Source of the DNA: Chlamydiota bacterium
GTDB lineage: Bacteria; Chlamydiota; Chlamydiia; Chlamydiales; Rhabdochlamydiaceae
Assembly: GCA_039798725.1 (NCBI GenBank)
Contig: JBDKFJ010000006.1
Span: 11,472 to 75,471, forward strand
Reading direction: 5' to 3'
DNA length: 64,000 bases
The translations under genes were made by a program, and so were the position numbers. This document shows positions 1-64,000 of the stretch, piece after piece; within the stretch, counting starts at the first letter, position 1, and every line of letters begins with the position of its first letter. Under the pieces are notes generated by a model that saw only the letters and a list, made by a program, of their open reading frames with translations, had not been told where the DNA came from and did not search any database.

Positions 1-858
<858 letters not shown>

Positions 859-860
859 TT

Positions 861-3323
861 ATGATCGACCACTACACAGTCATAAAAAGTTTAAACAAGG
901 GTGGCATGGGCGAGATATTCCTTGTCCATGATCCCATCTGCAAAAGGCAGGTGGCCCTAAAACAGATCCTTCCAAAGCTCAGAAACCACCCCGTTATCCG
1001 CTCTCGGTTTCTTAGAGAAGCAGAAGTCGGAGCCCTACTTAACCACCCTAGCATTCTTCCCGTCTTTTCCATCGATCCTAGCCATGAAAAGCTCTACTAT
1101 ACAATGCCCTACATCGAAGGGGAAACATTAAAACAAATCCTAAAAAGATGTCTAGAGGAAGAAAAAGAAACCAATGTACTACTCCCCTTATTCCTGAAAT
1201 TATGCGAGGCGGTTGAATACGCTCATGCAAAAAAAATTATACATAGAGATATCAAACCGGACAATATTCTTGTAGGGCACCATGGAGAAGTCCTCCTTTT
1301 TGACTGGGGCTTATCCGATTTTGAAGGAAGCTCTACACAGGAAATAGAAGTAGAAGAGAGCAAAGAAGATCTGACATCTCCTGGCAAAGTCCCAGGAACC
1401 TTAAACTATATTGCTCCAGAACGTCTGCAAGGAGCTCAGACTAGCGCTTCAATGGATATCTATTCCCTTGGCGTTATCTTATACCAAATCCTAACGCTAC
1501 GCTCTCCCTTCCAGAGAAAATCTCTAAAATTATTCAAACAGTGTAAAGAGGAACTACTGATTCCTCCCATAGAAAGAGCTCCCCACCGCTCCATTCCGGA
1601 ATCTCTAAACGCACTATGTATCAGGTGTTTGCATCCAGATCCTAAGGAAAGGATCGGAAGTGTAAAAGAGATGATAGACACCCTCTTTCCTGTTCTAAAC
1701 GGGCTACCCCAACCTGTAAAAATCACTCATCTTAACCCTTTTTCCTCCCAAGACTGGGAGTTTCAAGAGCATATCTTTCTCTCTCAGCATCTAGCTATTA
1801 CAAAGTCGCCGCAAGTGGCAGAGTGGGCACACCTCATGGTCTCTTTGCACCATTTCATACCTCCTCTTAACATCACCTTAAAATTTTCTTTGCCCCAAGA
1901 TTCTCAAGGGATCGCTCTACTCCTAGGAGTTCCCTCTTTAGAAGAGAGAAAAAGTTTTGTCGAAGGCGTGCAGATTTTTCTTGGAAAAACTTCGTTGCTT
2001 CTTTTGCACGGGGCTCCTCTAATGCTGCTCCCAGGAGCTAACATTACAGATACTGCCTTTCACACTCTTACAATTGAGTACAAAGATCACAAAATTCACG
2101 TGTCATTAGATGGAAAACAGGTAGGACTCTATCCGTTACGACTGCCACTTCCGGGACAAAAAATAGGTTTTTTTTCGTATGACTCACACTTTGCCATAGA
2201 GACATTTGTGATCGAAGAGAAGGGACACACATTAAATGTCAGCTGCCTTGAAATCCCGCACGCTTTTTTAAGTCATCGCGACTTTAAAAAGGGAAGAATT
2301 GAATATGAAAGAATTGCCAGCAGCTTTCCTGGAACTCTTCAAGAAAAAGAAGCCCTATTTGGCGCTGGGATCTGTCTTATAGAAGAGAGGCAACCTCTAC
2401 TTGCTTTAGAGATGTTCGATCGATTGCATAATACCTCTTATGCCCCTTTGGAATATGTGGGAAAATCGCTTGTCTATAAACAAGAAGATATAGAAGAAGA
2501 GATGAAATGTTTAGAGCTAGCGTTACGCAAATACAAAAACCACCCCCTCATTCATACTGTACAAGAGCAGCTCATCTTACGCCTTTATGAAACCTCGTTT
2601 TCCTCTAGACGTTATGCTTATGAATTTGCACTCATTGCCCTCATGCATATCCCCTGCGCCATCCAAGATGTGCTATTTAGCCAATTAAACGAACACCTAG
2701 CTTCCCATCCACTGCTGACAGCTAAAGTCCCGGCAGATCAAGCCCTAGCCTGTAAATGCGCCCTTTACACAGGAAAAATCCACCCTCTCCTTGAACTCTC
2801 AGAAAGCGGAGCAAAAGAGATTCGCATCGATGCTTGCTATGCATTACTTCTGTTGGGAACATATGAAGAGGTCGAAGAAAACCTGCCTCTTCTTGAAGCT
2901 GGAAAAGAGGAAATCCTATCTGCCTTGTCTTACTTTAAAGAAGGACCGAAGGCGGCCTTTACAAAGGCGGGAGAAAATATCCGTCTCCTGTATTTCCTTC
3001 TTCAACGATGCCTCATGGATAGCGTTTATGAAATCCCTCCGCTTCCCAAAGATCCTCTTCTAGATTCCCTGCTTTTCTTTATGTTAAGACGGCAGGGTAA
3101 ATCATATCCCATTCCTGAAACAAAAGACCCTGCATCCCCTCTTTTTATTCCGTACGCTTATCAGCTATTGGACACTCAAGGAAAAGAGGCGATGCAAGCG
3201 CACCTTGCTTTGGCGCCTGCCTTCTCCATCGCCTCCCTTCTACTTGACTCGATGCAATCTTCTCAAAGAGAAAAAGAGTGGCTACTCTTCGAAAAAACCC
3301 TCGTTGGACTTTATACAGAATAG
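861..3323 (+). CDS. Hanks-type Ser/Thr protein kinase with a long non-kinase C-terminal region
   Basis: 820-aa ORF. Kinase motifs occur in the expected order: NKGGMGEIF (Gly loop), VALKQI (Lys), HRDIKPDNILV (catalytic loop), DWG (DFG variant), GTLNYIAPE (APE). Residues ~290-820 are non-kinase: a beta-rich stretch (HTLTIEYKDHKIHVSLDGKQVGLY...IGFFSYDSHFAIETFVIEE) followed by helical TPR-like sequence. No TM helix seen. Confidence 0.85.
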   Translation: MIDHYTVIKSLNKGGMGEIFLVHDPICKRQVALKQILPKLRNHPVIRSRFLREAEVGALLNHPSILPVFSIDPSHEKLYYTMPYIEGETLKQILKRCLEEEKETNVLLPLFLKLCEAVEYAHAKKIIHRDIKPDNILVGHHGEVLLFDWGLSDFEGSSTQEIEVEESKEDLTSPGKVPGTLNYIAPERLQGAQTSASMDIYSLGVILYQILTLRSPFQRKSLKLFKQCKEELLIPPIERAPHRSIPESLNALCIRCLHPDPKERIGSVKEMIDTLFPVLNGLPQPVKITHLNPFSSQDWEFQEHIFLSQHLAITKSPQVAEWAHLMVSLHHFIPPLNITLKFSLPQDSQGIALLLGVPSLEERKSFVEGVQIFLGKTSLLLLHGAPLMLLPGANITDTAFHTLTIEYKDHKIHVSLDGKQVGLYPLRLPLPGQKIGFFSYDSHFAIETFVIEEKGHTLNVSCLEIPHAFLSHRDFKKGRIEYERIASSFPGTLQEKEALFGAGICLIEERQPLLALEMFDRLHNTSYAPLEYVGKSLVYKQEDIEEEMKCLELALRKYKNHPLIHTVQEQLILRLYETSFSSRRYAYEFALIALMHIPCAIQDVLFSQLNEHLASHPLLTAKVPADQALACKCALYTGKIHPLLELSESGAKEIRIDACYALLLLGTYEEVEENLPLLEAGKEEILSALSYFKEGPKAAFTKAGENIRLLYFLLQRCLMDSVYEIPPLPKDPLLDSLLFFMLRRQGKSYPIPETKDPASPLFIPYAYQLLDTQGKEAMQAHLALAPAFSIASLLLDSMQSSQREKEWLLFEKTLVGLYTE

Positions 3324-3411
3324 ATCTGCTTTGCAGTGAAAAAATAGTAGCGCAAAGACGGCCTCCTATAGGTATAGTGGATCCCAATGCCTCATTGCGC
3401 AAGCGGTCTAA

Positions 3412-3706
3412 TAAGCGCTTCAAACGGCGTTGTTGCATAAATATGTAGTTTTACCACAGAGATGGGAAACCACAGAGAAAAAATTCATATTTTAAATCGA
3501 CGCATGCCATCCTTGAGGGTTTTCATGTTGAAATGGATCAAAAGCCCTATTTTGCAATCACAACTTCAAATAAGAAAGCAGCTGTATGGCAGAACTTGGA
3601 ATACCTGAAAGCTACAAAAGAACCATTTAAAAATTTCCTCTCTGTGGTTTCCCATCTCTGTGGTAAAATTCAAACATTTGTGCAACAAAGCCGTTTCAAA
3701 CAGCTT
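3412..3706. repeat. ~295-bp foldback (MITE-like) element: ~72-bp imperfect terminal inverted repeats around a ~146-bp centre
   Basis: 3449-3477 (ttttaccacagagatgggaaaccacagag) is the exact reverse complement of 3640-3668 (ctctgtggtttcccatctctgtggtaaaa). Complementarity continues outward imperfectly (…tgcaacaa[a/c]gccgttt[c/g]aa…) to about 3412 and 3706. Confidence 0.6.
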
Positions 3707-3748
3707 CTCTCTTGCTTGATTCGATGAAACCCTCTAAAAGAAAAAGAT

Positions 3749-4288
3749 ATGAAACATAAGATTACAAAAAGCGATACGGTTTATCAGGGTTATTTCGATG
3801 TCAAAGTAGACCTTCTTCAATCTGTTGATGGTCCCTCAATGATCTATACTAGCATTGATATCAAGGTGCATGCAGCGGCTATCTTAGCCAGAACACCTGA
3901 CGGCAAATTCTTAATCACCAAAGAGTACAGGCATCCGACCAGACAATGGATACTCGGCTGCCCCGGCGGTCGGATCGATCCCGGTGAATCTCCCGCAGAG
4001 GCTGCTGTAAGAGAGCTTAAAGAAGAAACAGGATTTGTAGGCTCTCATCTTATTCCTCTTGGCCAGGTATTTTCTTTACCGGCTGTCACCGATCAAATCA
4101 TTCACTATTTTTTTATTGATGAAGCAACGCCTACACACAAAACAGCCCATGAGCCGTTTGAAGCCATCCAAATCGATTTGAAAACAGAAGAAGAACTCAT
4201 CCAAGAAATCTTGTCGGGAACTGCAATTGATGGAGTGCTTTGCTCTGCTTTTTTTCTCTATAAGAGTAATACCAAACACAATAAATAA
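3749..4288 (+). CDS. NUDIX hydrolase (ADP-ribose pyrophosphatase-like)
   Basis: Nudix box GGRIDPGESPAEAAVRELKEETGF fits GX5EX7REUXEEXGU. 179 aa. The last codons and stop (…NTKHNK*) lie inside the palindromic repeat at 4267-4348. Confidence 0.85.
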   Translation: MKHKITKSDTVYQGYFDVKVDLLQSVDGPSMIYTSIDIKVHAAAILARTPDGKFLITKEYRHPTRQWILGCPGGRIDPGESPAEAAVRELKEETGFVGSHLIPLGQVFSLPAVTDQIIHYFFIDEATPTHKTAHEPFEAIQIDLKTEEELIQEILSGTAIDGVLCSAFFLYKSNTKHNK

Positions 4289-4348
4289 CTTCATATTTCA
4301 GCTGTGTCAAAGCGGTAAAATATGACGTTATTTGTTGCGTTTGATATT
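4267..4348. repeat. palindromic MITE-like element, short copy (31-bp arms, 19-nt loop)
   Basis: Left arm is taataccaaacacaataaataacttcatattt. The reverse complement of the right arm is aatatcaaacgcaacaaataacgtcatattt (4 mismatches in 31). The arms match those of the longer copy at 22208-22385. It lies between the convergent nudix gene and the 577-aa ORF, so it could act as a bidirectional terminator hairpin. Confidence 0.7.
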
Positions 4349-4468
4349 GATATGCAGGTATCTCTGACAAATGACGGCTATTAGGGACAAAAACACAATC
4401 AAAAATCATCTCAAATTCTCTATACAGAAAACCCAAAACTCAGGCTGTTAGTGATATAAAAGAGCAGG

Positions 4469-6202
4469 CTATCTCGCTGAAGAAAGCAAATTCTCAAACC
4501 CGGTTTTCAGATCCGCCTTATCTTCTTCTTTAAGTGCTGTTATCTGATCCACAACCTGACTGTATAATGCTTTAATCGTCGTAGATAGCTCTGTGCTGAA
4601 ATTCCCTCTGTTTTGTTTTAATCGGGCCCCTAAGCTACTCAACTGCTTGAGGAATAACATGAGGTGATTACTAATTAGAGGTGTTGCTAACTGATCCCTG
4701 ATAGTCTCTATTGCTTCTCTTATTTCTTCTTTCTGAAGCACTTCACGAGCCTTGGTTTCCGCCAATACAACAGCTTGTATTATTTCTACCCTTTCTGTCT
4801 GGTCAACCAATGCACGAGCCTCTTTTTCTACCGACATAAAAGCTTCTCTTTCTTCTTCGAGCCGCTTGTTAAGCATAACCTTTTCTGCGCAGTCAAGCTC
4901 TCGTATTATCCGCACCCGATCTGTCACTTCTTCTTTCCAAACCGCTGCACGAGCCCCTTTTTCAGCCGACATACAAGATTCTAGTGCTTGTTTTATTACT
5001 TCTGCACGAGCCTCTTTTTCCACCGACATAAACTCTGCTCTTGCTGCGATTGCTTCTTGGTCAACTACTGCACGAGCCGAGCTTTCTGCCGACCAATAAG
5101 CGTTTGTTATTGCTGCCATTGCTTCTTTATCAACTACTTCACGAGCCTTGGTTTCCGCCAATACAACAGCTTGTATTCTTTCTACCCTTTCTGTCTGGTC
5201 AACCAATGCACGAGCCTCTTTTTCTACCGACATAAAAGCTTCTCTTTCTTCTTCGAGCCGCTTGTTAAGCATAACCTTTTCTGCGTGGTGAAGATCTTGT
5301 ATTATCTTGATCAGATCTGACTCTTCTTCTTTCGAAAGCGCTGCACAAGCCTCGTTTTCTGCCAACATACAAGATTCTAGTGCTTGTTTTATTACTTCTG
5401 CACAAGCCTCTTTTTCCACCGACATAAACTCTGCTCCTGCTGCCATTGCTTCTTGGTCAACTACTGCACGAGCCAAGCTTTCTGTCGACACAAGTGCTTG
5501 GGACATAATATCTTTTATACTGGATGCTTCTGCTTTATGGAGGCCTTCACGAGCCGAGCTTTCTGCCGACATAACAGCTGCTGTTGCTTTTCTTGCTTGT
5601 GCGGCCAACATGGCCGGTTTCAGTATTGACCTCCCGCATATACAAACAACAGCTAGACCTATTGGATATAACAAAGAAGGTAAAAACCACGGTAAGGCAG
5701 ACTCTTGAGGTGTACTCCTATTAGACACGATAGGAGAGACGTCGGGCATAGCATTGACATAGGAATAAGCGAATAAAGAAGCTCCTACCAGGGTACCAAT
5801 GAGACACAAAGGCTTGATTATGGATGTCATTGAATAGGGTTTTAGTCCGTTAAAGACATCCTTTTGAACTTGAGAAGAACAACCCTGCAAATAGGGCTTG
5901 AGGTAGACTTTCATAAGCTCTTCGGGAGACACGCTATTCTGCGGGATGACTTCTTGGCACCTTTGTGCAAACACCTCCCTAAATGCTTCCAGAGATTCTT
6001 TTTTGCTGACATGAGAACCCGCTTTACTATAGGTAGCAATTAGGCAGACCGCCTTCTCTCTAAGTAGAAGAGATGAATGAGGAGCGCAAAGACCGATAGA
6101 CTGCAACATTTTGAGGACAAAGCGTACAAGCAAGTAGTCCGCATAGCCTTGTATTCGACTTAGCTCCATGTGCGCTTTGCTGATTCCCTTTACTTGTGTC
6201 AT
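4469..6202 (-). CDS. two-TM, coiled-coil, repeat-containing protein (Inc-like topology); function unknown
   Basis: 577-aa ORF whose ATG overlaps the stop of the giant ORF (ATGA at 6199-6202). Two hydrophobic helices at codons ~127-148 and ~170-190 (nt ~5633-5824). About 350 aa of Ala/Glu/Lys-rich heptad-like sequence follows, with an internal 132-aa duplication. Confidence 0.75.
   Translation of the reverse strand: MTQVKGISKAHMELSRIQGYADYLLVRFVLKMLQSIGLCAPHSSLLLREKAVCLIATYSKAGSHVSKKESLEAFREVFAQRCQEVIPQNSVSPEELMKVYLKPYLQGCSSQVQKDVFNGLKPYSMTSIIKPLCLIGTLVGASLFAYSYVNAMPDVSPIVSNRSTPQESALPWFLPSLLYPIGLAVVCICGRSILKPAMLAAQARKATAAVMSAESSAREGLHKAEASSIKDIMSQALVSTESLARAVVDQEAMAAGAEFMSVEKEACAEVIKQALESCMLAENEACAALSKEEESDLIKIIQDLHHAEKVMLNKRLEEEREAFMSVEKEARALVDQTERVERIQAVVLAETKAREVVDKEAMAAITNAYWSAESSARAVVDQEAIAARAEFMSVEKEARAEVIKQALESCMSAEKGARAAVWKEEVTDRVRIIRELDCAEKVMLNKRLEEEREAFMSVEKEARALVDQTERVEIIQAVVLAETKAREVLQKEEIREAIETIRDQLATPLISNHLMLFLKQLSSLGARLKQNRGNFSTELSTTIKALYSQVVDQITALKEEDKADLKTGFENLLSSAR
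4741..5489. repeat. in-frame tandem duplication, period 396 bp (1.9 copies), with nested sub-repeats
   Basis: The string cttcacgagccttggtttccgccaatacaacagc starts at 4741 and again at 5137. Similarity runs on to ~5489. One 50-aa block is identical in both copies (AEKVMLNKRLEEEREAFMSVEKEARALVDQTERVE.IQAVVLAETKAREV). The motif gcac[g/a]agcc recurs about 11 times, roughly every 60-70 bp. Confidence 0.9.
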
Positions 6203-9200
6203 ACAATCCCCTCTAAAGCATCTTTCATCCCTTGATGCGTAGCCATAAGAACCTGTCTCATCATTTCACAGCGTCTTTCGAGACCTCGGCGTTCTTTCTC
6301 CTCTTCAGGATTGATTGCCAGGCACACAGAGATCTCGGCTATTTTCTGTTTGTGGTCTCTATGCAATGCTTCTAATGCAGCCTGAAGCTCTTTCCTCTTT
6401 CGAGTTTCGCTAATCGTTACCTCTTCCAATGTCTTTGGAGTACCCTGTTTTAACGCCATAAGCCAGGGACGCCTTCGCATTGCATCTTGCTGCGCTTGTT
6501 GCGAAGATTGAGGCTTCCCATTTTGATTCAGTCTAAAACGACATCCCACTAACTTAGCTAAACGTTGGAATAGGTCATGCTCATCTTCAGGAAGGAAATA
6601 GGCAAAAGCTTCTAGGTGCTTTGGATGTTGTTCTAGCCATGCAAAATTACCTGAGATTAGTTGCGCTACGACACACGCCGTATTAACCTGTCTTCCTATA
6701 GGAGACAAATGGTCTTCCCCCCACCCAATGACTTTTCCCGTATAAGAAGAAACAAGTTGCGCGCCCTCAACAGGCTGACGTTTAAACAGGGTATTGAGCA
6801 CATCGGCTTGGCCTTTGGAGACAAATACAGTGACAAATCGTTCAGGCGCCCTGATGACCAACATGGCATGGACAAGATGATGGTATTTGTGGAAAACAGA
6901 TACCGTACAACCCTCGTATCTGTGCCAGCCGGAAGTTGCAAAAAGATCATCTACAGGCAGAGCTTTGGCATACTTTTCTCCTAATACCTCTTGTAAAGAA
7001 ACCACGCTATCCGGGGTCTTGTGTCTTTCAGATTGAAAAAGTGGTCCTGTAACTTCAGCGCCTTGACTAATCCGTTCAATCCACGCTAGCCACTGCTCGG
7101 GTGTAGGCTGCTCTAGCTCCGCTTTATCCCCTGGTTTTTGAAGCGCCTTCCACTCTGCTTCTATATCAGCCAGTCCGGGATCCTCAATACTTTGATCTGT
7201 TTTTGTATCCGTTTTAGTATTTGTCTGCACCTGTACCTGTACTTGAACTTCGGTGCCAAGTGCAATGCCACCTTCTGTTCCGCGGATCATTGCAGGAAGA
7301 CAAGGATTTACATTTACCGCAGCTATTAGAACTTCTTGTTCTTCTAGAGAAAGTTGCGCTGCAGCCTTTATCTCCTCTATTAATACCTCTTTCGTATTGC
7401 GGTCTCTTGGAATCTCTTTGAATAGCTTGTAGGGGGTGTCGTGTAGAGTTGTGATGAAAGGTACCATGTCTCCCACCTTGCCCGAATCCAACAACTGGTT
7501 GAACGTCTGACGCGTCTTGGCAGTCTCTAGAGCGGCTCTTAAAGCTCGCACTTCCCCTTCACCTAGCTGGCGCGCTTCAGCTATAACAGTAGAGGTGATC
7601 AGATCTTTTACCGAAGATCCATTGTTAATAAGGTGTTCTCGGGTAGACTCATGGACAACAAACTCCACTCTTTGTTTTTGGAAAAAGCCCCTTGCACGCA
7701 TTACCGCTTGGAACAGTGTGCGCTTTAAGGTGTTGTGGCTAGCTGTGACAAGAAGCACTGCATCCGAAAGGTTCGGGATATCGGTACCGGTAGCGCGTTG
7801 CTCATCATAGAAATTAAACAGATATTTGAGGTCAAGACCTGCTGCCTTCAGCGTATCTAACGTGGTGTCTTTTAAACGCACAACCGTTCCGTCTTTCTTA
7901 AGCACGGCCGGGCTCTCATCGATATCTCCCTCAAAACGGTGGAAAAATAGGACGTCTTTGGAAAAGTCGTAATAGCGAGAGATCTGCTTTACCACATCCA
8001 GGGTCGTATAGTTTTTAAAAAGACCTGCAGCATCAATGATCCCTGTGACAAGATCTTTCTTAGGATGGCGCTCAAGAATAGAGCGGAGAATCTCATCTGC
8101 CCCATCTGTTTTCACTACATGGATAGGTGTGTCATCCTTGATCAGCTTATCGGCGATACTGCCTTCTACCCCGCTATCCAGCATCATTTCTTTATTGATA
8201 CGAGCATAGTGCGTTACATTCCAAGGCGTTCCTGACATTGCAACGACAGGCCCCAGTAGATCGATGAGATGGTGAGCATTACTTCTGAGCTGCTCAGGAT
8301 AGAACGTGACATATTTGCCAACCGTATGCGCTTCGATAGACAACCTGGATAGGGGATTGTTTTTGATGTACTCTAAAGCGTTTTTTCTAGCATCTGCAAT
8401 AGATAAACGCCGTCTGTCAGGATGTGCTAGCAGAGCTAGTTTCTGTCCTGTTAACTCTTTACACTTTCTTGCAGCCTGTGTGCTACCCGATAGGCCCTCG
8501 CTTTCTTCATGCTCGCACTTGTCTTCTTGTGCAAGATGCTCAATCCAAAGGTCGAATTGCTCTTCTGTGATACCATACTTTAGTGCATTAAGATAGTGGA
8601 AGACTGCTGCTTCATAAGGGTTAGCATACTGCGTTGTCCCAGGACAACCGGCACCGACATAAGGGACAATACGAGGGTCTTGCACCCGTCTACCAAAATG
8701 GCGGTTAGCTTCTTTTGTAAGAGCGCTAGGCAGAATATCCTGCAAGATATAGCGCGTCAGGGCAATCCTGTTTTGATGTTTGCTATCAGCTAGGTCGTCT
8801 AACTGCAAAAGAAGTGCTTTTTCATCTGCCTCGGTTATTTCACCTGAAAAGTACTTTTCAAGAGCCCCTTTTAGATGGGGTAAGCCCATTTTATCTGCAA
8901 AAAACTGAGCCATCTGGGGCTGTAGCACTTTTTCATAAAAGGAAGTGGTGATGACGCACCCCGCTGAGAAATACGGATTAAAGTCAGGATGCCCTATACA
9001 TTGAATAAACAGCTCTTGCATGATCTCAATGCTGTCTTGGCTAAGAGGGGTCGCCTCTCCTATGGGTACGTTGACTTCTTGTTCGATTTTGAGTGTGCTA
9101 TCGCACTCATCGATAATAACGCGCGCTTCTTTAATTTTATTTAGAATACGCTTTAGAACCTGAAACTCTTCTCTCTCCTGCCCTTCGATGGCCAGCAAGC

Positions 9201-16569: not shown

Positions 16570-17874
16570 TTATTGCGGTTGGGGTGATAAAGCTCGGTTC
16601 CAAATACAGCCCAGTCCCACACCCAAAATGCCACCGACTGTCAAGTCGACAATGTCATGCTTTCCAGGAAGATAGCGGGCCAGTGCAAGGCAAGAGGTTA
16701 AGGCCACAGCTCCCATACGAGCAAGCGGGTGGGTATAGGCAAAAAATACGCGAATCAGACACTGTGTCCCAATCATAATATGACCTGAAGGAAACGACTC
16801 TAAATCATCAGGGAAACAGGGCCTGGGTTTCTTGAAAATCTTCTTAAGACCTAGGGTGCCCCGATTTTGCACCACAATGAGGGCAAGGATAATGCCTGCA
16901 TTCCGCATTGCTTGACCATATTGCCCACTTTTAATATCGGGAATAAGATCTGCAAATCCAACGACCATGGGAAACGCATACTGCAATATATCGCCCGCGC
17001 TTTCAAACCATCCGGGGATTCTTCCCATTTCCAATTCTTGTCTAAGAGCACATACCCTATTTTGCAACTCGTTGGCAGAAAGAGGGAATTTTGGGATTAA
17101 CATATTCTTCAAAACAGTCAACTTACCCAATAACTCATCCTCTCTTGTCTTTGTAAACACAATATGTTGATGCCAATGAGGAACAGATTGTCCTGCAAGA
17201 GCCCCTGTTTTATGGAATATGTGAGCTATTACGCACCCTTTTTGGAAATAGATGTCTACCAGCCTTTGTGTCAGCTGGATTGACTCTTTATATTCTCGCT
17301 TTGTCAAATGAGAAAAATTTGTGCGATGCGCTTTTGTGACTACAAGGAAATGCAAACGCTGTATGGGAGAATAATCATACAATACATCCACATAGTGTCC
17401 ACTAATCACTCTTTGGCGGCTGCGAATCTCCTTATTGCAGAATGCATCTTTTCCCTCTTGCCGACAAAGCGGTTGTGTAATCGAAATTCCACGGTCAACT
17501 TGCTGGCGAGTTTGCTCTCCTAACCGGCTTCTTTCCTGTTCGGAAAGCGAAGGACGCCCCCATGTAATGGCTGTAAGAACACAAAACTGTTGCCATAGCT
17601 TTCCCAAAAACAAAACGGATTTTGTGTAAGGGACAACTTCCCAATGAAAGGGCTGATCGAGGCTGGCCTTGCCGTAGACCATATAGTCATTAATCCCTTG
17701 CTGCTGGAATAATCCAACAACCCACCTTAAGGATACAAAACTATCCTTCCAACCACTCCAAGAAAGAAAAGGAAAAGCCTTACTGTGGATAACTTGTAGA
17801 GAACCGAGAGCTAAAGGGGCTTTAGGCACTATTGCACTCAATACACCTTTGTTAAACACAACAAAAGTCATCAT
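16570..17874 (-). CDS. fusion protein: degenerate HIT-like domain + canonical HIT domain + C-terminal PAP2 phosphatase (membrane)
   Basis: Histidine triad VPHWHQHIVF (codons 231-240, nt ~17158-17183). An upstream degenerate copy reads PFHWEVVPY. The three PAP2 motifs are complete: KKIFKKPRP (KX6RP), FPSGH (PSGH), ARYLPGKHDIVD (RX5HX3D). The C-terminal third has hydrophobic helices. Confidence 0.75.
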   Translation of the reverse strand: MMTFVVFNKGVLSAIVPKAPLALGSLQVIHSKAFPFLSWSGWKDSFVSLRWVVGLFQQQGINDYMVYGKASLDQPFHWEVVPYTKSVLFLGKLWQQFCVLTAITWGRPSLSEQERSRLGEQTRQQVDRGISITQPLCRQEGKDAFCNKEIRSRQRVISGHYVDVLYDYSPIQRLHFLVVTKAHRTNFSHLTKREYKESIQLTQRLVDIYFQKGCVIAHIFHKTGALAGQSVPHWHQHIVFTKTREDELLGKLTVLKNMLIPKFPLSANELQNRVCALRQELEMGRIPGWFESAGDILQYAFPMVVGFADLIPDIKSGQYGQAMRNAGIILALIVVQNRGTLGLKKIFKKPRPCFPDDLESFPSGHIMIGTQCLIRVFFAYTHPLARMGAVALTSCLALARYLPGKHDIVDLTVGGILGVGLGCIWNRALSPQPQ

Positions 17875-17884
17875 CCCACTTCAG

Positions 17885-18394
17885 TTAACAGATACTGAAA
17901 TTCCAACAGGGATATGTCGAGACTTGCTTACCACCTACACTTTTGCTGCCGGAGTCGAGCACCCCGCCGGATGTGCCAAATACAACATTCCATACCCAAG
18001 CAAGACCAGAGCAGCCTCGAGAAGCCGGTGTAGAGGTAGCCAAGAGATTGGCCTGCATGGCATCGCTTTCATAATCAAAAGCTTTACCTCGATAGTACTC
18101 AGAAACCAAGAAAGTCAAAACTGTAACCGATCCGGATAGCAGACCCAAATCCAAATGCAATGGAGCGCCCATACTGCTGAACTTTACATCTTTTGATATG
18201 CCGAATACTCCCGCTGTAAGCGCTGCAAAGGCCGAAGAAATAATTCTATAGGTATTCTTTGTATCATGACATTCGTTGCTCAAGCCAATCAATCCTTCGG
18301 CTAATGTACGCCATCCACTTCTAGGCAGGGTCGAACTATGTTTTACAGCCTGATTAAATTCTCTTGTCAAACCTACCACTTTGCAATCTGTCAT
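17885..18394 (-). CDS. hypothetical protein, 169 aa
   Basis: ORF packed 10 nt upstream of the HIT-PAP2 gene and 33 nt downstream of the GT9 gene. It is Gly/Ser-rich with one hydrophobic stretch. I recognise no motif. Confidence 0.5.
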   Translation of the reverse strand: MTDCKVVGLTREFNQAVKHSSTLPRSGWRTLAEGLIGLSNECHDTKNTYRIISSAFAALTAGVFGISKDVKFSSMGAPLHLDLGLLSGSVTVLTFLVSEYYRGKAFDYESDAMQANLLATSTPASRGCSGLAWVWNVVFGTSGGVLDSGSKSVGGKQVSTYPCWNFSIC

Positions 18395-18427
18395 ATTACC
18401 CCTCTAAAAATTCTTGAGACCGTTAGC

Positions 18428-19399
18428 TTATCGATTTTTCACATTAAATGTCATACAAGCCGCTGTAGAACAAGTTCTGAGTATAGGGCACCTAGTATGA
18501 AATTTTTTATTATATGGACAAGCGCCCTGGAAGGCGCGGTGCTGATCTCCTAATGGCTTATAACACAACGCTAAAGAGGGCCCAAAAAAGCTCAAAGAGG
18601 GCGTATTTGTCGTAGCACACAGGTGTAGGGCCGCAGAATCGACACTTAAGACAAGATCGCATTTTGCCATGATATGCTGCAAAAGAGGCAAGCTCACCCT
18701 CGGCAAAAGTGCGCTACGACAAGGGAATTGGGCATGCAGCTGTTTTGCCATCTCTTCTTCTTTGGAGTTCCCATGTACAAAAAGCAAAAAGGGGGTCTCT
18801 TCTTGCTTTAACAATTCCATCCAAGAGGCAAGTGGGAGTTGCTTATTCTTCCATTTAGAACCTGTGCATACCATCCAGACAGGAGCTCTAAAATCAAATG
18901 GAAAGGCTTTTTCTTCGGGGGAAAGAAGTAAAGGGATAGCAGTGGGTGTAAAAGGTGTCTTATCACCAAAATAGGTTTGCACAAGATCCAAGTATTGCAC
19001 TCTTCGTGAAGGGTTTAAAGAGAGGGGGATTTTGTAATCTGTAAAAAGAGCGCCCCCGATTTCTTGCACACCGGATCGATCCCATCCCACCTTCACTTTA
19101 GCTTTTGCAAGCTTTGTAATAATCCCCGACTTCCAATTCCCTTGCAGATCAAAAACCAAGTCATAAGAAAAGGAGCGTAGCTTTGATAGAGCCTGCCTAA
19201 TACTTCTGAATGTCCGTTGTTTGGTATCGATCTTGTGGACAGTATGCAATAGAGGATGGGCTTCTAAAAGAGCGTGACTTGGACGCTCTGCGATCCAATC
19301 GACTTGTGCATCTGCGAATTTTGTTTTCAGGTACTCAAGCACGGGAAATGTCTGTAAGATATCGCCAATAGCGGAGGTTTTTATAATTAAGATTTTCAC
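18428..19399 (-). CDS. glycosyltransferase family 9 (LPS heptosyltransferase-like)
   Basis: The N-terminus MKILIIKTSAIGDILQTFPVLEYLK and the ~320-aa size are typical of the RfaF/WaaC-type GT9 family. Confidence 0.7.
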   Translation of the reverse strand: MKILIIKTSAIGDILQTFPVLEYLKTKFADAQVDWIAERPSHALLEAHPLLHTVHKIDTKQRTFRSIRQALSKLRSFSYDLVFDLQGNWKSGIITKLAKAKVKVGWDRSGVQEIGGALFTDYKIPLSLNPSRRVQYLDLVQTYFGDKTPFTPTAIPLLLSPEEKAFPFDFRAPVWMVCTGSKWKNKQLPLASWMELLKQEETPFLLFVHGNSKEEEMAKQLHAQFPCRSALLPRVSLPLLQHIMAKCDLVLSVDSAALHLCATTNTPSLSFFGPSLALCYKPLGDQHRAFQGACPYNKKFHTRCPILRTCSTAACMTFNVKNR

Positions 19400-20250
19400 T
19401 TGAAACGCAGCGACAGCGCATCCATCGCCTCCTTAAAATCAGAAGGGATGGGTGCTACAATTTTTATAGGGGCCTTTGTAAGGGGATGCGTAAACTGCAC
19501 CTCATAGGCGTGTAACAGATTTCTCTTAGGGGCATAGGAACAGGAAAATTTCTTGCAATATTGCCGATCTCCTAAAATCGGATGGGACAAAGCTTGCAGG
19601 TGGACTCGCAGCTGATGGGTTCTTCCTGTCTTTGGCTCGCAAGCGACAAGCGAGGCTTTGTTACCAAGACAGAGCGTTTGAAAATGGGTAATTGCCCTTG
19701 CTCCCTCATCGGGTGGGACAACACCATACACGGTTTGTCCTGCATAGGAGCCTTTTTTACCGATGGCCCGATCGATAATCCCCTCTTTTTTTTCCATCTT
19801 GCCATCGACAATGGCAAGATAGAGTTTGCGCATCTTGCGCTCTTTAAAAAGCGCTTCAAGACAGGTTTTTACCTCTGCAGTCTTTGCGATCAGGAGCACC
19901 CCGGAGGTCTCTTTATCCAGCCTGTGCACCAAAAAACCATTCTTGATTCCAAGCTCTTCAAGGGATGTGACAACCCCCGCTCTTTTGTGAATAGCCACAA
20001 GCGCATCATCTTCGTACAAAACAGTGCAAGGAGCAATTACCGTTTCTGTAAGGTCCACTGTGACCTCATCGCCTGCATGGAGCTCAAAAGAGGAAAATGT
20101 TTCGATATTGCCATTGACAAGACAACATTTGTTATCAATTGCTCTTTTCAGCGCTTTGACAGAAGAAGCATCCTTACACTGCTCTCTTAAAAAGGAAAGA
20201 AGGCGCATCCCCGCTTGGAGAGGAGACACGCGCCATTTAAATACATTCAT
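19396..20250 (-). CDS. RluA/RluD-family pseudouridine synthase
   Basis: S4-like N-terminus plus the catalytic motif HRLDKETSGVLLIAKT. 284 aa. Confidence 0.85.
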   Translation of the reverse strand: MNVFKWRVSPLQAGMRLLSFLREQCKDASSVKALKRAIDNKCCLVNGNIETFSSFELHAGDEVTVDLTETVIAPCTVLYEDDALVAIHKRAGVVTSLEELGIKNGFLVHRLDKETSGVLLIAKTAEVKTCLEALFKERKMRKLYLAIVDGKMEKKEGIIDRAIGKKGSYAGQTVYGVVPPDEGARAITHFQTLCLGNKASLVACEPKTGRTHQLRVHLQALSHPILGDRQYCKKFSCSYAPKRNLLHAYEVQFTHPLTKAPIKIVAPIPSDFKEAMDALSLRFK

Positions 20251-21676
20251 GAGTTAAGAAATCGATAAAAAGTCTGACCCCATACCCGGTAGCTAATGTG
20301 GGGTGGTAAGGGTGTTTGAGTTCCGATGGATAAGCCACCCCTGCAATATCAATGTGGGCCCAAGAAGATCCTTTGACAAAAGCATGAATAAACGTAGCCC
20401 CTGTCCCGGCACTAGCTCTTCTTGCGCCTCCGGAATTTTTGATATCGGCAATCGGCGACTTCAAATAGTCTCTATACTCAGGATAAAGAGGCAATCTCCA
20501 TAGACGCTCTCCTGTGCGATCAGCTGCCTTCTCTAAAGCAGAGCTTAGCTTATCATTATTCGAAAATAGCCCTGCAGCATCTTCTCCAAGAGCAATGATC
20601 ACGCCCCCTGTGAGGGTTGCGAAATCGACAATCGATGTGCACTTATAATGCTTTTCTAAATAGGCAATGGTATCTGCTAAAACAAGACGCCCTTCGGCAT
20701 CGGTATTGGTGATCTCCACGCTCTGTCCTGTATAACCTACAAATACATCTCCCGGCTTATAGCTTTTGGGACCGATCGCATTTTCAGCCACCCCCATGGC
20801 TCCCACAAGGTTGACCTTCAATTTCAGCTCTGCACACGCCTGCATAATCCCCATGACAACAGCCGCCCCTGCCATATCACACTTCATCGTCTCCATCCCG
20901 GAGCCCGATACTTTGATATTCAAGCCCCCTGTGTCAAAGGTCACACCTTTGCCCACAACCGCTATCTGCTCTTTAGAGGAAGGGTTGCCCCGGTATTCAA
21001 GGATAATGACAGCAGGGTCTCTTTCGGCTGCTTGACCCACTGCCAAAATGAGCCCCATTTTCTCTTTTTGCAGCGCCTTTTTATCTAATACCGTCAATTT
21101 AAGACTGGAATGCGCTTTAGAGAGCTCTTTTGCCTTTTTAATCAAAGCATCAACATTGACATCGTCTGCATTGCCATTGACAAGATCTCTTGTCAAGTAG
21201 ACAGAGCGCATCACCGCTTCTACTTTTTTTACCTCTGCCTCTGCAACCTTTCCGCAAAGACAAATCGACTCAATCGGCTTTTCTTCACTCTTCGATTTGA
21301 AATCAAAGCGGTAGGCCGCCATAAGCAGCCCTTCAATTGCTGCTCCATGCATTCCCACACTAGGAAGACATACATTGAGATGGAAAATCGACTTAGAGCG
21401 GAGCACCTTCACTGCATGCGCATACGCTCCTCTCACAGTCTCCTCAGTGCACTTCTTCTCTTCCCCTAAGCCAAGTAGAAGAACGCGCGGCTCATGTCCT
21501 TTGTGATAGAGGAGCAACGCCTCTTTTTCTTTACCACTAAAGTCACCGATTTCAAGCGGCCCTTTAGCTACCGCTTCAAATTCTGCAAACTCCCCCTTTT
21601 TCTTTAAGAAAAAGGGCACAATCACAGCACCGGCACTCTTTCGACTTTTGAGAGAAGCAATTGACAGTTTAACCAT
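20237..21676 (-). CDS. pepA: leucyl aminopeptidase (M17)
   Basis: M17 signature NTDAEGRL (VEITNTDAEGRLVLAD). 479 aa. Confidence 0.9.
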   Translation of the reverse strand: MVKLSIASLKSRKSAGAVIVPFFLKKKGEFAEFEAVAKGPLEIGDFSGKEKEALLLYHKGHEPRVLLLGLGEEKKCTEETVRGAYAHAVKVLRSKSIFHLNVCLPSVGMHGAAIEGLLMAAYRFDFKSKSEEKPIESICLCGKVAEAEVKKVEAVMRSVYLTRDLVNGNADDVNVDALIKKAKELSKAHSSLKLTVLDKKALQKEKMGLILAVGQAAERDPAVIILEYRGNPSSKEQIAVVGKGVTFDTGGLNIKVSGSGMETMKCDMAGAAVVMGIMQACAELKLKVNLVGAMGVAENAIGPKSYKPGDVFVGYTGQSVEITNTDAEGRLVLADTIAYLEKHYKCTSIVDFATLTGGVIIALGEDAAGLFSNNDKLSSALEKAADRTGERLWRLPLYPEYRDYLKSPIADIKNSGGARRASAGTGATFIHAFVKGSSWAHIDIAGVAYPSELKHPYHPTLATGYGVRLFIDFLTHECI

Positions 21677-21685
21677 TATTCTACC

Positions 21686-22138
21686 TTAAAAAGGGATCTC
21701 ATCATCGGAAAAATTCATCTCCACTTTCCCCTGTCCAAAAGAAGAAGTGGCTCCTGCCATCCCCTGGAACACCTCTGCTGTGGATGTAGCAGTTTGTCCT
21801 TCATGAGAGGCTTGCGGTGCATCTGGGCGACCAAAGGGACTAAACGCAATGTGGTGCGCTGTGATATTCATCGACACCTGTGATTTCCCTTCTCTATCGG
21901 TGAAAATCTCAGGAGGGCTCAGCTCTCCCATTACAATAATGGGGCTCCCCTTCTTAAAATAAGGGATAATCTTATCGAACTGCTCTCCCCAAATGGTGAC
22001 TTTCCACCAAATGGTCTCATCTTTTCCACTCTTTCTTGCTCTTGCAGCCACTCGCAATGTTGTGACTTTCTTGCCCGATGAAGTAAAACGCACTTCAGGA
22101 TCTTGCCCCAAATGCCCAGCTATCGTTGACTGATTCAT
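21686..22138 (-). CDS. ssb: single-stranded DNA-binding protein
   Basis: OB-fold N-terminus MNQSTIAGHLGQDPEVRF and acidic tail ending DDEIPF. I placed the start at the internal ATG 22138, which is preceded by a GGGAG RBS. The track's longer ORF runs up to the repeat at 22208-22385. Confidence 0.9.
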   Translation of the reverse strand: MNQSTIAGHLGQDPEVRFTSSGKKVTTLRVAARARKSGKDETIWWKVTIWGEQFDKIIPYFKKGSPIIVMGELSPPEIFTDREGKSQVSMNITAHHIAFSPFGRPDAPQASHEGQTATSTAEVFQGMAGATSSFGQGKVEMNFSDDEIPF

Positions 22139-22207
22139 AAAAATCTCCCTTCTCAAAGGCTCATTATGTAATGCCTTAAAGAATTCCTCAAGTCTTTTTA
22201 CATCCAT

Positions 22208-22385
22208 TATAGTCGATTAATACCAAACGCAATAAATAACGTCATATTTGAGCGCGTCAAAGCGGTGAAAATCAGCGATCGCAAGTGGCATTGTATTGCA
22301 TTAATACTATGCCACTTGCGATCGCCGATTTGTCCCCAGCTTTCACGCAGCTGAAATATGACGTTATTTATTGCGTTTGGTATAA
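22208..22385. repeat. palindromic MITE-like element, full-length copy (~178 bp, near-complete palindrome)
   Basis: It begins tatagtcgattaa + taataccaaacgcaataaataacgtcatattt (22218-22249). The right arm aaatatgacgttatttattgcgtttggtata (22355-22385) is its reverse complement. Nested inner inverted repeat: atcagcgatcgcaagtggcat / atgccacttgcgatcgccgat. The centre is at ~22295. Confidence 0.75.
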
Positions 22386-22706
22386 ATTTTGAGATAGGTC
22401 TGTAAACAGAAGATTCATGAATGCGCAACTTACAATGTCTATAATAGCCTCACGATCAGCTTGAGAGATTGCTATGCTGTCACAACTTGTACAGATAATA
22501 TCGACTAAACAACCTCTTAACTCATCTTGTCTATAGAAATATCTTCTGCAAAGAGTCTGGCTTACGCGGTCTATCAACGTGCAACAGTATTGATGATTGC
22601 CTCGGATTTTGCAAGGCAAACGATACTCAATTTGTCTGACTAGTTTTTCCTTATCAAAAAACTTATAGTTAAAAGGTAAGTCAAGAGCCTTTCTGTACCG
22701 CTGCAT
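22368..22706 (-). CDS. small Cys-containing protein, paralog A of a 3-member family (unknown function)
   Basis: 112 aa. It shares the pattern YRLP..C..L.DRVSQTLC...RQDEL..CLVDII......DIV..A with ORFs 23142-23441 and 23520-23837. The last 4 codons and stop (YQTQ*) lie inside the repeat at 22208-22385. Confidence 0.6.
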   Translation of the reverse strand: MQRYRKALDLPFNYKFFDKEKLVRQIEYRLPCKIRGNHQYCCTLIDRVSQTLCRRYFYRQDELRGCLVDIICTSCDSIAISQADREAIIDIVSCAFMNLLFTDLSQNLYQTQ

Positions 22707-22732
22707 GTTTTTATCTTTAATTTAGAAAAAAT

Positions 22733-23077
22733 TTATGCAGAAGGGCTACCACGCTGCCTTGCCGCTGCTTCTGCTATATGTTTAGAAAAGTCGCTCCTTT
22801 CTTGCTGAATTCTACGACAATCATTTGATTTAAATGCGCCTTCTACCTCTTGAAGTCTTTTTTGTAATTCTGAGACCTGCCGTTGTAGGTCAGAGTTGCT
22901 TTTTTCTAATAAACTTACTCTGTCAGTGAGTCCTTGGACTAAGGCGGCTTGTGCGTCATAAAGACCTACATTGCTGGTAATCTCTTGAACTTGAGCTATT
23001 AGTTCCGATAAAGCACTACTCAAATCATCCTGAACCTGTACAACCGCCCTTGATCCCGAAATCTTTACTGGTAACAT
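22733..23077 (-). CDS. coiled-coil protein, 114 aa (unknown function)
   Basis: Start placed at the internal ATG 23077 (MLPVKISGSR), preceded by AGGGAA. The sequence is heptad-rich (LVQGLTDRVSLLEKSNSDLQRQVSELQKRLQEVEGAF). The track's longer 147-aa version would overlap the upstream paralog. Confidence 0.6.
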   Translation of the reverse strand: MLPVKISGSRAVVQVQDDLSSALSELIAQVQEITSNVGLYDAQAALVQGLTDRVSLLEKSNSDLQRQVSELQKRLQEVEGAFKSNDCRRIQQERSDFSKHIAEAAARQRGSPSA

Positions 23078-23141
23078 ATTCCCTTTTTTTAAAGGCTGCA
23101 ACGTATAACATGAAACAATATTTGTAAAACAAAAAACGCTA

Positions 23142-23441
23142 TTAAAATAGAGCTTGGGACAATGCCTGATGTACAAAATTTATAATCGTATCAGAAGAAT
23201 CAAGTCCCATTTCTGTTGGCCAGTAGTTATCGTGAATTATAAGAAATAAACACTCCTCTAAAGAATCTTGGGTATATCTCTGATTTCCACAAAGAACAAA
23301 GCTTACAGCTTTCACCAACTTGTGACACTGTTCAAGATAAGGATTTGAAACTAGATACGACCGAAAGAGTTCAGTCAGCTCTATTGGCTCACTAAACATA
23401 TAGACGAACTGTGGGGGTTGTCCTTCACTTATTCGGTTCAT
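23142..23441 (-). CDS. small acidic protein, paralog B (unknown function)
   Basis: 99 aa. LFRSYLVSNPYLEQCHKLVKAVSFVLC...TQDSLEECLFLII...INFVHQAL aligns with paralog C. Confidence 0.6.
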   Translation of the reverse strand: MNRISEGQPPQFVYMFSEPIELTELFRSYLVSNPYLEQCHKLVKAVSFVLCGNQRYTQDSLEECLFLIIHDNYWPTEMGLDSSDTIINFVHQALSQALF

Positions 23442-23519
23442 CTTTCTTCTAACTTATAGCTGATTGAATATAAAATGTTTTGTTTAAAACGCGTATTACA
23501 CACCCAATCCACCATATTA

Positions 23520-23837
23520 TCAAGAAGAAACAAATTCCCCACTAAATGTCCTTAATAAAGCCCTATGTACGATTTGCATAACTAGCACTTTGTTGTTCTT
23601 AGTGATTTGCGTTTTGTTGTAAGCTTCCTCGATGATATCGCTAGCGTGCAAGCGTAAAAACAGCTGCGTACACATTCCACGCTCGCAAAGAATCTCACTT
23701 ACACTTTTCATTACCTTAGCACATTCTTCACTAAAGGGAATTTCTAAAGGCAGATACGATCGCAGGTCGGCAGTAAGCTGATTTTGACCGTGGAAATGAT
23801 ATCTGCAGTGTGATCCTCTTCTTGTTGCCTGATGCAT
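23520..23837 (-). CDS. small protein, paralog C (unknown function)
   Basis: 105 aa. DLRSYLPLEIPFSEECAKVMKSVSEILC...TQLFLRLHASDII...MQIVHRAL aligns with paralog B. Confidence 0.6.
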   Translation of the reverse strand: MHQATRRGSHCRYHFHGQNQLTADLRSYLPLEIPFSEECAKVMKSVSEILCERGMCTQLFLRLHASDIIEEAYNKTQITKNNKVLVMQIVHRALLRTFSGEFVSS

Positions 23838-23845
23838 ATTCCTGT

Positions 23846-25519
23846 TTATTTCAGTTGAGAAAATTGTTGCTCGATGACTGCATCCTCAATGCGAGTAAAC
23901 AGAAGATGGGCCGGGTTGAGAGGCTGGCCGGTCGGAAGAGAAGACATAATCCCTTCATCCCATCCCCTATCTAAAAGCTCTCTTTGCATGTTAAGTAACT
24001 TCCATACGCTCTTTGCTGCATCAGGGATCACAGGATAAGAGACAATAGAGAGCACTTTGATACACTCAAGACAGAGTCCAATGGTATTTAACATCGCCTG
24101 ATATGTGGAAGGGTCTTTGGCAAGAGCCCAAGGTTTTTTGTGATCAAAATAGACATTACCTGCTTGCGCAAGCTCCATGATCAACTGACACGCTTTTCTT
24201 AACCGAAAATGCTCATAAGCATCTCCTGCTTCTTTTGCAATCCTCTGGATTGTATCTAAAAAGCTTTGGTCTTCGGCATCGAGTTTCTGTGTCTCAGGGA
24301 CAGCCGCTTTACAGTGCTTATGCGCAAAGACAAGAACGCGATTGACAAAGTTGCCATACTTACCAAGCAACTCACTATTGCAGCGCGCTTGGAAATCTTT
24401 CCAGGTAAATTCTGCATCTTGCGTCTCGGGAGCATTCGAGGCAATGGCATAGCGGATCTGATCTGCTGTGAATTGCTTGAAAAATGTATCCAAGTCGATA
24501 TACCAACCATCAGATTTACTGAATTTTTTCCCTTCAAAGTTGTAGAATTCATTAGCGGGAAGCTCATCGACAAGTTTATAGGGAGTGTCTTGTCCCATCA
24601 CCATCGCAGGGAAAAAGACGGCATGGAAGGGAATATTGTCTTTACCGACAAACTGGACATAGCGCGTTGCAGGATCTAGCCAATACGACTTCCACGCATC
24701 GGGCTCTCCGATATGCTCGGCCCAATCTTTTGTAGCTGAAATGTAGCCGATCGGCGCATCAAACCAGACATAAAGCACCTTGCCCTCTGCATGAGGCAAA
24801 GGAACTGGAATCCCCCACTGCATGTCGCGTGTGATGGCTCGGGGTTTGAGCTCATCGATGTAATGCTGGGCAAACTGCGTGACATTCGGCTTCCAATCCG
24901 TTTTAGAAGCAAGGAAGTCGGAAAGTTGCGCCTTAAAGCGGTCAAAAAGCAAAAACCAATGGCGTGTCGGCTTGCGAACAAGAGAAGAACCGGTTAGCTT
25001 GGATTTGGGATCAATAAGGTCTGTGGCTTCGTAGCTAGCGCCACACTTTTGGCACTCATCCCCTCTGGCTTCTTTAAAACCACACTTAGGACAGGTTCCG
25101 GTTACATAGCGGTCTGCCAAGAATTTGTGATCTGCTTCTGAATAGAGCTGATCTGTCACTCTCTCTTCAATATGTCCATTTTTTAAAAGGTCATGGAAAA
25201 ATTGCTGCACCGCCTCCACATGCCCCGGCCAAGTAGTGCGCGAATAGTGATCAAAAGAGATGTTGAGCTGGGAGAAAAATTGCTGTAATACTTTATGAAA
25301 ATGATCGACATGCTCTTGAGGAGATCTACCCGCTTCTTCAGCTTTTAGGGCAATGGCAATACCGTACTCATCTGAGCCGCAGATGTAGAGCACATCATTT
25401 TTTTTGAGTCTCTCATAGCGCGCATAGCAGTCGGCCGGCAGATAAGCTCCCGCAATATGACCAAAGTGCAAAGGCCCATTGGCGTAAGGGAGCGCTGAGG
25501 TAATAAGAATTTTTTTCAC
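23846..25519 (-). CDS. metG: methionyl-tRNA synthetase
   Basis: HIGH-type motif (GPLHFGHIAG), KMSKS variant KFSKS, Zn knuckles CPKCG…CQKCG. 557 aa. Confidence 0.95.
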   Translation of the reverse strand: MKKILITSALPYANGPLHFGHIAGAYLPADCYARYERLKKNDVLYICGSDEYGIAIALKAEEAGRSPQEHVDHFHKVLQQFFSQLNISFDHYSRTTWPGHVEAVQQFFHDLLKNGHIEERVTDQLYSEADHKFLADRYVTGTCPKCGFKEARGDECQKCGASYEATDLIDPKSKLTGSSLVRKPTRHWFLLFDRFKAQLSDFLASKTDWKPNVTQFAQHYIDELKPRAITRDMQWGIPVPLPHAEGKVLYVWFDAPIGYISATKDWAEHIGEPDAWKSYWLDPATRYVQFVGKDNIPFHAVFFPAMVMGQDTPYKLVDELPANEFYNFEGKKFSKSDGWYIDLDTFFKQFTADQIRYAIASNAPETQDAEFTWKDFQARCNSELLGKYGNFVNRVLVFAHKHCKAAVPETQKLDAEDQSFLDTIQRIAKEAGDAYEHFRLRKACQLIMELAQAGNVYFDHKKPWALAKDPSTYQAMLNTIGLCLECIKVLSIVSYPVIPDAAKSVWKLLNMQRELLDRGWDEGIMSSLPTGQPLNPAHLLFTRIEDAVIEQQFSQLK

Positions 25520-25734
25520 GCTTCGTCGTTGTTTTCAAGAGCTTCGAGATCTTTTAAATACTGAGTGTTGGGATTGCGCTTGACTTCAGCAAGCAGTTTT
25601 GTCAGTCCCACTTCGTTACCTGTCTTAATATAAAAACGAGCCAAACGGATCGCATAATTCGTCAGCTCAAAATTATTAGTGAACAGCCCGCGTAAAGTTT
25701 CTGTTGTTAGAGTCTGCTTCATATTCTCTTTCAT
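25516..25734 (-). CDS. small conserved protein between gmk and metG; possibly RNA polymerase omega-like
   Basis: 72 aa. The segment NNFELTNYAIRLARFYI loosely resembles the omega core (N.YEL...A.RAR). The position just downstream of gmk is typical for rpoZ. Weak call. Confidence 0.4.
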   Translation of the reverse strand: MKENMKQTLTTETLRGLFTNNFELTNYAIRLARFYIKTGNEVGLTKLLAEVKRNPNTQYLKDLEALENNDEA

Positions 25735-25737
25735 GTG

Positions 25738-26364
25738 CTATTCCTTATGTATTCGGTGTTCTTCTGCAATGACAATACTGCGTAGCACTGCGTAAGCATC
25801 CTCTAGGTAGTCATTGACAATATGATAGTCATACTGATGCACCCTTTGGATTTCTTGCCGGGCCCACTCTAGTCTTGTGGCAATCACAGCAGCATCATCT
25901 GTCCTTCTCTCTTTTAATCTCCTTGCAAGCTCCTCAAAAGAAGGAGGGCTCAAGAAGATGAGGATAGCCGGGAAACCACTCTTCTTAAGGGCAAGCGCTC
26001 CTTGTGTGTCAATCACTAGAAACACGTGTTTGCCTTGAGCCAGTTTCTCTTCGACAAATCTTCTAGAAGAGCCGTAATGATACCCGAATACTTCCGCAGA
26101 TTCAAGGAAATCTGCCTCGCTTCTTCTTTTTTCAAACTCTTGCAAAGAGAGAAAATGGTAGTCTACGCCATCTACCTCTCCTGGTCGACAAGGACGAGTT
26201 GTGCAAGAAACATTTTGATATATACAAGGAAATTCTTGTGACAACTTGCGGACAAGCGTTGTCTTACCTGTCCCAGCTGGCGCGCTGATAATAAATACAA
26301 GCCCCCTTGCACGATTTCCCAGTAACTTACTCAATGTTTTGCACCTGTTCTTTAATCCGGTCAA
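25738..26364 (-). CDS. gmk: guanylate kinase
   Basis: P-loop SAPAGTGKTTL and TTRPCRPGEVDGVDYHF. 208 aa. Confidence 0.9.
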   Translation of the reverse strand: MTGLKNRCKTLSKLLGNRARGLVFIISAPAGTGKTTLVRKLSQEFPCIYQNVSCTTRPCRPGEVDGVDYHFLSLQEFEKRRSEADFLESAEVFGYHYGSSRRFVEEKLAQGKHVFLVIDTQGALALKKSGFPAILIFLSPPSFEELARRLKERRTDDAAVIATRLEWARQEIQRVHQYDYHIVNDYLEDAYAVLRSIVIAEEHRIHKE

Positions 26365-27169
26365 GCTCTGCCTTCATAGCAAGCACATGCTGAGTGACTT
26401 TCAGCTCTTGGCTTTTTGCTCCCATAGTATTCAACTCTCTTAGCATCTCTTGTGACAAAAAGTCGAGCACCCTGCCAATAGAGGGAACCCCTTGACTGAG
26501 GTGCTTTTCAAACTGCACAAGGTGTGCCTTGAGTCGTACAATTTCTTCTGTAATATCGCTCTTTTCAGCTAAAATTGCCACTTCTTTAGCTACACGATTT
26601 TTTAATTCATCGTCTAAAAGGCCAATTTCTGCAAGCTTTTCTGACAGTTTTTTTCTAAAAACCTCTTCCGGGGCCCCTTTCAGAGTCTCTACAACCGCTA
26701 ACTCAGAACCGATTGTTTGAAGCCTTGCTCGAAGGTCTTGAGCTAAAAGAGCCCCCTCTTCTTGCTTCATACGAATACATTGTGCAAGGGCGCTGTCGAT
26801 TCCTTCCATAAGTAGTAGGGAAACTTCTTTTTCATTGAAGGCGGGTTGTACATGCGAATGGTCGACCAAAAAAGAAAGGGTGATCTCTCGAGAATCTAAT
26901 CCAAGTTCTCTACATACTTCTTCCCACTGCCCTTTGACTACTTTGAGCTGTGACGCCTGATTGGATACACCCGGAGTGATATTAAGACGCAAAGTCACCT
27001 GGCCTCTTTCTATTTTTGAGGAGAGCTTCTTACGGATATCAATATCACAATAGAGGAGTTCTCTTGGCAGATGCAGGTGCATATCCAGCCCTTTGCGATT
27101 TACCGAATGAATCTCGAGTGTGCCTGCTCCTAAAGGCAAAGAAATGGCCACACGGGCATATCCTGTCAT
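26327..27169 (-). CDS. yicC: YicC-family protein
   Basis: N-terminus MTGYARV, with the start moved to that Met. The C-terminal segments RELNTMGAKS and KEQVQNIE are typical of YicC. Confidence 0.8.
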   Translation of the reverse strand: MTGYARVAISLPLGAGTLEIHSVNRKGLDMHLHLPRELLYCDIDIRKKLSSKIERGQVTLRLNITPGVSNQASQLKVVKGQWEEVCRELGLDSREITLSFLVDHSHVQPAFNEKEVSLLLMEGIDSALAQCIRMKQEEGALLAQDLRARLQTIGSELAVVETLKGAPEEVFRKKLSEKLAEIGLLDDELKNRVAKEVAILAEKSDITEEIVRLKAHLVQFEKHLSQGVPSIGRVLDFLSQEMLRELNTMGAKSQELKVTQHVLAMKAELDRIKEQVQNIE

Positions 27170-27173
27170 ACTC

Positions 27174-27794
27174 CTACACATAGCGCTTTACCGGTCCAAA
27201 TGTTTTTCGGTGAATGGGACTTGGGCCATAAACAGACAGCGCATCAAGATGCGCTTTTGTCCCATACCCTTTATGCTTGGCAAATCCATATTCCGGGAAC
27301 TGCTCGTCAGATACCAGCATGAGCTGGTCTCGAGTATATTTGGCCAAAATCGAGGCCGCTGCAATGGAAAAACAGAGGCGATCTCCTTGAATGATCGCTT
27401 CTTTTGGAATATCTGTTTTTGGAAGAAGAGAGCCGTCAATGAGAAGATAGTCCGGAAGACAAGAGAGCTTGGAAACCGCGGCAAGCATTGCCATGAATGT
27501 GGCTTGGAGGATGTTGACTTCATCAATTAGATCAACATCGATAATCCCCAGCCCATAATCTACCCCAGGAGTAGTTATGATTTTCTCAAAGAGCTCTTTT
27601 CTCTTCTTTTCGGATAACGCTTTACTGTCATCCAAACCCTCTAGGACAACGCCCTCCGGCAAAACACACGCTGCTGCAACGACAGGGCCGGCAAGAGGCC
27701 CTCTACCCGCTTCGTCAATTCCGGCCACTCTCCGAAATCCCTGTCTATGCGCTTTTTTTTCAAAAAAGCGCTCATGCAGCTCATGCTTATACAA
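27174..27794 (-). CDS. rnhB: ribonuclease HII
   Basis: GIDEAGRGPLAGPVV motif. 206 aa. Confidence 0.9.
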   Translation of the reverse strand: MYKHELHERFFEKKAHRQGFRRVAGIDEAGRGPLAGPVVAAACVLPEGVVLEGLDDSKALSEKKRKELFEKIITTPGVDYGLGIIDVDLIDEVNILQATFMAMLAAVSKLSCLPDYLLIDGSLLPKTDIPKEAIIQGDRLCFSIAAASILAKYTRDQLMLVSDEQFPEYGFAKHKGYGTKAHLDALSVYGPSPIHRKTFGPVKRYV

Positions 27795-28170
27795 CAGTGC
27801 TTGTCTCGGCTTCTGTTTTTACAATATGCTCTTTAATCTTCGATGCTTTTCCGGAAGTGCCGCGTAAATAATACAACTTAGACTTGCGCACTTTTCCTGA
27901 ACGGACAAGTTCGATCTTGGCAATTTTTGGGCTGTGGAGAGGAAAAACCCTCTCTATACCGGCACCATAAGAAAAACGGTAAAGAGACACTGTTTCAGAA
28001 AGGCCTCCCCCTTTGCGGGCAACCACCGTTCCTGTAAACTGCTGAATACGCTCCTTATCCCCTTCAATGATACGCTGATGAATACACACAGTGTCCCCTA
28101 CGTTAAATACAGGAAGATCACTTTTGATTTGCTCTTGTTCAATGGCTTGAATTTCTTTACACTGTTTCAT
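27787..28170 (-). CDS. rplS: 50S ribosomal protein L19
   Basis: Its size, the segment FNVGDTV…IQ.F.G.V.A and its position downstream of trmD all fit L19. Confidence 0.9.
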   Translation of the reverse strand: MKQCKEIQAIEQEQIKSDLPVFNVGDTVCIHQRIIEGDKERIQQFTGTVVARKGGGLSETVSLYRFSYGAGIERVFPLHSPKIAKIELVRSGKVRKSKLYYLRGTSGKASKIKEHIVKTEAETSTVV

Positions 28171-28176
28171 AACTAC

Positions 28177-28845
28177 TTATCCTAATAAATCAGGGCGTAC
28201 ACGCCTTGTTTTTTCTAAACCTTGTTTCTCTTTCCACTCTGCGATCTTTTCATGATGACCGCTTAATAACACTTCGGGCACTCTCATCCCTTCAAACTCT
28301 TCGGGCCTTGTATAGCAAGGGCCTTCTAACTTGCCCTGCTGAAACGAGTCAAAAACAGCACCTTCTTCATGTCCTAAGACCCCCGGAATAAAGCGAGCCA
28401 TCCCGTCAATCAACACAAGCGCAGCTAAGCACCCATTTGTCAGGACATAATCCCCGATGCTGATTTCTTCGTCTACTTCTTGCTCAATCACACGTTCATC
28501 TAACCCTTCATAATGCCCGCACACTAAAACAAGATGGGGCATTTTAGAAAGATGCTCACAAAGCGCTGCAGTCAGTGGCTTGCCTTGAGGAGAAAGATAA
28601 ATCACATGAGAATCTTGCCTCTTTACACTTCGTATCGCAAGACTCACAGGCTTGGGCATGAGCACCATGCCAGCGCCTCCCCCATAAGGACGGTCGTCCA
28701 CTTTTTGATATTTCCCTTCTGCAAAATCACGCAGTTGTGTCTGCCTGATTTTAAGAACCCCTTTCTCCACTGCACGCCCTAAGATACTAGATCGGAGCGG
28801 GCTGTCAAAATAGTCGGGGAACAAAGAGAGAACATCAATCAGCAT
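28177..28845 (-). CDS. trmD: tRNA (guanine37-N1)-methyltransferase
   Basis: [17 protein letters not shown] and [11 protein letters not shown] motifs. 222 aa. Confidence 0.9.
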
Positions 28846-29166
28846 TTACTTTTTGCTATCTCTTCTCTTTGCTACTTTTTTTACTCGACGAACCTGGCGT
28901 GCTGCAATCACCTCTTTCATAAAATCGGGAGCCACACGTGAAAGCATCGTCTCTACACTCTCTGTCACTTGCGCGCCAAGACCCATCCAGTACTGGATGC
29001 GCTCAATATTCACAGAAGCCTCTTTTTCGCTTGCCGCAAATGGATTGTACCAGCCAAGCATTTCCAGATATTTTCCATCGCGAGGATTACGCACATCAGT
29101 CACCACTAATCGATAGGTCTGACGGTTGGTTCGCCCTTGCTGTCTCAATCGAATCTTCAATACCAT
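28846..29166 (-). CDS. rpsP: 30S ribosomal protein S16
   Basis: MVLKIRLRQQGRTNRQTYRLVVTDVRNPRDGKYLEMLGWYNP. Confidence 0.9.
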   Translation of the reverse strand: MVLKIRLRQQGRTNRQTYRLVVTDVRNPRDGKYLEMLGWYNPFAASEKEASVNIERIQYWMGLGAQVTESVETMLSRVAPDFMKEVIAARQVRRVKKVAKRRDSKK

Positions 29167-29176
29167 ATACTCCTCA

Positions 29177-30523
29177 TCACTTTAAGAAATCGGTCAAAGA
29201 GGGCAGCCCCCCTTTCCCTTTCATCATTTGATTTTTCAAGCTAGGCATCTGCTTACAGAGCATCTTAACCTGCTTAAACCCTTTTACTAATTTGTTTACC
29301 GCATCAATCGTTGTTCCACTACCCTCCGCAATGCGGCGGCGGCGAGCAGGAAATAGCTCCACTTTTTCTTGTCTTTCATCCGGCGTCATCGAATAGATCA
29401 TCGCTTCTATACGATTCAGCTCCTTTTCGTCAAAGTCAAAATCTCCGAGTGCAGACATTCCCGGCATCATCTTCATTAAGCTCTTAAGCGGTCCCATTTT
29501 ACGGAACATGCTCATTTGCTTTAAATAATCTTCGTAGGTAAATGCCGCTTTAAGGATCTTTTTCTCAAGCTCTTCACTTTCCTTTTCAGAAATTGTCTCT
29601 TGAGCTTTTCTGACCAAGTTAACAACATCCCCCATACCGAGTATGCGGTCTGCCATTGAACGGGGATTGAAAGGCTGCAAGTCAGCAATCCTCTCTCCTA
29701 CCCCTTCAAATTTTAGCGGCTTGCCCGTCACTTCTCGAATAGAGATCGCACATCCTGCGCGCGCACTTCCATCCAGCATCGTCAAAATAGATCCTGAAAT
29801 CGACAAAGAGCGATCAAATTCTGCGGCTGTCTTTACAGCATCTTGCCCGGTTGCTGCGCTGGCCACAAAAAGCACTTCATCCGGATTTATAGCCTGCTTA
29901 ATTGCCTTAAGCTCTTCCATGAGCTCTTCATCCACATGCAGACGGCCCGCCGTGTCTACAATTAACACATCAAAAGATTCCGCTTTGGCTTTTTCAAGAG
30001 CCCCCTTTGCTACTGCAACCGGATCTAAGGCCCCTTCTTGCACATAAACCGGAACCTGTATCGACTCCCCTAGCTTTTTAAGCTGCAACACAGCTGCAGC
30101 CCTTTGCAAGTCACAAGCAGCAAGAAGTACTTTTTTTTGAGAGTCCTTCTTCTTTAAAAAAGCTGCCAACTTAGCCGACTGCGTTGTCTTTCCGGACCCC
30201 TGCAACCCACAGAGCAGAATAACAGAAGGGGAATGCTTTAAAGACAAACCCACTTCATCGGACCCCATGAGCGCAATGAGCTCATCATGTATTGTCTTTA
30301 CAAATTGCTCTGAAGGAACAACTCCCTTAACAACTTGATCTCCTAACGCCTTCTCTTTGACTCGTTTAACGAATTGGGTTGTTACAGAGTAGTTTACGTC
30401 AGCATCCAAAAGCGCCAAACGCACCTGACGGACCGCATCGGAGATATTGTCTTCCGTCAGAGTTTTTTTCCCTTTTAACGAAGAACACAACTCTTGTAAC
30501 TTTTCTGTTAAAGCGCCAAACAT
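29177..30523 (-). CDS. ffh: signal recognition particle protein Ffh
   Basis: Start at MFGALTEKLQ. GTPase motifs GLQGSGKTT and DTAGR. Met-rich M domain (MKMMPGM). Confidence 0.9.
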   Translation of the reverse strand: MFGALTEKLQELCSSLKGKKTLTEDNISDAVRQVRLALLDADVNYSVTTQFVKRVKEKALGDQVVKGVVPSEQFVKTIHDELIALMGSDEVGLSLKHSPSVILLCGLQGSGKTTQSAKLAAFLKKKDSQKKVLLAACDLQRAAAVLQLKKLGESIQVPVYVQEGALDPVAVAKGALEKAKAESFDVLIVDTAGRLHVDEELMEELKAIKQAINPDEVLFVASAATGQDAVKTAAEFDRSLSISGSILTMLDGSARAGCAISIREVTGKPLKFEGVGERIADLQPFNPRSMADRILGMGDVVNLVRKAQETISEKESEELEKKILKAAFTYEDYLKQMSMFRKMGPLKSLMKMMPGMSALGDFDFDEKELNRIEAMIYSMTPDERQEKVELFPARRRRIAEGSGTTIDAVNKLVKGFKQVKMLCKQMPSLKNQMMKGKGGLPSLTDFLK

Positions 30524-30550
30524 ATAGGGCACCTATTGTATAACAACAAC

Positions 30551-31408
30551 TCACTCAAATTCAAGAAAAAAGAACCGATCTTGGCCCGACCAGTCTTTTT
30601 CAATTCTTTGCTTTTTCCAATAAGGGGCTGAAAAGAGCGCTCTTACGCCCTCCCCTTGAGAAGCTCCTATTTCAAGAAAAATTTTTGCTTGTCTTTTTAA
30701 ATAGACAGGAAGCTCTTCTTGTAACCGCCTGTAATAGAGCAAACCATCTTCTCCACCAACAAGAGCTTGTTTGGGCTCAAATAACCGCACACTTTCCTCT
30801 AGTTGGACATACTCCCCCAAAGAGACGTAAGGCGGGTTACACACAACGACATCCGCCTGCCTTCCCTTAAAAGGCGCAAGCAAATCCCCCTCACACACCT
30901 CAATGTCCACCTGATTTTGCAAGACGTTCTGTCTTGCCACCTCAAGAGCTGCGGAAGACAGATCTGAAATAGCCACACGAAACTCCGGAAACATCTTCTT
31001 CAAAGCAATCCCGATACAACCGGATCCCGTACACACATCCCACACATCTAATTCTCCCCTTAAAACCGATTTCCCAATCCAGTCCACAAGAATTTCTGTC
31101 TCTTGTCGAGGAATTAAAACATCTTTTGAAAGAGTGAGCTGCGCTTGATGAAAGGCAATATGGGGGATGATATATTCTATTGGCTCTTTAAGAGCTGCTC
31201 TTTTGAGCAAAGGGCGTATCAGCGCCAGCTCTTCTTCGAGAACAGGGCGATCAAACTGCAGGTAGAGATCCATCCGCTTGAGCTGCAAACAAGAGGCGAT
31301 CAGCGACTCGGCAGTAAAACGCGCTCTATCTACCCCTCTTTCTTGTAAAAAAAGAACCGACGCTTTCAGAATTTCACTGATCGTCTTCATCTTCCCCTTC
31401 CGCTCCAA
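30551..31408 (-). CDS. prmC: release-factor glutamine methyltransferase
   Basis: NPPY motif (VVCNPPYV) and SAM-binding segment [12 protein letters not shown]. The true start may be the internal Met at 31390. Confidence 0.85.
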
Positions 31409-32471
31409 TAGCTTCTAGCTGCTTTTGGTAAAAGTAGGCAACAAGAGGCTCTGTAACATCATCCAAGTCTCCATCCATAACAAGATTGAGCTTGTAGAGC
31501 GTAAGGTCAATTCTGTGATCCGTAAGCCGGTTTTGCGGAAAATTGTAAGTGCGAATTCTCTCTGAGCGATCCCCACTACCTACTTGAGAAGAGCGCAATG
31601 ACGCCATCTCCCGCTCCGCCTTTAACCGCTTTTCTTCAGCAATCTTTGCAGAAAGCAAACGCATCGCCTTCTCTTTATTTTTGTGCTGACTGCGCTCTTC
31701 CTGGCAATAAACAACGGTCCCGGTCGGCAAGTGAGTAATTCTTACAGCAGAGTCTGTGGTATTTACGTGCTGACCACCGGCTCCTGATGCACGGTATGTA
31801 TCGATCTTGAGGTCTCTTTCGTCTAAAACGACCTTTTCCTCTTCGTCGGGCTCCATCAAAACAGCAATAGTCACAGCAGAAGTATGCACCCTGCCTTGCG
31901 CTTCTGTCTTAGGAACGCGCTGCACACGATGAGTCCCCGCTTCATATTTCATCAGACGGTAAACGTTTGTCCCGGACAGAGTCATGATGTACTCTTTGAA
32001 GCCACCCATCTCTGATTCTGTACAAGAAAGAAGCTCGTGGCGCCACCCTTTTTTATCTGCATATTGCTTATACATCCGCACGCAATCACCAACAAAAAGG
32101 GCAGCCTCGTCCCCTCCGGTTCCCGCACGAATCTCTAAAATAAGGGAGCGACTATCACGAGGATCGGGAGGAATTAAAAGAGTCTGCAGCCGCCCTTCAA
32201 AAAGAGCCACCTCTGAGACCAAAGAATCGATTTCCTGCCGAATCATTTCAGCAAATTCAGGATCCTTCTCCCCTTTGAGAAGCTCTTGACTTTCGAGCTG
32301 CTGCTTTTGCAACTTCTCCAATCGAAGAGCACACTCTCTTACCTCAGAAAGGTAAGCATGTTCTTGGGCAAGCTCTCGATACTGCTTCTGATCAGCCAAA
32401 ACTTCAGGCTGCCCAAGCAGCCCTTCAATTTTTTCATAACGCTTAAGAAGCTTGCGAACTTGTTCGTTCAT
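31374..32471 (-). CDS. prfA: peptide chain release factor 1
   Basis: GGQ motif [23 protein letters not shown] and the RF1-type segment [17 protein letters not shown]. Confidence 0.9.
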
Positions 32472-32776
32472 TAACTTTTTTTCTTAAGCACTTTTTTCTT
32501 TACAGGTTCTTCTTCTTTTGCTTTAGGAGCTTCTGCTTTTTTTGCGTAGCGCTTCACAAATTTATCCACACGTCCTTCGGAGTCGATAAACTGCTTGCTT
32601 CCTGTAAAAAATGGGTGCGAAGCCGAAGAGATCGAAACTTTATAAGCGGGATATTCCTTTCCCTCAAATACTTCTTTCTCTTTTGGCTGCAGAGTCGTTC
32701 CACAAACAAAACGATGCCCTGTAGCAGAATCAATAAACAACACTTCCTGATAAGGAGGATGACCTTGCTTTTTCAT
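32471..32776 (-). CDS. rpmE: 50S ribosomal protein L31 (type B-like)
   Basis: [28 protein letters not shown]. 101 aa. It lies directly upstream of prfA, as I recall for Chlamydiaceae. Confidence 0.85.
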
Positions 32777-32831
32777 AAATACAATCCTTCAAACGAATAA
32801 CAAAAGAGTCACAGGATAGCAACCCAACCGG

Positions 32832-33056
32832 TTAAAAACAAGAAGTCTCTTTTGCTTTGGCTAAATAAGCCATCCTAGCTGTCATGAGCCCCTCAAGAAC
32901 CCCCTCCTCATAACGAAATAACGGATGATTCTCCAATTCGGTAAAATCGTTGGGCTGAAGCAGGTCATCCTCCGTAATATGAGGCACCATTTGGGAGGCC
33001 AACGCCAACATCCTCTTTTTTTGACCACAAATCAATTCATCAAAAAGTTTTTCCAT
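32832..33056 (-). CDS. hypothetical small protein, 74 aa
   Basis: ORF overlapping the tadA 3' end by 17 nt. I recognise no motif. Confidence 0.4.
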   Translation of the reverse strand: MEKLFDELICGQKKRMLALASQMVPHITEDDLLQPNDFTELENHPLFRYEEGVLEGLMTARMAYLAKAKETSCF

Positions 33057-33501
33057 CTCGCCTCTTTCTAAAAAAAGATTTCATCTCTTCCCCACACTCC
33101 TCTGCTAGCACCCCCGATCTGATTTCTAATCGGTGCATGGGATGAGGTTTTTCAAACAAGTCAACCCAACTTCCATGAGCCCCGCACCGCACATCTTTAG
33201 CCCCCCATACCAGTCTTCCGATCCGTGACTGCAGCATTGCCCCTGCACACATAGGACAAGGCTCCAAAGTACAGTATAATGTTGTCTCTAATAGCCGCCA
33301 GTTGTCTAGCACCCCAGCGCCTCTTTCCAAACAGAGCATCTCGGCATGCGCCAGCGCCGACTTTTTCCTTTCCACTTCATTGTGAGCCCGGGCAATCACC
33401 TGCCCCTTATACACAAGGACTGCCCCCACAGGCACTTCCCCACAAAGCGCGCCTTGCCTTGCCTCCTCAAGCGCCATCCTCATAAACATTTCATCCATCA
33501 T
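33040..33501 (-). CDS. tadA: tRNA-specific adenosine deaminase
   Basis: CDA zinc motifs HAEMLCL and PCPMCAGA. 153 aa. Confidence 0.85.
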   Translation of the reverse strand: MMDEMFMRMALEEARQGALCGEVPVGAVLVYKGQVIARAHNEVERKKSALAHAEMLCLERGAGVLDNWRLLETTLYCTLEPCPMCAGAMLQSRIGRLVWGAKDVRCGAHGSWVDLFEKPHPMHRLEIRSGVLAEECGEEMKSFFRKRRDGKTF

Positions 33502-33553
33502 GCCGTTTATCCTATCACTTCTCCTTTTTGTTTTTTATTTTTTGTTTTGAGGG

Positions 33554-33823
33554 TGAAAGTTGGAGGGCTGGCTTCTATAGACATATCGGGTGGTGCGTCC
33601 CTGCGAAGCGCATCCCCTGTGACCCCCTTGCGATTCACCTCGCCTCGCCATATCGCATTTTCGTCGGGGGTCCGTGCATAGCACTGTTCCCCCACGCTGC
33701 GCTCTCCTCAAATGCAATCTTGCTTTGCGATCTGAATCGATCGGCTGCTCGCGCATTCCTCCCCAGTTCCCACCCCAAAGGGGACCCCAGGAACGGGGCC
33801 CCTCCATGTCAACTCGCAGAGCC
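33554..33823. repeat. G+C-rich inverted repeat, arm A (270 bp)
   Basis: It is the reverse complement of 33948-34217, with 7 mismatches in my hand alignment. It is much more G+C-rich than the flanking genes. Confidence 0.9.
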
Positions 33824-33947
33824 ATCTGTTTTGCCGCTCCGCGTTCTCACTACCTGTTTTAACTACAACAATTGGAAAAGGCCTAAAAGGAGAGCCGTCT
33901 GTCTTAACTAAAACAATTGGGGAGGACCCGAAGGGAAAAAAGAAATG

Positions 33948-34217
33948 GGCTCTGCGAGTTGACATGGAGGGGCCCCGTTCCTGGGGTCCCCTTTGGGGTG
34001 GGAACTGGGGAGGAATGCACGAGCAGCCGATCGATTCAGATCGCAAAGCAAGATTGCATTTGAGGAGAGCGGAGCGTGGGGGAACAGTGCTGTGCACGGA
34101 CCCCCGACGAAAATGCGATATGGCGAGGCGAGGTGAATCGCAAGGGGGTCACAGGGGGTGCGCTTTGCAGGGACGCACCACCCGATATGTCTATGGAAGC
34201 CAACCCTCCAACTTTCA
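33948..34217. repeat. G+C-rich inverted repeat, arm B (270 bp)
   Basis: Reverse complement of arm A. The 124-bp spacer (33824-33947) contains the direct repeat tgttttaactacaacaattgg / tgtcttaactaaaacaattgg. Confidence 0.9.
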
Positions 34218-34342
34218 ATAAATGGGGCGCTGCTCACAAATCTCAAAGAAAAAATGTTAACCTCTTGGTCTTTACTAAAAAAATGAAAACAGTCAGCAAA
34301 TAATTTCCCCGTCGAACTCGCCAAGAGAGAAAGACAAAAGGA

Positions 34343-34371
34343 TTGAATCTATTGGTGTGGTTGGATATAAT
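34343..34371 (+). promoter_or_regulatory. sigma70-like promoter candidate for rpsO-pnp
   Basis: TTGAAT (34343-34348), a 17-nt spacer, then TATAAT (34366-34371), ~70 nt upstream of the rpsO ATG. Confidence 0.5.
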
Positions 34372-34442
34372 GGAGGCGTTGTGTGAGATTTTAAAGCTCT
34401 CATATCTTTTTTGAACCCAGACAGAGCGGGAGATATTGAAAA

Positions 34443-34712
34443 ATGTCTTTAGATAAAGGTACTAAGGAAGAGATTACCAAGAAGTTCCAATTGCACGAGA
34501 AAGACACCGGGTCTGCAGACGTCCAAATCGCGATCCTTACAGAGCGCATCTCAGAGTTGACAGAACACCTGAAATTAGCTCCTAAAGATCATGCTTCCCG
34601 TCTAGCGTTGCTCAAGCTCGTAGGACAGCGACGTAAACTGTTGGATTATTTGAATTCAACAGACACCAAGCGCTATCAAACTTTAATTACACGGCTTAAC
34701 CTCCGCAAGTAA
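34443..34712 (+). CDS. rpsO: 30S ribosomal protein S15
   Basis: 89 aa. [23 protein letters not shown]…[21 protein letters not shown]. Confidence 0.95.
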
Positions 34713-34738
34713 TAATTTTTCTTTTCCAACAGAAAAAA

Positions 34739-34767
34739 CCAAGTGAATTTTTCACTTGGTTTTTTTT
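34739..34767 (+). terminator. stem-loop + T-run between rpsO and pnp (attenuator/terminator or RNase III-type processing hairpin)
   Basis: ccaagtgaa-ttt-ttcacttgg (9-bp stem) followed by tttttttt. Confidence 0.6.
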
Positions 34768-34835
34768 ATGCTTGGCTCTTTATCTTCCCCTATTCTATCA
34801 TGGCAACTTGAATTTATTTTTGGAGTGACTTTTAC

Positions 34836-36932
34836 ATGAAATTTCAACGCAAATCTATCAGTGTGTCTATCGCAGGACGCGAAATAATATTTGAAACAGG
34901 CAAAATTGCACGCCAAGCGGGCGGTTCAGTTGTTGTACGATCCGGAGACACCCTTCTACTGGCAACTGCATGTTCTGCCCCTCCTCCTGCAGATGATATC
35001 GATTTTCTTCCGTTGCGCGTTGATTACCAAGAGAAATTTTCTTCTGCCGGCAAAACACTCGGTGGATTTATTAAACGGGAAGGAAAACCGACAGAAAAAG
35101 ATGTACTTACATCTCGCCTAATTGACCGACCGATTCGCCCGATGTTTCCGGAAGGTTACTTTAATGAGGTACAGCTCCTAGCTTACGTATATTCTTATGA
35201 CGGCGTCCACTCTCCTGATGCTCTGGCTATTTGTGCCGCATCCGCTGCTCTTGTTCTCTCTGACATTCCCCTGTTAAAACCGATTGCGGGGGTACGCGTA
35301 GGCATGCTGGGTTCAGATTTTGTCATTAACCCCACTGTTGAGGAGCAAAAACGCTCCCGTTTAGACTTGATGATTGCAGGCACAGAAGATGCCATCTTGA
35401 TGATTGAAGGATACGCTGACTTTTTACCGGAAGAGACAATCCTTGCAGCCATTAATGAGGGGCACGCAGCGATTGCCAAGATCTGCACAGCTCTTAGTGA
35501 CTGGCAAAAAGAGATCGGCAAAGAAAAAGATCTGTCTCTTTTAAGACCCCTTTCAAAAGAACTCCTCGAAGAGATCAAAAAGACATCTTCTGAAAAAGTC
35601 CAGGCTGCTCTAAAAATTTCTGAGAAAGGAAAGAGGGAAGAGGCCATTGATGCAATAAAAGAAGAGTTAACGGCTCACTTTGAAAAGCAAGCCACCTATC
35701 CTGTTCATGAAGTCAAACGCGCCTTTAAAGAGATGCAGTCACACCTCATGCGTCAGATGATTCTAGATGAAAATAAACGCAGTGATGGTAGAGCTTGTAA
35801 CGAAATCCGACCGATTGATGTAGAATCATCCCTTCTTCCACGCACCCATGGAAGTGCTCTTTTTACAAGAGGAGAGACACAAGCTCTATGCGTATGTACG
35901 CTTGGCGGAGAGACAATGGGCCAAAGGGGAGAGAATCTCGATGGTGAATTTCTGAGTAGATTCTATCTGCAATACAGCTTCCCTCCATTTTCTGTTGGGG
36001 AAGTCGGTCGTATGGGTGCTCCCGGAAGACGAGAAGTGGGTCATGGCAAGCTTGCAGAGCGTGCGCTAGCTGCGACCATTCCTCATGCAGAGCATTTCCC
36101 CTACGTCATCCGACTAGAGTCGAATATCACAGAATCAAATGGGTCTTCTTCGATGGCCTCTGTTTGCGGTGGCTGTCTTGCCATGATGGATGCAGGGGTT
36201 CCCATCAAGCGTCCGATTGCCGGAATTGCGATGGGGTTGATCCTAGAAGAGGGGCGCTATGCTATTCTTTCCGATATCTTGGGCGTAGAGGATGCTCTGG
36301 GCGATATGGATTTCAAACTTACAGGAGATGCGCAAGGGATCACAGCATTCCAGCTTGATATCAAAGTGGAAGGGATCAATGCCCACATCATGCAAGTAGC
36401 GCTTGCCCAAGCCAAAGAAGGGCGCACTCACATCTTGAATAAGATGCTAGAGGCATGTCCCAAATCGAAAGAAAACCTCTCTTCCTATGCTCCTCGTATT
36501 GAAACCATGCAGATTAAGCCTAGCAAGATCGGTATTGTGATTGGGCCCGGAGGAAAACAGATCCGTGCGATTGTCGAGGAGACCGGCGCTCAGGTGGATA
36601 TTGATGACTCCGGACGTGTCAGCATCGCTTCCAACAATGCAGAAGGCATGAAGCGCGCAAAAGAAATCATCTTTAACCTAACGGCCGAAGTAGAAATTGG
36701 AAAAACCTATACAGGTCGCGTAGTTTCTATTGTACCGTTCGGCTGCTTTGTTGCTATCTTTGGCAAAGAGGGACTCTGCCATATTTCAGAGCTATCCCAC
36801 AGTCGCATTGCGAACGTGACAGACGTTGTTAAAGAAGGGCAAATGCTCGATGTTAAAGTCCTTGATGTCAATGACAGAGGACAAATCAAGCTCAGCCACA
36901 AAGCTCTTCTACCGGCACCCCAGCGCGGTTAA
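34836..36932 (+). CDS. pnp: polynucleotide phosphorylase
   Basis: 698 aa. It has two RNase PH-like halves plus C-terminal KH and S1 segments (…GKTYTGRVVSIVPFGCFVAIFGKEGLCHISEL). Confidence 0.95.
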   Translation: MKFQRKSISVSIAGREIIFETGKIARQAGGSVVVRSGDTLLLATACSAPPPADDIDFLPLRVDYQEKFSSAGKTLGGFIKREGKPTEKDVLTSRLIDRPIRPMFPEGYFNEVQLLAYVYSYDGVHSPDALAICAASAALVLSDIPLLKPIAGVRVGMLGSDFVINPTVEEQKRSRLDLMIAGTEDAILMIEGYADFLPEETILAAINEGHAAIAKICTALSDWQKEIGKEKDLSLLRPLSKELLEEIKKTSSEKVQAALKISEKGKREEAIDAIKEELTAHFEKQATYPVHEVKRAFKEMQSHLMRQMILDENKRSDGRACNEIRPIDVESSLLPRTHGSALFTRGETQALCVCTLGGETMGQRGENLDGEFLSRFYLQYSFPPFSVGEVGRMGAPGRREVGHGKLAERALAATIPHAEHFPYVIRLESNITESNGSSSMASVCGGCLAMMDAGVPIKRPIAGIAMGLILEEGRYAILSDILGVEDALGDMDFKLTGDAQGITAFQLDIKVEGINAHIMQVALAQAKEGRTHILNKMLEACPKSKENLSSYAPRIETMQIKPSKIGIVIGPGGKQIRAIVEETGAQVDIDDSGRVSIASNNAEGMKRAKEIIFNLTAEVEIGKTYTGRVVSIVPFGCFVAIFGKEGLCHISELSHSRIANVTDVVKEGQMLDVKVLDVNDRGQIKLSHKALLPAPQRG

Positions 36933-36941
36933 TCTTCAAGT

Positions 36942-36967
36942 AGACCTCTCTTTATCAAGAGAGGTCT
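36942..36967 (+). terminator. hairpin downstream of pnp
   Basis: agacctctct-ttatca-agagaggtct (10-bp stem). The T-tail is weak (cttcccttt). Confidence 0.4.
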
Positions 36968-37153
36968 CTTCCCTTTAAGATCCCGTTCATCAAACAGTAC
37001 TATTTATTAATTTTATTACAACCCACTACCTGTGAAATACTTAACACATTCACAAATCACGCATCAAAAAACCAACCTGATATAATTCCATTTAAAAATA
37101 GAATTTCATTCGATTTTATAATAGAATTGCATTTTTAAAATCACATAAATCAC

Positions 37154-37936
37154 ATGTCACATCTTGCCAGCTATAGTTCAATTATAAAACCCCTTACAAT
37201 AGCAGCAGTTCTCACAGGTGCATGTGTTACCTGCTACTATATAGAGTCCTATATTGCCCATCGAAATGAAAAGGCTTTGAATGCCCTATTAGATAACTGG
37301 ATGAATGACCCCAAGGCAGAAGGCAACAAGGAAGAAGCTAAACACAGGATTCTTGAGGCATTTCTTACTAGAAATACTAGCCTGGATTTAAAAGATCTTG
37401 CTCTTACAGAGCTTCCTATCGATGCTCTTACTTACCTCACAGAGCTAACCAGTCTTGATCTGTTTCACAATCAACTCCGCTCGATTGATGGTCTTTCAAA
37501 GCTCACTCGGCTCAGATACCTGCACGTATCGGATAACAAGCTCCGCTCGGTTGACAATCTTTCAAATCTCACACAGCTAGAGAGTCTCAGCCTAAGTAAT
37601 AATGAGATCGACTCAGTTGATTTTTCAAAGCTCACTCAGCTCAGACGATTGTACCTATCGCGTAACCAGCTCAGATCCCTTGATCTTTCAAACCTCACTC
37701 AGCTAAACATTCTCATGCTCTCTAGTAACCGGCTCTGCTCGGTGGATCTTTCAAAGCTCACGCAGCTCGAATTTCTACACCTACAGCGTAACCAGCTCAG
37801 TTCCGTTGATCTTTCAAAGCTCACGCGACTAAGAGGGCTCTACCTCTTGCCTAACCCACTCCGGTCTGTTGACCTTTCACACAAACCCGAGACGACCGAT
37901 TTGCAATCCTTCTTTGACTTCTTGGGAAAAAATTAA
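37154..37936 (+). CDS. N-terminally TM-anchored leucine-rich-repeat protein (7 x 22-aa LRRs)
   Basis: TM helix IIKPLTIAAVLTGACVTCYYI. Cap-like segment LDNWMNDPKAEGNKEEAKHRILEAFLTRNTSLDLKDLALTELP. Tandem 66-bp units follow, encoding L(S/T)(K/N)LTQL..L.LS.NQLRSVD (nt ~37379-37879). Confidence 0.8.
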   Translation: MSHLASYSSIIKPLTIAAVLTGACVTCYYIESYIAHRNEKALNALLDNWMNDPKAEGNKEEAKHRILEAFLTRNTSLDLKDLALTELPIDALTYLTELTSLDLFHNQLRSIDGLSKLTRLRYLHVSDNKLRSVDNLSNLTQLESLSLSNNEIDSVDFSKLTQLRRLYLSRNQLRSLDLSNLTQLNILMLSSNRLCSVDLSKLTQLEFLHLQRNQLSSVDLSKLTRLRGLYLLPNPLRSVDLSHKPETTDLQSFFDFLGKN

Positions 37937-37943
37937 AACCCAG

Positions 37944-37978
37944 TATAGTCGATTAAAGCTAAAGTTTAATCGACTATA
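37944..37978. terminator. 14-bp-stem hairpin between convergent LRR gene and ftsH; member of the tatagtcgattaa repeat family
   Basis: tatagtcgattaaa-gctaaag-tttaatcgactata. The same 13-14-mer occurs at 22208-22220 and 51242-51255. Confidence 0.5.
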
Positions 37979-38001
37979 GAGGGCAATAGATCTGATCACC
38001 C

Positions 38002-40743
38002 CTAGATTTGTTGAGGGGTGGGGGTGTCGATAATGCCTGAGTGAGTGTTATTAGATGCGTCAGGTGCTGTAGGAGCCTTGCGCTGTTTTTCTTCGGAGGC
38101 TTTTAGGCGCTGCCGCTTATTTTCAACAGTAAAGGTATTATTCATGATCTCCAAGACATCGTCTTTGTCCAGCGATTCGAATTCCATGAGCATCTGCGTC
38201 ATTTGCTCTACTTGGGCCTTATGACCGTTTACGATCTCACGCGCTTTATTTAGTGCCTCATCCATTAAACTGCGCACTTGCTTATCGATTTCTTTGGCAG
38301 TCTCTTCTGAGTAGTTCTTTTCTTGGAACCCTTGACCCCCTAGATACTGCCCTCCTTCTGAGCGCTCATCATAAGCAACCGTCCCAAGCTCATCACTCAT
38401 ACCCCACTCACAAACCATACTGCGAACAAGACGGGTTGCCTGGGTAATATCCATTTGCGCACCACTCGAGATATCTCCAACAAAAATCTCTTCCGCTACA
38501 CGCCCTCCCATAAGAACAGCCAGGCGATCTAAAAGCTCTGCCTTCCAGTAGCTCAGGCGATTTTTTTTGGGCATAAAGTGAGTCGCTCCCAAAGAAAGAC
38601 CTCTGGGGATAATGGTCACTTTTTCCACAGGATCGGCCTGTTTTACACAAAGGGCAACCACTGCATGACCGGACTCGTGATAAGCTGTTGTAAGCTTCTC
38701 ATTTTGATCCAGTTCAAGACTTCTACGCTCTTTTCCATAGCGCACTTTATCACACGCCTCTGCAGCTTCTATAGAAGTCACGGCCATTCTCCCTTTACGA
38801 GCAGCAGACAGAGCTGCTTCATTAAGGATATTCATCAGGTCCGCACCGGAAGCACCCGGAGTGTTACGCGCAATATTCATTAGGTCAACAGAAGGATCTA
38901 GCTTAATTTTACGGGCATGAACTTTTAAAATCTCATAACGCCCTTTCACATCCGGCAGGTCAATCACAATACGGCGGTCAAATCTTCCAGGACGCAAAAG
39001 CGCTTTGTCAAGGACATCCGGGCGGTTAGTTGCAGCAATCAGGATGACCCCTTCATTCGTATCAAATCCGTCCATTTCAACCAGAAGCTGGTTCAGGGTC
39101 TGCTCTCTTTCATCATGACCACCACCAATACCAGAACCGCGGTGACGACCTACAGCATCAATCTCATCGATAAAAATGATGCAAGGCGCTTGCTTTTTTG
39201 CCTGGTCAAATAGATCTCGAATACGAGAAGCTCCCACCCCTACAAACATCTCCACAAAGTCAGAGCCCGAGATGAAAAAGAAGGGACGATCCGCTTCTCC
39301 TGCAATCGCTTTGGCAACAAGCGTCTTACCTGTTCCCGGAGCTCCCACCATTAACACCCCTTTAGGAATACGAGCTCCAAGAGCCGTAAACTTAGAGGGA
39401 TCTTTTAAAAAATCTACAATCTCTTGCAATTCTTCCTTCGCTTCATCACAGCCGGCTACATCTTTAAAGGTAATTTTATTCTTCTCTTTTGTCAGCATCT
39501 TAGCCGGAGATTTGCCAAAATTCATCGCATTGCCACCCACCCCTTTCATCTGGCGAGAAAAGACAAAGTAGAGAAGAAGGACAACAAAAATGACAGGGAG
39601 GAAAGTGAATAAATAGCTCAAGTAATTAGGAGATGGCTCTTCACTCTTAAAAGTTTTCTCTAAAACAAGATTGCGAGGCTGGTCAGGAGCGCGGAATGCC
39701 GCAAGGCGGTTGGCGGGAAAATTATTCCACTCTTGCTGGGCCTGGGCAAACCAATGGGCATAGGCTTCAGGGTCCTGTTTTTCTAAAGCTTTTGTAGACA
39801 ACTCTTGGTTGTTAAAAAACCAGGTGACATTGGCCACCGATTGCCTTGCTTTATCTAATTGAGCTCCATTCTTTTCAACCTCTTCATTCACATAACCAAG
39901 TCGCTCTAATTGGGCTTTATAAGTTCTTACGCTTCTTAGAGCTACAAGTCGGACATTCTGTTCCTGAGTATTGAGCTCCCCTGCGATTTCACTCAAGCGT
40001 TCTAATGTTTGCTTATAAACAACAAGCTGTTCTTCAGAACTTTTACCTTCCTCTAAAACAGCCATGACTGAGCCGTTCAAACTTTTAAGCTGTTCCTTAA
40101 GAGTCTCAGAACCTACACCAAGCGCTGGCGAACGAAAACGATCTATTAGGACAAGCAGATCTCTTCCAAAAGAAGAGACTGCTGTACCGTTGGAAGAAGA
40201 AAGAGTGCTATACAGCTTTTGTAGATCGACTAAGCTGGAAATTTCTTGGTCAGGCTTAGGTCTTACAACAATCGCGTTATCTTCGGTGGCTGTATTATAG
40301 ATAGAATCTACAACCACATACCCACCCTTAGGAACACTTTGTCCTGTAAGGGTTAAGAATAGTTCTGCAGCTTCTTTGGCCTGTGCTCTAGAGGCGCTGA
40401 TCCCATTTTCTAAGTCAAGTTGTTCAGAATTCAGCTCATGAGAACGGTTGAGCAGCTCCAAATAGCGATACCTCTGCTTGGCATCGTCTGTCTGTTTATC
40501 TTTGAATTTACCGCTAAAAGAGACGAGGTTGTCATTGAGAGCCACTTTTCGACTCTCATCCTTTTGGAGAAGATCTAAATTTACCAGATGTTCGAGCTGA
40601 TAGCTGAAGGCTACCTTTGCTCTTTTCTCATGGGAGAGGTTCTGTACTGTGAGGATTACAAGGACAATCGCGAGCAGCAGAACAAGAAAACCACCCGGAA
40701 AGCCTTTTTTGTTTGGATCTGGCTTCATATCGTCATCGCCCAT
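38002..40743 (-). CDS. ftsH: ATP-dependent zinc metalloprotease FtsH (long chlamydial-type extracytoplasmic insert)
   Basis: Walker [10 protein letters not shown], Walker [15 protein letters not shown] (HESGHAV). 913 aa, with ~330 aa between the two TM helices. Confidence 0.95.
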
Positions 40744-40876
40744 AAGGTTTTGTCTTTCCCAATTGTTAGATTAAAACACTCGGTCGGCATTAAAGTAAAG
40801 GGGGCAAAACGCCGACTCTTCAGTTTCTTCATCCTATCAGACAAAATATTAATTTGTCATGAAAAATTGAAAAAGA

Positions 40877-41791
40877 CTAATCCTTTATATAGATAATTCC
40901 ATTCTTAATTTTAAGATTAATAGACCCTGAAATTAACTCGCCATTCTTTTTATTTAACAATAAATCGACTGCAGCAAATAAAGAATCCCGAGATAAAAAA
41001 AGACCTCTCCTATCAAGCCACTGTTGAATCAGATACCTTACTTGTAATGCAGGCAAAGCCGGATCTACTAATAGCTTATCTCCCTGCTCTTGAATAAAGG
41101 GCAAATTTATCTGATGAAAATAACTCCTCACACTTTCTGCTTCATCGGCCAGAAAACACAGGTTAGAAGCAATCTGCTTACCAAAAGCCTTCGTTAGCAT
41201 AGGAATCATCTCCGCACGCATCCTGCCGCGCAAGAAACGGGGATCACTATTTGTGGGATCTTGGAAGTAAGAAACTCCTTCTATTTCTAGCCAGCGAGTA
41301 ATCTTCTTTTTAGAAAAAGGAATCAGAGGCCTTAAAAGGCGCATCCCTTCCATTTCCGTCTCTTCTCCAAAAGCTCCAAGACGAAGAAAAGGGGCCCCCT
41401 CAAATAACCGTTTCAATACCACTTCAGCCCGATCATCGGCATGGTGTCCCATAAATAGCCCCATTGCACCCACTTTCGTGTAAATTTCCTTTAGAAACGC
41501 AAGGCGCATAAGACGTGCTTTCTCCTCCCAATTCCCCTCCCCAAAACATTCTAACCTTTTTGAATAGAATGGGATACGCAATGACTCTACTTCTTTTTTC
41601 AACTCATCTGCTTCCGCAGAACTCTCTTCCCTCCACCCATGATCTAGGTGCGCCACATACAGTGGCCCTCGATGAACTCGATGCAGTAACATGAGAAGAG
41701 CCTTTGAATCGGGGCCTCCGGAGCAAGCAAGAAGTATCGGAGCTCCGATAAGCTCCTTTCTCAGAAGAAATTTCTTTAGATGCGCAATCAT
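40877..41791 (-). CDS. tilS: tRNA(Ile)-lysidine synthase
   Basis: PP-loop LLACSGGPDSKAL. It lies directly upstream of ftsH, which is conserved synteny. Confidence 0.85.
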   Translation of the reverse strand: MIAHLKKFLLRKELIGAPILLACSGGPDSKALLMLLHRVHRGPLYVAHLDHGWREESSAEADELKKEVESLRIPFYSKRLECFGEGNWEEKARLMRLAFLKEIYTKVGAMGLFMGHHADDRAEVVLKRLFEGAPFLRLGAFGEETEMEGMRLLRPLIPFSKKKITRWLEIEGVSYFQDPTNSDPRFLRGRMRAEMIPMLTKAFGKQIASNLCFLADEAESVRSYFHQINLPFIQEQGDKLLVDPALPALQVRYLIQQWLDRRGLFLSRDSLFAAVDLLLNKKNGELISGSINLKIKNGIIYIKD

Positions 41792-41841
41792 GCCGGCTAT
41801 TGTACACCGTTTCTCCCTTTTGAAAATAGGGCAAACACGCT

Positions 41842-42951
41842 ATGATATCGAAGGTTATGATTCCTTTAGTATGGCGCTATCTTAGTCGCAGCTACTTCCA
41901 AACGTTCTTCCTCTCCCTATGCGCTTTTGTAGGGGTACTTATCGTTATGCGCCTACAGGAGATTGCCCGCTTTGCTACCTCCGGAGCCAGCCCCCTAAAA
42001 GTTGTTCTTTTTGCACTTTTTCAGGTCCCCTATATCTTACCTATCGCTATCCCGATTTCTTGCCTCATCGCCACCTTGATCCTTTTTCATCGCCTGAGTT
42101 TTTCCCATGAACTCACAGCCCTTCGTTCTTCAGGATTCAGCCTAAAAAATATTCGAGCCCCGCTTATCTACATAGCAACCCTGCTCTCCCTTGCCAACTT
42201 CACAATCGCCTCAGAACTATCTCCCCGCTGTAAAGCTCTTTCAAAAGAGCTAATCTTTGATCTAGTGAAGACCAACCCCCTGTTCCCTCTTCAGAGAGAC
42301 AGCCTAGTAAAGCTCAAAAAAGCGTATTACCATATCGGGAACCTAAAAGATAATACCTCCGCTCAAGATGTGCTTCTTGTCACCAAAAGTCGGTCAAATA
42401 ATGCCATGACACTCCTCTTTGCCAAAGATCTGCATATCGAAGGAGAATGGGTCAAAGGAAACCAACTAGCCTTCATCTCAAGCATGGATGCCAAAAAAGA
42501 GGGTTTTGGCCATCTAATCATTGAAAATCAGCATGAAATGCAGATACAAGCACAATCCTTAAGTCAATTTCTACAAAAAGTTGACAACTCAATGCATTCT
42601 GACTACTTGTCACTTCATGAACTTGTTGCCTATGGCATTGCAAAAAAAGGATCCCCTCTTTTATGCAGAGATGTTCTTTTTGAAATTACAAGGCGCATCT
42701 CTTTGGGTCTTTCCCCTCTGACTTTAACTCTTCTGGGGATCGCTTTTGGCATTCAGATTGGGCGCTCCTCATCGAGAACCGGTTTACTCAAAGCAGCTCT
42801 TTTAACAGCACTGCTACTCAGCTGCTTTATCGCTGCTAAATCATTTGAAAAAATGCAAATTGTAGCACTCACTATCTTCCTTATCCCCCACCCTCTTTTA
42901 GCAAGTCTATCTCTACTAAAACTTAAAAAAGTAGATCAGGGGGTTGAATGA
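41842..42951 (+). CDS. LptF/LptG-family (YjgP/YjgQ) LPS export permease
   Basis: N-terminus …LVWRYLSRSYFQTFFLSLCAFVGVLIVMRLQEI. 6-TM layout with a large central loop. 369 aa. Confidence 0.8.
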   Translation: MISKVMIPLVWRYLSRSYFQTFFLSLCAFVGVLIVMRLQEIARFATSGASPLKVVLFALFQVPYILPIAIPISCLIATLILFHRLSFSHELTALRSSGFSLKNIRAPLIYIATLLSLANFTIASELSPRCKALSKELIFDLVKTNPLFPLQRDSLVKLKKAYYHIGNLKDNTSAQDVLLVTKSRSNNAMTLLFAKDLHIEGEWVKGNQLAFISSMDAKKEGFGHLIIENQHEMQIQAQSLSQFLQKVDNSMHSDYLSLHELVAYGIAKKGSPLLCRDVLFEITRRISLGLSPLTLTLLGIAFGIQIGRSSSRTGLLKAALLTALLLSCFIAAKSFEKMQIVALTIFLIPHPLLASLSLLKLKKVDQGVE

Positions 42952-44030
42952 GCAGCTTTCTTTGGCAAAAATACATCTTTAAAGAAGCCCTGAAAACTTT
43001 TTGCTTTATTTTACTCTCCCTGTTTTTTCTTTATGCACTGATCGACTACTCGCTCCACATGCAAGATTTTGTTCTAGATAAAAAACTACAACTCCAACAT
43101 CTGATTGCCTATTACTCCTCACAGTTTATCAAACGACAAGAGCTCCTAATACCCTTATCCCTTCTTATGACCACTCTAAAGGTTCTTTTCGGGATGAATA
43201 TGAAAGGAGAACTCATCGCACTGCAAGCATCAGGGATCTCTAAACGCGCCATCGTAAAACCCTTGCTGCTATTTGCTGTGGGATGCTCCCTCTTTAACCT
43301 CATTGCAACAGAATTTTTTCTACCCCACAGCCTCAACACACTGGATAAATTTCGCTATGAACATTTCAAACACGCTTCCAAACAAGCAGAAAAACCGGTC
43401 CATGTACTGACCTTAAAGGACCGCTCGAAGCTTGTCTTTGGAAGAGAGGATAAACCCTTACAAACCTATTACGACGTCTTTTGGATCCGCTCTTCTCAAG
43501 AAATTTGGCATATGCAGACCCTGAATTTAAATGCAGAAAAACCGGTAGGATCTTATGTCGATCTCCTTAGAAGTAACGATAAGGGGATCTTTCAAAAAGT
43601 AGACTCCTTTAATTCTTATGCATTTAAATTTCGCTTTGAAATTGACGCAACAGGAAGAGGGGAAATCCCTCTGGAGAACCAATCCATTTCCTCTCTGATT
43701 AAGTTATTTGCCCATAGAGATTCGTTATCTGCTTATGAATATCCCCAAGCACTAACACAACTGCTCTTTAAGCTCGTTACTCCCTTGCTCCCACTACTTG
43801 TAGTTCTTAGCAGCGCTCCTTTTTGCTTGACCTACACAAGATCCCATCCCCTTTTTGCAACCTATGCACTTGCTCTTTTTGGTTTTATTGCCCTCTTTGC
43901 ACTCCTTGATGCGGCTGTGATCCTTGCAGAAAATTTAACGCTCTCTCCCTATGTTGCCGTTTTGACACCCATAGCGCTCCTTTTTACCCTTACCTTCTTT
44001 CAATATCAACGTCGAGTCATTCGCCTATGA
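42948..44030 (+). CDS. LptF/LptG-family (YjgP/YjgQ) LPS export permease, second paralog
   Basis: ATGA overlap with the upstream permease. N-terminus LWQKYIFKEALKTFCFILLSLFFLYALIDY. 360 aa. Confidence 0.8.
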   Translation: MSSFLWQKYIFKEALKTFCFILLSLFFLYALIDYSLHMQDFVLDKKLQLQHLIAYYSSQFIKRQELLIPLSLLMTTLKVLFGMNMKGELIALQASGISKRAIVKPLLLFAVGCSLFNLIATEFFLPHSLNTLDKFRYEHFKHASKQAEKPVHVLTLKDRSKLVFGREDKPLQTYYDVFWIRSSQEIWHMQTLNLNAEKPVGSYVDLLRSNDKGIFQKVDSFNSYAFKFRFEIDATGRGEIPLENQSISSLIKLFAHRDSLSAYEYPQALTQLLFKLVTPLLPLLVVLSSAPFCLTYTRSHPLFATYALALFGFIALFALLDAAVILAENLTLSPYVAVLTPIALLFTLTFFQYQRRVIRL

Positions 44031-44752
44031 AAACTATCCCCTTCTTTTTATCCCATCTACTCGCCGCCCTCCTCCTATTTACCCTCTTCTGGCCCCCTTC
44101 TCATGCTCTGTGGCAAACAGTAGATATTGCCCTGTTTAAATGGCTTAACTCCTCTTTACAAGACCGCCCTCTATGGCAGCTTTTTTGGGCATGCGCTAAC
44201 CATAAGCTAGCGGATTGGGTCGAAGACATCTGCATCCTTACCTTCTTCATTATTCATGTCCGATCCTTTCCTTCCTTTATCCGTCCTCGTAAAATAGCGG
44301 AACTCTTATTCTGTGTTCTCTATATTGCCGCTATCCTCTACTTCATCAACCGCCTCCTCTTTCGCGAACATCTGGAAATTCCACGCATCAGCCCCACTCT
44401 CCTCTTGCAAGACACCGTGCGTCTTTCCCATGAAATCCCTTGGCTTTCCATCAAAGACACCTCATCTAATAGTTTCCCCGGCGACCATGCAACAACCGCG
44501 CTGCTCTTTGCGACCTTCTTGTCGATCTTGGCCTCAAGAAAAATGGCCATCTGCGCCATTTTATATGGTATTTTCCTCTGCCTTCCTCGTTTGATCACAG
44601 GAGCTCACTGGTTTTCCGATATCTTTGTAGGCAGTGGTGCCATTGTTCTTATCACAACAAGCTGGGCTTTCTTTACCCCCTTCTTCTCGGGTTGCACAAA
44701 GCTCCTAGAGAAGCCCCTCTTCAAGCTTGCCAAGAGAGATGTAAAAGCATAA
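44027..44752 (+). CDS. PAP2-family membrane phosphatase
   Basis: PGDH (PSGH variant) and RLITGAHWFSD (RX5HX3D). Multi-TM. ATGA overlap with the upstream permease gene. Confidence 0.7.
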   Translation: MKTIPFFLSHLLAALLLFTLFWPPSHALWQTVDIALFKWLNSSLQDRPLWQLFWACANHKLADWVEDICILTFFIIHVRSFPSFIRPRKIAELLFCVLYIAAILYFINRLLFREHLEIPRISPTLLLQDTVRLSHEIPWLSIKDTSSNSFPGDHATTALLFATFLSILASRKMAICAILYGIFLCLPRLITGAHWFSDIFVGSGAIVLITTSWAFFTPFFSGCTKLLEKPLFKLAKRDVKA

Positions 44753-44777
44753 ACTCCCAAATCAAGGGAGATTATCT

Positions 44778-46298
44778 ATGGGAAATGAGATCTACAAGAA
44801 GTTGCATGCCACTTCCAAAAAAGCGTCCTTACTTGGAGCTGTGCACTATTTACTTGACTGGGATCAAGAGACGTATATGCCCAAAGAGGCGATCGCGCTC
44901 CGCTCAGAGCAGACAGAACTTGTAGCAAGTCTTGTTCACAAAGAAAAAACCTCTAAAGGGTTTGCTAAGCTCCTTTTTTCTCTTATCGATCAAGAAACAG
45001 GAGAAATAATAGATAGCAATCTTTCTATAAGACAGGTAGCTGCCCTCAAAAGATGGAGATCCGATTACCTTAAAGAGATCAAGCTTCCAAGTGCCTTTGT
45101 CAAAAAATTTGCAAAGACGACATCAACCGCCTCTCATGTATGGAAAACAGCCAGAGATCATAACGACTTTAAAGCATTTGCCCCACACCTCGAAAAAATT
45201 GTATCTCTCAATAGAAAGAAAGCCGAACTTCTCGGTTTTCAAGAACACCCCTATGATGCGCTTTTAGATCTCTATGAACCCGAGATGAAAACTTCCTATC
45301 TTTTGCCGCTCTTTAATAGGCTCAAACTTTTCCTCTCGGAGTTTCTTAAGGAAATTAAGGCAAAGCCCGCTTTTCCCACTGATTTTCTTTATGCCGATTG
45401 CCCAGCCGATGCGCAGCGCACCTTTGCTTGGGATCTACTCAAATTGATGGGCTTTAACTCCGGCTGTGCCAGATTAGATCTTTCTTCCCACCCTTTTTGC
45501 TCCGGAATGCAACCCAAAGATATCCGGATGACGACAAGGATCCAACCGGATAATATCATGATGAATATTGGAGCTGTCATGCACGAAGGAGGGCATGGCC
45601 TCTACGAGATGCACCTGCCTATTGAAGAATATGGATCCCCTCTTGGGGAGGCTGTGTCACTGGGAATTCATGAAAGCCAGTCCCGATTTTGGGAGACTTG
45701 CATCGGACAGAGCGAGTCTTTTTTACGTCACCTACTTCCCCGCCTGCAAAAAGCTTTTCCGGAAGCTTTTGGGAGCGTTTCTTTCGATGCCTTCTATGGA
45801 GCCATCAATAACGTACATCCCGGACTTATCCGTATCGATTCAGATGAAGTGTGCTACAATCTCCACGTCATCTTACGCTTCGAGCTGGAAAAAGGGCTCA
45901 TCGAAGGCTCTATTAAAGTCAAAGATGTGCCGGAGCTATGGAACGCCAAAATGAGAGAGTATATTGGGACTGCCCCTACCTTTGATGGACAAGGGTGTCT
46001 GCAAGATATTCACTGGTCTCTGGGGTACTTTGGATACTTCCCTACATACACTTTGGGAAATTTGTACATGGCTCAGCTCTTTGAAACTTTAGAAAAAACT
46101 CTGCCACACTGGAAACAGAGCGCCTCTGAAGGCAATCTAAAGCCCATCTCAGATTTTCTTAATGAAAAGATCCATTGCCATGGAAGAGAATTTCTGCCGG
46201 GTGAATTATGTTTAAAAGCTACCGGGAAACCTCTTTCGGAAGCCCCCTATATTGCTTATCTAGAAAATAAGTACCGAAAGCTTTATCGGCTCACTTGA
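44778..46298 (+). CDS. M32 carboxypeptidase (Taq-type)
   Basis: HEXXH as MHEGGHGLYE, plus HESQSRFWE and the downstream IRIDSDEVCYNLHVILRFELE. 506 aa. Confidence 0.85.
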   Translation: MGNEIYKKLHATSKKASLLGAVHYLLDWDQETYMPKEAIALRSEQTELVASLVHKEKTSKGFAKLLFSLIDQETGEIIDSNLSIRQVAALKRWRSDYLKEIKLPSAFVKKFAKTTSTASHVWKTARDHNDFKAFAPHLEKIVSLNRKKAELLGFQEHPYDALLDLYEPEMKTSYLLPLFNRLKLFLSEFLKEIKAKPAFPTDFLYADCPADAQRTFAWDLLKLMGFNSGCARLDLSSHPFCSGMQPKDIRMTTRIQPDNIMMNIGAVMHEGGHGLYEMHLPIEEYGSPLGEAVSLGIHESQSRFWETCIGQSESFLRHLLPRLQKAFPEAFGSVSFDAFYGAINNVHPGLIRIDSDEVCYNLHVILRFELEKGLIEGSIKVKDVPELWNAKMREYIGTAPTFDGQGCLQDIHWSLGYFGYFPTYTLGNLYMAQLFETLEKTLPHWKQSASEGNLKPISDFLNEKIHCHGREFLPGELCLKATGKPLSEAPYIAYLENKYRKLYRLT

Positions 46299-46423
46299 GA
46301 TGCGGGTTTTTATGACTTAGCTTTTTGAAAGCTCTTTTACAAAAAGAATGTTTTCCAATATTGAATTAAACGATAAATTCATTTATAATGCCTTGAAGTA
46401 ATGCAAATCAAAAAGCTAAGAAA

Positions 46424-47287
46424 ATGAACATCACTTTATCGCCACAAACTACTCAATTACTTGTAAAAGCATTTGCTGAAGGCACAAAAAAAGAAATTAT
46501 CAAAACTTTAAAAAATGATAATAAAATTTACGACGTCTTTTATAGTTGCATTATTTTTTCCGGTTGGAGATCTAGTCCAGGTTCTGTTATCCATCTAAGA
46601 GCAGCCATTGCTGACTTAAAAGCCGCCTCTACACCTACAGAATTAGAACAAGCAAAGACTTCCTACTGTTACTCTTTGATAAGCCGTGTTGTCAACCTCG
46701 GCAAGGATCAGGAATGGAAACTAATGACAAAGTGGACTGCGCCGAACGATCCAACAGGCTGGACAAAAATAAATTATGGAATGATCGACACGATTAGCAA
46801 TCTATTATTAAATCGGGATAATATTTCTGAAAAAAAGCAACCGACTCAAAGTCAGTTAAGACTCGCAGCATTTCAAAAAACAGTTACCATCATCATTAAA
46901 GCCATAAAATCAAAAGAATTCAAAAATAAAGCGACTCTAATACCAAACCTGACCTTATTAAGTTTTATGGGAACCGGCTTAAAATCTCCTTTTTTGACAG
47001 TCCTATTTTTAAATAGAGCTCTAAGAGAAGCAAAACAACGCACAGCAGGCTTCCAAGTCAATCGTAATCCTATAGATGCTATTGAAAAAGAGATCGCGCG
47101 CTTGATCACATTACAGAGCAAAGAGCTTCTTGACTTAACATACAAAAGATTACGTATTGGAATTATTGTAACAGCGTGCGCTCTATTCATTTGGCCCGAT
47201 GAGATGCTTTATTACGGTACTCAAGTCGGTAACGCAATCCACTCTAAGATACCACTCCCCATTAGGAATGTGATCGAAGGAATGTAA
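46424..47287 (+). CDS. hypothetical protein, 287 aa, visibly AT-richer than neighbours
   Basis: ORF with hydrophobic segments near the C-terminus (LIPNLTLLSFMGTGLKSPFLTVLFL; IGIIVTACALFIW). I recognise no motif. Confidence 0.5.
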   Translation: MNITLSPQTTQLLVKAFAEGTKKEIIKTLKNDNKIYDVFYSCIIFSGWRSSPGSVIHLRAAIADLKAASTPTELEQAKTSYCYSLISRVVNLGKDQEWKLMTKWTAPNDPTGWTKINYGMIDTISNLLLNRDNISEKKQPTQSQLRLAAFQKTVTIIIKAIKSKEFKNKATLIPNLTLLSFMGTGLKSPFLTVLFLNRALREAKQRTAGFQVNRNPIDAIEKEIARLITLQSKELLDLTYKRLRIGIIVTACALFIWPDEMLYYGTQVGNAIHSKIPLPIRNVIEGM

Positions 47288-47342
47288 AAAATTAATAATT
47301 ATTACTTAAGTAAAATCAAAAAACAAAACAAGTTAAGGAATT

Positions 47343-47372
47343 AAAATCCCGGAGGAAACTCCGGGATTTTTT
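47343..47372. terminator. bidirectional rho-independent terminator between convergent genes
   Basis: aaaatcccgg-aggaaact-ccgggatttttt: a GC-rich stem flanked by an A-run and a T-run. Confidence 0.65.
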
Positions 47373-47383
47373 GTGAAAACAGA

Positions 47384-47785
47384 TTATCGTTTGCAGAACT
47401 GGAATCGCTTACGGGCACCGGCGCGACCATATTTCTTTCGCTCTCTCTTACGAGGATCGCGAGTCAAAAAGCCCACGCTCTTAAGATCTTGGCGTCTTCC
47501 TTCTTCTTCTTGAACAAGCGCGCGAGAAATGCCCAAACGAGCGGCGATCACTTGCCCTTGAATACCTCCACCTACCACTCGAATCATCACGTCATAGCGA
47601 TCAGGAGTCGCTACCTTAACGAGAGGTGCCAAAACAGCTTGGCGCTGAAGGGGCAGGGTAAAATATTCTTCAAATTTTCTCCCGTTGACAGTCACTTGAC
47701 CTTTACCAGGACGGAGACGAACGGAAGCCACAGCTGTTTTTCTTCGACCGATTCCAATTTTTTCTTGCACTTTTGTCATGTTCAC
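47384..47785 (-). CDS. rpsI: 30S ribosomal protein S9
   Basis: GGGIQGQVIAARLGISRAL and the C-terminus ARKRFQFCKR. 133 aa. Confidence 0.9.
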   Translation of the reverse strand: MNMTKVQEKIGIGRRKTAVASVRLRPGKGQVTVNGRKFEEYFTLPLQRQAVLAPLVKVATPDRYDVMIRVVGGGIQGQVIAARLGISRALVQEEEGRRQDLKSVGFLTRDPRKRERKKYGRAGARKRFQFCKR

Positions 47786-47786
47786 C

Positions 47787-48236
47787 TTAGATGTTGACGA
47801 CTGTCGGGTTTTGCGCTTCTAAATCATGCTGGCTACCAGCGAAGATACGCAGCTTTTTCATTTGAGCCTCTGTCAAGCGCGTTTTAGGCATCATCCCTTT
47901 AACCGCTCTCCAGATGATGTAGTCAGGCTTACGGGCTAGCATTGTGCGATAAGGCACCTCTCTAAGACCACTCATAGCCCCTGTATGGTATCTATAAATT
48001 TTTTGAGCCGCTTTAGCACCTGTTACAACGATTTTTTCCGCGTTGATAATCACAACGCCATCCCCACAGTCCACGTGAGGAGTAAATCCAGGCTTATGCT
48101 TGCCTCGGAGGATCTTAGCCACCTCTGCAGCAAAACGACCTAAGGTCTTACCTTCTGCATCCAAAAGAAGCCACTTGCGCACCGCAAGAGCCTCTTCCTT
48201 TGTTAAGAGCACTGTCTTGTTCTGTTTGTTTGCCAT
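47787..48236 (-). CDS. rplM: 50S ribosomal protein L13
   Basis: WLLLDAEGKTLGRFAAEVAKILRGKHKPGFTPHVDCGD. 149 aa. Confidence 0.9.
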   Translation of the reverse strand: MANKQNKTVLLTKEEALAVRKWLLLDAEGKTLGRFAAEVAKILRGKHKPGFTPHVDCGDGVVIINAEKIVVTGAKAAQKIYRYHTGAMSGLREVPYRTMLARKPDYIIWRAVKGMMPKTRLTEAQMKKLRIFAGSQHDLEAQNPTVVNI

Positions 48237-48354
48237 AGTCCATCATCTCGAAAATGAGTTCAAAGAGAGCTAGTCTACTTTTCGCTTTATTTTTTTTCCA
48301 CAGGATAATCTCATCTTCCTAAAAAAGAGAGGATGTTTCAGAATAGTTGGCACT

Positions 48355-49689
48355 ATGCGCACACTTAAAAAATTTTTTCTTCGCACCTACGGGTGCCAAA
48401 TGAACGAGCTCGACTCTGAAATCATGGTAGGACAACTCTTAAAAAGAGGGCTTGTCCGCACAGAAGATGAGATGGAAGCAGACCTGCTCCTCTTTAATAC
48501 CTGTTCCATCCGAGACCTAGCCGAAAGGAAAGTCATGGGAAAAATTGGCCTACTAGGAAGGAGCCCTTCCAAAAGGCAAGTCATCGGGGTCACAGGCTGT
48601 ATGGCGATGGCTAAAAAAGATTCTTTATTTCGCAAACTCCCCCATGTCGATTTCGTCCTAGGAACCAACAATATCAATGACCTCAATGAAGTACTTGACG
48701 AAGTATTAGAAGGTAGAGCCCAAATCATAAGAACCGGCGATCAGTTTGAAGAAAATGTTAACTACCTCGAAGCCAGTCGCGAAGATCCTCACAAAGCTTT
48801 TGTATCAATTATCCGAGGGTGTGACAAGTTCTGCACCTATTGCGTGGTTCCTTATACAAGGGGGCAAGAAGTTTCAAGACCCAAAGAGAGCGTCATTGAA
48901 GAATGCAAGCAACTCGTTCAGAAAGGATACAAGGAGATTACCCTTCTTGGACAAAATGTGAACAGCTACGGAAAAGACCATCCTGAATGGAATTACCTGT
49001 TTCATGACTTGCTCTATGACTTAAACAATATTCCCGGCATGCAGCGCATCCGCTTTATGACATCTCATCCAGTCGACATCACTGTCGAATTGATGCAAGC
49101 AATCCGCGATCTGCCTTCTCTTTGTGAATTCGTCCACTTTCCTCTCCAAGCAGGGTCGAATCGTATCCTCAAAAAGATGCATCGAGTATACACCACAGAG
49201 ATCTATCTTGAAAAAGTCGCCAAACTTCGCTCTATTGTTCCCCATGTTTCTTTGGGCACCGATATCATCGTCGGATTTCCAACAGAGACAGAAGAAGAAT
49301 TTCAGGAGACCTATGACCTTTTCAAACAGATCCGCTACTCTGTAGCCTTCATCTTCGCCTACAGTGCCCGTAAAGGCACCCCGGCATTTCGCTGGAAAGA
49401 CGATATCCCGGAACCGGTCAAACTAGACAGACTACAAAGACTGCTTGCCTTACATGAGTCCCTTTTCTCTGAACAGATGGCAGAATTGATCGGTCAAGAA
49501 GTGGAAATCTTAGTTGAAAGGCGCAACCGGGATGAAAAGCACATGAAAGGACGCACTCGCTGCTGGAAGAAAGTCATTTTCCCGGGTGAAGACTCTCTTG
49601 TGGGATCCTTACAAAAAGTCAAAATTACAGGTTTTCACCATCAGACATTGATTGGCGAAAGAGTAGACGAAAAGTTGGGATTGCTGTAG
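48355..49689 (+). CDS. miaB: tRNA-i6A37 methylthiotransferase (radical SAM)
   Basis: TYGCQMNELDSE N-terminal domain, radical-SAM CDKFCTYCVVP, TRAM-like C-terminus. 444 aa. Confidence 0.9.
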   Translation: MRTLKKFFLRTYGCQMNELDSEIMVGQLLKRGLVRTEDEMEADLLLFNTCSIRDLAERKVMGKIGLLGRSPSKRQVIGVTGCMAMAKKDSLFRKLPHVDFVLGTNNINDLNEVLDEVLEGRAQIIRTGDQFEENVNYLEASREDPHKAFVSIIRGCDKFCTYCVVPYTRGQEVSRPKESVIEECKQLVQKGYKEITLLGQNVNSYGKDHPEWNYLFHDLLYDLNNIPGMQRIRFMTSHPVDITVELMQAIRDLPSLCEFVHFPLQAGSNRILKKMHRVYTTEIYLEKVAKLRSIVPHVSLGTDIIVGFPTETEEEFQETYDLFKQIRYSVAFIFAYSARKGTPAFRWKDDIPEPVKLDRLQRLLALHESLFSEQMAELIGQEVEILVERRNRDEKHMKGRTRCWKKVIFPGEDSLVGSLQKVKITGFHHQTLIGERVDEKLGLL

Positions 49690-49699
49690 ATAGGGGCGT

Positions 49700-50479
49700 A
49701 TGCCCCAATCAACAAACGGAGTGCTTGTTGCAGCAGACATTACACAGCAGTGGCTTCTGCCGTGGTTTTGGGAGCATTATTCACAGCACAACGCCTATCC
49801 TGTAACCTTTGTCGATCTCGGCATGTCTTCTGATATGAAATCATGGTGTCAGGAGAGGGGGCATTATATCGCTCTGAGAATATCACATCTTTTTGTCAAA
49901 GAAAGAGAAGAAATCGCAAACGTTACGGTTGCTAATTGGGAACATGATTTAGGAAAATCGATTTGGGAAAGCCGCCCTGCATGGTTTAAAAAGCCTCTTG
50001 CCTGTCTACAATCCCCCTATGAAAACACTCTATGGCTTGATCTTGATTGTCAAGTTCTAAAGCCCCTTGACGAACTGTTTTCCCTCTCTCAACAACCGCC
50101 CGGTATTGCTCTTTATAAAGAGGGTCTATCCGGACAGTACAATGCAGGGGTCATCGCTTTTCGTAAAGGGCTTGCCCTAATAGAAAAGTGGGCAGAGCTT
50201 TGCCTTTCATCAAATCACAAGTTCCCAGGAGATCAAGATATTCTCTGCCATCTTATTGAAGCGCTAGATCATCCGGTCGTCGCTATGCCATCTAGTTACA
50301 ACTGGAGCCGCTTTCAAAAAGAAACACCCGATACCGCTATCCTCCATTGGCATGGTCCTCAAGGGAAAAGCTGCATAGAACTACTGATGAGACCCCCTCT
50401 AATCACTCCGGCACAAGATAAAAAACAGGCTGATACCCATTATACCTGCCAGCCTCTACATAAAGCGCCGCTTCTGTAA
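49700..50479 (+). CDS. GT8-like nucleotide-sugar glycosyltransferase (putative)
   Basis: LWLDLDCQVLKPLDELF (DXD), YNAGVIAFRKG, GDQDILCHL: order and spacing resemble the GT8/LgtC-glycogenin family. The last ~25 codons overlap the convergent gene. Confidence 0.55.
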   Translation: MPQSTNGVLVAADITQQWLLPWFWEHYSQHNAYPVTFVDLGMSSDMKSWCQERGHYIALRISHLFVKEREEIANVTVANWEHDLGKSIWESRPAWFKKPLACLQSPYENTLWLDLDCQVLKPLDELFSLSQQPPGIALYKEGLSGQYNAGVIAFRKGLALIEKWAELCLSSNHKFPGDQDILCHLIEALDHPVVAMPSSYNWSRFQKETPDTAILHWHGPQGKSCIELLMRPPLITPAQDKKQADTHYTCQPLHKAPLL

Positions 50480-51209
50480 ATCCAAAGGTGTCCACAACGC
50501 GCCACCCTTTCAACAACATCGGAAGGCGCAAAAAGCCATACATTCTGTGAGCATTCCAATACAAGCAATCCCCTCCAATAGGTACCGCAAGTATCATTGC
50601 GCCACCCTCTTTAAGTAACGTATCCTTAGCCATTGCCATAAATTCTAAATCGGCAAATGGATTTAATGGATCTCCATACCTTCCCAGACCATCATGCTCA
50701 ATGCTTGAAATCGACAGTATCACATCGAACTGCCTGGGGTTTTGTTGAAATTCTGTGGCAGTCATCACACTCAATCTGTCATCATCTGTGACAATTTTAT
50801 TATATTCAATTGTGACCGGCCTTCCCCCATAGGCAATTACAATGCTTTCGTACCAAGGTTGGGTAGAACCAAGGATTGCCACCTCTTTGCCTTCAATCGG
50901 ATACTTTGCAAGAGCATCATAAAGCCAAACGTCTGTCATCCCATAGTAGGAAAATTCTTTGTTGCGTACTTTCTCTATAAATTGGTTAATCACCTTCCTG
51001 GAATAAAAAGAGGCATTTGTCCCATCTGACAGAGTGACTCTATAATCTAGAGTAGGAGTTGTATCATCAAGATACCAACTGAAAACAGGAATCGATCCAT
51101 TCATTGTATACTGGTTAATCAAGTGCGGCGGTATTTGTCGTGGAGCCTCAGCATACGCTTGCTTGAACATAAAACATGCAACAACAACCGGGAGAAACTT
51201 CAATGACAT
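50403..51209 (-). CDS. secreted methyltransferase-fold protein resembling the DUF268 family (putative)
   Basis: Signal peptide MSLKFLPVVVACFMFKQAYA/EA. The segments VAILGSTQPWYESIVIAYGG, FDVILSISSIEHDGLGRYGDPLNP and YWNAHRMYG match my recollection of DUF268. Confidence 0.5.
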   Translation of the reverse strand: MSLKFLPVVVACFMFKQAYAEAPRQIPPHLINQYTMNGSIPVFSWYLDDTTPTLDYRVTLSDGTNASFYSRKVINQFIEKVRNKEFSYYGMTDVWLYDALAKYPIEGKEVAILGSTQPWYESIVIAYGGRPVTIEYNKIVTDDDRLSVMTATEFQQNPRQFDVILSISSIEHDGLGRYGDPLNPFADLEFMAMAKDTLLKEGGAMILAVPIGGDCLYWNAHRMYGFLRLPMLLKGWRVVDTFGFTEAALYVEAGRYNGYQPVFYLVPE

Positions 51210-51221
51210 AAATACACCCTT

Positions 51222-51255
51222 ATAGCCGAGGAAATTTTGAATTTAATCGACTATA
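51222..51255. repeat. degenerate hairpin copy of the tatagtcgattaa repeat family
   Basis: tatagccgaggaaa-ttttga-tttaatcgactata. The right arm is identical to 37965-37978. The left arm matches at 11 of 14 positions. Confidence 0.5.
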
Positions 51256-51261
51256 GGGAGA

Positions 51262-51287
51262 AGAACCCCTTAATATCAAGGGGTTCT
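51262..51287. other. strong 10-bp-stem hairpin downstream of the membrane-protein pair
   Basis: agaacccctt-aatatc-aaggggttct. There is no clear U-tract on the minus strand, so its role as a terminator is uncertain. Confidence 0.35.
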
Positions 51288-51299
51288 TTGAAACAAAGA

Positions 51300-51869
51300 T
51301 TATCTGACTTTTTTGATAATCTTAGCCATAGCAAGACCGGCAAGCGTCCAAGCAATGACAAGATCAAAAATCTGTGTTAGAACAAAATTACCAGGGAAAC
51401 CAATCCAGTTCCATGCAGGTAGATATGTCAAAACACCCACTGCGAGCCCAAACAGCGCCACAAAGAGTACCTTTTGTCTAAAGGCAAGCCCTTGTGCATG
51501 AGAGAGCAACCAGGCAGCTAAAAAAGCGCCGATGATATCGATAATCAGGCCAATCGCCATAGCTTGTTTATGGGTATGCTGCATTCCGTTAGGCAGAACT
51601 GCTGCAAACATGAAAGGACCGTGATCCATCATCGCAATGGCTCTTTTCATATCTTCCTGAGAAGAATTTTCATTATAACCGAACGTATAAGGCAATACAT
51701 ACATTCCGGATGCAGGAGCGTTGTCTTTTACAACAGAAGCTACTTTGCTCGGATGTGTAAAGCTATGGATACAGCAGTTATGAATAGGTAATACAGTCCA
51801 TGAGAGCCAGCACCACACAAAAGCTATAATGCCACCACACACGGCCGCTTTCAGAAGCGATCTATGCAT
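51300..51869 (-). CDS. 4-TM membrane protein, tandem paralog 2 (unknown function)
   Basis: MHRSLLKAAVCGGIIAFVWCWLSWTVLPIHN… is collinear with the upstream ORF over its whole length. Confidence 0.6.
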   Translation of the reverse strand: MHRSLLKAAVCGGIIAFVWCWLSWTVLPIHNCCIHSFTHPSKVASVVKDNAPASGMYVLPYTFGYNENSSQEDMKRAIAMMDHGPFMFAAVLPNGMQHTHKQAMAIGLIIDIIGAFLAAWLLSHAQGLAFRQKVLFVALFGLAVGVLTYLPAWNWIGFPGNFVLTQIFDLVIAWTLAGLAMAKIIKKVR

Positions 51870-51880
51870 AATTTCTCCTT

Positions 51881-52417
51881 TTACTTAGCTCCTTTGAGCG
51901 TTTTTGCAATGACAAGGCCAGCCAAGCACCAGCCAACTACTAAGTCAAACATCTGCGTGAGAACATAACAGGCTGAAAAGTTAGCCCAATTCCATGCAGA
52001 AAGCGATCCCAGCACGCCAATTCCAAGGCCGAACAGAGTCACAAAAAGCACTTTGTGTCTAAAAGAAAGCCCTTTTGTTTTTATGAGCATCCAAGACACC
52101 AAAAAGGCGCCAATTACTTGAATCACAAATGCACACACAAGAGGTCTTGTCATCTCCTGACCTAAACCCTTAGGTACAACGGCTGCAAACATGTAAAAAC
52201 CTTCGTTTTTAGAGCAACCACACTTTTCCGGCATTGTGACCACTTCATAGAGATCCTTACCGGGCGCATGTTCTCTTATAACTGAGGCCACTCTTTCTTC
52301 ATTTGTAAACTGATGAAAACAATGCTGATGAATAGGAAGTACCATCCAGGAGATCAAACTCCATATGAATACAACAAGCCCACCCAATACAGCAGATTTA
52401 AGAAGCGATCTAGGCAT
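51881..52417 (-). CDS. 4-TM membrane protein, tandem paralog 1 (unknown function)
   Basis: MPRSLLKSAVLGGLVVFIWSLISWMVLPIHQ… Shared blocks: FMFAAV.P.G, IGAFL..W.L, GL.FR.KVLFV.LFGL..GVL, AWNW, VLTQ.FDLV..W.LAGL..AK. Confidence 0.6.
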   Translation of the reverse strand: MPRSLLKSAVLGGLVVFIWSLISWMVLPIHQHCFHQFTNEERVASVIREHAPGKDLYEVVTMPEKCGCSKNEGFYMFAAVVPKGLGQEMTRPLVCAFVIQVIGAFLVSWMLIKTKGLSFRHKVLFVTLFGLGIGVLGSLSAWNWANFSACYVLTQMFDLVVGWCLAGLVIAKTLKGAK

Positions 52418-52474
52418 TCTTCTTCCTCCTGTCTTAACACTTTAAGCCATACTGCAAAAAAATATATTGCGCAA

Positions 52475-56549
<4,075 letters not shown>

Positions 56550-56629
56550 CTTGCAGTCCCCCTACCCAACCTCATACTCGCAACAAAAATTTCATTCCAA
56601 CAGAATCGATAGGGGATCGCGCACCCGGG

Positions 56630-57607
56630 CTAGCTGTGACTAAATCGATCGAGGGTAATGCATCCTTTGTCTTGCACAGTCAAGGTATGATCTCTAAAGT
56701 CACGCCTTTCTTTTCGAATACGGCAAGAAGCAATACTTTTTGGAAATGTGAGAGTGCAGGGCCACCCTTGTGGATTTTCAATGACCACTCGGCGTAGCGC
56801 TTTCTTTGTCCATTCGAAATGGACAACAATGCCCCCCTCTAATGCGATATTCACAAACCTTCCACAGTGCAGCTCTTTAGGTAGGCCCGGCAATAAAGCA
56901 AGGTGATTAGGGGAAAGTCTTTTATAAAAAAGGGACAAGAGGTGCTCTGCTGAATCTACAAGCAGTGGCAAAGGGTGTGCGTTTTCTTGTGCAAATGGCA
57001 CAATTCCTTGATATTCGGTATCTATGAGACGAGGGATAAAACAACCATGGAAAGCACTCTGAAAGAAGTTTAAAAAAGGATCTACGCCTCCCTCTTGACA
57101 CTCCTTGAGAAGAGCGTAGTGTCCAAGGCGCCCCTTTTCTGCATCGACTTTTGGACAAGCAAAAGCCACCTGTAACCATAAAGGGAATAACTCAGCAGGA
57201 TCAAGCCTTTCTCTTATTCTGCTTAAATCTTGGGCTTTGTGTGATCCGAGGGAGAGTTTTTCTTTGGGCTTTTCTGAAGGAATGACTTGAGCGAGGGTAG
57301 TCTCTTTTTTATCATACTGCAATAGCAGCTTTCCCTCTTTGATCTTCAAAACATAAGAAAAGTACCCCTCTTTAGAAAACCCAAAGACCTTGAGCTCTTC
57401 TCTGTCATAATCGAGTTCCGCAGTAAATCCCTTTACAGGGCCTGTCCAAGGCCATTCTTTGACCTGTGAGGGGATTTTCTGCATCAAGTCCTCAATTTCC
57501 AAGCGAGTAGGAAAGATTGTAATCACAAGTGTTGTGCCTGGGAAAAGGAATTTTTCCCCTTTTACGTGGGAAAAAGGCTTTAATTTCTGCGCGATCTTAA
57601 TTTTCAT
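56630..57607 (-). CDS. hypothetical protein, 325 aa
   Basis: ORF overlapping the 3' end of the upstream mtaB-like gene by 11 nt. I recognise no motif. Confidence 0.5.
   Translation of the reverse strand: MKIKIAQKLKPFSHVKGEKFLFPGTTLVITIFPTRLEIEDLMQKIPSQVKEWPWTGPVKGFTAELDYDREELKVFGFSKEGYFSYVLKIKEGKLLLQYDKKETTLAQVIPSEKPKEKLSLGSHKAQDLSRIRERLDPAELFPLWLQVAFACPKVDAEKGRLGHYALLKECQEGGVDPFLNFFQSAFHGCFIPRLIDTEYQGIVPFAQENAHPLPLLVDSAEHLLSLFYKRLSPNHLALLPGLPKELHCGRFVNIALEGGIVVHFEWTKKALRRVVIENPQGWPCTLTFPKSIASCRIRKERRDFRDHTLTVQDKGCITLDRFSHS

Positions 57608-64000: not shown

Follow-up and report, generated by a model that had tools for sequence, protein, structure and literature searches.

A probable MITE-like foldback element with internally structured arms between tadA and rpsO of an environmental chlamydia

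The 64,000-nt stretch of chlamydial DNA that we analysed (hereafter the window) carries, between the divergent genes tadA and rpsO, a structure that with a probability of about 0.85 is a decayed, transposase-less, MITE-like foldback element of ~750 bp, belonging to a family of chlamydial elements. As a kind, a transposon scar is ordinary; what is new is the family, of which our full-text literature search found no description, and a covariation-supported module that is common to two insertion sequence (IS) families. In uncultured chlamydiae, ISs and the MITE-like elements derived from them can have ends that are unusually long and internally structured.

The inverted repeat and its insertion site

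The repeat and its immediate surroundings are composed as follows:

33040-33501, minus strand: tadA, the left flank
33554-33823: left arm, 270 nt, a G+C-rich module running from outer to inner end on the plus strand, recognized by the inverted repeat and by family homology
33824-33947: central spacer, 124 nt, 43.5% G+C, encoding no transposase
33948-34217: right arm, 270 nt, reverse complementary to the left arm except at seven positions
34343-34371: predicted sigma-70-like promoter of rpsO, downstream of the repeat
34443-34712, plus strand: rpsO, the right flank, followed by pnp

A repeat search over the window found the two arms to be 97% complementary, and re-computation returned exactly the coordinates, the 270-nt arms, the 124-bp spacer and the seven mismatches of the initial annotation, all of whose described features are indeed present in the sequence. 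A repeat of this length and identity is far beyond chance. Base-by-base comparison placed the differences at 33568, 33576, 33605, 33613, 33679, 33699 and 33752 (C/T, T/C, G/A, T/C, T/C, G/C and C/T), six of the seven being transitions, and the ungapped repeat extends beyond 270 nt in neither direction. The arms were described as richer in G+C than their surroundings, and they are, at 0.60 versus 0.445 for the whole window; the spacer has 0.435. The direct repeat reported within the spacer is real, but the 21 bp assigned to it were too short: the two imperfect copies (33854-33891 and 33899-33936) span 38 nt and are 76% identical.

The start codons of tadA and rpsO lie 941 bp apart, in line with the ~940 bp first estimated for this divergent region. 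Genes in the neighbourhood are prfA, prmC, ffh, rpsP, trmD, rplS, rnhB, rpsO, pnp and ftsH. Gene order rpmE-orf74-tadA-(orf241)-rpsO-pnp is kept in 26 of 27 complete chlamydial loci, the exception being L024, where rpmE went undetected. Twelve of the loci lack orf241; the tadA-rpsO spacer is 504 bp long in one of them (L017) and 147-290 bp in the other 11. The 941 bp of the window are made up of the 664-bp repeat plus 277 bp, so that the repeat must have been inserted into an otherwise ordinary intergenic spacer; the odd length of the divergent promoter region is explained as a transposon scar. None of the 28 relatives examined carries the element in its tadA-rpsO spacer. As the element sits upstream of 34343-34371, it left the predicted rpsO promoter intact, and with the left arm only 52 nt from its start, tadA must be transcribed from a promoter inside the element or on its far side. 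Comparison of PNPase sequences places the window in the environmental Chlamydiota: the closest species representatives (79% identity) are metagenome-assembled genomes (MAGs) labelled Verrucomicrobiae, followed by Rhabdochlamydiaceae and other chlamydial MAGs.

On each strand, one frame stays open over the full length of the arm. The initial annotation had dismissed the mirrored ORFs that result, pointing out that five of the seven arm differences change the amino acid in the longest frame, and our count agrees. Pfam matched none of the seven ORFs over the element, and the 138-aa arm ORF has no homologue among 5.8 billion proteins. Members of the family described below differ by indels of 10 and 8 nt between conserved blocks, which are not multiples of three and so indicate that the arms are non-coding. 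The mirrored ORFs over the arms should not be annotated as genes. Tblastn with four transposases found none in the window, and a scan for tRNAs and tmRNA gave none. Rfam gave no match at gathering scores over the whole window; at E<=10 the region 33400-34450 yielded only hairpin-like microRNA noise far below the gathering scores, such as a MIR6224 match of 36 bits versus a gathering score of 171, which reflects the hairpin only. The idea that an arm might belong to a known gene or RNA family thus found no Rfam, Pfam or protein match. Blastn of the whole element against plasmid collections, a check suggested at the outset, and against phage collections also gave no match, and the species genomes of GTDB, in which the species of the window is apparently not a representative, hold no relative of the back-translated arm ORF. 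We also considered a diversity-generating retroelement and rejected it: the differences between the arms are not of the adenine type, the repeats are inverted and non-coding, and there is no reverse transcriptase among the neighbours.

Related arms and their association with transposases

Further copies had been proposed as a check on the mobile nature of the structure. There are none in the 64-kb window (best other blastn match, E=0.58), but homologous arm pairs were found at other sites in two related MAGs, and homologous arms in metagenome contigs. The closest relative (L003) carries a homologous, longer foldback at 2628-3648, between rpmE and orf72/tadA, and the one in L018 lies a short way downstream of pnp and encloses a DUF2442 gene. 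When four arms were aligned, lineage-specific insertions lay between conserved blocks. We then scanned JGI metagenome contigs with a degenerate motif shared by all six known arms; it matched 53 stretches, ~21 of which were confirmed by an arm profile at E<1e-15; viral contigs gave 0 matches to the motif. All copies that can be placed taxonomically lie in a chlamydial context; the metagenome contigs are taxonomically unlabelled, and the chlamydial origin of the whole set is read from the gene content of a few. Many of the arm-bearing contigs are 1-3 kb long and stop inside an arm, as repeats would lead one to expect. Such repeats break short-read assemblies of chlamydial MAGs, which is relevant to binning and to estimates of completeness.

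What lies between the arms varies. Short spacers of ~120-310 nt, mutually unrelated in sequence, are found in the window, L003, L113, L124, L126, L133 and L136. In L090 and L138 an IS630-family transposase fills the centre between two arms; the two proteins are 70% identical, that of L090 matches DDE_3 at 3e-28, and in both loci the stop codon lies <=16 nt from the right arm. Five other loci (L109, L110, L098, L111 and L129) have an ISAs1-family transposase inward of an arm, with its 3' end abutting the arm. The L109 protein contains DDE_Tnp_1 and DDE_Tnp_1_assoc, and those of L098 and L110 contain DDE_Tnp_1 only. The transposases of L110, L098, L111 and L129 are 37-46% identical to that of L109, which implies that the association of ISAs1 with the arms is old. 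In L137 only the first 42 codons of an ISAs1-type transposase remain beside the arm, and this locus is an intermediate of internal deletion on the way to a MITE. The cargo between the arms of L103 consists of a 107-aa ORF and a gene of the glyoxalase family. A complete ISAs1 element with a module-bearing arm at either end is seen on no contig, since short-read assemblies break inside the arms, and none of the metagenome contigs carries both outer ends from which target duplications could be read.

The composition of the arms became apparent from comparison with ISAs1 elements that lack the module (L147-L157). Their transposases are 62-78% identical to that of L109, and the arm profile matches none of them. 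They end in terminal inverted repeats (TIRs) of 17-37 nt, CAGGGCA(C/T)(T/C/A)A(A)G(A)CATTA(A/G)AA..., which read CAGGGCATAGGACATTAAAACTAATATTTGAAATTTG in L153 and L155-L157 and are flanked by perfect 10-bp target duplications in L147-L149. The same CAGGGCA(C/T) forms the outer terminus of many module-bearing arms, such as those of L109 (CAGGGCATAGGACATTAGAAAAGT), L110, L112, L124 and L136. A variant terminus, CAGGTGAC, is found in L098, L101, L111, L118 and L129, and as the flanks differ immediately outside it, it is a true element end. L090 and L138 have another terminus, TATACA(C/T)A...AATGATTTTTAG, seen at the left end of L090 and the right end of L138 (one outer end being visible in each); module-less IS630 elements such as L140 and L141 have the same terminus, which in L140 is present at both ends. 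An arm consists accordingly of a family-specific terminal repeat, ~25-40 AT-rich nt and then a shared G+C-rich module of ~250 nt, spanning ...TATAGACATGTCGGG to ...CTCGCAGAGCC.

This layout bears on how the modules and the transposases came together. An explanation of the arms as nothing but long IS630 TIRs was dropped, as ISAs1 and IS66 transposases lie between or beside the same arms. The centre of a foldback could also be a hotspot in which ISs land; we rejected this for ISAs1 and IS630, whose family-specific TIRs lie outside the modules, so that landing in the centre of a pre-existing palindrome cannot explain these cases. A hotspot may account for the IS66-family transposase that adjoins an arm in one locus (L116) and for the IS481 copies found within an arm in L101 and in L137; these are probably nested insertions.

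The recurrence of the arms and their association with transposases support the foldback transposon or MITE that the initial annotation listed first among its explanations. The foreign, high-G+C origin attached to it found no support: the module is intrinsic to the element family, whose placeable copies are all chlamydial, and the high G+C content of the arms reflects base-paired helices, not a foreign donor. The coordinates first given cover only the perfect core, and the element probably extends over ~33516-34267, where we noted the following candidate features:

33506-33515: candidate left copy of a 10-bp target-site duplication, GTTTATCCTA, at most suggestive
33516-33553: putative left sub-terminal remnant, a weak one, in which 33545-33553 (TTTTGAGGG) agree with the TTTGA(A/G)A motif that ISAs1-type arms carry
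34218-34267: putative right terminal region, an insertion of ~19 nt followed at 34237-34267 by what by eye resembles a decayed ISAs1-type TIR
34268-34277: candidate right copy of the target-site duplication, GTCTTTACTA, at most suggestive

The module of the window shares 61-69% identity with every other arm and groups with none of them. Being about equidistant from ISAs1-type and IS630-type arms, it leaves the parentage of the window copy to be read from the terminal remnants. The reverse complement of 34237-34267 is CAAGAGGTTAACATTTTTTCTTTGAGATTTG, that is CAAGAGG...ACATT...TTTGAGATTTG, which by eye agrees with the ISAs1 TIR at ~8 of the first 16 positions and at 10 of the 11 positions of TTTGA(G/A)ATTTG. 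At the left end the CAGGG terminus is gone, and T-rich sequence there overlaps the ribosome-binding region of tadA. The candidate target-site duplication copies agree at 7 of 10 positions, next to decayed termini, and no clean duplication flanks the element. These remnants suggest, with moderate confidence, that the window copy belongs to the ISAs1-type lineage.

They also speak to the unlikely alternative that the window holds the same kind of element, derived from and mobilized by an IS630-family member of the L090/L138 type. The IS630 transposases of these two loci are tightly enclosed by homologous arms, the outer segment GTGAAAGTTGGAGG of the window resembles GTGAATGATTTTTAGG of L090, and the first hairpin of the window arm is like that of L138. 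However, the TATACA(C/T)A... terminus is absent at both window ends, the sequence outside the right arm agrees with the motif ACATT...TTTGA(G/A)ATTTG of ISAs1 TIRs, and neither the ends of the inverted-repeat core nor the candidate ISAs1-type termini are flanked by a TA duplication.

An element end in this family consists of a short IS-type TIR and a conserved, base-paired module of ~250 nt, with the two modules inverted relative to each other. The space between them is taken up by a transposase gene in autonomous copies and otherwise by a few cargo genes or a short leftover spacer. Under the preferred reading, of an ISAs1-type derivative, the window copy, of the leftover-spacer type, would most likely have arisen from an ISAs1-family element by internal deletion and have relied for its movement on an ISAs1 transposase that acts in trans and recognizes its TIRs. 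The ~750-bp element (~33516-34267) would have inserted into an ancestral tadA-rpsO region of ~180-280 bp and then decayed; having lost its left terminus, it is probably immobile now. The 97% identity of its arms may reflect either a recent origin or gene conversion between them.

Base-pairing within the arms and alternative explanations

An alignment of 21 arms supports a common multi-helix fold of 46 base pairs, 17 of which carry compensatory double changes; by an independent count 95.0% of the cells are paired. Column shuffles gave 7.0±1.7 pairs with double changes, none of 500 reaching 17, and 13.3±3.7 cells with double changes, none of 500 reaching the 53 observed. When the partners were slid by 1-3 columns, only 4-5 pairs carried double changes. 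The clearest long-range helix has sides ~100-250 nt apart, and its strands read GCCTCA/TGAGGC or GACTCA/TGAGTC in other copies. In the window we assigned two parts of the fold:

33631-33637 (CGATTCA) with 33733-33739 (TGAATCG): the long-range helix, supported by covariation, with a GATTCA/TGAATC core
~33666-33694: a hairpin that alternates between GTAC, GTGC, GGAC and GTGT with matching partners

Folded as its reverse complement, the alignment gives an equally good or better consensus (-48.0 versus -36.5 kcal/mol, with 19 covarying pairs). Base-pairing inside the arms is conserved, whichever strand folds. An attempt to tell the folded strand from counts of G-U and A-C pairs was circular, with ~40 G-U and ~10 A-C in either orientation, and was dropped. 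Single arms and thirds of arms fold no better than shuffled sequences (z from -0.9 to +0.3), with the exception of L129 (-2.5). Read from outer to inner, most arms end with a helix GGCTGC...GCAGAGCC followed by ATTTT and have a terminator-like look; a simple terminator scan did not detect this arrangement. Conserved secondary structure inside the arms had not been part of the initial annotation.

The conserved pairing may have one of three causes. Selection may act on RNA, for example on a barrier to transcription at the element boundary, or on single-stranded DNA, or the pairing may be a mutational by-product of nested quasi-palindromes. We tentatively put forward, as a possibility to which we give somewhat less than even chances, that the module is an undescribed structured RNA or single-stranded DNA element that was acquired by at least two unrelated families of chlamydial transposases, ISAs1 and IS630. 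It would be held as an inverted pair just inside the TIRs, would be kept by MITE and cargo derivatives, and would act in cis at the element boundaries. Because the arms end, from outer to inner, in a G+C helix and then ATTTT, it could act on transcription that enters or leaves the element, as a barrier or terminator; another possible role is that of a transposition cofactor. In that case the window copy would be the fossil of a transposon-associated structured element of a new class. Should the covariation reflect function, transposons would be exchanging a portable cis-acting module, with a bearing on how ISs insulate themselves from compact host genomes or limit the damage to them.

The same structure could in principle serve the host. 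We regard it as improbable that the arms are primarily a functional structured or long hairpin RNA of the host, regulating for example tadA or rpsO-pnp, with the mobile elements as mere carriers or with the RNA domesticated at this site. In its favour are the conserved structure with 17-19 covarying pairs and the distance of only 52 nt between the left arm and the tadA start, which puts the tadA promoter inside the element or on its far side. Against this, the sites differ between genomes and the tadA-rpsO spacers of all 28 relatives lack the element, Rfam gave no match, single arms scored z of -0.4 to -0.5 against shuffles, and a promoter scan found no promoter-like site in the arms.

Still less probable is an invertible switch, in which the 124-bp spacer would flip by recombination between the arms and so control the divergent genes. 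Known invertons have short repeats and a dedicated recombinase. Homologous recombination could act on 270-bp arms that are 97% identical, and contigs assembled from short reads of the same strain stop inside the arms, which mixed orientations or the repeat alone could cause; yet the spacer has no promoter-like site, no invertase or recombinase gene lies nearby among the housekeeping neighbours, and the spacers in the family show no relationship to each other. Nothing points to a hairpin RNA or an invertible segment as the reason for the structure.

Foldback chimeras are known from amplified DNA and long-read libraries, but an inverted chimera from amplification or assembly, on which little weight had rightly been placed from the beginning, is effectively refuted by the seven differences between arms that enclose a unique spacer, by independent short-read Logan contigs of the same strain that extend into the arms by 51 nt on the left and 45 nt on the right, each linking its flank to the variants specific to that arm, and by the same architecture in more than 20 homologous arm pairs from unrelated assemblies.

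Comparison with known elements

The transposon-derived element that we propose for the window has its nearest counterparts in the IS-derived MITEs of bacteria, such as the Correia elements of Neisseria, the IS630-derived Nezha of cyanobacteria and MITEAba12. Like them it is intergenic and without a transposase, and like them the family has TIRs shared with an autonomous IS, the capacity to fold into a long hairpin, and different sites in related genomes. The window copy has inverted repeats and neither a transposase nor another gene inside, and the autonomous elements with the same ends come from other genomes. MITEs measure 100-400 bp, whereas the window core has 664 bp and ~750 bp with its terminal remnants, above the small size (<~400 bp) by which MITEs are recognized. 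In contrast to MITEs, it is almost wholly repeat, and its arms hold a structured 250-nt module that goes beyond a mere transposase-binding end. The element is thus a MITE in mechanism but not miniature.

With the ISAs1 family the link is through relatives that have the same arms, encode ISAs1-type transposases and end in the CAGGG... repeat, and through module-less relatives that make 10-bp duplications. Canonical ISAs1 elements have repeats of 17-37 bp, no G+C-rich module and a right repeat that overlaps the stop codon. The window copy differs from them in lacking a DDE_Tnp_1/DDE_Tnp_1_assoc transposase, as is expected of a non-autonomous derivative, and in retaining only one terminus, a decayed one.

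Among IS630/Tc1-mariner elements, those of the IR/DR type (Tc3, Minos and Sleeping Beauty) offer a partial analogue to the ~290-bp arms of L090 and L138, where a TCGTCGGGG-like motif that occurs twice per arm recalls paired IR/DR binding sites. Long terminal repeats of this type have been described mainly in eukaryotic members. Unlike in IR/DR elements, the long part here is common to an unrelated IS family and covaries, which protein-binding sites do not.

REPIN/BIME elements with their RAYT, and ERIC, likewise show paired inverted units, covarying stems, a mobilizing gene that sometimes lies between the units, and a preference of ISs for landing in them. REP units, however, are simple hairpins of 20-40 nt that depend on HUH/Y1 enzymes acting on single-stranded DNA, whereas the chlamydial units are ~300 nt long, contain several helices and go with DDE transposases. 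Mobile insertion cassettes, such as MIC231 of Bacillus cereus, resemble L103 and L018 in carrying cargo other than a transposase; the window copy carries no gene. The autonomous relatives themselves are bona fide ISAs1 and IS630 elements by their domains and termini, and differ from the described members of these families by the long structured module inside their ends.

A variable gene at the insertion site and the element end in a sister strain

Roughly half of the chlamydial loci carry a 241-aa ORF in the interval between tadA and rpsO, where the foldback is inserted in the window; the ORF copies show 38-81% identity to that of the closest relative, L003:
L003 4345-5070, 241-aa ORF between tadA and rpsO; homologues in L004, L005 and L011-L014, among others

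Neither the window nor its module-free relatives have the ORF, and it is therefore a variable gene occupying the same site as the element insertion. The outer end of the element was compared with L002, a sister strain that is 95% identical to window positions 34197-37072. The L002 sequence departs from that of the window slightly inward of the right arm's outer end (L002 1-60), where the terminal segment is present in two tandem copies, CCTCCAACCTTCACCAATAAAT and CAATCTTCTAACTTTCACTAAAT; the element end is therefore rearranged between these close strains.

Flanking features and other inverted repeats

Two further features of the window lie around pnp:
34733-34765, stem-loop between rpsO and pnp; perfect 15-bp stem (AAAAAACCAAGTGAA / TTCACTTGGTTTTTT), 3-nt loop
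~37423-37882 (L001 3251-3710), internal repeats of a 260-aa ORF downstream of pnp

A- and T-runs border the hairpin, whose appearance suggests a bidirectional terminator or attenuator of the rpsO-pnp operon. The 260-aa ORF has no Pfam match and contains internal repeats, and we therefore read its product as a repeat-containing protein; the repeats are diverged (~68-75% identity) and offset by ~129 nt.

Inverted repeats were also recorded in other genomes:
L148 5207-5663, G+C-rich foldback; arms 178 nt, 99% complementary, spacer 101 nt
L003 5665-5828, inverted repeat, rpsO-pnp spacer
L005 5553-5907, inverted repeat, rpsO-pnp spacer
L006 4534-4661, inverted repeat, rpmE-orf74 spacer

The L148 foldback, which directly adjoins a canonical ISAs1 element in a genome other than that of the window, gave no match to the arm profile and is a second, unrelated one; such long G+C-rich structures may recur in these genomes. 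The repeats in the related MAGs L003, L005 and L006 have arms of 45-59 nt, and that of L006 gave a weak match (E=0.003) to the arm profile, in the profile's outer part. Beside a groES-groEL-like operon, contig L105 carries a tandem duplication of an arm's outer part (…GAGAAGGGCCTCCATCCTACATGTCGGG, ~200-300).

A passenger gene of related IS630-family elements

The IS630-family transposases of L139-L146 share 61-63% identity with the transposase that lies between two arms in L090, and each is followed by a gene for a 23S_rRNA_IVP (PF05635) four-helix bundle, as for example in L141:
L141 867-2274, IS630-family transposase and 23S_rRNA_IVP gene

Within L140-L142, the loci checked for repeats, the terminal repeats that enclose the transposase take in this gene as well, and they hold CGTGCCCG-type G+C-rich repeats. 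The 23S_rRNA_IVP gene is a conserved passenger of the IS630-family elements in L139-L146.
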